From contig OZ024758.1 of assembly GCA_964016885.1 (NCBI GenBank), positions 9,982,001 through 10,046,000 on the forward strand: DNA of 64,000 nt, in the 5' to 3' direction. The notes beneath the pieces are model-generated. The model saw only the letters and a list, made by a program, of their open reading frames with translations, made no database searches and was not told the DNA's origin. The DNA comes from Eledone cirrhosa. Taxonomy: Eukaryota. Each line of letters starts with the position of its first letter. Within the stretch, counting starts at the first letter, position 1. Position numbers and translations under genes: made by a program. Positions 1-64,000 of this stretch are shown here, piece by piece.

Positions 1-187
1 CCTAGGACCCGCATTAGGTGAAAACCTGCATTTTTCCTGCTTCACCGAGGAAAATCTTAAAGATTATCCAGCCTTCAGAGTATTCGGTTTATTTTCTTTG
101 CATATTGTCCAGGCATGCAGTTTTTCCACGATTAGGTCTGTTGGTGGCCCGCGTTCCAAAATATCTTATCCCGGGTACCACTGCTAG
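1..187 (+). mobile_element. 3' end of a non-autonomous Helitron-like element
   Basis: Ends in CCGGGTACCACTG-CTAG followed by T (184-188), the typical Helitron CTRR/T terminus. Shares the subrepeat CCTAGGACCCGCATTAGGTGAAAA with the 5'-end copy at 51276-51670. Confidence 0.6.
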
Positions 188-190
188 TAT

Positions 191-195
<5 letters not shown>

Positions 196-261
<66 letters not shown>

Positions 262-407
262 TACGTACATAATCTATGTCTGATTTTGTGTGTGTTCATG
301 CGTAGGTTTGCGTATGAGTGTATATGAAAATGTAAGAGAGAGAGAGATAGAGAGAGAGAAAGAAAGAAAGAATGAATGAGACTTTGAGAAAGGAAAATAG
401 GAAAGGA

Positions 408-480
<73 letters not shown>

Positions 481-858
481 TTACTTTACCTCCTCATATG
501 TACTTCTAAAAGCGCAATAAGACCGTGTTATTGGTTTCGATATGTTCGATTTGAATATACACAAGAAGATTTCTTTAATACGCACACAAAATGGATTGCT
601 TTCCCCATCACCGTAAGATCACTTTATTACTGAATCAATCATTCGATCTCTACTTATCATAGTTCTGACCATATCACATTTCTGACGATTGATTGTGTAA
701 TAAGAAGTGAATTATTTGTAGTACAAAGAAGTAATATGTTATAGTTCATTCAATTTGAGTTGTATTTCTTGTCACTCCACCCCTCTCTCTCTCTCTCTCT
801 CGCTCTCGCTCTCTCTCTCTCGCTCTCTCTCTCTCTCGCTCTCCCTCTCTCTCTCTCG

Positions 859-889
<31 letters not shown>

Positions 890-893
890 GCTC

Positions 894-946
<53 letters not shown>

Positions 947-951
947 CTCGC

Positions 952-1014
<63 letters not shown>

Positions 1015-1202
1015 ATATATATATATATAGATATATAGATAGATAGATAGATAGATAGATAGAAGTATAAAGGATAATATGCTCAAGCGCATAGATGTTA
1101 TAGAATAGCTTATAAAATAGGGCGAAGACCCTTAAAAAACGGAAAAGGAAGTTGCCATTGGCCGCTATATACGTGTGTGTATACACACACACACTAACAC
1201 AG

Positions 1203-1277
<75 letters not shown>

Positions 1278-1278
1278 G

Positions 1279-1335
<57 letters not shown>
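196..1335. repeat. Compound microsatellites (TA)n, (GA)n, (CT)n, (GATA)n, (CA)n
   Basis: Read directly. These explain the SLSL/ERER/YIYI ORFs. Confidence 0.95.
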
Positions 1336-1530
<195 letters not shown>

Positions 1531-1607
1531 ATGTATATATATATATGTGTGTGTATATATATATATATATATGTGTGTGTATATATATATATATATGTAT
1601 ATATATG

Positions 1608-1774
<167 letters not shown>

Positions 1775-1923
1775 TGCTCGGAAAGTCGATTTTTGCGAGC
1801 AATGAACCTTGACGTGGATTTAACCCCAAAAACTCTTTCCGAGCAATGTAAGGAACACGTATGTATGTATATATATATGTATATATATATGTATATATAT
1901 ACATACATACATACATACATACA

Positions 1924-1957
<34 letters not shown>

Positions 1958-2422
1958 CGGTTATGAAAATCGGCCGCCTACATATTCATGTGTTTGCGTG
2001 TATTGACATCTATCATGACATGAAATGCTGGTTTTATATCAAGAAGCTCGGTTTAGTGGTTTAATATATTTCATGAAAGAATATTTGTAAGCTTCTCTGC
2101 TGCTTATACTGAAACCGAATCTAACAAATACTCATGGAACATTTATTTCAATCTGTTCTGTGAAAGTGTGAAAGGAACGCCTGATTTAGATATTGTTTTG
2201 TTTTGTTTGTTGTTGTTGGTCTTTTTTTTTTTCTTACTGTACGCATGCGTGAAGAAATAGAAGAGTTTGGGTATTAGTGCTGAAATATAAGTCTCGTAGG
2301 TCAATGATTAATTCACGAAGTAGCAATATACCTGCTTTAGAACGAGCCAACAAGACAGCCTCCATATTTGATCTCTTCAAAATAACCCTCAGATATTGCT
2401 CAAATAATACATAAGCGTCTTA

Positions 2423-2559
2423 AACACATTATATAACGCAAGAACACATTAGATAACGCAAGAACACATTATATAACGCAAGAACACATTATATAACGCA
2501 AGAACACATTAGATAACGCAAGAACACATTAGATAACGCAAGGACACATTAGATAACGT
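2423..2559. repeat. 20-bp minisatellite (AACACATTA[T/G]ATAACGCAAG), about 7 copies, expanded inside a SINE remnant
   Basis: Read directly. The unit resembles the GACACATTGGATAATG segment of SINE family C. Confidence 0.9.
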
Positions 2560-3257
2560 AATCCTAAACACTTCTCTTACAAGATAGAATAATTTTGATA
2601 ATAGGTCTTCTCGATCGAAACTAATCAATATGAAACTAATCAACAATATCAACAGCGGCCGCAGCTACACCAGTAATAAAAATGGTACACCTATATGGTA
2701 GCTGAATTTGCTAAAAATGGCAGCCAAAATTTTTCTAAAGATACACAAGCCATACCATTTAAAACATATAGGAAACGTCACATTGGATAATGCGAAAGAG
2801 ACGAAGATGGCCGTGGTTGAAATATGATTGTTCATTGAGATGTCTTTCAGCTAATCCTGAATGAATTGCTTGTGTGACGAAGAAGAAGAAGAAGAAGAAG
2901 AAGAAGAAGAAGAAGAAGAAGAAGAAGAAAAACAATTTAATCCTACTCAATAAGTTTTGAGCGGGACTGTACAATAACAACAGCTCTAACAACAACTACA
3001 TAGAAAAGATCCATACTTCCATACTTCCATACGTCCATACTTCCACGTCAATCATTCTTTCTCGTCGATATAAAAACTTTAATTCTCTAATTATGTAGCA
3101 AAGTAAACTATAGACGAAAATAGTTAAACTTTATCCGCTTTCACTCACGAGCACATTACATAACCCCCCCCCCCACACACACACACACACACTCACACAC
3201 ACACACACACACATACGTGTGTGTATGAAACCGCTTGGTGCCGCCTTCAGATTATAC

Positions 3258-3319
<62 letters not shown>

Positions 3320-3835
3320 ATGTATATATATATATATATACTGTATATGTGTGTATGTGTGCGTGTGTGTACAGAGAAAGAGAGAAAAAGAGGGAGAGCG
3401 AGAGAAAGAAAAGGCAGACAGTGAAAACAACAGAAAGATAGATGTTAACTGGACATTTTTAGCATTCATGAGTCAAGCGCCACTTCAAAAATTTGACTAA
3501 CTTCGTGACTATATGACATTTTCTACTTGAAATCTTACAGAGCCTCAAAGAACAGAAGCTGCTTCTTGAATATTTAAAGACAGAAAAAATGAATTCAACT
3601 GTACTTTTACCTACTGAAAAAAATGTTGAATTGTCATGAATCGCAGCAGTTTACACCAGCAATATATTTTACGAATGACATAAAGCGGTTTAAGTCAGTC
3701 GTCTGCTAAAAACTAGAAATACCCGATTGATTTTATAAAACAATGAAGAAGAAAAGAAAGAAGGGAAGAAAGAAATCTAACTAAAATTACTTTAAATCAA
3801 CTTCACCGATATTTTATCCGAATTATTAACTTCGT

Positions 3836-4106
3836 GGTCAACGATAAGTGTGTTAGAGTTACGATTATAATGTCGTGCGTTCGATTCCCGGACTGGGTTG
3901 TGTGTTGTGTTCTTAAGTAAAACACTTCATTTACGTTGCTCCAGTATACTCAGCTGACAATGAGTACCAACAGTAGTTAGGGGTCTAACCTTGCGATGGA
4001 CTAGCGTCCTGTCTAGGTAGGAGTCTTGTAATCTCAGTCGCTTAACGCAACAGAAACCGGTAAAAAGCACTGACCTGATGAACCTCTGGGCTCGAAACAG
4101 ACTTTA
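3836..4106 (+). mobile_element. tRNA-derived SINE with CORE-like central domain
   Basis: B box GTTCGATTCCC, then TGTGTTCTTAAGTAAAACACTTCATTTACGTTGCTCCAGT (shared with 16370-16670, 21365-21690, 53750-53890). LINE-like tail ...GGGCTCGAAACAGACTTTA. Confidence 0.7.
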
Positions 4107-4119
4107 GAACCTTTCTTTT

Positions 4120-4390
4120 TAGAATTAGCAGAGTTGTTGGAGCGTCGGGTAGAGTGCTTTGCGGTATTCGTTCCGGCTTTCTGCTCTCTCAGCTCAAACT
4201 CCGTGGTGGTCAACTTTCCTTTTCATCTATCCATGGTCGATAAAAACAGTACCAATTTAGTACTGGGGTTGATTCTTCTTCTATATCTCTTTCTCACTTC
4301 CTTTCTCTCACTCTCTCTATCCTTCTGGGTTCCGTCAGATTTAGAAGTGCCCTAAGAAACGCCGTCAATACTGTTCCCCTACGACTGCCC
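4120..4390 (+). mobile_element. SINE family B (tRNA head, shared central domain, pyrimidine-rich/GC tail)
   Basis: Central ...GTCAACTTTCCTTTTCATC...GTCGATAAAA..AGTACC. The tail is shared with 25690-26005, 28254-28590, 35252-35568, 38715-38885, 42230-42490 and 58690-58790. Confidence 0.7.
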
Positions 4391-4410
4391 CAGCACCAGC
4401 TCGGTAGAAG

Positions 4411-4469
<59 letters not shown>

Positions 4470-5936
4470 GGGGCGGGGGCTATGTGTGCGCGTGCGGGTG
4501 TGTGTATATATATTATTGACAGGTTACTCTTACAAGACTAGTTCTCTTACTTTCAGTTATGATCGTCGAGGAGTGGCATAACTCAAACTATTCCTCACTT
4601 ATATAAGTAACTGACTAGGTTAGCTTAAAGTACAGATGTGTACTTGGTGTAATGGTAGCGCAGCCGTCGGACGTAAAGCAGATATGAATTCGATTCCCAC
4701 AGGCGACTCTGTCAAAGTTTTCCGTCTCTACGGAGATTATATGTCCACTTTTTTTAATAGTGAAGCCTTCATTGTAGCAACTGATAATAATCTTACAAAC
4801 ATTCTTTCAAAAGTATTATTTTAAATATGATAACAACTAAGGGGGATAAATTCGAACATTAAATACGGCAACACCAACTAAACAATTATACCCCCCACCG
4901 TCGATTTATACATAGTCGCTGATGAAATTGTAATGATTGTTAAACATATCCGAAATTATCTCCCCTTCTTGCCGAAGAAAGCTCGGCTAAAACCACTTTA
5001 GGGCGATGTCCAATGATGACCGGAAGCTAATAGCTGAAAATCAGTAACAGAATCTATATAAACGACTGACTTCATCGTAGTTTCTGTCTATATATATAAA
5101 ATTACAAAATATGAGGAAATAATAGACAAAAATATACCTATTTTTTCTTCAAAGTCCTGACTGCAGTTTCACTGATCCGCGTGCAACGGTTCTACACTAT
5201 AAAAATGCATCATCGTTGTGAGATTGATGCGGTTTATCAAGAGACCCCTCAGAAAAAGGACTGTTTATTTCGTAGCAAGTGAGAATTTCTTGGGAGGCGG
5301 AGGGAGAAATTAACACGTGACACAGTGGTCACAGACAGGTAGTAAGTGAATGAATACAGTGAGTGAATAACGTTTTTGCTAGAAAAGGCAGTTAGTACAC
5401 TACTGTGTTAACTCGGCCATAGGGAGTTTGGGGCAATATAATAATGAAATACACACACATATATTCATATGTATATGTGTGCGTGTAGTGTCCGACTTAA
5501 CAAGTTTTGCTCGATGACTGAAAGAGTTAAAATGATCAAAACAATTAAAATATTTCAATAATCAGAGATATTTATCAAATTACAAAATATGAGGAAATAA
5601 TAGACATATATATATATGTGTGTGTATGTGTGTGTGCATGCGCGCGCTTTCACGTGTTTATTCATATAGAAAAACAACAACATTGACTGAACAAAGAACA
5701 CTTTATTCAGTTAATATTACTGTAATGTTTCTATGACAACTAGTTCTCGAGTTGTCATAGAAGTGAATAGATTTCTTCGCTTGGAATACAAATGTCAATG
5801 TTTGTTCTTAATAAAGGTGATTGATTTTACTTGGTTAAGTACAATTATAAGAGGTTCTGTGATAGTTGGGTAGTAGTAATAATAATATATATATATCAAA
5901 TTGGAAGAAATGGTAGCTTCAGTTACCAGAACTAAT

Positions 5937-6890
5937 ATTGGTTTCTCATTTAGACACATGGCCAGCAATTTTAGGGGAAGAGAAGGTCGATTAAATCTAC
6001 CTTGGTGCATTACTGGTACTTTATTTTATCGATCCCGTAAGGGTAGAAGGCAACGATAACCTCGGCGGGATATGAACTCAGAGCTTGAATGGACGTAACT
6101 ATATGGCGCAAAAAATGTTGTCTGGCGCTCTACCGACACTACCAATTCACTCTTTCCTAGCTAATATTAAACTATTGAAAATTGAATTTGAATTATTTCA
6201 AAGAGGTGGCCATGATTGCAGCTAGATTTTAGAAAGGTTAGACTGTGTAGAGCTTTTGCTAAGGGTACCTCAATCTATTTTGGGGCGATTTATAAGTCTA
6301 GTTACATGTTGCTGGTGAAGGTTGGTTCATAGTCCTTAAATGTAAAATATGGTTATCTTGTTACTAGTGTTTCAGACTTACTCTCTGTGTCTAGCTTAGT
6401 CGCAACGGGGTCGATAAAATAATTGTTTCTACTTTAGGCACAAGGCCTGCAAATTACCCAGTGCATTACTGGTACTTTATTTTATCGGCCCCGTAAGGAT
6501 GAAAGGCAAAGTTAACCTCGGCGGGATTTGAACTCAGATCGTAAAGGGACGTAACTATGCTGGAAAGCATGGCGTCCGACCCTCTACCGATACTGCAAAT
6601 TCACCGTCTTAAAATAATTATTTCTACTTTAGGCACAAGGCCAACAAATTACCCAGTGTATTACTGGTACTTTATTTTATCGACCCCGAAAGGATGAAAG
6701 GCAAAGTCAACCTCGGCGGGATTTGAACTCAGAATGGCAAGGGCCGTAACTCTATGCGTCAAAGCATGGCGTCCGACCCTCTACCGATACTGCCAATTCA
6801 CCGTCTTAAAATAAAGTACCAGTAATGCACTGGGGTAGATTTAATCGACTTTCCCCTCCCTCAAAATTGTTGACCTAAATGAGAAAGCAA
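5937..6890 (-). mobile_element. Cluster of SINE family A copies (5937-6150, 6420-6610, 6617-6808, inverted tail 6809-6890)
   Basis: ~190-bp tRNA-derived SINE: GGCGGTGAATTGGCAGTATCGGTAGAG (A box), GAGTTCAAATCCC (B box), GCCTTTCATCCTTACGGGGTCGATAAAATAAAGTACC (resembles the Meta/MESC-type central domain), tail CCTTGTGCCTAAAGTAGAAACAATTATT. Confidence 0.9.
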
Positions 6891-6997
6891 TATTTTAGCA
6901 TTAGTTCTATCTATATCATTTAATACCAAATAAATTACTTTCTATAACGATTAGTAACTGAATTAGATTGATGTCTGATAAGTTTCGTTGTGACTCT

Positions 6998-7324
6998 CGA
7001 CTGAAAAGTTCATACTCTCACGGAATGACCAAATGAGGTTTATTTTTCAATATAGCCTCTGGAAAGAAATAATACAGTTATAAATAAAAAGAGTTGAAAT
7101 TAATGCATGCAAGATTTCACAGCTCTAGCATCACTCTTTCATAATCAGCCTATGAACAAGATGCTATCATGGAATGACCAAAATGAGGTTTATTTTTCAA
7201 CATAGTCCATGGAAAGAAACAAAGTAGTTATTAAAAAGAAGAGTTGAAATGAATGCATGCAAGATTTCATAGCTCTAGCATCACTCTTACATATTCAGCC
7301 TAGGGAATTTTCAGCCAACCCACG
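6998..7324 (-). mobile_element. Mariner-type MITE (family D), internally duplicated copy
   Basis: Homologous to 17739-17953 and 51072-51269. The body occurs twice in tandem. Confidence 0.75.
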
Positions 7325-7699
7325 AACAATTTTTTTTTTTTTTTTCAAATTCAAATTAACAAACCTCGAATGCTTGCTTTAAACATTTTATCTTATTCCA
7401 CCTTTTGAATAGGAATATCATTTCTTCCTTATTTATGTTTAACCACGTAGAATAGATGATATCCGAACCGTTGAGGTAAATTATTAAGCGGAGAACATTT
7501 TAACGTTTTAAGACCGTATGAGTTTTTTGCTGTGTTGTCAGGTGAATTTGATCGTATTTTTTTTTTTTTTTTACATAAAAGTTAATTTTCTTCCTAATCC
7601 TTTTGAGAAAAAACTCAGTTTTCTGTAGTTAGTCTTTTTAATAAACTATACTTAAATGTATCGTAATGTTTTTTTCATAGAAAAACGTATCTGTGGGAC

Positions 7700-7965
7700 G
7701 CCAGTCTCCCGTTTCGGAACCATATGCAAAGGCGAGACCCACGGACTGGAAGAAGGGCGAACGATACTCAACTTCAGCATATGATTAAACTCTGCCTTAA
7801 CCGCTTTCAATTTTTCTAGAGAGAGACGACGTGGACGTGAAAATACTGGAGCACCCTTAGTCTCAATAAAATGCTTGGTAGAGTGAGTAGGGGTATATAC
7901 CACAAAGTTCAGATTAGTTAATTCCGGAAAGGAATGTAAAAGCGCATGATAAGGGCGATGAAGAA
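7700..7965 (-). pseudogene. Ty3/Gypsy LTR-retrotransposon pol fragment (N-terminus of reverse transcriptase)
   Basis: Translation HFIETKGAPVFSRPRRLSLEKLKAVKAEFNHMLKLSIVRPSSSPWVSPLHMVPK matches the classic Gypsy H.I.T.G.P...RRL...GI.RPS.SPWASPL..V.K motif. Truncated, no LTRs seen. Confidence 0.9.
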
Positions 7966-9714
7966 GACTGGAGTTTTCAATAGTGAGTTCAAGTCGTACT
8001 GTGGTGAATGTTTACTGCGATAGATCGGTGTCTTTTCCAGCGGGAGAACACTAACGATACACAGCCTTAAGGATATTTGTAACTCAGATAGGAATAACCT
8101 TTTAGTTTAAGCTTTTAAACGTTTACTTTTTCCTTATTTCTTTTTACTATATTCCGGTTGGAGATAATGATAATATTAACTTACGACAATGCCCCAAGTT
8201 TCGGAGAGTGTATAGTTGATTAGATAAACCCCAGTTCTTGCCTGGTGTTTTATTTTATTGATTCTGGAAGGATGAAAGTCATAGGTAATTTCAGATTTGA
8301 ACTCAGAACGTAAAGGTTTATAAATAAGTACTGCAAAGTATTTTTTCCGGCGGACTAACTTTTTTTGTATGCCCATCGCCATTAGAGATGTAATATTTAC
8401 CTAGTCATCCATTGTTTAGTTTTGTACGTGAATATCACATGTCATATGTCACCTAATAAATGTGTTTTAGTCCGTTCATAATAAGATAAAACCATTGCAT
8501 CCATGAGATATTTTTAGCACTGGTAAACATTTATTTCAACTGGTGACGGTGATGTTTACCAGAAAGTATTTGATGTAATGAATCTGAACAACTTTTGCAC
8601 ACAACCACCAGTCACATTTAGCAACAGAGAAAACAACATTAAACATAGAACATTGAAATGTAGAATGTTTCATACCAATTTATCAAGTGAAAGTATGGAA
8701 TATTTTCGGTGTCTGTAAAATAACAGAGATTTCTTTTGTTAGCTATTTCTAACATCGATGTAAAGATAATACAAATATAGAAATAATAGAAATATGACAT
8801 CTTCACAATGTAAGACATAAGATACATTTGTTTTGATTTTGATGGAAGCTTCGGGAAAATTATAGGGCCGTAGGAAATTGCATTATTTTAGCTATTTGAC
8901 AGGGATAAAACAAAACGTAATCCAGATAGAAGTGTTGAATAATTTAATGGCAAATTGTGAATATTATCTTGGATAGGAATACATTTGAGAATATTTCAAC
9001 AGAAAAAATAATTAGTTTAAGCTGGTAGGTTTTGAGCTGTAATACAAGGAATCTATTGAAATAAAAACACCGTATTTTTCTTAGTAGAGATACTCGTATG
9101 TAAAACATTCTTATCTCAGTCCTGCATGACGTATGATAGTTATGTAATACGAGAAAATAATAGAGAATGCGTTAATAATTACGTATAGTGTTAGAATATT
9201 TTATGCAGGAAGCATTTTAAAGCGAACAAGAAATGATTATGGTGTAAGGGAAAACATTTGTCAATGATAAGAGACAACTCCGAATATATTTCTATATTAT
9301 AAACTTCATAAATGTTGCTTTATTTGCCAAAGTAGTGATAGAAAAATCTCTAAGCAAATGTATAATAAAACGAGAATTGTTTAATGAATACAGTGCCCAG
9401 AGATGCTATCTGCATGAAAAACTATAGTTAAGTTACTGTTTATATATTTAATGCAGGGTGAGATTGAAAAGTCAACTTGTTATAATTATGCTTTAAGGAC
9501 AAAAAGCATAAAATTCAAAGGCTGGTGTCGGCAAATACGCGATTCATCATTGGACATGTCCTTGTCTTACGTTGGCCTTTATTAGTAAATGCCATGTTCT
9601 TTTCGCAAATTAACTAATTATCGGGGATATAATTTTTTTTTTTTTTTAAACACTTTAGTCTTTATTGTGTTGTATCAGATGAAAGAATGATATTTAACTA
9701 ATGTATTGGTACGC

Positions 9715-10012
9715 GATGGGGCCCACCCACAGGCCCGGCGGACAAAATGGAGAAGGCGTTTCCCCGGAGGACGGCAAGGGAGACGCGCTGGAAAATCCAC
9801 TCCAACTCGCGGGGCTCACACCTGCGGCTGGCCAGTTCAGCGCCTATGGTGGTGAGTAAGGAGGTCTCCACTGCCAGGGGAACGACCGCAAACCTGTCGG
9901 AGAGCGACCGGTATTTGAGGAGTTTGACTCCCTCAACCCGACGTGCAGCAGAACCTGGGTCAGTCGCAGACTGCACCAGGTTGCAGCTGCAGAAAGTGTC
10001 GGTGCAAGTGGC
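9715..10012 (-). pseudogene. CRE-clade (restriction-like endonuclease) non-LTR retrotransposon, 3' fragment
   Basis: DATC.DT...KYRSLSDRFAVVPLAVET...IGAELA...WIFQRVSLAVLRGNAFSIL is the typical C-terminus of CRE-type ORFs. Confidence 0.8.
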
Positions 10013-10986
10013 ATCTATAATGTGTATTAATCAACTTTTCGTTTTCGTAATGTGTCTCTTAAAGTTTAGTTGTTGTTTTTTCTTTAATTTTCAAATTCGC
10101 CTTCATAATGTTTATCTTCTTTCTAACACCGAAAATCCTTCATATTTCTTCAGCTTTGACATTCTCACCCCTATCGTCTCTCATTCATTCACTTTCAGTC
10201 TTCCCCAGCACCACCTCAGTTTGTTTTCGCTCCGTTTATGTTCAATTCTTTTGAAGATTAACGACAAGCTACTTTATGTTCTGCTCGTAAAAATAACCAA
10301 TCGTCTATAACAACTAAATGGCAAGCCTAGCAACTTCCGATCTCCATCAATATGTGGATTGCAACAGATCTAGCTTATATAATGGGAAAAGCTGTAACTA
10401 TTGTAACGAATATGGATAAAAAAATAAAGAGTCGTTATAGAAGTTGTAACAGACGAGAGTTTAATTACGGAATAAAATAAACTGTTTAAGACAATCCTTT
10501 GCAAGGACAGAACATAAAATATATGAACATAAGTTCAGAAAAGAAGAAGTCTATAAAGAAATTGAAGTGTTGAAAGGAGAAGTTTCGGCGTCTTTATGAA
10601 TAACTATTAAGGGTTGCCACAAGCGATAAACTATTAACAGCTAATGACTTACAAATAAATATCTGGTTAAATTAAAGTATTTGGACCCCGTACAGGTGAG
10701 CTTCCCCGCAAAATCGAAATGTCGGCGGCCCATCTTAGGAAGGAGCGTGGTGAGATAGCTGGCCATTGTCCGCGGGGTGCAGACCCTCAATCGCCGCACC
10801 CTTGACCCAGAGCCCCAATCATCCCCGCCATTCCCCCCTCGCCATTCTTCTGTGGCACTAGAGTTCTTGCCCCCCCCCCCTTCCCGTTTTTTTTGTTTCC
10901 TTTCCTTTTTTTTTCTCTATATTTTCCTATTTTCCATTCTTCTCAATATAAAACTGTATTACAAGATATCTTCCATAGATAAAATA

Positions 10987-11218
10987 TTTGTTTCTACTTT
11001 AGGCACAAGGCCAGCAATTACCCAGTACATTACTGGTACTTTATTTTATCGACCCCGTAAGGATGAAAGGCAAAGTCAACCTCGGCGGGATTTGAACTCA
11101 GATCGTAAAGGGACGTAACTATGCTGGAAAGCATGGCGTCCGACCCTCCACCGATACTGCCAATCCACCGCCCTAACATGGCGTCCGACACTCTACCAAT
11201 ACTGCCAATCCACCGCCC
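10987..11218 (-). mobile_element. SINE family A with duplicated head and ~13-bp TSD (TAGATAAAATATT)
   Basis: Full consensus match. The head segment 11133-11218 occurs twice. Flanking direct repeats at ~10976 and ~11220. Confidence 0.9.
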
Positions 11219-11289
11219 TAGATAAAATATTGTTAGAGAATAACAACTGAAGTTAGACAAGATCCTTGTTTACTGAAATCAAAGAGGTC

Positions 11290-11316
11290 TGTTGCTGTTG
11301 TTGTTGTTGTTGTTGC

Positions 11317-11367
<51 letters not shown>

Positions 11368-11680
11368 CGTTGTTGCTGTTGTTGTTGCTGTCGTTGTTGT
11401 TGTCGTCGTTGTTGTCGTCGTTGTTGTTGTCGTTGTCGTTGTTTTCGTCGTTGTCGGTGTTGTTGTTGTTGTTGTGGTGGTGGTTGTCCATCTTGTCGTT
11501 GTTGTTGTTGTCGTTGTTGTCGTTGTTGTTGTTTTCGTCATTGTCGGTGTTGTTGTTATTGTCGTTGTTGTTGTTGTTGTCGTTGTTGTCGTTGTTGTTG
11601 TTTTCGTCGTTGTCGGTGTTGTTGTTATTGTCGTTGTCGTTGTCGTTGTTGTCGTTGTTGTTGTTGTTGTTGATATTGTT
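11290..11680. repeat. Compound (GTT)n/(GTC)n trinucleotide repeat with a ~69-bp higher-order unit
   Basis: Read directly. Source of the poly-T/N/C/L/V ORFs. Confidence 0.95.
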
Positions 11681-11849
11681 GTCACTACGGTTACCCTGCC
11701 ACAACTGGTTTCACATCCAACTCGTTAGGATTTACAGACACTCTTTTTTTTTTTCAACACAATTCAGACAGTTTTGACATTTTCTACTTTAGTTAAGACA
11801 TGCAGCTGTCCTGAGGGTTGGAAATATTGTTGTTGTTGTTGATGTTGTC

Positions 11850-12296
<447 letters not shown>

Positions 12297-12360
12297 CTAT
12301 TTTTGCTGCGAGCAGACGTTTTGACAATATGGCTACAAGTAGCAGTCATCGTCCTTCAAC

Positions 12361-12391
<31 letters not shown>

Positions 12392-12833
12392 GATATATAT
12401 ATATATCATATATATATCATATATATATGATATATACATAATCATTTCTTATTACATCATTATCATCACCATCATATATCATCATTATCATCATCATCAT
12501 GTTTATTAACTTTTTATGCTGGCAATATTTTTCATGTCATTAAAGTTAAATACGATTCTGAAAATGTTGAAAATAACAGACAAGGGCAACATAGACGAAA
12601 CAGTGACTAGCACATTAGACTAGTGGGCCATTACGTCTCGCAACGATGGCAGCAGCGTTCTCTCTAATGCAAAATGGCGATCGTGACAACAATTTAGAAT
12701 TTATAAGTAATAGTTTCGAGCTTGAATCCAAGACCGTGTGTCTGGAAATATGGAACGTCTTAATGTAGCAACATGACTGAGATAGAAAATATATTGTTTA
12801 GTTTGTAAGTTTGTGTAAATATTAAACAGTTGC

Positions 12834-12918
<85 letters not shown>

Positions 12919-12921
<3 letters not shown>

Positions 12922-13129
12922 TTATGTATTTTTTTTAAATGTTATTTATTCATTATACAAATTAAATAATAACATTCTATATGTAGGTAGGCCCCTTTCA
13001 TCTCCTGGCAACCAATATTTTTAGACCCAGTATTGGTTGCCAGGAGATGAAAGGGGCCTACCTACATATAGAATGCTATTATTTAATTTTTATAATGAAT
13101 AAATAACATTTTTAAAAAATACATAAGTG
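12919..13129. mobile_element. ~100-bp-arm fold-back palindrome next to (TA)n, carrying an HHR 3' half (GAAA-GGGGCC-TA)
   Basis: Near-perfect inverted arms CACTTATGTA...GGCAACCAATA / TATTGGTTGCC...TACATAAGTG with a ~12-nt loop. AATAAA lies downstream of the HHR half. Confidence 0.75.
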
Positions 13130-14288
13130 GAAACAAAACAGTGCAATCAATTTTTGCGGAAAAATATCTTGCCTTCTCCAATAAAAAAAAGTGTTGTGTG
13201 GTATTGTATGATGTGATGTAGTGTAGTATGGTGTAGTATGGTATAGTGTCGTGTAGTGTGGTATTATGAGGCAGTATGCTGTGCTGTTTTATGTTTATCA
13301 TTAGCTGTCTTCTGTCAATGTTGATAGTTTTGCCAGTTACTCACTCAAATTCGTTGTTTTATATTTATTGAAACTGTAAAGTTATTTTAATCTGTCTGGC
13401 GAAGAAGCCTCTTACAAATAATTTATTTAATCACTTGTCTTCTTCAGAATCCCACAATTTATTGTGTGACAACACTTCACACTTTATAATTTAATATTGA
13501 TAGCTAGCAACGTTTATTTGAATTTTCTCTCTGAACATCTTCTCTGTCGTCTGCTCCTTGAAATCGCAATTTCTATATAACAAAATGTGTGAAATGAGGC
13601 GAATTTGCAGAGACATTACAATGTCGGATAGAATGTTTTCCTTTATTCGTTCCGGCTCTTTGAATTCAAATCCCGTCAAAGTCAACTTTGCCTTTCATCC
13701 TTTCGAGTTCGATTACAAAAAGTACCAGTCTAGTTCTGCATCGGACCTATGCTGCAAAGTTTTCTTTAAAACCTGATTAGAAAAATAATAGGTAAATGCG
13801 TAGATATACTTTGAGGGATATATATCTGTGTGAATATTTTTTTTTTTTACTGCATTAATTCAATCTTACATGAGATCTTTAACTAATTTGCATGAGATCT
13901 TTAACTAATGATTTTCTAAACATTTTCAAATCTTTCTACGATAAAAAATATTTGAAAATAACAAGCACTGCAATTTTATCTCATAAAAACATCCTTTCTA
14001 ACAACTCCTGTTGTAACCAGTTAACAGTTTTAACGTATTTGTAACATTTTTTTTTTTTTTTCGCATCTCTAAAAATTCAGAATTCCATCCTCTCTGAATG
14101 TACATTACTTTGAATCCTGTGTTATTCATGATAATTTGTCTTGTGATATTAATAAATTTATTGATATTTTTTTTATTATATTTCCTGAAGAGATACGGTT
14201 TTTACTGATATTATCTTTCTTTTTTTTTCTCTCCACAATTGATGAGACACTCTGCCGCATTGAAACGCCCGTAGAGATGTATACATAG

Positions 14289-14480
14289 ATAATTGTTTCT
14301 ATTTTTGGCACAAGGCCAGCAATTATTCCAGTGCATTACTGGTACTTCATTTTATCGACCTCGTAAGGATGAAAGACAAAGTTGACCTCGGTGGGATTTG
14401 AACTCAGATCATAAAGGGGCGTAACTCTATGCTGCAAAGCATGGTGTCCGACGCTCTACCGATACTGCCAATCCACCGCC
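14289..14480 (-). mobile_element. SINE family A
   Basis: Full-length consensus match. Confidence 0.9.
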
Positions 14481-14516
14481 ATGTATAAATAAATAATAAC
14501 AATACTAATCTTTGGT

Positions 14517-14579
<63 letters not shown>

Positions 14580-14612
14580 ATATATTTATATATATATATA
14601 TGTGTGTGTGTG

Positions 14613-14665
<53 letters not shown>

Positions 14666-14699
14666 ATTTATATATATATGTGTGTGTATATATATATAG

Positions 14700-14744
<45 letters not shown>

Positions 14745-14871
14745 AAAGTTCTATTTAAATTGTTGGGATACAACAACCAAATATTTTTATAACTGATATA
14801 AAGCACTCAACAAATAATTGGAATAAAAATACGATATTAACAAATGGAAACTATATTTATAAAACCATATT

Positions 14872-14936
14872 TATTTCATTATACATATTTCAAGGACACC
14901 AAGTTAAATTATGGTGTGCTTTCATCAGATAAAATA
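14872..14936 (-). ncRNA. Type I hammerhead ribozyme motif (family P3) inside a TA-flanked insert 14742-15078
   Basis: Minus strand: TATTTTAT-CTGATGA-AAGCACACCA taatttaact TGGTGTCCTT-GAAA-TATGTA-TA-ATGAAATA. Stems I and II pair and the core is intact. Confidence 0.75.
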
Positions 14937-15076
14937 TAATATAAAGCAGTTTTATAAATAAATATTGACATACCCTTAAAGAATGCAACCATTACTGTTG
15001 GAAGCTCCCAGATAGTTGAAATATGTATAATGAAATAAATATGGTTTTATAAATATAGTTTCCATTTGTTAATATC

Positions 15077-15237
<161 letters not shown>

Positions 15238-15736
15238 CCATATATATGAATAGATTGATGGATGGTTGTATTTCTGTATAATATATATTTATCTCACTAT
15301 CTACTTATTAATTTTTTTGTCCCCTTTTCTTGTGCGCCCTTGTGGCAAATAAAGAAATATATCTACTTAGTAATTTTTCTGTTTAACGCTCTGTGTATTT
15401 CTTTATTCAGTCATCTGTTTTACTCTCGTTTTACACAGGCACGCAAGAATACACACAGGTACACATTCATACAAACCCATAAATAAACCCCACAGACACA
15501 CCTACACACACATACCTACAAACGCACGCACGCTCACTGGAACACATACAGATACACACACACACACACACACAGAAACACACACAATTACACAGAAACG
15601 CATAGAAGCACACACACACTTACAAACACAAGCACACAGAAACACACATGCACACAAAAAAAACACACACAAACATACACGTGCACGCACACTTACAAAC
15701 AGACGATCACAGAAACACACTTGCGAACACAGAAAT

Positions 15737-15814
<78 letters not shown>

Positions 15815-16187
15815 AGAGAGAAACACGCACACGCACACTTACAAACACACACATCAGTTTGGATTAGAAAACCGTTAATCAATGTCACCTGTCTTAGTTT
15901 TCTGAAGGCTGACCTCTCAAGAGAGGCGCTAAGGTATAACCAAATGCTTTACGTAGCACAAGTAATAATGTGAACACTAAGTCTGACAATAGAATTTATT
16001 TGTCCACTGATGTTCTTAATTCATCGATTTTAGAATTAATGTTTACGGCTGTTGATCAAGTAACAACTTTGCTGGCAATCTGCAACCATGTATACGCATG
16101 CGCTTGGATGTGTATTTGCGTATATATGCGTATAGTCTCATTCCTTTTTCTTAATTCTTTGAAATATTTTTTTTATAAGCGGAGCTG

Positions 16188-16290
16188 GCTGTTCGCAGGT
16201 GCAATCCCCGCGAGGTGGAGTAACTGTTCTAGCGCATCTACTTTGCCATCCTCCGGGGCATTATCTTCTTCAACCTGTCGGTTGGGACCA
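16188..16290 (+). pseudogene. CRE-clade retrotransposon 3' fragment (diverged)
   Basis: Its reverse complement aligns by eye to 9735-9845. Confidence 0.65.
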
Positions 16291-16369
16291 AGAAGTAGAC
16301 GACATATTAGAGACCGTGATTTCTACCATTAACTTTTCGAATCCATTTTACACAGTTAATAAGAGTTGA

Positions 16370-16672
16370 CTGGCACTCGGTTACAACGACGAATGTCCCG
16401 GTTGATCTGATCAATGGAGCAGCCTGCTCGTGAAATTAACTTGGGAGTGGCTGAGCATTCCACAAGCACGCGTAACCTTAACGTAGTTCTCAGGGAGATT
16501 CAACGTGACAGAATGTTACACGAATTACAGTTACAATTCATTTTTGCTAGCTGAGTGGACTGGAGCAAACTGAAATAAAATTTCTTCCTCAAGGACACGG
16601 GGCGCCGCTCGGAATGGAACTCACAACCTCACGATTGTGAACCGAATACACCAGCCTCAAAGCCATGTACCC
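16370..16672 (-). mobile_element. tRNA-derived CORE-like SINE
   Basis: Minus strand shows a tRNA head, then GTGTCCTTGAGGAAGAAATTTTATTTCAGTTTGCTCCAGTCCACTCAGCT. Confidence 0.75.
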
Positions 16673-17188
16673 TGGTATCAAATTAATAAACAAATCTCTG
16701 CCATATGTTTAATTTTTAAAAGTCTTGCATATTTCCATTGTTCCACGTACTGATTAAACTTGTACGTAATGTGTCATTCTTTACACGAACCACCAAACAC
16801 AAACAGTTGCTACAATATTGCCCCATTAAGGAAAGATTTGATTTCATTGTAATGAATTTCAATTAAAGGTGAAACAGTTAACAGCAACGTATGTATAGAG
16901 AGATCAATTAGCATCAGGTCATTGTTACTGCTAAATGATGTGGTCAACGTATATTGAGAGCAATTAACATCGGATCAGTGTCGCTTCTATTACGAATATC
17001 AATTTGTATTTCACCATTTTGAAATAGAATCTTGCTCTTTCGAGTTACACTTCTATGTGCCTCTCGGTGGTCCGTATTGATAGCTGTTTCATTATATACT
17101 TGTGGACTTAGTATAGCTGAATAGTTAAGAAGTTTGCTTCGTAATCAGTGTCTTGTATATGATGAGGTCAAATCATTTGTACATAGGA

Positions 17189-17377
17189 AATAATTGTTTC
17201 TACTTTTGGCTCAAGGCCAGCAATTACCCAGTGCATCACTGGTACTTTATTTTATCGACTCCGTAAGGGTGAAAGGCAAAGTTAACCTTCTGCGAGATTT
17301 GAACTCAGAATGGCAAGGGCCGTAACTCTATGCGTCAAAGCATGGCGTCCGACCCTCTACCGATACTGCCAATCCAC
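17189..17377 (-). mobile_element. SINE family A
   Basis: Consensus match. Confidence 0.9.
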
Positions 17378-17564
17378 AATATTAGTTGATTGGTGCTGTA
17401 TCTACGCAAAGTAAATAATTTTCCATAGAAATGTTGAATCTCCGACGGTTACGTGTACGTTAGACCTCGGCTCTGATTGAAGAGTTCCAGATGTGACCAG
17501 CCCGCCATTTTTGCAAGCGTGTTGTACACAGGACCACATTATCCACATTGTCCTCCGTCACGTG

Positions 17565-17655
17565 GTCCCGGCCGACAGGATGGAGAAGACATTGCCCCAG
17601 GGGAAGGTGAGGGGGGCGCGCTGGAATGCCACTCCACGTCGCAGGGCTGGCACCT
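17565..17655 (-). pseudogene. CRE-clade retrotransposon 3' fragment (diverged)
   Basis: Aligns by eye to 9735-9825 and 40550-40640. Confidence 0.6.
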
Positions 17656-17738
17656 AGACAGTTATATATGAAATTTAATACATATTTATGTTAGTATTTT
17701 TCACATTTTTCATTATATTATAGTTCTAAACGCAAATA

Positions 17739-17953
17739 CGAAGGTAGGCTAAAAAGTTCATAGACTGACTATGAATGAGTGATGCTAGAGCTGTGAAATC
17801 GTGCATGCATTAATTTCAACTCTTCTTATTAATAGCTGAATTGTTTCTTTCCAGGGACTATGTTGAAAAATAAACCTCATTTGGTCATTCCATGAGAGTA
17901 TCTTGGTCAGTTTATGAAACTTTTAAGCCTATGGACTTTTCGACCAACCGTCG
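17739..17953 (+). mobile_element. Mariner-type MITE (family D)
   Basis: TA flanks. TIRs CGAAGGTAGGCTAAAAAGTTCATAG / CTATGGACTTTTCGACCAACCGTCG. Confidence 0.8.
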
Positions 17954-18400
17954 TATGTAGACCTATTGGACTACATATTTATTTGTATTATGGCGTTGAT
18001 TCTACATGTTCATACAATGAATATTCATTATGTTTAGGTACAGAATAAAATTTTAGTAGGATCTGATATTAATTAATTTAATATATTATTTGTGATAGCT
18101 ATTTTAATTAACACTCGAAGGAATAAAAGGTAAAGGCGAAAGTTAATATAATTGGCGCCGACATCAGTACATTTTCCGCTCCCCTAGGAGAAAGTATTGA
18201 TTGAATTAAAATTTCGTTAGACCACGAAAACAAATTTCTCCATTAACATTTCCTCACTTAATTCTGTGTAAATTTCTATGGAAACAGACAATGAATGCCC
18301 GGATACTGGGTTTGACATTGTTAGATCACGCCATTGGTCATAGGTTTTCTCAATCAGGATCTGAATTTAATAAAAAAAAAAAGTAGCATATATCACTATA

Positions 18401-18622
18401 AATAATGGTTTCAGATTTAGGTACAAGGCCAACAAATTTGGGGAGGAGAAAGTTGATTAAATCGATCCCAGTGCGTTATTAATACTTTATTTTATCGACC
18501 GCCATAAGGATGAAAGGCAAAGCTAACCTCGACAGGATTTGAAATTAGAATGTAAAGGGCCGTAACTCTGTACCACGAAGTATAGTGACAGGTGCTTTGC
18601 CTAAAATGCCAATCCACCACCA
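18401..18622 (-). mobile_element. SINE family A, older long-tail variant
   Basis: Consensus match with an extra ATTTAATCAACTT..CCCC segment. Confidence 0.8.
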
Positions 18623-19000
18623 TTATATATCACTATATATAATAGTCAAGGCGGAATAAGTGTACAAAGGCGCTGATCGACCTTTTGGAATTCTCTAACA
18701 TTTAAAAAATTTCAAACACTCCCAGCTCTCTGATAATTTATTCGGTACATTTATATCTTGTTAAGCTCTAACCCAAATGTTCTGCCAGGAAAGATTTTGA
18801 AAGCTTTAAGATAAAACTCTTTTCAGGCTGTTCATTTGGTTGACATGTAGGTTCTGATTTCAACAGGAAATGAGTTACGGCATGTACTTGTCGGGTGTGT
18901 GAATGAAATCAGTCCAAAGGGGAAAAGAAATACTGTCGCAGACACATCTCATCTACTGGTGCAGACACACCCACCCAACTAATATTAAGCGATATATTAA

Positions 19001-19322
19001 ATTTCTCCCGAATGAAACAGTTCTAGTCCTGTAGAGGCGTTTCTATATTAAATATTTATACTCTTCTTTGTATTGAGTAACTTACTTACTGTGGTTACCC
19101 CCGATTGAACCCGGGATAAACTTATATATATAACAAAGGAATTGTGGTAAGGAACCAGATGGACCATAACGCACCAGAGTACTCAATACTTAGGGTAGTA
19201 GAGTGGGAAAGATGAAGAAGTATGACCCCGACGGCAGAGCTCAAGCCGTTTCGACGGCTATTTCTGGCTATTTCAGAAATACCCGTCGAAACGGCTTGAG
19301 CTCTGCCGTCGGGGTCATACTT

Positions 19323-19362
<40 letters not shown>

Positions 19363-19487
19363 GAGTCCCAGTTCAATCGGGGTAACCACAGTAAGTAAGG
19401 TGCTCAATATATTAGTAGAGTATATACAAAATTTTATATAGAAATGGCTTCTACGGAACTAGAACTGTTTCATTCGAAGGAAATCAT

Positions 19488-19490
<3 letters not shown>
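19001..19490. mobile_element. Nested inverted structure: P2 HHR module (+), (TA)n, P1 fold-back, (TA)n, P2 module (-)
   Basis: 19001-19117 and 19366-19484 are diverged inverted copies containing GAATGAAACAGTTCTAGTCCTGTAGA. Inner palindrome at 19212-19328. Confidence 0.75.
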
Positions 19491-19564
<74 letters not shown>

Positions 19565-19565
<1 letters not shown>

Positions 19566-19755
19566 ACGGAAGAAATGTGGTAAGGAACCAGGTGGACCAT
19601 AACGCACCAAAGTACTCAATACTTAGGGTAGTAGAGTGGGTAATAGGAACGAGTAGGACCCCGACGGCTGAGCTCAAGCCGTTTCGACCGCTAATTCTGG
19701 GTCCAGAATTAGCCGTCGAAACGGCTTGAGCTCAGCCGTCGGGGTCCTACTCGTT

Positions 19756-19760
<5 letters not shown>
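19565..19760. mobile_element. P1 fold-back module in (TA)n
   Basis: Palindrome 19643-19760 with ~58-bp arms. Each arm carries GAAA-CGGC..GCCG-TC-GGGGTC. Confidence 0.8.
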
Positions 19761-19840
<80 letters not shown>

Positions 19841-20529
19841 GGGTGGTAAATAAAATCCAACTTTGTAAACAACCGTTTAATTGATAATAGTAACATTTCG
19901 TGTCTTTCGCCAAACATGGATATTGCCTCATTGTCCAACAATGTTTGAAGAAAGAAAATGGTGGTATGTTCACCTTTGATCATTAGGGTTGACCTCAGTT
20001 TAACAGGAACAACAACAAAAGAGATCTTGCCAGTTTTTGGAGTGCCTGCTCAGGTCATAACCGTCATCGCCCTTATTCTCTGACTAAGTTATACAAATTG
20101 TTTCATATATAATATTCTTTTATTCATAATATCCCCTATCTCTGAATAACTTCCTTTCTCTCCCTCTTTTTTTTTTCTTTAAATGTCACGTGAGTGTTCA
20201 TCTGTGGCACAATAGCTCTCCCTTTACCATATGGAACAAATAAATAAATATATCTATTTATAGCACCTGACCTGGGGTTACATGTACCGTCGTCATTGCA
20301 GTGTTAACGTGAGGCGGGGAGACTTCTTTGCTGTCGCTCAACCTGCTAGAAAATGCAACCAAATCTTCAAATTACACGTCAATATATTGGAGAAAGAGGG
20401 GACACATTAGACATTGTACTCCTATATGATATCAATAAACTGATTTGATGGCCTCCGACTCAAATGTCTCATATGTCCACTCTATCTAAACTGACCTGTT
20501 GCTAAATAACATCAGCGCCTGGACTAGCC

Positions 20530-20840
20530 TGTAGCTATTGGTACAGCGGTAGAGTGCATCAGTTCAGATCTGATTGCTGCATGTTCGAATCACGTTGGGT
20601 TCAACGAGGATGAGTCAAGGAGAGCTCATTGAGTCACCGAATTATGGTTGCTTGGTCCATTTGCTAAAAATAGTAACCTAATCTCTCTTAAACTATATCC
20701 TACGTTCTTAAAAAGTGGAACACACTGGAAAATATTGCTCGGAGATTACATTATGCGTAAACAAAAAGATGGGTTAGTCATGGCTGGAACACTTTGACTA
20801 AAAAAAAATCTACATAACAAACCGATTGAAGCTGCCCCTG
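20530..20840 (+). mobile_element. tRNA-derived SINE family C (other remnants near 2330, 2700, 20300, 34450, 35870, 41910, 51020, 55520)
   Basis: A box TGGTACAGCGG, B box GTTCGAATC, then the shared TGCTA[G/A]AAATAGCAGCCAAATCT...GTCATGGCTGGAA body. Other copies end in (AAC)n. Confidence 0.7.
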
Positions 20841-21044
20841 GTTCTATGATACAAAACTGTTTGGTTAAAGTGTTTATTTTTTTTTTTTTAAAGCCTTCCA
20901 TAATACTTTTATAGCCTTCCATAATAGCCATTCATAGTGCATCAGATTTAAATTCCAAGCAGTCAGGAGAACGGTTGTCTCTAACCGGAGATTGTATGAC
21001 GGGTGTCGGCGAAAACAACCACACGTATTGGATATTGGAACATA

Positions 21045-21184
21045 AGAACTATGTTGGGAGGGACCTGCGAGCGACAAACAGACAATGGCGGGACGCTGTG
21101 CAACTGGCTGCTGACCGAACGCGGTGGAACACTATGATTGCCTCATGCGTCGCAAGACGCGGGAGCTTCTGAGTTTGAGTCTGA
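21045..21184 (+). pseudogene. RTE-clade LINE 3' end
   Basis: RDLRATNRQWRDAVQLAADRTRWNTMIASCVARRGSF* fits the RTE C-terminal W...A.DR..W motif, followed by a short tandem tail CTGAGTTTGAGTCTGA. Confidence 0.7.
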
Positions 21185-21364
21185 TAATACTTTTATGTAA
21201 GAACGTTCCAAGCGCCAACCTATTAATGGTCTCTAGCATGGCAAATTTGAGGAAGAAAATGTTGATTAAATTAACCTCAGTAACTTTAACTACTCCAGAA
21301 GGATGAAAGGTAAAGTTGAACTCGGCGAGAATTAATTGGAAATTATAGGCAGTGTATTTTATTA

Positions 21365-21692
21365 TGTGAAGACGCACGGCTTGGTGGTGGGAGCGTTGGC
21401 CGTAGCTTTGGTTCTCGGACAGGGTGATAAGTTGTGTCCTTGAATAAGACACTTTATTTCACGTTGCTCCAGTTCACTCAGCTGAAAACAGATGAGTTGC
21501 GATGTCACTGGTGCCAAGCTGTATCGGCCATTGCCTTTCTCTTGGACAACATCGGTGGCGTGGAGAGAGGAGACTGGTATACACGGACGACTGATGGTCA
21601 TCCACAAACAACCTTGCCCGGTCTTGTTCCTCTGAGGAGAACTTCCTAGGAGAAAATCCCATGGCCATTCGTGATCGAAGGTGGTCTTTTAT
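21365..21692 (+). mobile_element. tRNA-derived CORE-like SINE
   Basis: Head, then TTGTGTCCTTGAATAAGACACTTTATTTCACGTTGCTCCAGTTCACTCAGCT, then a distinct tail. Confidence 0.75.
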
Positions 21693-21865
21693 TCAATTAT
21701 AAATTTAGTAACGAAAGGTTTAAAGCAGAGCTTTTGCCTATGCTTCCATTCGAAGAAATGAAAAATCTCGAAGTAATGACTGGGTGCTTCTACTAAACAC
21801 GAAAATACAACTAAATTCGTCAGACACCACAATGGCTTATACAGTCTTAATTATTTTACTTATTC

Positions 21866-21996
21866 ATAAGGATGAAAGGCAAAGTCAATCCCGCCGAGGT
21901 TGACTTTCCCTTTCATCCTTATGGGGTCGACAAAATAAAGTACCAGTAATGCCAGTGGGTAATTGCTGGCTTTGTGCCTAAAGTAGAAACAATTAT
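21866..21996 (+). mobile_element. 5'-truncated SINE A with inverted 5' segment
   Basis: CATAAGGATGAAAGGCAAAGTCAA followed by its reverse complement TTGACTTTCCCTTTCATCCTTATG, then the normal tail. Confidence 0.8.
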
Positions 21997-22498
21997 TTTA
22001 CTTATTCAGAAGTAACAACTTTAAATGAGACAGGATAATATAAGGGGTGTATTGTTTTAAATAAGAGTTTAGTGCTAAAAAGACAATGTGTAAGAGGAGT
22101 GGATAAAAATAGCAATTATTTAGGTAAATCAACACGTTTAAGATTACAGAGTAAAAATACAATGAAACAAAAGAGCGATGAGAAATACGTATAATATTAT
22201 CCCGTTGTCATCCGGATGACATATTAATGTGACTGACGATGACCAAGCCTAGGTGATGACCAAGAATTAGGAAGTGATGAGTACATTTGCTCCCCGGGCG
22301 GCAAGCTGTTCTTTGAAAGGAGTCGCGAAGTATTAGTGGTGTTTAGTGATCTGGTGACTTAGTAGCTTTAAGGCTGGTTCTATTCCAGAAATGTCGTCGT
22401 TGTCATTATCGTCTTGGCCCTATATGTATGCATCTTACGTGTGTATGTGTGTGTGTGTGTGTGGAGGGGGTATGTGTGTATATGTATGTGTGTATGTG

Positions 22499-22537
<39 letters not shown>

Positions 22538-22596
22538 AATAACTGAATCCAGAAAACAATTTAAGGTATATAGGGACGGGAAATGTATTAATTCAA

Positions 22597-22659
<63 letters not shown>

Positions 22660-22722
22660 ATATATATATATGTGTATATATATATATATGTATATATACA
22701 TATATGTCTATATACATATATG

Positions 22723-22753
<31 letters not shown>

Positions 22754-22754
22754 T

Positions 22755-23360
22755 GTCAGGTCACCAGTTGGTGCTACTGGTAACATGTATCCCAGTACAA
22801 CCTGTCCCATGGTCGGGTCGTTGGCGACTAAACTGGCAACCCCACCAAGGTTTCTTGGTGAGGAGGGTGACTTTGGACATCCTGCAGGACTAAAAACAAA
22901 ACCTGTCAAAGGGCAAAGGAGCTCTTAAGAGTCAATGGCCATCCAAAATCACCGGGAGAGATGACCCCTTAGCCTTTGTCAAGGCAGAATTCTAGGAGAA
23001 GGAAAACTCTGATATAACACCTGCAACCCTGATGGTATCCAATGATGTTGACTTGTTCTTCTTTTTGGTAAATATCATCTTGGTTAAGAGAGTGGGACTG
23101 GCTTTGTGCAGTGCCTTTGCTCACTATAAAAGCTTCACGGCACAGGCATTGCTTTATATCTGGAGATCTCTCTGCACTTGTCGTCACATGGTACCATGGG
23201 CCCAGCACTATGTGTCAGTAATTGTCACAAGTGTAGTGTTTGTACCAGAGTTTTCAAGTCGCTGGCTGGACTAAAAAGTCACACTCGTTCAGCGCATCGG
23301 TAGGGGTTCTCCTACATGGATATAAAGTAGTGGCCGTACTCGAAAACGAGTTGGCAGCCA

Positions 23361-23363
<3 letters not shown>
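22755..23363 (+). mobile_element. ~610-bp bipartite RTE-derived non-autonomous retroelement (family E), full length
   Basis: RTE-like 5'UTR motif TCTAGGAGAAGGAAAACTCTGAT. The 3' part encodes C2H2 finger [25 protein letters not shown] (23226-23303), followed by stem-loop ACTCG-AAAA-CGAGT and a microsatellite tail. Near-identical copies at 49947-50538 and 55905-57383. Confidence 0.8.
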
Positions 23364-23438
<75 letters not shown>

Positions 23439-23471
23439 GTATATATACATATATGTATATATACATATATG

Positions 23472-23522
<51 letters not shown>

Positions 23523-23555
23523 GTATATATACATATATGTATATATACATATATG

Positions 23556-23602
<47 letters not shown>

Positions 23603-23635
23603 GTATATATACATATATGTATATATACATATATG

Positions 23636-23733
<98 letters not shown>

Positions 23734-23745
23734 TGTATATATACA

Positions 23746-23798
<53 letters not shown>

Positions 23799-23960
23799 AA
23801 ATGTTCGCTTTAAATGGCTGAATACAATAAATGTAATCTGAGTTTTTCGTTTCGAATATTAATAATAACATTCGATTCATTTGCAATTACGCAAACAAGC
23901 CTCAATTTTATAGCCATGTCAGTAGAATGAACCCTTCATTCTTGCTCTTGTGTTAGCTAT

Positions 23961-24026
23961 GTGAACAGAATTGCAGACACTAATGTTTCTGGGTATCACC
24001 CTTCATCAGTACAGCTCACTGTTCAC
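23961..24026 (-). ncRNA. Type I hammerhead ribozyme motif with extended stem I (family P4)
   Basis: Minus strand: GTGAACAG-tgagc-TGTA-CTGATGA-aGGGT gat ACCCa-GAAA-CATTAGTG-TC-TGCA-att-CTGTTCAC. GUC cleavage triplet; 10.1-11.1 is an A.A mismatch. Confidence 0.75.
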
Positions 24027-24244
24027 CTGCCAAACTGTCAGAGCTATTGAAAATATATGCTATTTTCAAAAATACAGTGACTGATAGGCCTGATTTGCAT
24101 ATTATATATTTGTGTGTGTGTGTGTGTGAGTGTGATATGTGTACACATATATATATATATATATATATATAAACATATCAATATATATATATATATGTGA
24201 GTATGTATGTGTGTGTGTGTGTGTATTTCCTAACATTTACATAC

Positions 24245-24330
24245 GTTGAATCCATCCGTTTCACTGAGGAAGTTATTATCTCTGACGAGCCGTGTGAGAT
24301 AACTTCCTCGCTGAAAAGCGCGTATTCAAC
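24245..24330. mobile_element. Diverged fold-back carrying an HHR 3' half (GAAA-[C]GCGCG-TA-TTCAA)
   Basis: GTTGAAT..GTTTCA CTGAGGAAGTTAT..TCTC / GAGATAACTTCCTC GCTGAAAAGCGCGTATTCAAC. Confidence 0.55.
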
Positions 24331-24428
24331 ATACAAACTCTTTTACTTGTTCCAGCCATCCGGCTGAGGTCATGCTGGGGCACCGCCATTGTTGCTACAA
24401 ATTAACCAAGTTATGTATATTACAACGT

Positions 24429-24489
<61 letters not shown>

Positions 24490-24494
<5 letters not shown>

Positions 24495-24781
24495 AAAAAG
24501 AGATGAAATCGAAAATGCAACCGAAGTCTTATTTTTTTTTTAAATATATATACTTATTTGGTTCCTTTACCGTTTCGCAGTTCTTCTGCTTTTCAAAAGG
24601 TGAGTTGAGATGGAGGGTCTGTGGTTTTTCTCACATCTGAAAAACCACAGACCCTCCATCTCAACCCACCTTTTGAAAAGCAGAAGAACTGCGAATCCGG
24701 TAAAGGAACCAAAGAAATATATATATTTTAAAAAAAAATAAGACTTCGGTTGCATTTTCGATTTCATCTCTTTTTCTTTAT
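24490..24781. mobile_element. ~140-bp-arm palindrome with a minimal U3-A8 variant hammerhead in each arm (family P5)
   Basis: Arms 24490-24630 and 24639-24781, 8-nt loop. Motif consensus CCTT-TTGAAAA-GCAG aagaa CTGC-GAAA-CCGG-TA-AAGG at 24564-24600 (-) and 24669-24706 (+). Each copy has one lesion. Confidence 0.75.
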
Positions 24782-24837
24782 ACTTCCACTCGTGTAGGAC
24801 ACCTCGGTTATTTTTCATTTTGTAAAACAAACCTCAC

Positions 24838-24880
<43 letters not shown>

Positions 24881-25011
24881 AAAGTTCTATTTAAAGTTGT
24901 TGGGATACAACAAGTAAATTATAAGCAAATCACTATCCAGACAGCCTCCAAAAGTAATGGTTGTATTTTAAAAGGGTACGTCAAAGCTATTTGTAAAACT
25001 GTTATATATTG

Positions 25012-25076
25012 TATTTTGTCTGATGAAGGCATACCATAATTTTATGTGGTATCCCTGAAATATGTATAATGAAATA
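25012..25076 (+). ncRNA. Type I hammerhead ribozyme motif (family P3) in TA-flanked insert ~24878-25116
   Basis: TATTTTGT-CTGATGA-AGGcATACCA taattttatg TGGTATcCCT-GAAA-TATGTA-TA-ATGAAATA. Stem II covaries relative to 14872-14936. Confidence 0.78.
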
Positions 25077-25115
25077 AATATGGTTTTATAAATATAGTTT
25101 CCATTTATTAATATC

Positions 25116-25227
<112 letters not shown>

Positions 25228-25267
25228 AAATAAAAAGTCAAATGTTTAAAATTTATCTTCGTTTATT

Positions 25268-25322
25268 ACTGCTATATATATTTCAGTGACAGCCATCTTT
25301 GGCTGTGACCTCTTCAGGCAGT
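25268..25322 (-). ncRNA. Type I hammerhead ribozyme motif (family P6)
   Basis: Minus strand: ACTGC-CTGAAGA-GGTcACAGCCA aaga TGGCTGTcACT-GAAA-TATATA-TA-GCAGT, followed by AATAAA. Stem I is perfect and stem III is palindromic. Confidence 0.82.
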
Positions 25323-25850
25323 TTGAATTAGTATGGTATAGACAAGTACATATGTTGTTGAGGTGTATAATATTGTCAATACTCTGATATGTTGGTATAC
25401 AACCAACATATACTCAAAATCTCTCTCTCTATATATATATATATACTACTACCAGTACATTTTATCAAAGTCTATGAGGCACTTCAGAAAAGGACATTGT
25501 CCTTTTTCCTCTGGCGTAATACATAAAATATATATTATATTATATATTAATATATATCTGACTGATTGTTGTTTGAATACGCAATAGGGGGGGGGGGGGG
25601 GATAGTATGGTACCTCACACTTTTCCTGGCTCTAATGTGTATTGTAAAGCCTCTGGTGAGTAGCGAAACCCCAGCCTGCTGTACAACTTACCAAGAACTT
25701 TGAATGAGCCACGAATTGAATGATTTGCTGTATTTGCCTTCTGACTCTCTGTATTCCTTGTGTTCAAATCTTACAGAGGTCAATTTTCCGGTGGTTAAAA
25801 AGTATCAGCCCAGCCCTGAGGTGGATTCTTCTCTACAACTCATTCTCACT

Positions 25851-25901
<51 letters not shown>

Positions 25902-26262
25902 TCTGGGGGAAATCGTAAGTGTTCAGACATGGAGAAGGGATTGGTTCCACCATGTTTAAAGCACCCAAGATACGCCGTATGCCTTAAAGGTACCCCTACA
26001 ACTCCATACGGAGTTACAGGTCCAAATTTAGATATGAGTAATTTGAGAGAAATTCGGTTGTTATATCTAGCAGGTCGAACAACCACGTAGAAGCTCCCAA
26101 TAAAGGCAAGAAGTCGCAAATTGTAACGTGTTTGTTAGCCAAAATTGATCTTTTTAGCATGTGGCTCACTAGAAGGGAAAAGAAAAAAGTGTATCCACGC
26201 TGTCGTGCATTGCATTGTCATATCTCTTTCTCTCCTCCTCATCTCTCTCTCTCTCTCTCTCG

Positions 26263-26330
<68 letters not shown>

Positions 26331-26502
26331 TAGCCATTGTAGTCATTCATTTCCCCTTTGAATATTGCACAGTTCGGTGAATGAATGTCATGTGACTCCC
26401 AATGAATGTTTTTACATTTCCCGCCTTCCACAACTGAATGAGTAGTACAACTGCCCCAGGAAATCGCCATGTTCTTTTTTTATGACGCATATATATATAT
26501 GT

Positions 26503-26559
<57 letters not shown>

Positions 26560-26583
26560 TTTTGCATACAAATATATATATAA

Positions 26584-26623
<40 letters not shown>

Positions 26624-26819
26624 TGTGTGTGTGTGTGTGTACATACATAAACACGAATACACATATATACTCACATGTATGGATGGGTGGATTTATAAAA
26701 ATAGAAATGTACCGTAAGAGATGAATAAAAAAAACAACATATTATTCATTAATTATTGGAAGGCGGGGGGGGGGGGGACAGAGTGAAACCTTTCCAAGGT
26801 CGATCATGCTAATTAGTGA

Positions 26820-27500
26820 TAATAATTGTTTCTACTTTAGGCACAAGGCCAGCAATTATTCCAGTGTATTACTGGTACTTTATTTTATCGACCCCGTAAG
26901 GATGAAAGGCAAAGTTAACCTCGGCGGGATTTGAACTCAGACCATAAAGGGCCGTAACTCTTTGCTGCCAAGCAAAGTCGATTAAACTGATCCTAGTGCA
27001 TTACTGTTACTTTATTTTATAGACCCCCCCCCCCTCTCAAGGATGAAAGGCAAAGTTAACCTCGGCGGGATTTGAACTCAGACCATAAAGGGCCGTAACT
27101 CTTTGCTGCAAAGCAAAGTCGATTAAACTGACCCTACTGCATTACTGTTACTTTATTTTATAGACCCCCCCCCCTCTCAAGGATGAAAGGCAAAGTTAAC
27201 CGCGGTGAGATTTGAACTCAGATCATAAATGAAGTAAATATATGCTACAAAGTATGTTGTCCGACGCCCTGTCGGTACTGACAATCCGTCGCCATTTTAG
27301 TGCTACTAATAATTGTTTCTACTTTTGGCACAAGGCCAGCAATTATCCCAGTGCATTACTGGTACTTCATTTTATCGACGCTGTAAAGATGAAAGGCAAA
27401 GTTAGCCTCGGCGTGATTTGAACTCAGACCGTAAAGGGGCGTAACTCTATGCTGCAAGGCATGGCGTCCGACCTTCTACAGATACTGCCAATCCACCGCC
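26820..27500 (-). mobile_element. Tandem SINE A cluster (three partial units plus one full copy at 27308-27500)
   Basis: Repeated GGATGAAAGGCAAAGTTAACCTCGGCGGGATTTGAACTCAG, with a ~140-bp unit duplicated. Confidence 0.9.
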
Positions 27501-28253
27501 TGATAATAACAGAGAGTTGTGTCTGAAAAAGGAATAAAACTCGTGATTTACATGTTAGTAGTGCGTGGTGGCGGGATTAAGGTTGAAATTCAGTCTACAT
27601 GTTTCATACGACACTAATAAAACATCTTTACAATCCACATAATTATAAAAACAAAATAACTAAACTGTATGTTTTTTTATGTTAGATAAAATAATATTTT
27701 CGTGATGACGCCCAAAATTCAAGTCTAATCGCATAAATAACTCTTGATATTTTTGTGGTTGCTGAAACTACTGTTTTCTTATTCACTATTCACTCACACA
27801 TAAAAAAAAAAAGGGGGCAGTACTAAACTGTGAGATCCCTCTAGCATATCAAACGCTAGTTGTTTTTTTTTATCATTGAATTCTTGTCATGACCACAGTA
27901 TGAAATGCATGACGCTGTCATTCATTATAAATCTAAACTGTCCCATATGATTTTCATTGTAAGTCTCTCATTTGCATAAGAATACTATTGATAATTTCCG
28001 AGTGAAAGCCTTTCTTATTCTTTTGAAAGGAGGAAAATAAAACTTTATATCATGCAGGCTATTATAATCGCCCTCTCAAACTGGAATTTCATTTTTATTG
28101 CACTAAGACTGAATATAAACATCTTGCCACTTTAAATTATACGATAAGTACCGTGGCATAAGAACGAACATGTCGGTCAGTTGGTTCTGCATTGCCGTTT
28201 CGATTTCTAGTTGTAACTACTCAGTTTCTATTAGATCATTCTATACTCATGAA

Positions 28254-28590
28254 ATGGCGGCGAATTGGAAGATTCGTTAGGACGTTGGATAGAGTATCTT
28301 GTGGTATTCGTTCGTGCTTTCTGCTCTCTGAGCTCAAATCCCGCCGAGGTCAACTTTGCCGGTCATTCTTTCGAGATCGATAAAAAAAAGTACCAGTCTA
28401 GTACGTCCTCTATATATTTTTCTCATTTCCTCTCTGTCACTGTTTATCCTCCTCCTCTGGAAGAAATCTGTTGTACTCGAACCTGGAGAGGGATGCTCTC
28501 CACCAGGCTTAAAATGCTCAAGAAACGCCGTATGTCTCTACGGTGCCTCTACGACTCCATTAGGAGTTACGGGACCATACCATACTGTTG
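28254..28590 (+). mobile_element. SINE family B, full length
   Basis: tRNA head, shared central domain, and B tail ending GGAGTTACGGGACCATAC. Confidence 0.8.
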
Positions 28591-28846
28591 AAGAAAGTGA
28601 GAATGTTATAAACCTTATATTTTTCTCAGGAATAGATTGATTAAATCAAAGTATTTCTAAAATAGTATTTCTCTAAGATATACCTGAGATCATGAAAACA
28701 TCAGGCAGTCTACTTTATTTGTTGCGTTAGTTCGTCTGTTGTTCGTGATTTAAATTGAATTTTTAGACAGACAATCAACATGTGTGGGAGATAAATACAG
28801 TTGATGGATTGTATTGCAGTATATTACCTGTCATTACCAATCCTAA

Positions 28847-29248
28847 AGGCGGTGAATTAGCAATATGGGTAGAGCGTCGGACAACTATGCTGTGTAGCCC
28901 TTTACGATTTGAGTTCAAATCCTGTCGAGGTTAGCTTTGCCTTTGATTCTTACGAGGTCGATAAAATAAAATACAAGTCACGCACTGGGGTCAATTTAAT
29001 AGACTTTTTTCTTCTCTTTATGTTGCTGGCCTTGTGTCAAAAGTAAAAACAATTATTTTATCAGCCCTAAAGGGGGTAGATTGGCAGTGTCGTCAACGGG
29101 TCGAACAATATGTTTCGTGGCGTTTTACCTTCTCAGTTAAAATCTCGCCGAGGACAACTTTGCCTTTGATACTTTCGGGGTCGATAAAATAAAGTACCAG
29201 TAATGCACTGGGTAATTGCTGGCCGTGTGCCAAACGTAGAAACAATTA
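28847..29248 (+). mobile_element. Two tandem SINE A copies
   Basis: Consensus matches at 28847-29056 and 29070-29248. Confidence 0.85.
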
Positions 29249-30757
29249 TATATAAAATAGCTCAGAGAATGAAGTAAACTTTTCAAGACACATTACGAGT
29301 GACGTTTCCTAATGATGTCTTCGAAAATGCCTGAAAATAAATACTATCTTTCTGCAGACTCTAATTTTCTAGCATCGTTAAATGGAGTTAAAAACTCGGT
29401 GAGCCGAGTTGATGAATTAATTCCGAATCATTGTTCTACCAATTTCACTTTACCTTCGCAGCAAAGGTCATTAAGTAACGTTGGTCTGTCATCGATGGTT
29501 GATGAAGATATCGACCCAGTTGGTTGATGTTGATTCACCCCCCCACCCCCCACCCAATATATAAATATAAGGTTTCGCATTTAGAGAGAGGGGGAGAGAG
29601 GGAAAGAGAAAAAAAGAACATTTGATTATATTTGTTTGATATTTTATCGGCTCCGGAAGAACGAAAGCAAAGTCGACTTTTGCGGGAAACGAACTTAAAA
29701 CGTAAAGAGGCACAACTAAATATTACAGCGTTCTACCGATTCCGCTTTGGTTGACTTTGAATATTAAAATCTCTCAACTGAAATTAAGCGCTTCTTCTCA
29801 TATTCATCATATGAATAACAAGCGGTAATTAACGTAAGAAATTGAAACTTGACTTGGAAAATAAATGTTTGAATAGTTGTATTTAGAAATGTTGAATACA
29901 TTGAGATTAAAATGCGACGAGTTTTTAGTTGGTTAATTGCTATAATAGAAAATAGTCTTTTGCATTTGTATTTCTTATCATTCTTATCACGACACTGACA
30001 AATGATCTACATTACATTACTCCATTAATCGACAAAATCCATTAATCAACAAACTTTAAGAAATAATAAATATATCTTACCACCGAACTAGAACTAATCA
30101 ACAATCGAACGACGTATCGACAATCCAGTATAAAATATACCTTGTATATCTGTATGTCTACGTATATATTTTCTGCCTTGGAAAAATGTTATAGTCATTT
30201 TTATTTTTTAAAATGTGATTTTTTTTTCAGTTTTTTTTACTGTCCAGCACACTAATGACGATCATTTTTTTTTTTTTCAAAAATATCAAAAAAAAAATGG
30301 CTTCTGTTACCATACAATGACTGGTTTTGTGATTCTAAAAATGTGAAAATCATCTTCATAGCTTATTTGGATTTTCTCAACGGAACTCTGAAAATAACGC
30401 TATTTTTCAACCATTTTTGGTCATTCATATCTCAGCAAAAATTAGGACTAGATCATTTGTCTCAGTTTTAGAGGTAGATTCTACCATAAAAGTGAAAATC
30501 ATGATATTTTTGTTTTTTCTTACGGGGGGGGGGGGGGGTCCCACCTGAAGACAAGTATTGACCAATATCCATTCATATGATCAATACTAATGACGAATGA
30601 AACAATAAAAGATATAGAATGTTTAGCATTGCGACATTTGGAAACATTTCGCTCACCCCTAAATGAACAAAGCTATGTGGTGCAAAATGTTACACCACAG
30701 ACTATGAATACTCAAATAGGATCACGTGGTTTTTCGCATTTTCTTAGTGTGCAGTTC

Positions 30758-30812
30758 AAATTTTCGCGGCACACTTAGGAAGATCTCGCGGCACACTGGT
30801 TGAGAATCACTG
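30758..30812. mobile_element. hAT (Charlie-like) DNA transposon terminal fragment
   Basis: Subterminal repeats CGCGGCACACT x2 and terminus GGTTGAGAATCACTG (TIR CAGTGATTCTCAACC). Confidence 0.55.
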
Positions 30813-30926
30813 CATTAAGGGATTAAAAATCCCATTTCTTTCAAAAATGTAATAAGTCTCTCAGCATTGAATCTTATCTATTCAAAAATATTATCAATGA
30901 ATCTTTTATATAAATTCACTTAAATA

Positions 30927-30983
<57 letters not shown>

Positions 30984-31338
30984 TCTGATATAAGATAAAT
31001 ATTTACAATGACTGTCCAGAGCTTAACACATATGACCACAGCGATATATATATAACAGATGCATTATATATATATATATTACTATTTCCGGTCAGCATGG
31101 CTTCATTAGAAATTTAAAGACGCTGGTCTGAGACCTTTACTTCCCTCCGAAGAAGAGATATTATCTCGAAAATTAAGGACATTTAAATAAATTCAAGGTG
31201 AAAGACGAATTCACATCAATATCTCTCACTATTGCATTCTTTTTTCTATGTCCATATCTGCATTGTCTTGGCCTTATTACACATATTCTAACGTTTATAC
31301 CTCATTACACAATGCTTCAAGTGAACTATAACCTCCTC

Positions 31339-31399
<61 letters not shown>

Positions 31400-31728
31400 G
31401 ATTTTAGGGTTTAAACCTGTCTACGGAACAGGTTTGATTTTGAAATTTATATTTGTCCAAGCACTACGGCCATTGCCAGTACAATTTGTTTTTGTTGATT
31501 TATGATGTATTATCTTAAGTCATGATAGGCAAACTGTAATATTATTATTAGTATATTTCTATCTAGCTAACTTGGTCATTTACAATACAAACATAAATAT
31601 GAGGATATTTGTGTTTATCAAATATATTGATTTGTGTTAACCTATATTACACGGCTCAGAAATACTCTTTCTTTCTTCGAGCTATTTCATTGTAAATGAT
31701 CGCCTGAGATTTGAACTCATTATTATTG

Positions 31729-31774
<46 letters not shown>

Positions 31775-31887
31775 CGAGCTAAAGATCCGCATTAGGTGAA
31801 CTCGGTATGGTGAACTGACTGTTGTGTCACTACTTTTAAGATTAAGATAAAGAGTGGATGATAAAAAGAGAAATTTATAGATAAAGA

Positions 31888-31951
<64 letters not shown>

Positions 31952-32035
31952 AAGAAAGAAAGACGTACTTATGCATATAAGAGAGAAGGTAACCGATAGC
32001 ACGTTGGAGAATAATAGATATAGAAATGTTAAAAG

Positions 32036-32090
<55 letters not shown>

Positions 32091-32262
32091 TTTCTGAATT
32101 TGTTTAGCAAGATTCTTTATATAAACAACTATCTGGTTGTGGAACCAACCAACCAACCAACCAGAAATTTATAAATTTGTAAATTTATAAATATATAATA
32201 AATTGAAGTGAAATCAACTGGTGCGTGTGTTTCTTATTGGCAACATGACCCTCCCAAAGTAT

Positions 32263-32346
<84 letters not shown>

Positions 32347-33249
32347 GAGAGAAAACGAGAAACGATTTTTAAATGTTTCTTTGGAAATTGCTAAGATCCG
32401 AATCTCTTAGCAATTTATAAGACATGAGAGAGAACCTTTACTCAATGACATGACATAACTACAAAAATTGAGTTTGTGTGTGTAAGAGAGGGAGAGAGAG
32501 AGCTGAAGAATAAAATGGTGGCAAACTGTTCAGCCGCATCGATTCCCTTCAATCCAGCAGGTTATTTATTCCCGACAGAAGGAAAAGAAAGCCAACCTGG
32601 AATTTTTAATTAACTCTGCAGATGTTGTGGGAAGAAAAAAAAAGAACATTTACTTCATTTCTCTGAAGTTAGAAGCAATTTATTGCTAAATATTGATTGT
32701 TGTTTGTAATTAATGCATTTTTTCTGATATAACATGAGAAAGTTTCTTTTCAATCCAACATAATTTATTTTTTCTCTATTACTTCCTTCTTTTCATTATT
32801 ATTGTTATCATTATTATCATTATTATTATCATTATTATTATCATTATTATTATCAACATCATTATTCACAGTATTATAGTTTGTATGCATCTGCTGTATC
32901 ACAAAATGCATTTATAAGTACATCTTGTGTGTACAGGTGTATACCGCATATTTCATCTTTTCATGTATGTGTTACATTTGTGTGTGGGTTTTATAATGAT
33001 TAGTTATATGTAATATGTGCACTGTACCTTAAACTACTGCTCTTGTATGTCAAGTAGTTGACGGGTGATCTTAACATATTGTCAATTTCAATATTTTTAT
33101 ATTTCATTTTTTTCTTTTTAAACGATCTTAACCCAAGATAACTGAATTTGATTGTATTTTCAACCTCCACTTTCTCCATACTTCTCTTGTTTTTAGTGTC
33201 AGAAATTGAAACGTCCATAAACAGACATTTCTAAAACCTATGTGACCTT

Positions 33250-33444
33250 TAATAATTGTTTCTACGTTTGGCACAAGGCCAGCAATTATCCCAGTGCATT
33301 ACTGCTACTTTATTTTATCGGCCCCCGTAAGGATGAAAGGCAAAGCTAACCTCGGTGGAATTTGAACTCGGAACGCAAAGGGCCGTAACTGTATGCCACG
33401 AAGCACGGTGTCTGACGCTCTACCGACACTGATAATCCGGCGCC
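33250..33444 (-). mobile_element. SINE family A
   Basis: Consensus match. Confidence 0.9.
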
Positions 33445-35076
33445 TGACATTGTCTATATGAATGTATAACTACGTTGAGAAAATGTCAGTTTTATTTTAA
33501 CTTGGAAATTAACAATTAAATATCGTCATTTATGTGATAAAATGACTTTGATGGAAACAAGAATAATTTGGTGGGAGAACTCCCCGAGTATTTCAGAAGA
33601 CAGCAATAACGAAAGGAAGTGAATTCGAAAACTCGGAAAAGTATTTTTTCTTTTTTTTTTTTGTTTAAGCTTGCATTGTGTAAAATCTCTTTACATTTAC
33701 CAAATCAGTCACAACTATTTCCCTCGGGTAATGTTAATACCGCAAATGGAATAGTAAATTAGATGAAGCAAATAACACATTTAAAACAAACGAGGAAAAA
33801 AAAATTACGCAACGAAGAATTGCTTAAATATTTGATGTATTGTGTGGTGTTTGAAGGTGGAAACCATGTTTATGTTCTCTTCAAATGTATTCCTTTATTA
33901 AGCTTCTTCCGAAATACATTTTTCATATATTCGTTTTATAATCATCACTGTCTAATGTTCGTTCTTTCTTATGTCCATCCGAAATCTTTCTGTTTCATCT
34001 GACTATAATATAGCAATTTCTTTATCCCTGCTTTATACCGTCAGACCAGATAGATATAATAATTAATGACATATCGAAGAAGGGAAAACAATGCAAATGA
34101 TTAATCAAGGAGTGATTAAGAAAATAGAAAAGAAAGAAGAAATCGAATGATGTTTGTCATCTCCTTAAGGGCTTTACAATTTCCTATAGTCTTTTCATGT
34201 AATATTTTATTTTTGAGTTGCTACTTTGATAGATATTACGAACTTCCATCACAAGACACGAACATTGTCAATTTGTTACAACTGCTTTTGTTATTGTGCT
34301 TGTTGTTTCTGCGTGTATTATTAGGCAATAATACTTGACATCCCGAGAAACTGTCTTAATTTACATTATTGCTGTATTTGGCATTTTCCCCGTTTCTCTT
34401 CGCATGTCTTAAATTCCGGAAAGTAGTATAAGGTTTTCATTGTATGTTGTTCTTGTTCTTGTTTAAGCTCAAATCAGCTCTACTCAAGCAGATCTATGAT
34501 CAAAGACGTATCACCGAGATCATTTCGCTTTATATACCATGCGAGACAGCATTGTTCACTGTGATCGGAGGCAAATCTAGTTGCTATTTCTAGCAAATCA
34601 AGCTACCACATAAAGACCCCCGTCACTGATCCCTTACACACGGGGTATTAGAGGGAAGATGGGAGTTGATATCTTCAACGAAACACTAATGGTTGATGAA
34701 GAAGAATTACTCAAACAATTCTGTAAAACATTCTCTGAGAATTACGTAGAATATCTCAATTTTCCACGTGATACACTATCATTTTCTTATAAATAGATCC
34801 ACCGAAATAAAGAATTCCCGTGATGCAATGTTGCATGAGACATAATGGAGCTAGCATGCTTAATGTAGTGAGCCACGATATTCTAATTATCCCCTCAATG
34901 GGGAGACAATAGCAATTGTATCTTAATGAATAATACTAACCAAGAAAAGCAAAAAGGAAACGATCCTGGAATTCAAAATACGATATTAGACCGCATCAAA
35001 GAAACATAACATAAATTAAATATACAGGGTATATCAAAACTGTTAAATATACAGGGTATATATAACATTTTATATA

Positions 35077-35238
35077 CAGGGTATATCAAAAAAGCTATAT
35101 TTTTTAAATAAATAACCATATGATCATGCGGTAACTTGTACAATACATAACTTTTATCGGTTTTTATAAAATTATTTACATATTGATCATTTGCAAAATT
35201 TGTAAATAAAATCAGGTGATTCTTTTTAATACACCATG
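35077..35238. mobile_element. Tc1/mariner-type MITE; left TIR triplicated (35025, 35052, 35077)
   Basis: TA-CAGGGTATATCAAAAAAG ... CTTTTTAATACACCATG-TA. Confidence 0.65.
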
Positions 35239-35251
35239 TATGTATAGTTAA

Positions 35252-35568
35252 AGACGGTGAAGTCGGATAGAATGCTTTGCGGTATTCTCTCAGGCTCTCT
35301 GCCCACTGAGTTCAAATCCCGCCAGGGTCAACTTTGCCTTACATCCATTCAAGGTCGATAAAAAAGTACCAGTCTAGTATTGGGGTCGATTCTTCCTCTA
35401 TATCTCTTTCTCACCTCCATTCTCTTACTCTCTATACTTCTCTGGAAGACATCTGCTGGGTTCAGACCTGGAGAGGAGATGGTCTCCGCCAGGTTTTAAA
35501 AATGCCCAATAAACGCCATATATCAATACGACGTCCCTACAATTCCAACAGGAGTTACGAGACCATAT
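35252..35568 (+). mobile_element. SINE family B
   Basis: Consensus match to 28254-28590. Confidence 0.8.
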
Positions 35569-36100
35569 AAGTGTATATATAGTTAGACAAGCAATGTCGT
35601 CTGACTGACCGGGTGCGTTTCGAAATGGGTATTAAAGGATGTTTCACACACTTGTATCAAAATCTTTAGTCTACGGCTTATAACGCTGATTCATCTTACA
35701 CTAATATAACCATTTTGAAATTTACTTCATAGATTCTGTTTTGCAGTTGAGGTTATCTTGAGATCTATTGTTAATCTAATAGATAACGTCTAATCAGACA
35801 AGATGGCCACCTTGTAAAAGTACATGAATAACATACGAACCAACAACGAAGCATCAAATTAGTCGTTTGATTTGCTAAAAATAGCAGTTAATTTTCCATG
35901 AAATTTACACATCTAAAACAAAGAAAGAAATATTAAATGATGAACTTCACTTCCTGAAAAAAATATATGGTATAGTCATGTAATGTATTTGATCCGAGTA
36001 TTTGATAGGAACCGTTTTGGGGCTAAACAACAACAATATCTATAACAAACTTAAAATGTATAAAATTAGTATATAAACTTCTCTTTTTTTTCTTTGTCCA

Positions 36101-36476
36101 CTTATTTCTGCGAGGGTCGTTGGGGCAGAGTCCTCAAACACCCTTTCCAACAGATCGTGCCAGAAGCAACCGTCTCCAACTGATCAGGTGAGATCCGTAA
36201 GCAAGACCAGCCAAGCACATGGATGTTATCCAACCATCTTGCTCAGGGTCTACCCCTAGGTCTCCTGACAGTTGGTTTTACCCGTAAAATCTGTCCAGTG
36301 ATTCTTTCCTGAGACATTCTAACCACCGGTTCGTAATATCGGAGATGTGATCTCTCAATTCAGAGAAGTAGCGGCTCTATCTAGAGCGAATCTCTGATGT
36401 CCGAGTTACGCGCTCTATTTAGCAACGTAACTCCGAACACCTTTCGGGGAATCCCGTTTTAGCTGCTTGAATTCGC
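36101..36476 (-). pseudogene. RTE-clade (Rex3/Expander-like) LINE 3' fragment
   Basis: Manual minus-strand translation RIQAAK.GF..KVFGVTLLNRARNSDIRDSL*IEPLLL*IERSHLRYY..VVRMSQERI...RRPRGRP*ARWLDNI, with stops and a frameshift. Confidence 0.85.
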
Positions 36477-37486
36477 GAGATGAGAGAAGATTAAGAAGGT
36501 GAAAAGGAAAGATGAGAAAAAGAAAAATGTAAATTTAGTAGAGTGAATGTAAATGTTTAACTATCACGTAAAGTTTATGAATTAAATAAATACCATAAGC
36601 ATATAGGATATTGTACTCTTTTAATGTCGTTAGACTGCGGCCATGCTGGAGGTTTAAACCATGTGATTATGAACTGTACGTTTTAACCGCACGGCGCTTG
36701 ATAATATCGACTTCGTGGACATGTCGTTTATATTTGAACTTCACTATTATGTAACAATTTGAATAAATCATTTAATATTGATGCAAATATTAATACAATT
36801 TGACGTGTGAATTTCACGAATATGCCTAAAGGCAACAAAGAATAAAATAAACAAATTTCATTTTAAATTTAATATGCATTCAGTAGACCGGAAAAGAAAG
36901 AATTTTTCTTTCTTTAAGGGTACATTTTCACTACATTTAACCAAATCAGTAATCATTGTTTCCCCCTGGGGAATTTTAATATTGTAAGTGAAATACTGAA
37001 TTAGATAGAATAAATAGTTTGAGAGAAAAAAATATAGTTCCGCTAAGAATTATGTAAATATTGCATTTCACTGAATGGTGCCGGAAGGTGATATTTCCTT
37101 CTAATTATTAGCTTCTTCAAAACTGCCTCACTTATACATTCTAGCATCACTACTAGGAACGTGTTTTCTTCTTTATTTAGTCTAAATGTTGACTTCTCTA
37201 CACTGAATCAATAGATTGGTAAATTTGTTGCTCAATGTTTATATTTTTTCGTTTCATTTCTCTGAATGAGCTAGAAAGAGAACTTAACTCTTTAACGGTT
37301 GTACAATATATTAACTAACGTGAATCATTGATATGTAAATATTAATGATTTACTGTTCTTTTTTTTTTTCCGCTAAAATATTTTTATATGTTGTGGAGCT
37401 GAATATATTTTTTGAAGCGATAGAAGCAAACCATTAACAAGGGATTAACTTCTATCTAAAACTCATGTCAATATTTAGAAACAAAA

Positions 37487-37662
37487 GGTCGGTGAATTGG
37501 CATTATCGGTAGAGCGGCAGACACCATGCTTTGCAGCATAGTTATGGCCCTTTACGTTCTGAGATCAAATCCCGCCTTTCATCCTTACGGAGTCAATAAA
37601 ATAAAGTACCTACCAGTAATGCACTGGGGTAATTGCTCGCCTTGTGCCAAAAGTAGAAACAA
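37487..37662 (+). mobile_element. SINE family A with 15-bp TSD (AATATTTAGAAACAA)
   Basis: Consensus match with an internal deletion; direct repeats on both sides. Confidence 0.85.
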
Positions 37663-37767
37663 ATATTTAGAAACAATTTAATCATGGAATACAGTAGAAA
37701 ATCCAAACAAAAAAATTATTAAATCGATGATAGAGAATGAAATTTATTTAATTTATTGAAATTGTGA

Positions 37768-37878
37768 GCAGCAAAACGTCAGTGACGCCAGCAGCAAAAC
37801 GTCCGCGACGCCAGCAGCCATAACGTCACCAGCCATAACGTCACCAGCAGCCATAACGTCCGCGACGCCAGCAGCCAA
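37768..37878. repeat. GC-rich irregular minisatellite (CAGCAGCCATAACGTCCGCGACGC-like)
   Basis: About 5 variant units read directly. Confidence 0.8.
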
Positions 37879-37946
37879 AATAAATATTAAATATCTGATC
37901 AATATATTAGAAATTACTCTTTGTATGAGAATATTACCTGTCTAAT

Positions 37947-37955
37947 AAAAAAAAA
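37947..37955 (-). terminator. Probable Pol III terminator (T-run) for tRNA-Thr
   Basis: T9 on the minus strand about 30 nt downstream of the tRNA 3' end. Confidence 0.55.
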
Positions 37956-37984
37956 TATATATATACCTATATTACTGAAAGTTT

Positions 37985-38058
37985 AGGCTCCGGAGGGATT
38001 CGAACCCTCGACCTCCAGTTTACTAGACTGGCGCTCTAACCAACTGAGCTACGGAGCC
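37985..38058 (-). tRNA. tRNA-Thr (anticodon AGT)
   Basis: Minus strand: GGCTCCG TA GCTC AGTTGGTTA GAGC G CCAGT CTAGTAA ACTGG AGGTC GAGGG TTCGAAT CCCTC CGGAGCC T. All four stems pair perfectly and the A/B boxes are intact. No encoded CCA. Confidence 0.97.
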
Positions 38059-38312
38059 ACTTGACAAGTAACTGATAAAGTAGTATTATAATTTCGACGA
38101 CTCATTCATTGTTGTTATGGTGATAACTAACTACTTTCGCTCAAGTATACTTATTGATATCAATATTTTAAAAACAAACAAATATGGTTATGCTAATTTA
38201 CTATAGGTAATATACAGCGAATTGATGGAGTCGTTATTCGTTTCGGCTCTCTCCGTTATGATATCGAATTCCGCCGAAGTCAACTTCGCTTTTCTTCCTT
38301 TGGAGCCCGAAA

Positions 38313-38719
38313 AATCATCATCATCATTCGTCGACTACTGTCGAGATGATGGATCTCACTCTCATGCCCCAGAATTCCCTGTCCCCCATCGCTGCCCCCA
38401 GGTCCTGTCTACTGATTCCCGTATCCCTAGAGATAACGTCAGGGAATGACAGCTTCCTACTCCTAGTCAGGCTGGAGTCAGGGTTCCAGAGCAAGAGAGC
38501 GGATATGATTTCATTGCTGGCACGGTGACAGTGGCCAGCAAATTGAGCTCTCCGGGATTTTAGAAGGGCAGAGGCTCGAAGGAGTTTGCCATAGATTTTA
38601 GACAAGGTGGGATGTCGTTTCCAGGATAGGTTTTGCACTCTCATTAAGAGGCGGGTATATGTGCCATCCAATCTCCTCTCAAGTTGTGATGTTAGTGTCC
38701 AAGTTTCGGATCCATAAAG
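38313..38719 (-). pseudogene. RTE/RTEX-like LINE 3' fragment inserted into a SINE B copy (38215-38885)
   Basis: Open frame LYGSETWTLTSQLERRLDGTYTRLLMRVQNLSWKRH...RRAQFAGHCHR...MGDREFW...*, followed by a (TGA)n tail. Confidence 0.88.
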
Positions 38720-39579
38720 TTTGAGTCCAGTACTGAGTCGATTCTTCCTCTATACCTCTTTCTTGCTTCCTCTTTGTAATCCCCTCTTTCTCGCTCTCTC
38801 TCTCCGGAAGAAATTCGTCTTTGTTCAGACCTGGAATGTGGTTGAGCTCCGCCATGTTAAAAATGCCCAAAGCACGTTGTATGTCAACTTAGTTTAAACA
38901 AAGAAACAACAACATAGCATTAATGTAATATTTATTAGAACGACGAACTTTCCAACTGGGCTTCGGGGTTTATTGGAATACACACTTAAATATTATTGTT
39001 GAGAGCTATTACGTAAAATTAGAATGAATAATGGTGCTCAAAGGTGTAATTACCAACAACAACATTCATTGTTGTTATGGTGACAGGGTGTTACATTTAT
39101 TCAAGTATTCTTATACACTCTCAACCAATGTTTGCTTCAGGGTCTCGTCACCCACTTTCACATGCAAAATGTTTCACCTGCCCACCAGTATAATAAATAT
39201 TCCAAAAAATACCCAAAATTGTTAACACTTACAAAACAATTGTCAATAGCAATACACCATGTATGTATGTATCTATGTATGTATCTATGTATCTATGTAT
39301 GTATGTATGTATGTATGTATGTATGTATGTATGTATGTATCTATGTATGTATGTATGTATGTATCTATGTATGTATGTATCTATCTATCTATCTATGTAT
39401 GTATGTATGTTCTTCTGGTTTTATAATTTCACAAAGTTTTACCAATAGAGAGAGAGAGAGTCGGTTTCTAACATAGACACAAGTCTCACTCATTGGAATT
39501 TACACAACATCAACTAGGTAGATATGTATGTATGTCTGCATCTGTAGATATGGATGTTATTGTATGTATGGATGTTACA

Positions 39580-39725
39580 ATCTGAGTTCAAATCCTGTCG
39601 AGGTTAGCTTTGCCTTGCATCCTTACGGGGTTGTTAAAATAAAGTACCAGTAATGCACTGGGCGTTGATTTAGTCAACTTTCCTCTCCCCCAAAATTGTT
39701 AGCCATGTACCTAAATAAAAAACTA
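39580..39725 (+). mobile_element. SINE family A, 5'-truncated
   Basis: Match from B box to tail. Confidence 0.8.
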
Positions 39726-40529
39726 ATATATGTTCTAAGTCTAACGTTTTCTTTGTAATTAAAATATATTTACTATAGTTATACTTTATCAGACCAGCAT
39801 GAAGTATCGGTATTTCATATTAAATGTTTATCTAATAAATCCAACAGTGTTAGTGGTATTCTATCAGTTATTTCTTTCCTGTCACACAGCTAACACAGTT
39901 TTTCTAATCATCTTAATGCAGGCCAAAGTGTATGCTGAAGGTTGTACCCCACATCAGACGCTAATAAATCTATTAAGCTATATATAGCTATGTGTCTTTC
40001 TCACAAACTGCCAGAATAACTTTCCTACATAACTTTCGAAGCAATAGAAACAAATTTATTTTCAATAATTCAATCATTAGGCGAGCGTTCTCTACAGTGT
40101 TATTGGGAAACACTGTAAACCAATAATGTGTGATTCAAGAACCTTCACCGTAAAGGCATGACTGAGTGATTAAGAATTTTGCTTTGCAATCGCGTTCTGT
40201 GTGCATATATATATATATGTGTGTGTGTGTATGTGTTATACTCACACACACACACATACACACACACATATATATATTTTTTTTTTTTTTTTTTTTTTTG
40301 TGTGTGTTTGCATCATTTCTCCCTTTAGTTATGAATATATTTACAAGGAGAACCCCTAAGGATTATTTGCTACTTCGCTTTGCAAAAGAAAATTCCTTTG
40401 TTCTTAAAATATGAAGAGTACTCTCTAGCAATTCCTCTCTTCGTTCTTAAAGATAAACAATAATTTTCAGAAGAAAAATGCATGTCAAACAGTGTGGTTA
40501 ATCCGTATGGGGGGCAAATGGGGTCCCAC

Positions 40530-41075
40530 GTGCTGGCCTCCCCACAGCCCCGGCGGACAGGATGGAGAAGGCGTTTCCCAGGAGGATGGTAAGGGAGATG
40601 CACTGGAAGAGCCATTCCAACTCGCGAGGCTCACACCTGTGACTGGCCAGCTCAGCGCCTATGGTGGTGAATAGGGAGGTAGCCCTGGGGCCAAGGACAC
40701 CAGACGTCTCCACACTGCCAGGGGTACGCCCGCAAACCTGTCCGAGAGCGACCGGTACTTGGAGAGTTTGGCCTCCTCAGCCCAACCCGGGTTAATCGCA
40801 GATAACACCAGGTTGCGGCTGGAGAAAGTTTCGCTGCAAGTGGCATCGCAGACGGGAGGGTTTGGCACCGCCGAATGGTCCAACCCCACCGGCTCGAGCT
40901 GGGAGGTGAAGCCTGCCGCGTCCAAGCCATGCTTTATGACCTCGTTGAGGGCAGCATGCATGGAAGGCGGCAGGCACTGTGGCGACAGGAAACCCGGTGG
41001 AGGCCGAAAGATTCCACGATGGATCCACGGCGACATTTATGTGGCTCGCAGATCCGGAGTCCAAGCCTCAAGGAA
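40530..41075 (-). pseudogene. CRE-clade non-LTR retrotransposon fragment (zinc knuckle plus restriction-like endonuclease)
   Basis: LRLGLRICEPHKCRRGSIVESFGLHRVSCRHSA..(fs)HAALNEVIKHGLDAAGFTSQLEPVGLD..DATCSET..AEEAKLSKYRSL..VETSGVLGP..WLFQCISLTILLGNA. Frameshifted. Confidence 0.85.
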
Positions 41076-41114
41076 CAGTCCATTTTGCATTATTTAGTCT
41101 TCTATTTAGTCTTT

Positions 41115-41269
41115 AGGCTAAAAGAGATAGAAGACTAAATAATTGTTTCTACGTTAGGCACAAGGCCAGCAATTACCCAGTGCAATAAAGTACCAGTAAT
41201 GCACTGGGTAATTGCTGGCCTTGTGCCTAACGTAGAAACAATTATTTAGTGTTCTATCTCTTTTAGCCT
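41115..41269. mobile_element. Fold-back of SINE A tail plus ~25 bp of flanking DNA
   Basis: ~70-bp near-perfect inverted arms. Confidence 0.85.
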
Positions 41270-41286
41270 TCTATCTCTTTCAACGC

Positions 41287-41344
<58 letters not shown>

Positions 41345-41348
41345 CATA

Positions 41349-41503
41349 CAGGTAAAGTTACGTTATAATGAATACCATTATAACGAATCTTTCAGTATAA
41401 CGAAATTTTTTCAATTCCCGGCCACACTCTCGAAGTGTTAGGTCGATTTTCTTATAAAGAATTTTTCGTTACAACGAATTTCGTTATAACGGAATTTCAT
41501 TGT
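41349..41503. mobile_element. pogo/Tigger-like MITE
   Basis: TA-CAGGTAAAGTTACGTTATAATG ... CGTTATAACGGAATTTCATTG, with internal TATAACGAA subrepeats. Confidence 0.6.
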
Positions 41504-41515
41504 TATACATACACA

Positions 41516-41560
<45 letters not shown>

Positions 41561-42229
41561 TTATATATATATATAAAGAAATATTGATATTCCGTCTAAT
41601 ATCATACACGTAATACCTTGTGACATCCTTGACGTTGAGTGCTTTCGCCTGATTACAACATTATTGGTTAATTGATTGGATCAGTCAACACTGATTATCA
41701 TGATAATAAGATTAAACCTATTACTGATTGGTAGACCTAATAAGTAACCTAGTATAATGCCGCCATTTTGTCATTAGCTGCCTTTAATAGAATCTACTAT
41801 ATTTGCATGTACTCGAATCAAGACTCTGATCTGAAAATAAGTCGATATATCGATGCGCTAATTTTGATTACAGCCAATGATGAGCCAATGATGGGACCGA
41901 TCTGGTATTGCTTTACCTGCTAAAAATATTATAATAGCTAAATCTCTTATATATTACACCCTCCCGTCTAGAAAGAAGAGGATTACATTGGATGATGTAG
42001 TTCGAGAAACGCCCTGGCAAAGAGACGGACGAGTTGGTCATGGCTGGAAATATTTGAACATAATTCTATTCTATCAGTCCTGACATGGGGATAAACAACG
42101 TGTAAGTTTCTTTCTCCCTTCTTCGCCACCCCCTGTAGAAGGTTATAGCTGCTGTCATTGTTTCCTTGTGCACAGTATAAGTATGTTTAAACGATTAGAC
42201 GGACGCGTGGATGGATGGATGGATAGATA

Positions 42230-42490
42230 GACAGGCCCGTAGCACCTGACGGAGTCATAGGGAGCACTGCTTGGACATTTTAAACCTGGGGGAAGCCCAT
42301 CCCTCACGAGTTCTGAACTCAGCTGATTTCTTCCAGAGAAGGAGAGCGAATGATTGAAAGGAATTGAGTAAAAGATATAAAGGAAGAATCGATCCCAGTA
42401 CTGGGTTTGAAATTTTTTATCGCCCTCGAAAGGAAGAAAGGCAAAGTTCACCTCAGTAGGATTTGAACTCAGAAAGCAAAGAGCTGAACA
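42230..42490 (-). mobile_element. SINE family B
   Basis: Reverse-complement match to 28254-28590. Confidence 0.75.
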
Positions 42491-43227
42491 ATAACAGAAA
42501 CGCCCAAGTTATATATTTTATATAACATTATAAAACAAGAATAGAAATCGCGAGGAAGTAGGTTGACTGAGCTGGCATACTTACTCACTCTTAACTATCG
42601 ATGGCAAAAACATTTTTCTAGGATTAACAATTTCGAAAAGAACTAATAAGTATAAATTCTATAGTGTAATATTAACGACATTGAAGGAAAATTAGGCGTG
42701 ACTTTTATTGAAAATGTTATTGTTTTAAAACAAGTTTTAGTCTACTTTTAGCGTGTTTTGTGTGTGAGTATGACCTCGTCTCTGACGTCAGTAAATGGTT
42801 TAATTTCGGTTACCATTAACCTTGATATAAATACATTCAGGCACGAACAATTGATCCAGCTGAACTGTTTTTCACAATACCTATTTATCATATACATCCA
42901 GGGTGCTTTATATAAACTAGTAGGACTTCCGCTGTTTGTTTGTTTGTGCGTTTGTTTTGTTGTTATTCTTGCTTGTTTTTTCTTGTTTGTTTTTTAACTG
43001 TATTTCTTCATTCTTACGTGTCCATTACGAAACGTTGCTGATACATTGATCGTTGAACCTTTATTGATTTCTGGATCTGTTCTTACCACTTAACTATTGC
43101 CTCGGGAGACAACCGTGTTGTATTTAAGCTTAAGTACTTTAGCCTTTGACTAAAGCACACTGGGTAATTGCTGGCCTTGTGCCTAAAGTAGAAACAATTA
43201 TTTACTTTATACATAAGCCTTTCACCA

Positions 43228-43697
43228 AAGTACTTCATGACATATGTGTTATATCTAAGCCTTAAACTAAAGTACTTTATCACTTATACGTTATATCTAA
43301 GCCTTAAACTAAAGTACTTTATCACTTATACGTTATATCTAAGCCTTAAACTAAAGTACTTTATCACTTATACGTTATATCTAAGCCTTAAACTAAAGTA
43401 CTTTATCACTTATACGTTATATCTAAGCCTTAAACTAAAGTACTTTATCACTTATACGTTATATCTAAGCCTTAAACTAAAGTACTTTATCACTTATACG
43501 TTATATCTAAGCCTTAAACTAAAGTACTTTATCACTTATACGTTATATCTAAGCCTTAAACTAAAGTACTTTATCACTTATACGTTATATCTAAGCCTTA
43601 AACTAAAGTACTTTACAACTTATACTTTGTATTTAAGCATTAGGTTAAAGTACTTCATAATTTATACTTTATACTTAAGCATTAGGCTAAAGTACAT
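43228..43697. repeat. 42-bp minisatellite (TTATATCTAAGCCTTAAACTAAAGTACTTTATCACTTATACG), about 11 copies
   Basis: About 8-9 identical central units with diverged edges. Explains the 14-aa repeat ORF. Confidence 0.95.
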
Positions 43698-44233
43698 GAA
43701 ATATAAGATTTAAGGGATTGTCTTCATGTATATGTACTACACCAGCTCCACCTATATTTTTAGATGAACTGTTGCTGTTGCTGAAGTTGTTGTTTAACCA
43801 CACGATTGGATTAACGATCACAATTCTTCTAGCCATGACCATCCTACTTTTTTTTTCAAACTCTGTATCTACGACTACATTATTATGCGTCCTTCTTTGT
43901 TTTGCTTTGCGATGTTTTGATTTAAAGACAGTAGGAGTGTTATGTGGTTGCTATTTCTAACAGGTCAAATGGCCACAGGAATGTGGTGGTGCTGGTAGTG
44001 TGGTTTGTTTATAATGTAGTTTGTTTATTATCCAGCTACTTTCATTATCTGAGATGTCCACCATCACATATGCAGGCTAAACGTTTATTTCATAAGGTGA
44101 TATGAGCCCCGAAGACAATGTCATTTTCTTTCAACTTTACTAGGTTACGCTGCCGGTAAATAGTAGAATGTTATATAGTCAAAGTGTTTTTATGAAATCT
44201 GTTATGCATTGTCGGTATGTTAAAATATTTGTT

Positions 44234-44326
<93 letters not shown>

Positions 44327-44797
44327 TCCCTCCCTCACTCTCTCTCTCTCTCACTGTGTTTTTCTCTCAACAACAACGACTTTTCCCTCCTCTTCTATTC
44401 CCCTCCTACATATATGTTGTGACAGACAGACAGAGAAACAGTAAATGTGCTATATACTTTATGTCAGTCTTTCTTCACATATATCCCGGTACTCACAGTT
44501 GCTTAACACCGATGAAACCGGGATAAGGACTGATCTGATGAGACTCATGGTTTGAGACTTTAAATTTTAACTTTATAACCTCGTACTGATTATAATCATC
44601 TTCATTTTGTTAATTTATTTATTTATTCTTCCTTATTTCTACCTATTCTTCTTCTTATTGTTATTACTATTATCGGTGAATTGGCAGTATTGGTAGAGGG
44701 TCAGACATGCTTTCCAGCGTAGTTACGTCCCTTTACGATCTGAGTTCAAATCCCGCCGAGGTTAACTTTGCCTTTGTTCAACTATATAACGACACAC

Positions 44798-44844
<47 letters not shown>

Positions 44845-44954
44845 AATATATATATATATATATGTATATATGTATATATATATATAGAGAGAGAGATAGA
44901 TATAGATATATATGTGTATGTATATATGTGTATGTATGTATGTGTATGTGTGTG

Positions 44955-45021
<67 letters not shown>

Positions 45022-45027
<6 letters not shown>

Positions 45028-45149
45028 CCACTGTGGAAACATTTGTAAGCACACAGAATAAATTACCTTTTTATGATGTCTACCTGTTATTATTCATTCT
45101 TTATATATATATATAAAGTGTGCTTACAAATGTTTCCACGGTGGTTATA
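45022..45149. mobile_element. Tail-to-tail inverted 32-bp arms around a (TA)n tract, with an HHR-like 3' half (GAAACATTTGTA-AGC)
   Basis: TATAACCACTGTGGAAACATTTGTAAGCACAC ... GTGTGCTTACAAATGTTTCCACGGTGGTTATA. Confidence 0.55.
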
Positions 45150-45709
45150 CAGCCTAGTTATGCTATGTGCAAATTTATAACTATTTGCAAAACTCGATTA
45201 TCAAATGCTGTAACCGCTGTATCATCAGAGCAGAATGGTTAAAATGTATAATGTAAATACATATATATATTACTGTCCAGTTATTTCCAGTTATTATTAT
45301 ACATCAGTGTCTATTCATTGTTCTGCATTTGCTTTATTGTGTGTGCTATGACTGTGATTAGTAGTTACATTCGCAAAGACCTTTTCATCCACAATATCGC
45401 CGCATTGAAATACTGAATAAGTTCCAGAATAATAACACAAATTGCAGCAACATCGCTCATTGGCTGCTACACACGACAATTCATTAACAGATCGTTAAAC
45501 ACAATCCACGACGTGAGAAAATATATTGTTATGTTCTAGCAATGTTTCTTCAATTCCTTATTATTATCCCAGCCTTGTTTTTCAGTGTAAATTATTACAG
45601 ATATTGAACAAAAACAAGCTTACTACAGTGTGCAGAAAAGCAATTAAATATGCCTGTTGCATCTATGAGTAAACTTACTTAATTTTCTCACATGTACATG
45701 CTTATAGTG

Positions 45710-45773
<64 letters not shown>

Positions 45774-46733
45774 ATCAAAAGATGGTTAAAAGAGTTCCAA
45801 GTATTTTATTATGCGCAATTAAATTAAAGTACCAGTAATGCACTGGGTAATTGCTGGCCTTGTGCCTAAAGTAGAATCAATTATTTTCAACACTTCTTAT
45901 TAATAACTAAATTGTTTCTTTCCAGTGAATGCATTTGGTCATTCCATGAGAGTATCTTGATCAGCCTATGAACATTTCAACCGACTCCCGTACATACTTG
46001 ATTACCTCAATGGCCTACCATCTCAAACTCATATGTAAGAATAACCAAGTAAAAATATCCTGGCTGAACTGATTTAGTAATAGACAACAATTATAATTAC
46101 TTAACTTTATATAAAAATTAAACTTATTCAAGAGATAATCGATATTTTCGAACGTTTCTTTTAAGCGAAGCAAAATATCACTTAAGGATCATTGAAAATA
46201 ACTAAATATTCAATATTCAATATTCTTTATTTTTATTTTTACGCAGTTATTATTTTTTCTCAATACTGTTTTCTTGGTATATTGATTTGTTTTATCATTA
46301 TACTGAAGGATATTTTTTAAAAACTATTAGGTAAACTAAGAAAAACCGCCCATAGGTTTGTGAAATAGCGAATGTTTTTCGAGTTGAGCTCTGCAGGATC
46401 GCAACAAATAAAAAATACACACACAACTCACGAAGTCAAGCAATAAAGATTCTGCCTGCAAATAGTTCTTCCTACACTCTATCTCTTAATAAACTATGGT
46501 GCTTGACACAGTGTGTGATATGGCTAGCCCTTTGAATTATAAAAACAGTCCATCCGACGAACGCCCATCAATTCCCATCTACCCAATTTCATTTACAAGG
46601 CATAGGTCGAAACTTATCACATACTCTGCGCAGTGGGTTTGATCTCGGGACCAAATGATTGTGAAGCGAACTTCTTAACCATTTGGCAATGCTGCGCATG
46701 ATTGGCAGGCAGCAAAACATTCAAAATGTCATT

Positions 46734-47060
46734 ACTACATTAAGGAACTACATTAGGGAACTGCATCAGGGAATTATATTAGGGAACTACATTAGGGAAC
46801 TACATCAGGGAACTATATTAGCGAACTACATTGGGGAACTACATTAGGGAACTACATTAGGGAACTACGTTAGGGAACTACATTAGGGAACTACATTAGG
46901 GTACTACATTGGGGAACTACATTAGGGAACTACATTAGGGAACTACGTTATGGAACTACATTAGGGAACTACATTAGGGAACTACGTTATGGAACTACAT
47001 TAGGGAACTACATTAGGGAACTACGTTATGGAACTACATTAGGGAACTACATTAGGGAAT
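46734..47060 (+). repeat. 13-bp minisatellite (AACTACATTAGGG), about 25 copies, containing TTAGGG
   Basis: Read directly. A 39-bp higher-order unit appears in the last third. Confidence 0.95.
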
Positions 47061-47153
47061 TGTAGCTTAATCAGTGTTTTTAATAATGTAATTGGTAGAA
47101 TTGAGTTTGGGGGAAAATTTCATTCGTGTATTGATTTTAAATGGAATATTCCA

Positions 47154-47375
47154 TACTAATAGATCTATCTATATATGTCACACATTAGCATACTAACAGA
47201 TCTATCTATATATGTCACACATTAGCATACTAACAGATCTATCTATATATGTCACACATTAGCATACTAACAGATCTATCTATATATGTCACACATTAGC
47301 ATACTAACAGATCTATCTATATATGTCACACATTAGCATACTAATAGATATATCTATGTATGTCACACATTAACA
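47154..47375. repeat. 37-bp minisatellite (TACTAACAGATCTATCTATATATGTCACACATTAGCA), 6 copies
   Basis: Read directly. Confidence 0.95.
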
Positions 47376-49344
47376 TTGAATTCAATCACATCGTTTTCTA
47401 TTTCTGGATATTTCCAAATTGATTTATTAAAAAAAGAAATTGAAAAAAGATGCCGCCATGAAGCTTTTCAAAGATCTCGTCAAATATGGCGTAAAATTCT
47501 TCCACTTTAAACTGATCCTCGATCGACAAATAAGTATATACATCGATTTTTTTTTTTTTTTTTTATATTTTCATTAAAAAAAATTGCTTTCATCTTCTGT
47601 CTCTTGTTGAAAGATTTATTTGGATTTCCTATATTTTCTCAAAAATTTCTGGTTTTTCTAAGAAAAAACTATCGTAGTTTCATAAGCGTATAGAATTTAA
47701 CTCATCTAATAAGGATTTCCTATTTTCCAATTCTATATTGTAGCATTATTCCTGCTTTGACGAACAATGTCATGATAGAGAACTGGTGTTCATATTTCGA
47801 TCCAGATTTGTGCCTTGATAATGAACTTAGAATATAAACTATATATCTTTATATAATATATATTTTAATACTTTCCAATGGTAACCAAAGTGTCACGAAT
47901 CCGCATGAGTTTCTGCCTTGACTTTCGGTAACGCATGAACTATGTTGATCAAACTGAGTAAAACCGGTGATGTCTCTCTTAGTATTCAATATTAGCTAAT
48001 GCAAGGTTTTTGGTTCAATAATACATTATATCGTAATCATTTCTAACATTGGCAGAAAGCTACAAATTTAGAACGAATGAGTATAATCGATCTTATCGAT
48101 CCCCGCTACGACCACCACCACTGCTGCCACTACTACCACCATCACCACTACACTACCACCCCCACTACAAGTCACTGCCATAATTACCACCATCTCCACT
48201 ATCTTCATCGTCAACGCCATCAGCACCATAGTCGTCACTATTAACTCCATCATCACCAATTACTATCACCATCACATTACTTGAATGCTACTTAACGTTA
48301 GCAACCCCGTCGGGATGAAAGGCAAAAGTTGTCTCCGCCGAGAATTGAACTTGGAAAGGAAATAGACGTAACAAAATACTTCAGAACATACTTTAGTCTG
48401 TTTGGCTCTTTAGTGATTGTGAATTCACCGACCTAATATTGGTGCTAATAATTGATTTCTGTTTTATGTATCTATGGTAGGGAATTTCGTGACAACTTTC
48501 AAAGAAACACTTAACAACTATGCTCTAAGCTATTTACTTCTCGGTTAGAAATGTGTGTTTCTATTGATCTCATACTTTATAAAAAGGAAATGAGGAATGT
48601 TCCATCTGTCGAAACCATTCTCAAGAGAAGTGAAATAGAAAATTGCGTAGAAATATTCGGTATAAACACAAAAATTATTTTGAAAAAAAAACAAAACATG
48701 AAACAACTGAGACAAAAACAATAAAAATTCTGAAGTTAGATTTTAAAAAAATATACTTTGTGATTTTGATGGGTTTTAAGGGTTTTTGCGTATCGATTGC
48801 TCAGTTCATTATTGATAACACCGTAATTGTTGTTGATCTTTTCCACCGCTTTCAATTCTTACCGTTCAAGTATCGCCGGCAGATTAAAATCCCAGTGACC
48901 GGTGAACGGTACATATTTACCGTTAGTTGAGCTAATCCAGAGAAAGTAAAATCTCTTGACCAGTGATTGACACAGTACAATTTAGGTGACACTGTAGTAA
49001 CTACAAACCTCACAGAAGGGTGCCTGACATCTTCTCAACTACTCTCGAGCCCCAAATAATAAGGGAGGGGAGGAATAAGTGGAGGATTGGAATAAGCTGG
49101 GGAGTTGGAATAAATTGTGTGATTGAAATAAGCGGCGGGATTGGAAAATCTAGTTTTCTAGGCTGTCTCCGTTTAATTTACTTATTGAGACTCCAACCCA
49201 TCCTATTTATTTTATAACGTATGGGATTTCTAGTAATGTACTTTTTTGTCAAATGTTTTAATGTATAAAGAAAATTAATTGTTGCAGGAATGCTACCACT
49301 TAAAATAAAATTTCGAAGGCAAATTTTAGTAATTTAGTAACTTT

Positions 49345-49531
49345 AATAATTGTTTCTACTTTAGGCACAAGGCCAGCAATTACTCAGTACATTACTGGTA
49401 CTTTATTTTATCGACCCCGTAAGGATGAAAGGCAAAGTTAACCTCAGCGGGATTTGAACTCAGACTGTAAAGGGACGTAACTATGCTGGAAAGCATGGCG
49501 TCCAACCCTCTACCGACCCAGCCAATTCACC
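49345..49531 (-). mobile_element. SINE family A
   Basis: Consensus match. Confidence 0.9.
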
Positions 49532-49627
49532 TTAGTAATAATGTAAAATTGTATTCGTTGAATAATCAACGAGCCATATAAACTTTGGTCATATATATAT
49601 ATATATACATATATGTATATATATATG

Positions 49628-49666
<39 letters not shown>

Positions 49667-49848
49667 ATATAGTGTGTGTGGAGGTATGAATATTATTGTA
49701 TGTGTGGATCTACATGTTTTGAGTTATATGTGTACACGTGCATGTTTCTGAGTTTATACATGTTTATATGCAGTTACTACATGCATGTATGTATCTATGT
49801 GTATATGCATGTACATATGCATCCATGTATGCCTGTATATATGCATGC

Positions 49849-49888
<40 letters not shown>

Positions 49889-49890
49889 GC

Positions 49891-49921
<31 letters not shown>

Positions 49922-49946
49922 TGTATGTATGTATGTATGTATGTAT

Positions 49947-50538
49947 GAGATGACCCCTTAGCCTTTGTCAAGGCAGAATTCTAGGAGAAGGAAAACTCTG
50001 ATATAACACCTGCAACCCTGATGGTATCCAATGATGTTGACTTGTTCTTCTTTTTGGTAAATATCATCTTGGTTAAGAGAGTGGGACTGGCTTTGTGCAG
50101 TGCCTTTGCTCACTATAAAAGCTTCACGGCACAGGCATTGCTTTATATCTGGAGATCTCTCTGCACTTGTCGTCACATGGTACCATGGGCCCAGCACTAT
50201 GTGTCAATAATTGTCACAAGTGTAGTATTTGTACCAGAGTTTTCAAGTCGCTGGCTGGACTAAAAAGTCACACTGGTTCAGCGCTTCGGTAGGAGTTCTC
50301 CTACATGGATATAAAGTAGTGGCCGTACTCGAAAACGAGTTGGCAGCCACCATGTATGTATGTATGTACCATAGGCCCAGCACTATGTGTCAATAATTGT
50401 CACAAGTGTAGTGTTTGTACCAGAGTTTTCAAGTCGCTGGCTGGACTCAAAAGTCACACTCGTTCAGCGCTTCGGTAGGAGTTCTCCTACATGGATATAA
50501 AGTAGTGGCCGTACTCGAAAACGAGTTGGCAGCCACCA
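49947..50538 (+). mobile_element. Family E: 5'-truncated copy (49947-50352) plus a second, shorter 3' copy (50366-50538), in (TATG)n
   Basis: Near-identical to 22958-23363. Confidence 0.85.
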
Positions 50539-51071
50539 TATATGCATGCATATATGTATATATGTAAATGCATATGCATGTATGTATCTATGTATGCATG
50601 TAGGTATATACGTGCGTGCATACGTGAGTATGTATCAATATGAATCGGCTCTTTTTGAGCGAAAATACGTCTTTGGTTCATACAAACATGAACAGTTTAC
50701 TGCTATTCACAAGTAAACCTGCACTATAGATATTATCAATTGTACACACGCATGCTTGTCACACGAGGATTCTCACTTATGTCTATAGAGATGTGGTCGT
50801 AGTAATAGAAGTATTGTAGCAGCCATTGTCGTACGTTTCTTAGATATTATGATATGGCAGTGGCTATACAAGTGTGTTTGTAAGTACAGTCCACAGATGA
50901 TGGATGTCGCCGTGTACTCGTAACCGTGTACTCGTATGTTTTGTCTCTGTTTTGTTTTTCTTGTTTTAATGGTATAGTGATAGTTGTGCTGGTGCATATG
51001 CAATAGCTATTGTGGTTGTTGTTGTTGTTCTCTAGCTCAAGGTCGGCCCTGGTTCAGCAGAACAATAACTA

Positions 51072-51269
51072 CGAAGGTGGGCTGAAAACTTCATAGGCCG
51101 GCTATGCAGGTGTGATGCTAGAGCTGTGAAATCTGGCATGCATTGATTTCAACTTTTCTTATTAATAAGTGCATTATTTCTTTCCAGGGATTCAGTTGAA
51201 AAACAAACCTCTTTTGGTCATTCCATGAAAGTATCTTGGGCAGCCTATGAACTTTTCAGTCGAGCCTCG
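51072..51269 (+). mobile_element. Mariner-type MITE (family D), complete
   Basis: TA TSD. ~30-bp TIRs CGAAGGTGGGCTGAAAACTTCATAGGC / GCCTATGAACTTTTCAGTCGAGCCTCG. Confidence 0.85.
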
Positions 51270-51275
51270 TATTTA

Positions 51276-51305
51276 TCTAATCTAATATATATAAAACTGA
51301 GGATG

Positions 51306-51377
<72 letters not shown>

Positions 51378-51670
51378 TTTCAAACCCTAAAACTCGAGAA
51401 GTACCCAACTGATTGTTTTCAAACTTGACATGTTTATTACTTATGTTTCAAGGAGTGTTATGCACATAAAATTCAATTTTTTGATCGCCTAGGGGCCCGC
51501 ATTAGGTGAAAAACTGTGAGGTTTTTTCAGCTTTTTAGGGTTTTTTGAGGCGTTACGTCAGACCGATTTCCTTGAAATTGTAACTATGTATTAGTCAGTC
51601 TCTTCTTCATACCGTGAGCAAATATGGCCTAGGACCCGCATTAGGTGAAAAACTTCATTTTTTCAGCTTT
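51276..51670 (+). mobile_element. 5' part of a non-autonomous Helitron-like element
   Basis: A|TCTAATCTAATATATATAAAACTG..TGTCC(GT)n start, typical of animal non-autonomous Helitrons. Carries two copies of the CCTAGG.CCCGCATTAGGTGAAAA subrepeat also seen at 1-24. Confidence 0.6.
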
Positions 51671-52123
51671 TTGCTTTTTGGAGTGTAGTTGGAGTGGTAG
51701 TTGTGTGGCTAAGATTGTTGTGGCGTTGTGGTAGTGGTTTGGTTTGGATTGTTGTAGTGTAGTTGGAGTGGTAGTTGTGGTGTAGTGGTAGCTCTTTTGT
51801 TGGGATCGTGATGGTGTAGTGGTAGTGGTAGATATTTGGTTGGGATGGTGGTGTAGTAGCGGTAGTGGTAGTTTTTTTATTGGGATTGTGGTGGTGTTGT
51901 GGCCGTGGTAGTTATTTCGGTTTGCATTGTGGTGGTATAGTGGTAGTTTTATAGTTGGGATGTTGTTACTGTTGTTGTTGTTGTTGTAGAGGTAGTTTTT
52001 TTATTGTAATGGCAGTGGTGTAGTAGTAGTGGTAGTTATATAGTTGGGATGGCGGTAGTATAGAGGTAGTGGTACTCATATAATTGGGATTGTGGTGGTC
52101 TAGATACAGTAACATTTGTAGTA

Positions 52124-52376
52124 GTGGTGTGGCGTAGTAGTGGTATAGTAGTAGTGTGGTATAGTAATGGTGTAGTAGTGGTGTGGTATAGTAATGGTGT
52201 AGTAGTGGTGTGGTATAGTAATGGTGTAGTAGTAGTGTGGTATAGTAATGGTGTAGTAGTGGTGTGGTATAGTAATGGTGTAGTAGTAGTGTGGTATAGT
52301 AATGGTGTAGTAGTGGTGTGGTATAGTAATGGTGTAGTAGTAGTGTGGTATAGTAATGGTGTAGTAGTGGTGTGGT
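52124..52376. repeat. 27-bp minisatellite (GTAGTAGTGGTGTGGTATAGTAATGGT), about 9 copies, in a GT-rich low-complexity tract 51680-52420
   Basis: Read directly. Confidence 0.92.
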
Positions 52377-52626
52377 TGTGTGTGTAAGGTGTAAAGATGT
52401 AGTTGCTATGAAGTGGTAGACGTTGATATTTACATAACGGTTGTTAGTATCACGTGAGTAGTTGTAGAGAGATGTATTAGTGTGTTGCTGGTGGCCATAA
52501 TGATATGTAGTTGGAAACAGCTATTGCGTAATGGTGGCAGTTAGAGTGACACACTGCTGCTTCTATTGCTGTGATGGGATTACACTGGTGTCGTCTGCAA
52601 CTAGAGTGTACTTGACGTATCTGCAA

Positions 52627-52690
<64 letters not shown>

Positions 52691-52746
52691 CAATTGTTTG
52701 TATTTATAATCATTTTCTGCGTTCGAAATTTTCTATAATTTCCAAG

Positions 52747-52800
<54 letters not shown>

Positions 52801-52802
<2 letters not shown>

Positions 52803-52958
52803 CGAAGGAAATGTGGTAAGGAACCAGATGGACCATAATGCACCAAAGTACTCAATACTTAGGGTAGTAGAGTGGGTAATAGGAACAAGTAGGACCCCGA
52901 CGAATTAGCCGTCGAAACGGCTTCAGCTCAGCCGTCGGGGTCCTACTTGTTCCTATTA
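52801..52958. mobile_element. P1 fold-back module with central deletion, in (TA)n
   Basis: Nearly identical to 19565-19760 but lacks most of the left inner arm. Confidence 0.8.
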
Positions 52959-52987
52959 TATATATATATATTTGTTCAATATAGAAA

Positions 52988-53038
52988 AGCTTCTACAGGA
53001 CTAGAACTGTTTCATTCGGGAGAAATCATCAGGAAGCT
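52988..53038 (-). ncRNA. Type I hammerhead ribozyme motif (family P2)
   Basis: Minus strand: AGCTTC-CTGATGA-tTTC tccc GAAt-GAAA-CAG ttctagtc CTG-TA-GAAGCT. 6-bp stem I, 4-bp stem III, GUA cleavage triplet; 10.1-11.1 is U.U. Confidence 0.8.
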
Positions 53039-53284
53039 GACTGTCCAAGTAAATATGGTGGCATTTATATCTTTTCTGGTTGTAGGAGAGGGTGGGGATT
53101 GGGATGGGTGGAGGTCATTGGTTGATGGGTTTAAAGAAAAAAGAATTCTTTAAAAGCTAATTCTTTAAAGCTATAATTTATATTTAGAGTGATAAAGGCA
53201 GAAAGAATACTATAAACAAGTTCAGATTTGACGAGTTCCACTCCACTTGGTAAACGAATGAGGTTGGATCTTCTTGATCGACTG

Positions 53285-53321
<37 letters not shown>

Positions 53322-54566
53322 TGAAGAATAAGGCAGTATTTGGGAATCTTACATCATTATAAATATATATAAATATGTATGTTGATAGAGAGAGGAAGGA
53401 GAACAATAAAAGAGAGACTTTATGATAGTTAAAAGTCAATATACAAGCTATCTCGTCTTTAGTCGTGTCAGAAATATTCTGTAAATTTTGGTATCAATAC
53501 TCGTTTACTCTGTTAATCTTTTACTTGCTTTCATCCCACATACAGTGCCTATAGTGGCGACGTTTTTAAATATTTCGTTTTTTTTTTTTTTAAATTAACG
53601 TCTCACAAACAACAATCCTAAACTCCTTTCGATTTTTTAAAACGATCGACAAGATCCCATACCTCGCTTGCCGAGTGGGGTGGAAGAAATCGGGCCAACG
53701 AAACGAAACAATTTTTCCATTTGTCTTTCCATTGCTGATATTATCTACCGGTTGCAGCTCCTGGCAGAAAGAGCAACGTGAAATAAAGTGTCTTCCTCAA
53801 TGACATAACACATCATCACCTGAGCCGGGAATCGAACTCACAACCTTACGATTACGAATCTAATTCTCTAACTGCTAAGCCACGCGCCATTTTGTCGATA
53901 ATTTTTGGAAATAATGAGAAATAATGGAAATAATGGAAATATTGGCTACAAACATGAATTATTAATGGTGCATAGTTTAGTGCTGGAGGTGGCAATATCG
54001 AATTTCGACCTTATAAACATATTATCAATCTCATTCAGATGGTGAGCTGGAATTATTATCCATATTACTGATATTGTACTATGTCTCATGTCACATCTGT
54101 AATTCTACTTGCTTTGACAAGCGTCCCTTTTCCCAATTGTAATAGCCATAGGATGTCCTTATCGGAGATTCCCCTTCAATGATTTTAATGATATTTCCAA
54201 CTGGAACTGAAGATAAAAAGAAAATTAAATCAAAATTCTAAAAGGTATCACGATAAAGACACTTTAACGCCGGTTGCCTGAGCCTATAGCATTAGTTTTA
54301 ATCTTTACTTCATAGAGTTAAAAGCTGATTCGTATTCTGTTTAAAGGGAGCAAAGAATTACATCTTCGATATCAACAGCGAAACATTGCACAATGTATTT
54401 AGAGAAACGCCTTATAGCACGAATGTTTCACAATTTCCATGTAAAATATTTCTCACATCTTGATAGAAAACAGTTGATAGTTGAAAGACGCAGTTAAAGA
54501 GTAAGATAAAGAAGAGGAGTTGTGGTAACGAAGTGGTTTCGTGCTGAACTGTTCAACGTGTTACTT

Positions 54567-54746
54567 TGGGCTGAAACGTTCATAGGCTGCCTTTGAAGGA
54601 GTGATGCTGGAGCTGTGAAATCTTGCATGCATTAATTTCAACTCTTCTTATTAATAAATGCATTGTTTCTTTCCGAGTACTATGTTGAAAAATAAACCAC
54701 ATTTGGACATTCCATGAGAGTATCTTGGTTAGCCTATGAACTTTTC
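54567..54746 (+). mobile_element. Mariner-type MITE (family D); further copies at 45890-45992 and 58470-58660
   Basis: Body and TIR remnants match 51072-51269. Confidence 0.8.
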
Positions 54747-55904
54747 ATAGTAATCTAAATTGACGTGATTATATTTTCGAAGCACCGGGTAAATTGAAAT
54801 TCATTTTAGGAAATTTAGGAACCCCAAACGCAGAAAATAACTGTAGCAATAGTCGAGTACAATAAATAATAGTTTAGAAACTCTAGTAAAATACCCTCAT
54901 GAACAGAAAAAAGATGTCCTTTAGTTCAATAGCTTGAGCACTCGGCCGGAATTTAAGTCCCGTAACCTGGCGTTTCGACGAAAAGAGATCGATATGGATC
55001 GACTTTATGGCGGCGGTGCCCCAACATGGCCGCAATCTAATGATTGAAACCAGAAAACAAGTAAAATACAAACCGCCTTCCATTTGGTTTTTACACCGTC
55101 AGTTGTAGGCGGATGTAGAAAAAAATTAATCTTTTTATAGTTTTAAATTCACTGCACAGTCAAACAATAACATTGAATGTCATATTGGTGATATTAGAAA
55201 ATGTTAACAATGATGTTTGTTTCCGAACATAAATCTATAAAACTGAATACAAATGTGCCCATAACATCAATAATCAACACACGTAGCTGAATAAGTTTCT
55301 GCATTGATTAAACAAATAAACTGTTTATGTATTTGAAACACAACTGACACGAACTGGAACAGACATCTAAAGTCTGTATTTTTCGTTTAACTATTCAGAA
55401 TCAGTAGCAGTCTCCATCAATGGATCTTTGATCTTATTGAAATCAAAGAATAGAGGACTCGACATTAAGTCGGTGTTGTCGTTGTTCTTTTTGTGACTCC
55501 TACTGTTGTTGTTGCTATTGTTACTGTTGCTGTTTTGGTTTAGCCCTTAGGTTAGTCATGATAACGCTGAATTTATGATCAAAGGCGTTCCAGTTCTGAC
55601 CATCCTATCTTTTTGTATATTCATGACTACACTACCTACTGTGTTATTTCACTTTTATGATGGTAGGCTATGATTTTAGGGAGTTGTGGGATTGTTTTAC
55701 CAAATGGCATGTAAGGGCAACAAACGAGGTTAATTATCTTCGGTTTCTCGTGAGTGGGAGCCATCGGGTGAAAAAACAAGTAAATTAGTGTATTAAGCGC
55801 CCTTCCTGTGCCTCAGAATAATTGATAACATACGTACATACACACATACATATATACACACATACATACACACACACTCACATACACACGCATACATACA
55901 TACA

Positions 55905-57383
55905 TGGTGGCTGCCAACTCGTTTTCGAGTACGGCCACTACTTTATATCCATGTAGGAGAACCCCTACCGATGCGCTGAACGAGTGTGACTTTTTAGTCC
56001 AGCCAGCGACTTGAAAACTCTGGTACAAACACTACACTTGTGACAATTATTGACACATAGTGCTGGGCCCATGGTACCATGTGATGACAAGTGCAGAGAT
56101 CTCCAGATATAAAGCAATGCCTGTGTCGTGAAGCTTTTATAGTGAGCAAAGGCACTGCACAAAGCCAGTCCCACTCTCTTAACCAAGATGATATTTATCA
56201 AAAAGAAGAACAAGTCAACATCATTGGATACCATCAGGGTTGCAAGTGTTATATCAGAGTTTTTCTTCTCCTAGAATTCTTCTTTGACAAAGGCTAAGGG
56301 GTCATCTCTCCCGGTGATTTTGGATGGCCATTGACTCTTAAGAGCTCCTTTGCCCTTTGCCAGGTTTTGATTTTAGTCCTGCGGGATGTCCAAAGTGACC
56401 CTCCTCACCAAGAAACCTTGGTGGGGTTGCCAGTTTAGTCGCCAACGACTCGACTATGAGACAGGTTGTACTGGGATACATGTTACCAGTAGCACCAACT
56501 GGTGACCTGACATACATACATATATGCATACGTACATACATACACACATGCATACGTACATGGATACGTACATACATACGTACATGCATACGTACATACA
56601 TACACACATACATATACACATACATACACATACATACACACACACACACATACATACATGAATACATACTTACACATACATACACGCACATACATGCATG
56701 CATATATATACATACACACACATACATACATACATACATACATACATACATACATACATACATACATACATACATGGTGGCTGCCAACTCGTTTTCGAGT
56801 ACGGCCACTACTTTATATCCATGTAGGAGAACCCCTACCGATGCGCTGAACGAGTGTGACGTTTTAGTCCAGCCAGCGACTTGAAAACTCTGGTACAAAC
56901 AATACACTTGTGACAATCATTGACACTTAGTGCTGGGCCCATGGTTCCATGTGACGACAAGTGCAGAGAGATCTCCAGATATAAAGCAATGCCTGTGCCG
57001 TGAAGCTTTTATAGTGAGCAAAGGCACTGCACAAAGCCAGTCCCACTCTCTTAACCAAGATGATATTTACCAAAAAGAAGAACAAGTCAACATCATTGGA
57101 TACCATCAGGGTTGCAGGTGTTATATCAGAGTTTTCCTTCTCCTAGAATTCTGCCTTGACAAAGGCTAAGGGGTCATCTCTCCCGGTGATTTTGGATGGC
57201 CATTGACTCTTAAGAGCTCCTTTGCCCTTTGACAGGTTTTGTTTTTAGTCCTGCAGGATGTCCAAAGTCACCCTCCTCACCAAGAAAACTTGGTGGGGTT
57301 GCAAGTTTAGTCGCCAACGACTCGACTATGAGACAGGTTGTACTGGGATACATGTTACCAGTAGCACCAACTGGTGACCTGAC
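55905..57383 (-). mobile_element. Two full-length family E copies in tandem (55905-56511, 56775-57383)
   Basis: Reverse complements of 22755-23363. Each is followed by the same complex (CATA)n/CGTA spacer. Confidence 0.88.
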
Positions 57384-60300
57384 ATACATACATACATGCA
57401 TACGTACATACATACACACATGCATACGTACATGGATACGTACATACATACGTACATGCATACGTACATACATACACACATACATATACACATACATACA
57501 CATACATACACACACACACATACATACATGAATACATACTTACACATACATACACACACATACATGCATGCATATATACATACATACACACACATACATA
57601 CATACATACATACATACATACATACATACATACATACATACATACATACATACATACATACATACATACATACATACATACATACATACATAGCGTGCAT
57701 GTATGAATTGATAGAAACATGTAAATATGTAGAAATAGGTATTTATAGCTATTTATGCAGTTTTCATTGAATCTGATAACTAAAGTGTAGTTAAAAGCAA
57801 AATCTTGCTGATCGATATCAGCATCGAACCGGTTAAATACCTTTATCTTCCTAAATCTCTTTCAAAATATACCCCCATACGAGCCATTAGTCTACCATTC
57901 ACATTGATTGACTTCTATTAAACTTGCGTTGATATTGATTATTTAACTCGACTGAAGTTTAATTTCTTACAATTGTTAGTATTGATATTGTTTATTCTGT
58001 TTAAAGGAAGATAACGTGTGCTGTATATGATATAAGATGCGATATTAATTCCCCAACTAAAGCCACTTTAAACCGTGTGATGTGAAGAAGAAGACATATA
58101 TCGGTAGACTGTTGCTGACATTTTCTTGGAAAGAATCAAATTATATTCAGATATCACTCAGTACATACGAGATACTGTATTGATAATCGAATCACCGCAC
58201 TGTCTAGCTAGGGGTTGTGGTGGTGGTGGTATTTACTGAAAACGTCAAATTCAACTGAAATGAGAGGATTTAAATTGAAATGATGGGATTTAAACTTTAT
58301 ATCGTTATTAAAAACAAGAAACCATTTCCTCTTAACATCGATCACCATCTGTGATCTCGACTGAGATTTGTGGAGGCTAATTTTGTTCTGTTTCTTACAT
58401 TTTGTAGCAATATATAAGTACTATAAGTTTCCTTTAATGAGACCTAATAATACTTCTTAAATCTCTTGAGAAGTTCATAGGCCTGACCAAGATACTCTCA
58501 TGGAATGACCAAATGAGATTTATTTTTCAACATAGTCCCTGGAAAGAAACAAGGCAGTTATTAATAAGAAGAGTTGAAATTAATGCATGCAAGATTTCAC
58601 GGCTCTAGCATTACTCCTTCAGTCGACCTAGCATTACTTCAACTTTTCAGTCGACCCTCGTACGTTTTCCTATACAGAACTCTTTTGCTCTCTTTCCTAA
58701 TTAGGAAGAAATCAGACGTGTTCAAACCTGGAAAGGGATGGATTCCTCCAGGCGTGTTACTATGGCACCCCTACTACTCCATCAATAGTTAAGGGAATTT
58801 TCCTTCCTTCCTACCTTTCTTTCCTTTATTCTTATACAAAATTAATACCTGTATTGTGTAATTATTGTTGCGCCTTCTTACTGAGTATATTGGTGTAAAA
58901 TACAAATTGTAAAATGAAAATTCAGTTTTATTTCCAGAGCTCTTTTTAGCCATTACTTGGGAGAAAAATAATTATTTCTGAGAAATTTTAAGTTAAATTG
59001 CTTCAATCTTCAAACAATAAATTAAGAATTATCTTCTATTTAAAATTAAACCTGTAATTTATGTAAACTCAGGACAATTTACACACTTCTGACATTTAAA
59101 GTTTTATAAGAGGATGCTTAGAAACATTATAAAAGGTTACATGAGGATTTAACTGCGTGAGTAATCTTAGCTATATGATATTTTTTTCGTGATTTCATAT
59201 AAATTCGCGCCCTATTTCATACTTGATGAATGCTAATTTCTTCTTTAAAATATTTTCTAAAAATCTCTGCCTAATTCGGATATGAATTACGGTTGTTTGC
59301 TGGTCAGGAAGTCGATTGGAAGAGCCGTATTATTGCACAATATTGATCACTATATTATTATACTACAAAAGAAGATGACAACACTCTCTGTTATTGTTTT
59401 ATAGAATTGTTCACATCAATGAAATCTTTAAAATCTCAGAGGCATTTAATGGTTGACAGGAACATTTTTTTTTCTTTTTCAATATTTCATTAAATTTTAA
59501 TCAAAGGACATTATAACAAAACTAGCTAAAAACCATGGCAATTCAATGGTAAAGGGGGAAAAGCCAGCTTCATTATCGACATCGTTTATTCTCACATTAA
59601 CAGTGGTTTAAAGAGAATAGTTTGTTTTTTAATCTGAAACTAGAAGATAAAGAAGGAATATAAAAGAGAGAGAAGATATAACAGCAGACAGAATTAGAAG
59701 GTTTTGCGTGTGTGTAACTGTATGTGTATATTACACACATACATATATGTGTGTGTGTCTGTGTATGTAACTGTGTGTATATTACATGTGTTTAACTGTG
59801 TATATTATGTGTGTGTGTGTGTCTGTGTGTGTAACTGTGTGTATATTACATGTGTTTAACTGTGTGTATATTATATGTGTGTGTGCCTGTGTGTGTGTGT
59901 GTGTGTAACTGTGTGCATATTACACACTCATATATATATGTGTGTGTGTGTGTGCATAAATGTATATATCTGTGTTTGTTTGTACTAAATCAGACAGCAT
60001 TTTGTACTAGACAATAAGCGAATCGTTAGATCAACTGACGTAAATCTAAGACTGTTGGATCCGTTGACTTTTATTTCAAACTTGTTGTGTCTGAAAATCT
60101 AATAAAATTATTCATGGTGGATGATAGAATTAAATACGCTAAAGTGAAGTTGGCGGGTGTATAGCATTTTTATTACCAATAATATATTACAAATGCATCA
60201 AAAGTAAATATAACAGTTTTTATAAACACCAAACGATGTTTGCAAACTGTTAGGAAAAATTCAAACGACGAATGTCATCAACAAATATGTACACTGTTAA

Positions 60301-61359
60301 GTAATGAAGCTCATGACTATAACTTACATTGCCCATACAAATATGACACATGATGTCGCGTAATACATCATGAAACAAGACTGAACCCGAAGTCCCGTGT
60401 TTATGAAACGATTTCCTTAACCAGATAGCTACATCTGCGCCTATAATGGCTGATTATTTTTCGAAAAGTAAGCTCTAATTATATAAGCAGTTGGAGATAT
60501 TTCACTTTACTGAGAACATATATTTAGAAAACACTTTCTATTAAAGATTCCTTCAAAATAAAGAGTGTTTATACCTAGAAATATCATATCTGAATTAAAT
60601 GCCAAAACAAACTATTTCAGTTAGCTTCAAAGAGACCAGATTAAAACAAAGAAACTGATAATACACCAATTTTTATTCTTGTGTTACAAAAGACACTTCG
60701 AATCATAGTAGAAGTGTGAAAGAACGTTGTCATGGTACGGGTCTGAAATTAATGAAACCAACCAACACCCACCCACCTCTACACACACTGACACCGCGTG
60801 TTTTTGTTTGTTTTTGTTTTGATTGCTTGATTTTTTTTTTCTTTTTACTATTTTCATACAACTCAAGAAAATCCCTTTAATTCTAACTATTAAGGTCAAA
60901 TTTCATACTAATAGGGTCAAATTCCCAGTGCGAATTTTCCCTAAATTTGAACAATACGATCAGCAATTTCTCTAAATTTCGTTGCATATATTTTTGAGGC
61001 GAGGTGACAACAATGACACCCACTGAGGTGGGGGGAAACTTCTTTCAGAATCTCAACAATTGTTCATTATCATTTTTAATTACTATTGATTATGAATATC
61101 ATAAAGTTAGCATAGATACCCACCATTAACATTCATATCAGCACACAGGGAAACTTTTGGTCAATAGCCAACAGATTTTGGAATAAATACTGCTATCAGT
61201 CGGTGATTTCAAAGGTCCTCTGGTAAAGAAGTTTTCATTCCTAATTTCATGGATGTCTGATGATTAATCGATTCAAAAGTTTTGCTAATTTCTTAACAAA
61301 CTTGTTTTGTCAGCAGGAAAAACCTCGTCCAATTTTAATTGGTGTTATTATTTGCTTTA

Positions 61360-61546
61360 GGGCGGTGAATTGGCAGTATCGGTAGAGGGTTGGACGCCAT
61401 GCTTTCTAGCATAGTTACGTCCCTTTACAGAGTTCAAATCCCGCCGAGGTTAACTTTGCCTTTCATCCTTACGGGGTCGATAAAATAAAGTACCAGTAAT
61501 GTACTGGGTAATTGCTGGCCTTGTGCCTAAAGTAGAAACAATTATT
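61360..61546 (+). mobile_element. SINE family A with 13-bp TSD (ATTATTTGCTTTA)
   Basis: Full consensus; direct repeats at 61347-61359 and 61541-61553. Confidence 0.92.
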
Positions 61547-62070
61547 TGCTTTAAAATTGCATTTGTTTGGGTTTTTATAATTTTCACTTTATCGTTATTG
61601 TTCTTCAATCATTTGTTTATCAATAATAAAGATAAAGTGGAATTTATATGGTGTGTGTGTTTCTATTGGCAACATGGCCATCCCCAAATATAACAATTTG
61701 TTCTCATCAGAGTGAAAGCATTTTCTCCATCTTTTTTCTGTTCATGCACATAAGTATCACTACTATTGCATAAACCTATATCATGGATAATCTAGTCATA
61801 TATTTATAACAATATTGACATCTTGGTCTCCTTGTTCTTTAAGCCAACTTACTACTTTACAAATCTATCTATGTCTGAACTTTGGTCCATTGTTTGATCT
61901 TTGATATATATTTTGAAGGAGCTTTCGGGTTCATCTTGAATAAGCTATTATATGTAGCCCACCTTCTTATCTTTGTTTTTTGTTATATAATTCTACTTTT
62001 CTATATCATAGTTTATCTATCCATTTCTAGCGATTTGTTTATAGTTGCTTAACTGTCATTATTTATTATT

Positions 62071-62490
62071 GGCAGTGAATGGCAGTGAATTGGCAGTATC
62101 GGTAGAGGGTTGGACGCCTTGCTTTCTAGCATAGTTACGTCCCTTTACAATCTGAGTTCAAATCCCGCCGAGGTTAACTTTGCCTTTCATCCTTACGGGG
62201 TCGATAAAATAAAGTACCAGTAATGTACTGGGTAATTGCTGGCCTTGTGCCAAAAGTAAAAACAATTATTTATAATCTGTAGCGGTGGATTGACAAAGGC
62301 GGTGGATTGGCAATATCGGTAGACAGTCGGACGCCATGCTTTGCAGCAAAGATTTACGGCCCTTTGTGGTCTGAGTTCAAATCCCGCCAAGGTTAACTTT
62401 GCCTTTCTTCCTTACAGGGTCGATAAAATAAAGTACCAGTAATGTACTGGATAATTTCTGGCCTTATGCCAAAAGTAGAAACAATTACTT
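62071..62490 (+). mobile_element. Two tandem SINE A copies; the second has a 14-bp TSD (TTATAATCTGTAGC)
   Basis: Consensus matches; direct repeats at 62270-62283 and 62489-62502. Confidence 0.92.
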
Positions 62491-64000
62491 ATAATCTGTA
62501 GCTATTCTTAACTCTATCAACAACACAGTATTTTTGTTGCTTGCATATATATTTTCTATTTCTACATCGGCATTCATTTTTTTTTTTTTTTCTATTATAA
62601 CAATCACTTTCCTGGATGTGTTTTATTCTAATTTTTGGTCACCTATCTTTTCTATTGGAAATCTCTGCTGTAATTGTTCTCAGTGCTACGTTCATTCATT
62701 AATTCTGATCTGCCTTTATCCATTCAATAGATATGTTTAAACTGTCATGTTGTCTACTTTTGAGAGATGTTATAACATTCACATGGAATGCACTGAATAT
62801 CTTTCATCGTTTTACTTCAGGCAGTTTCTCTCATTTTCTTTCGGTTTCCTCATAGGTCATCATTAGGATTATATTCAAATCAAGTAACAAACGTGCTTTC
62901 AACAGGTTTCTTTCCTATTCATCAACATTTATTATCGTTTTGTTTTTTAATATATTTTTAAATTTTTCTTATTGGTTGCTGCTTCCAGAGTTTTTGCTCT
63001 TCTTCTTACAATTGACTCTTCTTTCAGGGCACTATTTGTGTGTGTGTGTTTGTTTGTTTGTTTTTCGGATTCCTTCTCAAGCTTTATGTAGTTCTCGTAC
63101 TGACAGTCAAGTTACTTATTCTATAATTTATTTATAACCATATATAAAAATGTTATCACATAGTGATAACTTTTTATATTTGGTTATAAATTATCTGCAT
63201 GTTCTCCATTCAATTATTTCTACACCAAGCGCACTTTTAAAAGTATATTTGATAGCTTCTGCTTTGTTGCTAGCTGTTTTATTGACCTATGCATTGGTTT
63301 CAGACCAGATTTAAGCGGCTTTTCTACGTTTTTCTTATTGCAAAATAGTTTATGAGGAAAAATCACAACACTATCTTCTCGCTGTTTTCATAAAGACATT
63401 TCTCTTCACAATCACTTTACGCCAATATGACCGATTCGCTGATTGTCCAGAGAGGTTTTTATGAAATTGAGATATCTTAAAGCACATACAAAGAAAAGAC
63501 TTTCCTTAAATATTTCTTTGTTGAACTTAATTTTCATTATGGAAAGTTCTATTACTAAAAACCTGCTTCAAATTCGGTGTTATTTGAGAAAGAGAAAATG
63601 TTCATCTTTGTCGAACGTCGAACAAAATATGATACCTATCCAACCAACTCCGCATCGGTACAAGTATCATTCTGATTGCCGTTAAATCTATTATATCCTC
63701 TTCCCTTTTTTAAATAATAGCCATATTATATCCCGAGTTTTAGATATTGCCTCTTATTATATAAAGTTTATATACGGCTATTACACTTTAGTATTTCAAA
63801 TACAAATATACACCCATGTGAATGGTTATACGCGACGTTTGGGTGCAAAATTATTGAAGAAACAGGGAAAATGGCGGCAACTATTAAAATGTATAACCCA
63901 TGCGTGTAGTAGGAAAATTACCGAGAAGCCAGTAACAAGACGATTTGCTACATATGTAAACCCCATCCCCAACGCTTTTGGTAAATCTTTTTAATTATGT

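What the first reader, a model, noticed from the sequence alone, without database searches (positions are those of the whole stretch)
24490..24781. U3-A8 core-variant minimal hammerhead in both arms of a 290-bp palindrome
Seen: consensus CCTT-UUGAAAA-GCAG(aagaa)CUGC-GAAA-CCGG-UA-AAGG. The canonical C3 and G8 both change, to U3 and A8, which preserves the 3-8 Watson-Crick pair the active fold needs. Stem III reduces to the self-complementary ACCGGU, which fits dimeric cleavage. The left copy lacks one C and the right copy has GAAT, so the intact motif is a two-copy consensus. Such variants are known but are missed by CUGAnGA searches.
Basis: partly seen in the sequence, partly recalled or inferred. 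Interest (0 to 1): 0.75.

Follow-up and report, generated by a model that had tools for sequence, protein, structure and literature searches.

The report
Hammerhead-bearing Penelope-type repeat, head-to-head insertion
The palindrome is one slightly decayed, mirror-image insertion of an abundant short repeat of the Penelope jumping-gene type, whose family carries a rare but already described version of the small self-cutting hammerhead RNA, so it is a new example of a known thing.

Summary
24488-24782 is a fold-back with 96% arm identity, and each arm has a U3-A8 minimal type I hammerhead with one defect. Laying public runs on the right arm shows a high-copy repeat family (4,047 contigs in one run). 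Its majority letter repairs the right arm's defect (A at 24696 in 99.7-99.9% of contig depth), giving GAAA, an ACCGGU helix III, and U3/A8 essentially fixed. The palindrome is not the dimer: each transcript holds one sense motif, buried in a -225 kcal/mol hairpin. Both arms share a rare base, so they are one observation. The ~215-bp element sits in (TA)n, is joined head-to-head at variable microhomology junctions and has a ~61-bp one-sided tail, which is typical Penelope-like-element anatomy. U3-A8 minimal hammerheads and opposite-strand pairs were already reported for such elements (PMC4209133). Not shown: a linked RT/GIY-YIG ORF, stem covariation, expression, cleavage. Verdict: new member of a known kind; this copy is probably dead.

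The parts
24431..24489 (.). (TA)n tract, left side of the insertion site
   Evidence: sequence; the fold-back abuts it
24490..24639 (-). Left arm: element copy from the family's complete 5' head (24639) to its first 3' end point; no tail
   Evidence: head and end point match loose ends table 7
24564..24600 (-). U3-A8 minimal type I hammerhead of the left arm; core complete, helix III lacks one C and is no longer self-complementary
   Evidence: self-duplex -1.5 vs -8.3 kcal/mol
24630..24640 (.). Head-to-head junction: full head of the left arm joined at a 1-nt G microhomology to family position 10 of the right arm
   Evidence: alignment; other copies join at family positions 3, 6 and 8 (my reading of the insertion rows at 24638 table 4)
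24639..24782 (+). Right arm: 5'-trimmed element copy
24669..24706 (+). U3-A8 minimal type I hammerhead of the right arm; A15.1 replaced by U (24696); predicted cut between 24702 and 24703
   Evidence: family has A at 24696 in 99.7-99.9% of contig depth and 1,086 of 1,107 raw reads
24783..24843 (+). Unpaired ~61-bp tail: part of the family, present on the right arm only, ending at the family's second 3' end point
   Evidence: family depth continues to the end of the laid stretch; loose ends behind 24782 and 24827 both run into (TA)n
24844..24877 (.). (TA)n tract, right side of the insertion site
   Evidence: sequence
25014..25074 (+). Neighbouring, unrelated repeat with a canonical C3-G8 minimal hammerhead (second copy at 14874-14934, minus strand, inside another fold-back)
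25268..25322 (-). Third, unrelated canonical C3-G8 minimal hammerhead with a palindromic helix III

Best explanation
The palindrome is one insertion of a short (~215 bp), high-copy, non-coding repeat that is the hammerhead-bearing end (pseudo-LTR plus tail) of a Penelope-like retroelement, or a non-autonomous derivative of one. SHOWN: family membership, the intact majority motif, the fixed head, two 3' end points, variable junctions and the (TA)n target. INFERRED: in the source RNA the U3-A8 hammerhead folds as a dimer through its self-complementary helix III and cuts slowly after U16.1-A17, probably with help from the element's protein. INFERRED: a Penelope-type RT/endonuclease nicked both strands of a (TA)n tract and began two cDNAs at two start sites downstream of the hammerhead, one giving the tail-less left arm and one the tailed right arm. 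Their 3' ends were then joined at a 1-2 nt microhomology near the head, which yields the head-to-head fold-back. The palindrome is an insertion scar and not the ribozyme dimer. Each arm has since taken a disabling change, and any read-through RNA would fold into a long hairpin that hides the motif, so this copy is probably inactive.
For: Family majority repairs both defects: T>A at 24696 in 99.8% (X1), 99.7% (X3) and 99.9% (X4) of contig depth and 1,086 of 1,107 X5 reads. X1, X3 and X4 list no A>G place, and all four T>C places of X1 and X3 lie outside the core, so U3 and A8 are not reverting at >=3%. Two 3' end points ~61 bp apart, both followed by (TA)n, and a head preceded by TA-rich letters (table 7). 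Three other junction forms at 24638, plus one head joined to 24700 (tables 4, 5). Both arms share G at 24748 where the family has A in 99.8%. The layout of a fold-back abutting (TA)n on one side with 62-83 unpaired bases before (TA)n on the other occurs in 5 of 11 fold-backs examined. Three canonical minimal hammerheads lie in the window against 0.005 expected per shuffled window. Literature: U3-A8 minimal hammerheads and opposite-strand pairs 100-700 bp apart in Schistosoma PLEs (PMC4209133); inverted copy, tail and microsatellite bias (PMC8557442; PMC3846280); both-strand cleavage and extension with two RT start sites (PMC11167929).
Against: No RT or GIY-YIG ORF is linked: 0 of 7 frames at the locus hit Pfam, and among all 16 frames scanned only an unrelated zinc finger did; no genome is held. 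No compensatory stem change is seen in the family. About 46-48% of X1 depth (333 of 416 X5 reads, 0% in X4) carries a change at 24668-69 that cuts stem I to 3 contiguous pairs. Four contigs of organism B read C3 with A8, which breaks the 3-8 pair. One A>C place at >=3% in X1 and X3 is not shown and could lie in the core. Helix II is 4 bp and the usual extra base after A9 is missing. The tail is longer than the 30-40 bp in print, and a fixed 5' head is not the usual ragged truncation. Fold-backs also occur in the window's abundant ~190-bp repeat (21865-21923), so head-to-head form is not specific to Penelope elements. Stem I is weakly populated even in a single arm (probability 0.01-0.27). Rfam finds no hammerhead.
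Confidence: 0.66

Rival explanations
1. Same origin, but the motif no longer cuts even in the family majority. It is a hammerhead-shaped relic kept, if at all, as a protein-binding or RNA-pairing signal, and the family spread without cleavage.
For: Stem I is weak and shortened in about half the depth, C3-A8 contigs occur in organism B, and no covariation is seen. In an anole PLE, hammerhead mutants still insert, the ribozyme does not cut without protein and no RNA reads end at the cut site (PMC11167929). Minimal hammerheads cut poorly even as dimers (PMC4209133).
Against: Every catalytic position and the 3-8 pair are kept in the majority of three contig runs from two organisms, as far as depth allows (X4 depth over the first half of the core is only ~500 against ~26,000 downstream). 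U3-A8 ribozymes are reported active in vitro (PMC3088659).
Confidence: 0.17
2. A SINE-like repeat mobilised by some other retroelement, in which the hammerhead-like motif is a coincidence and fold-backs come from a general inversion process in this genome.
For: Fixed 5' head and no ORF. Other repeats in the window also form fold-backs. The UUGAAAA core is low-complexity; relaxed chance rate is 1-3.5% per window.
Against: The majority letters complete an all-Watson-Crick motif with a palindromic helix III; that strict form occurred in 0 of 300 shuffles. There is no poly(A) or simple-repeat 3' end of the family's own, and two alternative 3' ends.
Confidence: 0.09
3. A MITE or fold-back DNA transposon with TA target duplication, the palindrome being the mobile unit.
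For: Near-perfect 295-bp inverted repeat flanked by TA.
Against: The family continues 61 bp beyond one arm. Depth across the centre (11,781 in X1) is under 5% of that in the first bin of the arm (250,483). Junctions vary between copies and many heads are preceded by (TA)n, not by a mirror arm. Summed contig depth is not a copy count, so the proportion is rough.
Confidence: 0.04
4. This locus is itself functional: the two arms act as a ribozyme pair or switch, or the hairpin is a selected small-RNA source.
For: Very stable hairpin, z = -28.75 against shuffles; sub-threshold matches to microRNA-precursor models.
Against: Any recent inverted duplication gives this fold; all those matches are below the Rfam cut-offs. 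Both motifs are damaged and on opposite strands.
Confidence: 0.03
5. The fold-back is an assembly or library artefact.
For: Palindromes next to long (TA)n tracts are hard to assemble (general knowledge; also noted in PMC8557442); no listed record spans the whole stretch.
Against: The arms differ at 6 places; contigs in X1 and X3 cross such centres in several forms; only one arm has the tail.
Confidence: 0.01

Closest known systems
Minimal hammerheads (min-HHR) of metazoan Penelope-like elements, in particular the U3-A8 variant of Schistosoma mansoni Cercyon elements (Cervera & De la Pena 2014, PMC4209133)
   Same: Type I topology, 4-bp helix I, G10.1-C11.1, palindromic helix III, U3-A8 core (their S. 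mansoni(4) row also begins UUGAAAA), high copy number, dispersed single motifs and opposite-strand pairs within 100-700 bp.
   Different: Helix II is 4 bp, there is no extra base after A9, and helix III is a 6-nt palindrome. That geometry matches their Marsupenaeus row, which has a C3-G8 core. No ORF link is shown here. The host is a different animal (cephalopod-like by my recall of its repeats, not tested).
Penelope-like element insertions with an inverted 5'-truncated copy, optional tail and microsatellite bias (PMC3846280; PMC8557442; PMC11167929)
   Same: Head-to-head inversion, tail on one end only, (TA)n target with no discernible target duplication, two 3' end points downstream of the hammerhead.
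   Different: Whole insertion is ~355 bp with no ORF; tail ~61 bp instead of 30-40; the family has a preferred 5' head.
Natural C3-G8 to U3-A8 core covariation in hammerheads (Perreault et al. 2011, PMC3088659)
   Same: Same compensatory change, described there as natural and previously shown active in vitro.
   Different: Here it is the majority state of a high-copy animal repeat with a dimer-type helix III.
Metazoan non-LTR retrozymes (PMC7229834; bioRxiv 10.64898/2026.07.22.740005)
   Same: Short non-coding repeats with a type I hammerhead, proposed to be non-autonomous PLE derivatives.
   Different: Those are head-to-tail tandems with canonical cores; this copy is a single head-to-head insertion with a minimal variant core.

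Membership tests
PLE minimal hammerhead (PMC4209133) | Core 3-9 with a Watson-Crick 3-8 pair (C3-G8 or the U3-A8 variant) | tested here: met
   Both arms. No A>G and no core T>C at >=3% in X1 and X3. Exceptions: 4 contigs with C3-A8 in organism B, and one unshown A>C place.
PLE minimal hammerhead (PMC4209133) | G12-A13-A14, A15.1-U16.1 and H17 | tested here: met
   Met by the family majority (99.7-99.9% A at 24696) and the left arm; not met by the right arm itself (U15.1).
PLE minimal hammerhead (PMC4209133) | Palindromic, very short helix III | tested here: met
   Family majority ACCGGU, self-duplex -8.3 kcal/mol; neither local arm has it intact.
PLE minimal hammerhead (PMC4209133) | G10.1-C11.1 pair and helix I of 4-5 bp | tested here: met
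   Window sequence; helix I drops to 3 contiguous pairs in ~46% of X1 depth.
PLE minimal hammerhead (PMC4209133) | [quoted passage not shown] | tested here: not met
   Absent. Also absent in the Marsupenaeus (PLE-linked) and Saccoglossus(2) rows of their Fig. S3.
PLE minimal hammerhead (PMC4209133) | Enlarged helix II (7-8 bp in S. mansoni; consensus trait, not universal) | tested here: not met
   4 bp here; 4-bp helices II occur in PLE-linked rows of Fig. S3 such as Acropora and Marsupenaeus.
PLE minimal hammerhead (PMC4209133) | Compensatory changes in stems across the family | tested here: inconclusive
   None among the 40 of 64 rows shown table 3; the family is too uniform, and pooled letter counts do not phase pairs.
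PLE minimal hammerhead (PMC4209133) | Self-cleavage as a dimer | not testable with these tools
   Bench assay needed.
Penelope-like element (EN+) | Single ORF with telomerase-like RT and GIY-YIG endonuclease flanked by pseudo-LTRs | tested here: inconclusive
   Not present at this locus; whether any family copy adjoins such an ORF could not be searched, as no genome is held.
Penelope-like element (EN+) | Inverted, 5'-truncated copy adjacent at the 5' end | tested here: met
   variable junctions in other copies.
Penelope-like element (EN+) | Optional tail at one end | tested here: met
   24783-24843 and two family end points; ~61 bp, longer than the 30-40 bp in print.
Penelope-like element (EN+) | Insertion in microsatellite or AT-rich DNA | tested here: met
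   (TA)n on both sides; loose ends of other copies run into (TA)n.
Rfam hammerhead families | Score at or above the family cut-off | tested here: not met
   No hammerhead hit in the window; 0 of 44 matches up to E=10 in 24200-25400, a stretch whose two canonical minimal motifs were missed as well.
Non-LTR retrozyme | Head-to-tail tandem units each with a type I hammerhead | tested here: not met
   Single insertion, no other copy in the window; tandem copies elsewhere in the genome could not be checked.
MITE / fold-back DNA transposon | Symmetric fixed termini and a constant palindromic unit | tested here: not met
   One-sided tail, variable centre, mostly single-arm copies.

The most novel reading that the evidence does not exclude
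The self-complementary helix III is a dimerisation signal for replication, like a retroviral dimer-initiation site. It holds two element RNAs together so that a dimeric Penelope RT primes from both nicked target strands, one cDNA per RNA and one from each of the two start sites, and the cDNA ends meet at G or TG microhomologies near the head. This would explain in one step the head-to-head palindromes, the one-sided tail and why Penelope hammerheads keep a palindrome although cleavage is dispensable for insertion. The junctions here argue against simple fold-back of one cDNA: the arm with the full head lacks the tail that the other arm has, and two junction forms would need loops of 1-2 nt. 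A search for 'twin priming' with 'Penelope' listed 3 papers, none on this by title or abstract start; Lunse et al. (PMC5785218) could not be read.
Probability: 0.12. Interest if true: 0.7.

Novelty: new member of a known kind. Interest (0 to 1): 0.3.

Why it matters
As it stands it adds one more animal repeat family to the short list with a U3-A8 minimal hammerhead as the majority state, and it shows that CUGAnGA and Rfam searches miss a family with thousands of contigs. The high copy number, the several junction forms and the C3-A8 contigs in a second organism make it a convenient natural data set for two open points: whether Penelope minimal hammerheads are under selection to cut, and how Penelope inverted insertions form. 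The locus itself is probably a dead copy.

Tried and rejected
Whole-genome search: no genome held. Other copies in the window: none beyond short AT-rich matches. Rfam: only a tRNA at the cut-off and sub-threshold hairpin models. Metagenome pattern scan: 5 loci, none with similarity beyond the pattern and none with helix III or closing stem I, rejected as chance. Viral and prokaryote collections: 0 matches to the motif pattern. Sequencing runs: no RNA holder listed, which says nothing on expression. Pfam on 16 frames picked from the ORF lists: no RT or GIY-YIG. Earlier notes by place, by sequence and by one word set: nothing. Considered and dropped: reading organism B contigs that start at 24699-24701 as copies beginning at the cut site, since the polymorphism at 24729-31 explains those starts; a copy number from summed contig depth, which the tool rules out (a rough figure from reduced-representation reads is 700-3,400 copies for assumed genomes of 1-5 Gb, and is biased); simple cDNA fold-back as the origin of this junction. 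Lunse et al. (PMC5785218) is not held.

Full report
1. Observation. The window is AT-rich, microsatellite-laden animal DNA; no genome is held for it. That it looks cephalopod is my recall of its repeats and was not tested. 24488-24782 is a fold-back whose arms align at 95.8% over 144 columns with 6 differences. The motif is as described. On the right arm (+, 24669-24706) U3 is 24673, A8 24678, stem II 24680-83/24689-92, and position 15.1 (24696) is T. On the left arm (-, 24600-24564) GAAA is intact and helix III lacks one C. A descriptor written after seeing the motif hit both arms and 0 of 300 shuffled windows; its defect-free form hit neither arm. A general relaxed descriptor found the left arm, and hit 4 of 400 shuffles with stem I >=4 and 14 of 400 with >=3. 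Rfam has no hammerhead hit but also missed two canonical minimal motifs in the same stretch.

2. The family. I laid 4 of the 7 listed runs on 24622-24842 at 80% likeness. X1 and X3 (one sample) gave 4,047 and 4,391 contigs, X4 (a second organism) 83, and X5 (reduced-representation raw reads) 2,436 reads, so this is a high-copy repeat. At 24696 the family has A in 99.8%, 99.7% and 99.9% of contig depth and in 1,086 of 1,107 reads. No deletion like the left arm's appears among the rows shown (10 indel rows and 24 substitution rows were not shown). X1, X3 and X4 list no A>G place, and the four T>C places of X1 and X3 are 24746, 24769, 24775 and 24777, so U3 and A8 do not revert at >=3%; one A>C place in X1 and X3 is unshown. 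Against a clean picture: about 46-48% of X1 depth (333 of 416 X5 reads, none in X4) changes 24668-69 and shortens stem I to 3 contiguous pairs; no compensatory stem change is visible; four X4 contigs read C3 with A8; and X4 depth over the first half of the core is only about 500. Summed contig depth is not a copy count.

3. Anatomy. Loose ends place a preferred 5' head 9 bases upstream of the right arm's start, preceded by TA-rich letters (14 and 22 contigs, agreement 0.6), and two 3' end points, behind 24782 (36 and 48 contigs) and at about 24843 (20 and 23 contigs), both running into (TA)n. The left arm has the full head and stops at the first end point; the right arm starts at family position 10 and runs to the second, giving a ~61-bp one-sided tail. 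Other copies cross the centre with 2, 4 or 7 more bases (X1 depth 3,465, 1,913 and 2,234 of 11,781); I read these as second arms starting at positions 8, 6 and 3, each at a G or TG shared with the end of the first arm. One X5 locus joins the head to 24700. Centre-crossing depth is under 5% of the first arm bin, so most copies are not palindromic at this centre. Both arms carry G at 24748 where the family has A in 99.8%, so they come from one source (or one converted the other) and count as one observation. Of 11 fold-backs examined in the window, 5 including this one abut (TA)n on one side and have 62-83 bases before (TA)n on the other. Three canonical C3-G8 minimal hammerheads occur at 25020 (+), 25317 (-) and 14928 (-), against 0.005 per shuffled window. 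No RT or GIY-YIG domain was found in 16 frames picked from the ORF lists, 7 of them at the locus.

4. How it works. The majority helix III self-pairs at -8.3 kcal/mol, the right arm's at -6.3 without the 15.1-16.1 pair, and the left arm's at -1.5. Changes at 15.1/16.1 are reported to cost at least tenfold (PMC3088659). Each strand of the locus holds one sense and one antisense motif, and in the full transcript (-224.7 kcal/mol) stems I and II have probability 0.0. The palindrome therefore cannot be the dimer. The best reading is an insertion scar of a Penelope-type element. In the source RNA two motifs (tandem or from two molecules) pair through helix III and cut slowly, likely with protein help as in the anole element (PMC11167929). 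At insertion the enzyme nicks and extends both strands of AT-rich DNA from two start sites, as shown in vitro in that paper, and the cDNA ends join at a microhomology. The family facts and junctions are shown; Penelope mobilisation, twin priming and cleavage are inferred. Cautions: no ORF link; the window's abundant ~190-bp repeat also forms fold-backs; the tail is longer than in print; in the anole element cleavage is dispensable for insertion, which keeps a non-cutting relic in play.

5. Comparison with what is known. PMC4209133 reports a U3-A8 minimal hammerhead found with the Schistosoma Cercyon element (about 1,300 hits) and dual motifs 100-700 bp apart on opposite strands. Its Fig. S3 has a PLE-linked row starting UUGAAAA and a Marsupenaeus row with the same geometry as here. 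Inverted copies, tails and microsatellite bias are standard for these elements (PMC8557442; PMC3846280). So it works like a PLE minimal hammerhead; membership is met on core, helix III and insertion anatomy, not met on two non-universal traits (extra base after A9, long helix II), and open on ORF link and cleavage. Searches for hammerhead with octopus, or with cephalopod and Penelope, listed no paper on such a family by title or abstract start; 'U3-A8' with hammerhead returned only PMC4209133.

6. What I saw of each paper. PMC4209133: parts 1-2 of 4 of the text and parts 1-2 of 3 of the supplementary PDF, where the GAAA column is detached from the rows. PMC11167929: passages and the second part of the main text. 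bioRxiv 10.64898/2026.07.22.740005: part 1 of 5; its supplements are closed. PMC8557442, PMC3846280, PMC6765202, PMC3088659, PMC6155905, PMC7229834, PMC7151607, PMC13282606: passages only. Lunse et al. (PMC5785218): nothing but the title in a reference list; it may already cover this variant and its dimer cleavage. Unread supplements of PMC8557442 list PLE families with hammerheads and could include this one.

7. Earlier scan notes describe similar palindromic PLE stumps in other genomes. I had reached the PLE reading before seeing them; my junction analysis came after and may have been prompted by one of them. They are unchecked notes and not evidence.

8. Verdict. Real feature, correctly seen, new member of a known kind; local copy probably dead. 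Interest 0.3. The boldest reading left open, helix III as an RNA-dimer signal for twin priming, I put at 0.12.

Noticed in passing
window 24490-25420: Three unrelated hammerhead-bearing short repeats (one U3-A8, two C3-G8) lie within about 900 bp, separated by (TA)n and (GA)n tracts, like a repeated-insertion hot spot.
   Followed up: partly
window 14823-15112: Fold-back of the same family as 24878-25117, with a canonical minimal hammerhead on one arm and the other arm starting at the GAAA box.
   Followed up: partly
window 19123-19362, 19551-19776, 52787-52971, 1294-1429: Another repeat family with the same layout (fold-back with variable centre, ~80-bp one-sided tail, (TA)n flanks) but no hammerhead hit in my scans.
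   Followed up: partly
window 24700-24797: A donor-like GT begins at 24700, inside helix III, and an acceptor-like AG with 75% pyrimidines upstream ends at 24797. A 98-nt intron here would make splicing and cleavage mutually exclusive, but the GT is forced by the hammerhead motif and no such joint is listed in the DNA runs.
   Followed up: partly
run X4 (organism B), window 24669-24684: Four contigs read C3 with A8, an unpaired 3-8 state that could be an intermediate between C3-G8 and U3-A8 or simple decay.
   Followed up: no
window 24668-24669: Two subfamilies at about equal depth in organism A; the one with the shorter stem I is absent from the few organism B contigs.
   Followed up: no
window 24245-24335: Imperfect hairpin (78% arm identity) containing CUGAnGA-like and GAAA boxes, not passing the hammerhead scans.
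   Followed up: no
window 21865-21923 and 41115-41269: Fold-backs apparently made from parts of the window's abundant ~190-bp repeat (tRNA-SINE-like by recall; the first by alignment, the second by eye), showing that inversion is not limited to hammerhead families.
   Followed up: no
window 12919-13129: Further 211-bp fold-back, 96% arm identity, abutting (TA)n on the left; no hammerhead hit.
   Followed up: no
window 37985-38058 (-) and 20530-20605 (+): tRNA-Thr(AGT), also found by Rfam at 75.8 bits, and a tRNA-Leu(CAG) call by ARAGORN only.
   Followed up: no
window 22423-23626, 49947-50621, 55828-57692: Near-identical ~420-bp repeat in several copies (up to 98%); one frame carries a weak C2H2 zinc-finger match.
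   Followed up: no

Follow-up and report, generated by a model that had tools for sequence, protein, structure and literature searches.

At 52748-53037 of a 64,000-nt stretch of Eledone cirrhosa DNA (GCA_964016885.1, contig OZ024758.1; hereafter the window), the plus strand reads a (TA)n tract, a fold-back named P1, a second (TA)n tract and a hammerhead ribozyme named P2 that lies on the minus strand. The original prediction regarded P1 and P2 as two different hammerhead modules and noted the same order and orientation at 19.13-19.49 kb. It proposed that either one composite element carries both ribozymes around an internal TA tract and could excise a unit-length RNA, or one family preferentially inserts into the TA tail of the other. 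We asked which of these accounts, if either, explains how P1 and P2 come to lie side by side.

We began by dissecting the locus. The (TA)n tract at 52748-52801 is the left remnant of the target and is followed by a P1 copy, P1c. The long arm of P1c (52802-52901, minus strand) starts at a GUC cleavage triplet (52901-52899), runs 97 nt to the TA tract and has neither GAAA nor a core; it includes a tail of ~77 nt that is missing from the short arm. The short arm (52902-52956, plus strand) holds the 3' half of a type I hammerhead: one helix II strand, GAAAC at 52914-52918, helix III with a near-palindromic loop and GUC at 52934-52936. This arm ends 20 nt past the cleavage site. The center of P1c is 43 nt shorter than in the 19 kb copies, the minus arm being cut back to the GUC triplet. 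A 15-nt (TA)n spacer (52957-52971) leads to P2c, a 5'-truncated minus-strand element of ~316 nt (52972-53287) with a short 3' end, 23 nt past the cleavage site; where it begins, at the 5' junction, there is a fold-back of 6 bp. The upstream 250 nt of P2c are single copy within the window, and the (TA)n tract at 53288-53318 is the right target remnant. Directly left of P1c, 57 nt of unique AT-rich sequence (52691-52747), also single copy in the window, lie between two TA tracts; this segment was considered as a further half ribozyme and was unconvincing.

P2c carries the single complete ribozyme of the two loci. As predicted, P2 at 52.8-53.04 kb lies on the minus strand with a complete core: a type I descriptor was passed at 53032(-), and the match spans 52989-53037. 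The core consists of CUGAUGA (53032-53026), GAAAC (53013-53009, with GAAA at 53013-53010) and GUA (52996-52994), and the predicted cut falls after the GUA at 52994 on the minus strand. Helix I has 5 bp, helix II is weak, with 3 bp over a U-U mismatch, and helix III has a loop centered on CUAG. P2c is no more stable than shuffled sequences (z 0.11; hammerhead fold -6.0 versus MFE -7.7 kcal/mol), and its activity is no more than plausible. The accessible text of PMC7229834 describes a U-U pair at the helix II base of the weakly active axolotl ribozyme HHR_Amex2. The helix III strand of P2 had a computed homodimer energy of -12.8 kcal/mol. The complete core did not extend to the second locus: in P2 at 19.4 kb the 5' strand of helix I is gone, as is the first half of the core. 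Of the two copies at 19 kb, P2a is truncated 13 nt and P2b 15 nt upstream of GAAA, with CUGAUGA missing from P2a and half of it missing from P2b; upstream of GAAA, P2 retains 274 nt at 53 kb (to 53287) versus 15 nt at 19.4 kb.

When the 64-kb window was scanned with the type I descriptor, five cores passed (14928-, 24009-, 25020+, 25317- and 53032-). By comparison, 200 block shuffles gave a mean of 0.1 and 181 of them had none, and the complete cores in the window are not due to chance. This density, five complete cores of four families in 64 kb, was invisible to Rfam, which detected none of them. At the gathering score the only match was a tRNA; at E≤10 over 52700-53350 there were 28 sub-threshold matches, all hairpin and TA look-alikes, and no hammerhead family.

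P1, by contrast with its description as a hammerhead module, holds the 3' half only. GAAAC, helix III and GUC are present in all four P1 copies and CUGANGA is absent from both strands of every one. Each copy has an inverted, 5'-truncated head-to-head arm, and the resulting palindrome folds as a perfect hairpin (z -9.5 against shuffles). CCGACGA at 52897 was tried as a variant core and rejected: U4 is changed, there is no helix II and helix I is out of register; it is a by-product of the fold-back junction. Mismatches in the inner palindrome were likewise rejected as traces of an ancestral helix II, each being private to a single copy. The computed homodimer energy of the P1 helix III strand was -30.7 kcal/mol. 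A search of bacterial and archaeal genomes with the P1 motif gave no matches, in keeping with an animal repeat. The 3' regions of P1 and P2 are colinear and share a TATTGAG motif at a like distance from the cut site. Their similarity is weak: the global alignment score was reached by 16-18 of 2000 shuffles and the local score by 77-88 of 2000.

We then turned to the 19 kb locus. The plus-strand order TA, P1, TA, P2(-) does recur there, at 19123-19488, as originally noted. However, the two arrangements differ internally, and this order is one slice of a four-insert pile, P2(+)/P1/P2(-)/P1. In full, the pile reads P2a(+), TA, P1a, TA, P2b(-), (CA)n(TA)n, P1b and (TA)n(GA)n. P2a (19001-19122, plus strand) is 5'-truncated at the start of helix II, lacks the core, has a long 3' end of 89 nt and is the nearest relative of P2c. 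P1a (19133-19326), also without a core, has its long arm on the minus and its short arm on the plus strand, with the fold-back center 14 nt upstream of GAAA. P2b (19360-19488, minus strand) is truncated within CUGAUGA and has a long 3' end of 92 nt. P1b (19566-19757), the nearest relative of P1c, is preceded by (CA)n(TA)n and followed by (TA)n(GA)n, without P2 on its right. A diverged P1-type fold-back, centered 17 nt upstream of GAAA, lies between TA tracts at 1337-1428 with no P2 nearby. The two-locus picture was therefore incomplete, having left out P2a, the second P1 of the 19 kb pile and the lone P1. Compound (CA)n(TA)n microsatellites (19489-19565, 52628-52690, 15078-15232 and 1190-1336) frequently adjoin inserts of P1 and of a third family, P3, and may be preferred hot spots.

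These structures are best explained if P1 and P2 are separate families of 5'-truncated ends of Penelope-like elements (PLEs), probably related, that insert independently into (TA)n, the P1-TA-P2 arrangement at two loci representing two piles. We assign this reading a probability of about 0.8. By analogy with PLE biochemistry, AT-rich DNA would be nicked by a GIY-YIG endonuclease/reverse transcriptase whose gene lies elsewhere, and the RNA would offer two alternative start points for priming cDNA. P1 and P2 have two 3' ends, a short one 20-23 nt and a long one 89-97 nt past the cut site, and the choice of start point would decide between them. Synthesis would often halt before completion, for the most part within the hammerhead or immediately beyond it. 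P1 would gain an inverted second arm in the same event, and the head-to-head palindromes indeed have their tail on one side only. All seven 3' ends that define P1 and P2 inserts, long or short, join TA tracts. TA is left on both sides of each insertion, and so the site would stay a target on which inserts of several families pile up, in whatever order they arrived.

Additional features fit the architecture of PLE ends. P2c has a complete type I hammerhead in its terminal (pLTR) region, and P1, P2a and P2b have the 3' half only. The one-sided tails measure 77 nt in P1 and 66-69 nt in P2, and the same plan of short end, long end and inverted arm is found in P3 and in two fold-backs, F5 and F7, with tails of 90, 65 and ~65 nt. 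A head-to-head inverted arm is also present in the P3 copy P3a and, as a 6-bp version, at the 5' end of P2c. Partial head-to-tail tandems (direct pLTRs) were not found among these short fragments and are expected only in longer copies. The P1 and P2 copies are too short to hold an RT-GIY-YIG ORF. A Pfam search of 149 frames (144 of the 155 complex frames of at least 55 aa, plus 5 upstream of P2c) found no RT or GIY-YIG domain; five frames had any hit, four of them C2H2 fingers and one a weak FAM210 match. The PLE parent is accordingly inferred from architecture. Two frames at the 5' end of P2c, in its upstream part (53134-53287, minus strand), may resemble the C-terminus of a PLE endonuclease; in the 52-aa frame at 53134-53289(-) the likeness is at the start. 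A protein search with this 52-aa frame compared 15 candidates and found none at E≤10, which is weak evidence. P1 and P2 work like PLE ends and probably are such ends.

P1 and P2 are not alone in stacking: other families do so in a second TA-linked pile at 23794-25420 that contains P4, F5, P3b and P6. P4 has a minus-strand hammerhead core at 24009. F5 (24492-24843) is a fold-back with a 65-nt one-sided tail and no clear ribozyme. P3b (24878-25116, plus strand) contains the complete hammerhead at 25020, a short 3' end and an inverted piece of tail, and shares one 34-nt TA tract with F5. P6, on the minus strand, has a CUGAAGA core at 25317 and a perfect 5-bp helix I. F5, P3b and P6 abut via TA or TA/GA tracts. 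A hairpin of unexplained kind lies within the pile at 24242-24333. The other P3 copy, P3a (14742-15077, minus strand), has TA on both sides, a complete hammerhead at 14928, a 61-nt inverted short arm that starts from GAAA and a 90-nt one-sided tail. In P3, helix II is long, and helix III is minimal and palindromic; 2 of 11 helix II pairs are changed on both sides between the two copies, a result reached by 119 of 500 shuffles and thus not significant. F7 (12919-13195), a fold-back of 211 nt that follows a TA tract, has arms that are 92% alike and a tail of ~65 nt ending in a GT-rich repeat; 25 nt from its center it may contain the 3' half of a ribozyme.

To put the stacking on a quantitative footing, 13 TA-attached hammerhead or fold-back inserts were listed by eye and excised, leaving 15-33 TA loci under nine settings; these are small numbers from a single window. 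The 13 inserts fall in 6-7 of the 15-33 loci (P 0.001-0.018 with loci treated as equal), and this clumping was not significant when loci were weighted by tract length (P 0.09-0.24). The presence of P1 with P2 at two loci was borderline under uniform TA targeting (P 0.03-0.11), had P values of 0.09-0.21 with length weighting, and was not significant when labels were shuffled over the occupied slots, which allows for hot spots (P 0.26-0.37). All three P2 copies share a locus with P1 (P 0.06-0.13) and three of four P1 copies touch P2; the fourth has no P2 near it. The plus-strand order is the same at the two loci, but all P1-P2 orientations occur in the window. General stacking explains the P1-P2 pattern, although a mild preference between the two families may exist. 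The suggestion that one family inserts into the TA of the other was therefore right in kind, and insertion of one family into TA beside another is supported as a general, known behavior; the specificity for P1 and P2 that the suggestion implied did not emerge, since other families stack likewise at 23.8-25.4 kb and label shuffling gave the values above.

We considered whether nested insertion reflects a real family preference, in which the P1 machinery favors TA beside P2 ends or vice versa, perhaps through recognition of related tails by one endonuclease or through the copying of both RNAs in one integration by template jumping. This variant draws on the contacts between all P2 and three of four P1 copies, on the P values obtained under uniform targeting and for all P2 with P1, and on the colinear tails with TATTGAG at a similar distance from the cleavage site; the accessible part of PMC11167929 cites recognition by the Penelope endonuclease that depends on the tail. 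However, the association loses significance once hot spots are allowed, every orientation occurs, each pair is separated by TA, as expected for separate events, and a similar motif is present in P3, which sits with other families. On balance we regard such a preference as unlikely.

A single retrozyme-like composite, in which two different hammerheads flank an internal TA tract and excise a unit-length RNA, fares far worse and is in our judgment highly improbable. The identical plus-strand order and P2 orientation at two loci speak for it. However, P1 has no catalytic core on either strand and P2b is truncated, so that two cut-competent ribozymes occur on neither strand and excision of a unit-length RNA is without basis. 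The predicted outcome for a transcript across either locus is at most one cut: minus-strand RNA at 52.8-53.0 kb would have one possible site and RNA from 19 kb none. Moreover, the P1 halves are locked in their hairpin, and the computed pairing energy of P2c helix I is -6.9 kcal/mol with the 3' strand of P2c itself versus -2.7 kcal/mol with that of P1. Spacing also disagrees between the loci: TA is reached 23 nt past the P2 cleavage site at 53 kb versus 92 nt past it at 19.4 kb, and the four P1-P2 junctions are of four different types, with microsatellite gaps of 10, 33, 77 and 15 nt. So does phylogeny, each partner having its nearest relative outside the supposed composite. P1c is identical to P1b (19.6 kb) at 95 of 100 positions versus 91 of 100 for its supposed counterpart P1a (19.1 kb), and P2c matches the plus-strand P2a (19.0 kb) at 50 of 55 positions versus 44 of 57 for P2b (19.4 kb). 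According to the available parts of PMC7229834 and bioRxiv 10.64898/2026.07.22.740005, a non-LTR retrozyme needs tandem units with two complete ribozymes. Head-to-tail tandems of a 150-450 bp unit are absent at both loci, and the only complete core is that at 53032(-), the 19 kb locus having none; we therefore rejected a retrozyme. A literature search of partial coverage, without supplements, returned no report of a two-family hammerhead composite. Least likely of all is that a P1-TA-P2 block was copied by local duplication or gene conversion, a reading that could appeal to the (CA)n(TA)n compound microsatellites beside both loci. The flanks (52691-52747, 18700-19000 and 53040-53287) are unique within the window, which rules out a local duplication; the partners are not mutual nearest relatives and lack private variants shared across P1 and P2 of both blocks.

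We also looked at where the inserts stop. In seven of nine P1, P2 and P3 insertions (the four P1 copies, P2a, P2b and the P3a short arm; P2c and P3b are the exceptions), the 5' boundary falls within the core or helix II, at a distance of 0-17 nt upstream from GAAA. A rough binomial estimate for this clustering is 1e-6 to 1e-4, made after the fact on copies that are perhaps not independent. The candidate half ribozyme of F7 lies 25 nt from the center, and F5 does not fit the helix II pattern. Private variants are common to both arms of a single P1 copy: at four of five sites over 44 nt between P1a and P1b, at the one site between P1b and P1c, and in the 1.3 kb copy. The palindromes must therefore have been made anew or homogenized. 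The simplest model that accommodates these data, tentative and in our view possible rather than probable, is that the RT stalls at a long helix II and the 3' end of the cDNA self-primes on its own helix II, or two ends anneal, deleting CUGANGA, so that the palindrome would be built anew at each insertion. The same picture would be expected from arm conversion or from a master copy truncated at the helix II point; the window contains no intact P1 ribozyme. Self-priming on an antisense template is proposed for PLE palindromes in the accessible text of PMC3846280, and the helix II model differs in needing sense RNA only. We found no proposal of a helix II fold-back in a literature search of partial coverage, without supplements. 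If the model is true, the PLE hammerhead has a structural role besides cleavage, and head-to-head palindromes are explained by a sense template. If fold-back centers match helix II genome-wide, the origin of inverted PLE ends could be tested in the existing in vitro Poseidon system.

The surrounding DNA is AT-rich and contains many microsatellites and SINE-like repeats. A dispersed repeat with a single C2H2 finger occurs in four copies (23130-23300, 50119-50289, 55968-56270 and 56838-57008; Pfam E 6e-5 to 8e-4, below the cut-off) beside TA or ATAC tracts, and is possibly a fragment of a non-LTR element. Open frames at 7652-8011, 9698-10030, 38324-38749 and 40659-41036, which resemble remnants of gypsy, restriction-like-endonuclease non-LTR and RTE/L2 elements, had no Pfam match at E≤0.01. 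An intact-looking tRNA gene lies at 37985-38058 (-) (75.8 bits; the anticodon loop reads Thr(AGU)). There are further local inverted repeats at 41089-41290, 45027-45145, 21865-21923 and 63130-63191, two of them beside TA tracts; the one at 41 kb is built of SINE-like sequence. The P1/P2 loci are ordinary nested transposon debris, not a two-ribozyme element, and they caution that families targeting TA create apparent composite elements.

We compared the inserts with known systems, as these are described in the accessible parts of the cited reports. Naiad PLEs resemble them in (TA)n preference, inverted copies and a tail, but unlike P2c have no canonical hammerhead (PMC8557442). Non-LTR retrozymes share a short, non-coding structure and a type I hammerhead, and are likely PLE-derived (PMC7229834; bioRxiv 10.64898/2026.07.22.740005). 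Minimal PLE hammerheads are dispersed and in some cases paired on opposite strands 100-700 bp apart, with a palindromic loop 3 (PMC4209133). P1 and P2 similarly occur as dispersed single motifs and as opposite-strand pairs a few hundred bp apart, with a self-complementary loop 3 suited to dimers and, in P1, C at 11.1. P2 differs in its longer helix III and in a helix II that is short and, as in HHR_Amex2 (PMC7229834), sits on a U-U mismatch.

The inserts also resemble EN+ PLEs (Penelope/Poseidon, Neptune, Nematis and Hydra) and their pLTR fragments (PMC8557442, PMC3846280, PMC11167929). PLE insertions are described with 5' truncation, an adjacent inverted copy, a one-sided tail of 30-40 bp and a (TA)n bias (PMC8557442). 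Two RT start sites bound the tail, and both strands of AT-rich DNA are cut by the enzyme (PMC11167929); head-to-head palindromes and one family inserted in another are also on record (PMC3846280). The inserts studied here differ from these published accounts in that the window contains neither an ORF nor a partial tandem, the centers of the P1 palindromes are fixed just upstream of GAAA, and the tails, at 65-90 nt versus 30-40 bp, are about twice as long; they would widen the known range of PLE tails. Both are strongly truncated on the 5' side and carry a type I hammerhead close to the 3' end, a head-to-head inverted arm with a junction palindrome and a tail that is one-sided, if longer here; both also target AT-rich or (TA)n DNA, with one family beside another. 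The P1 and P2 loci thus add one more case of hammerhead-bearing, Penelope-type fragments gathering in microsatellites.
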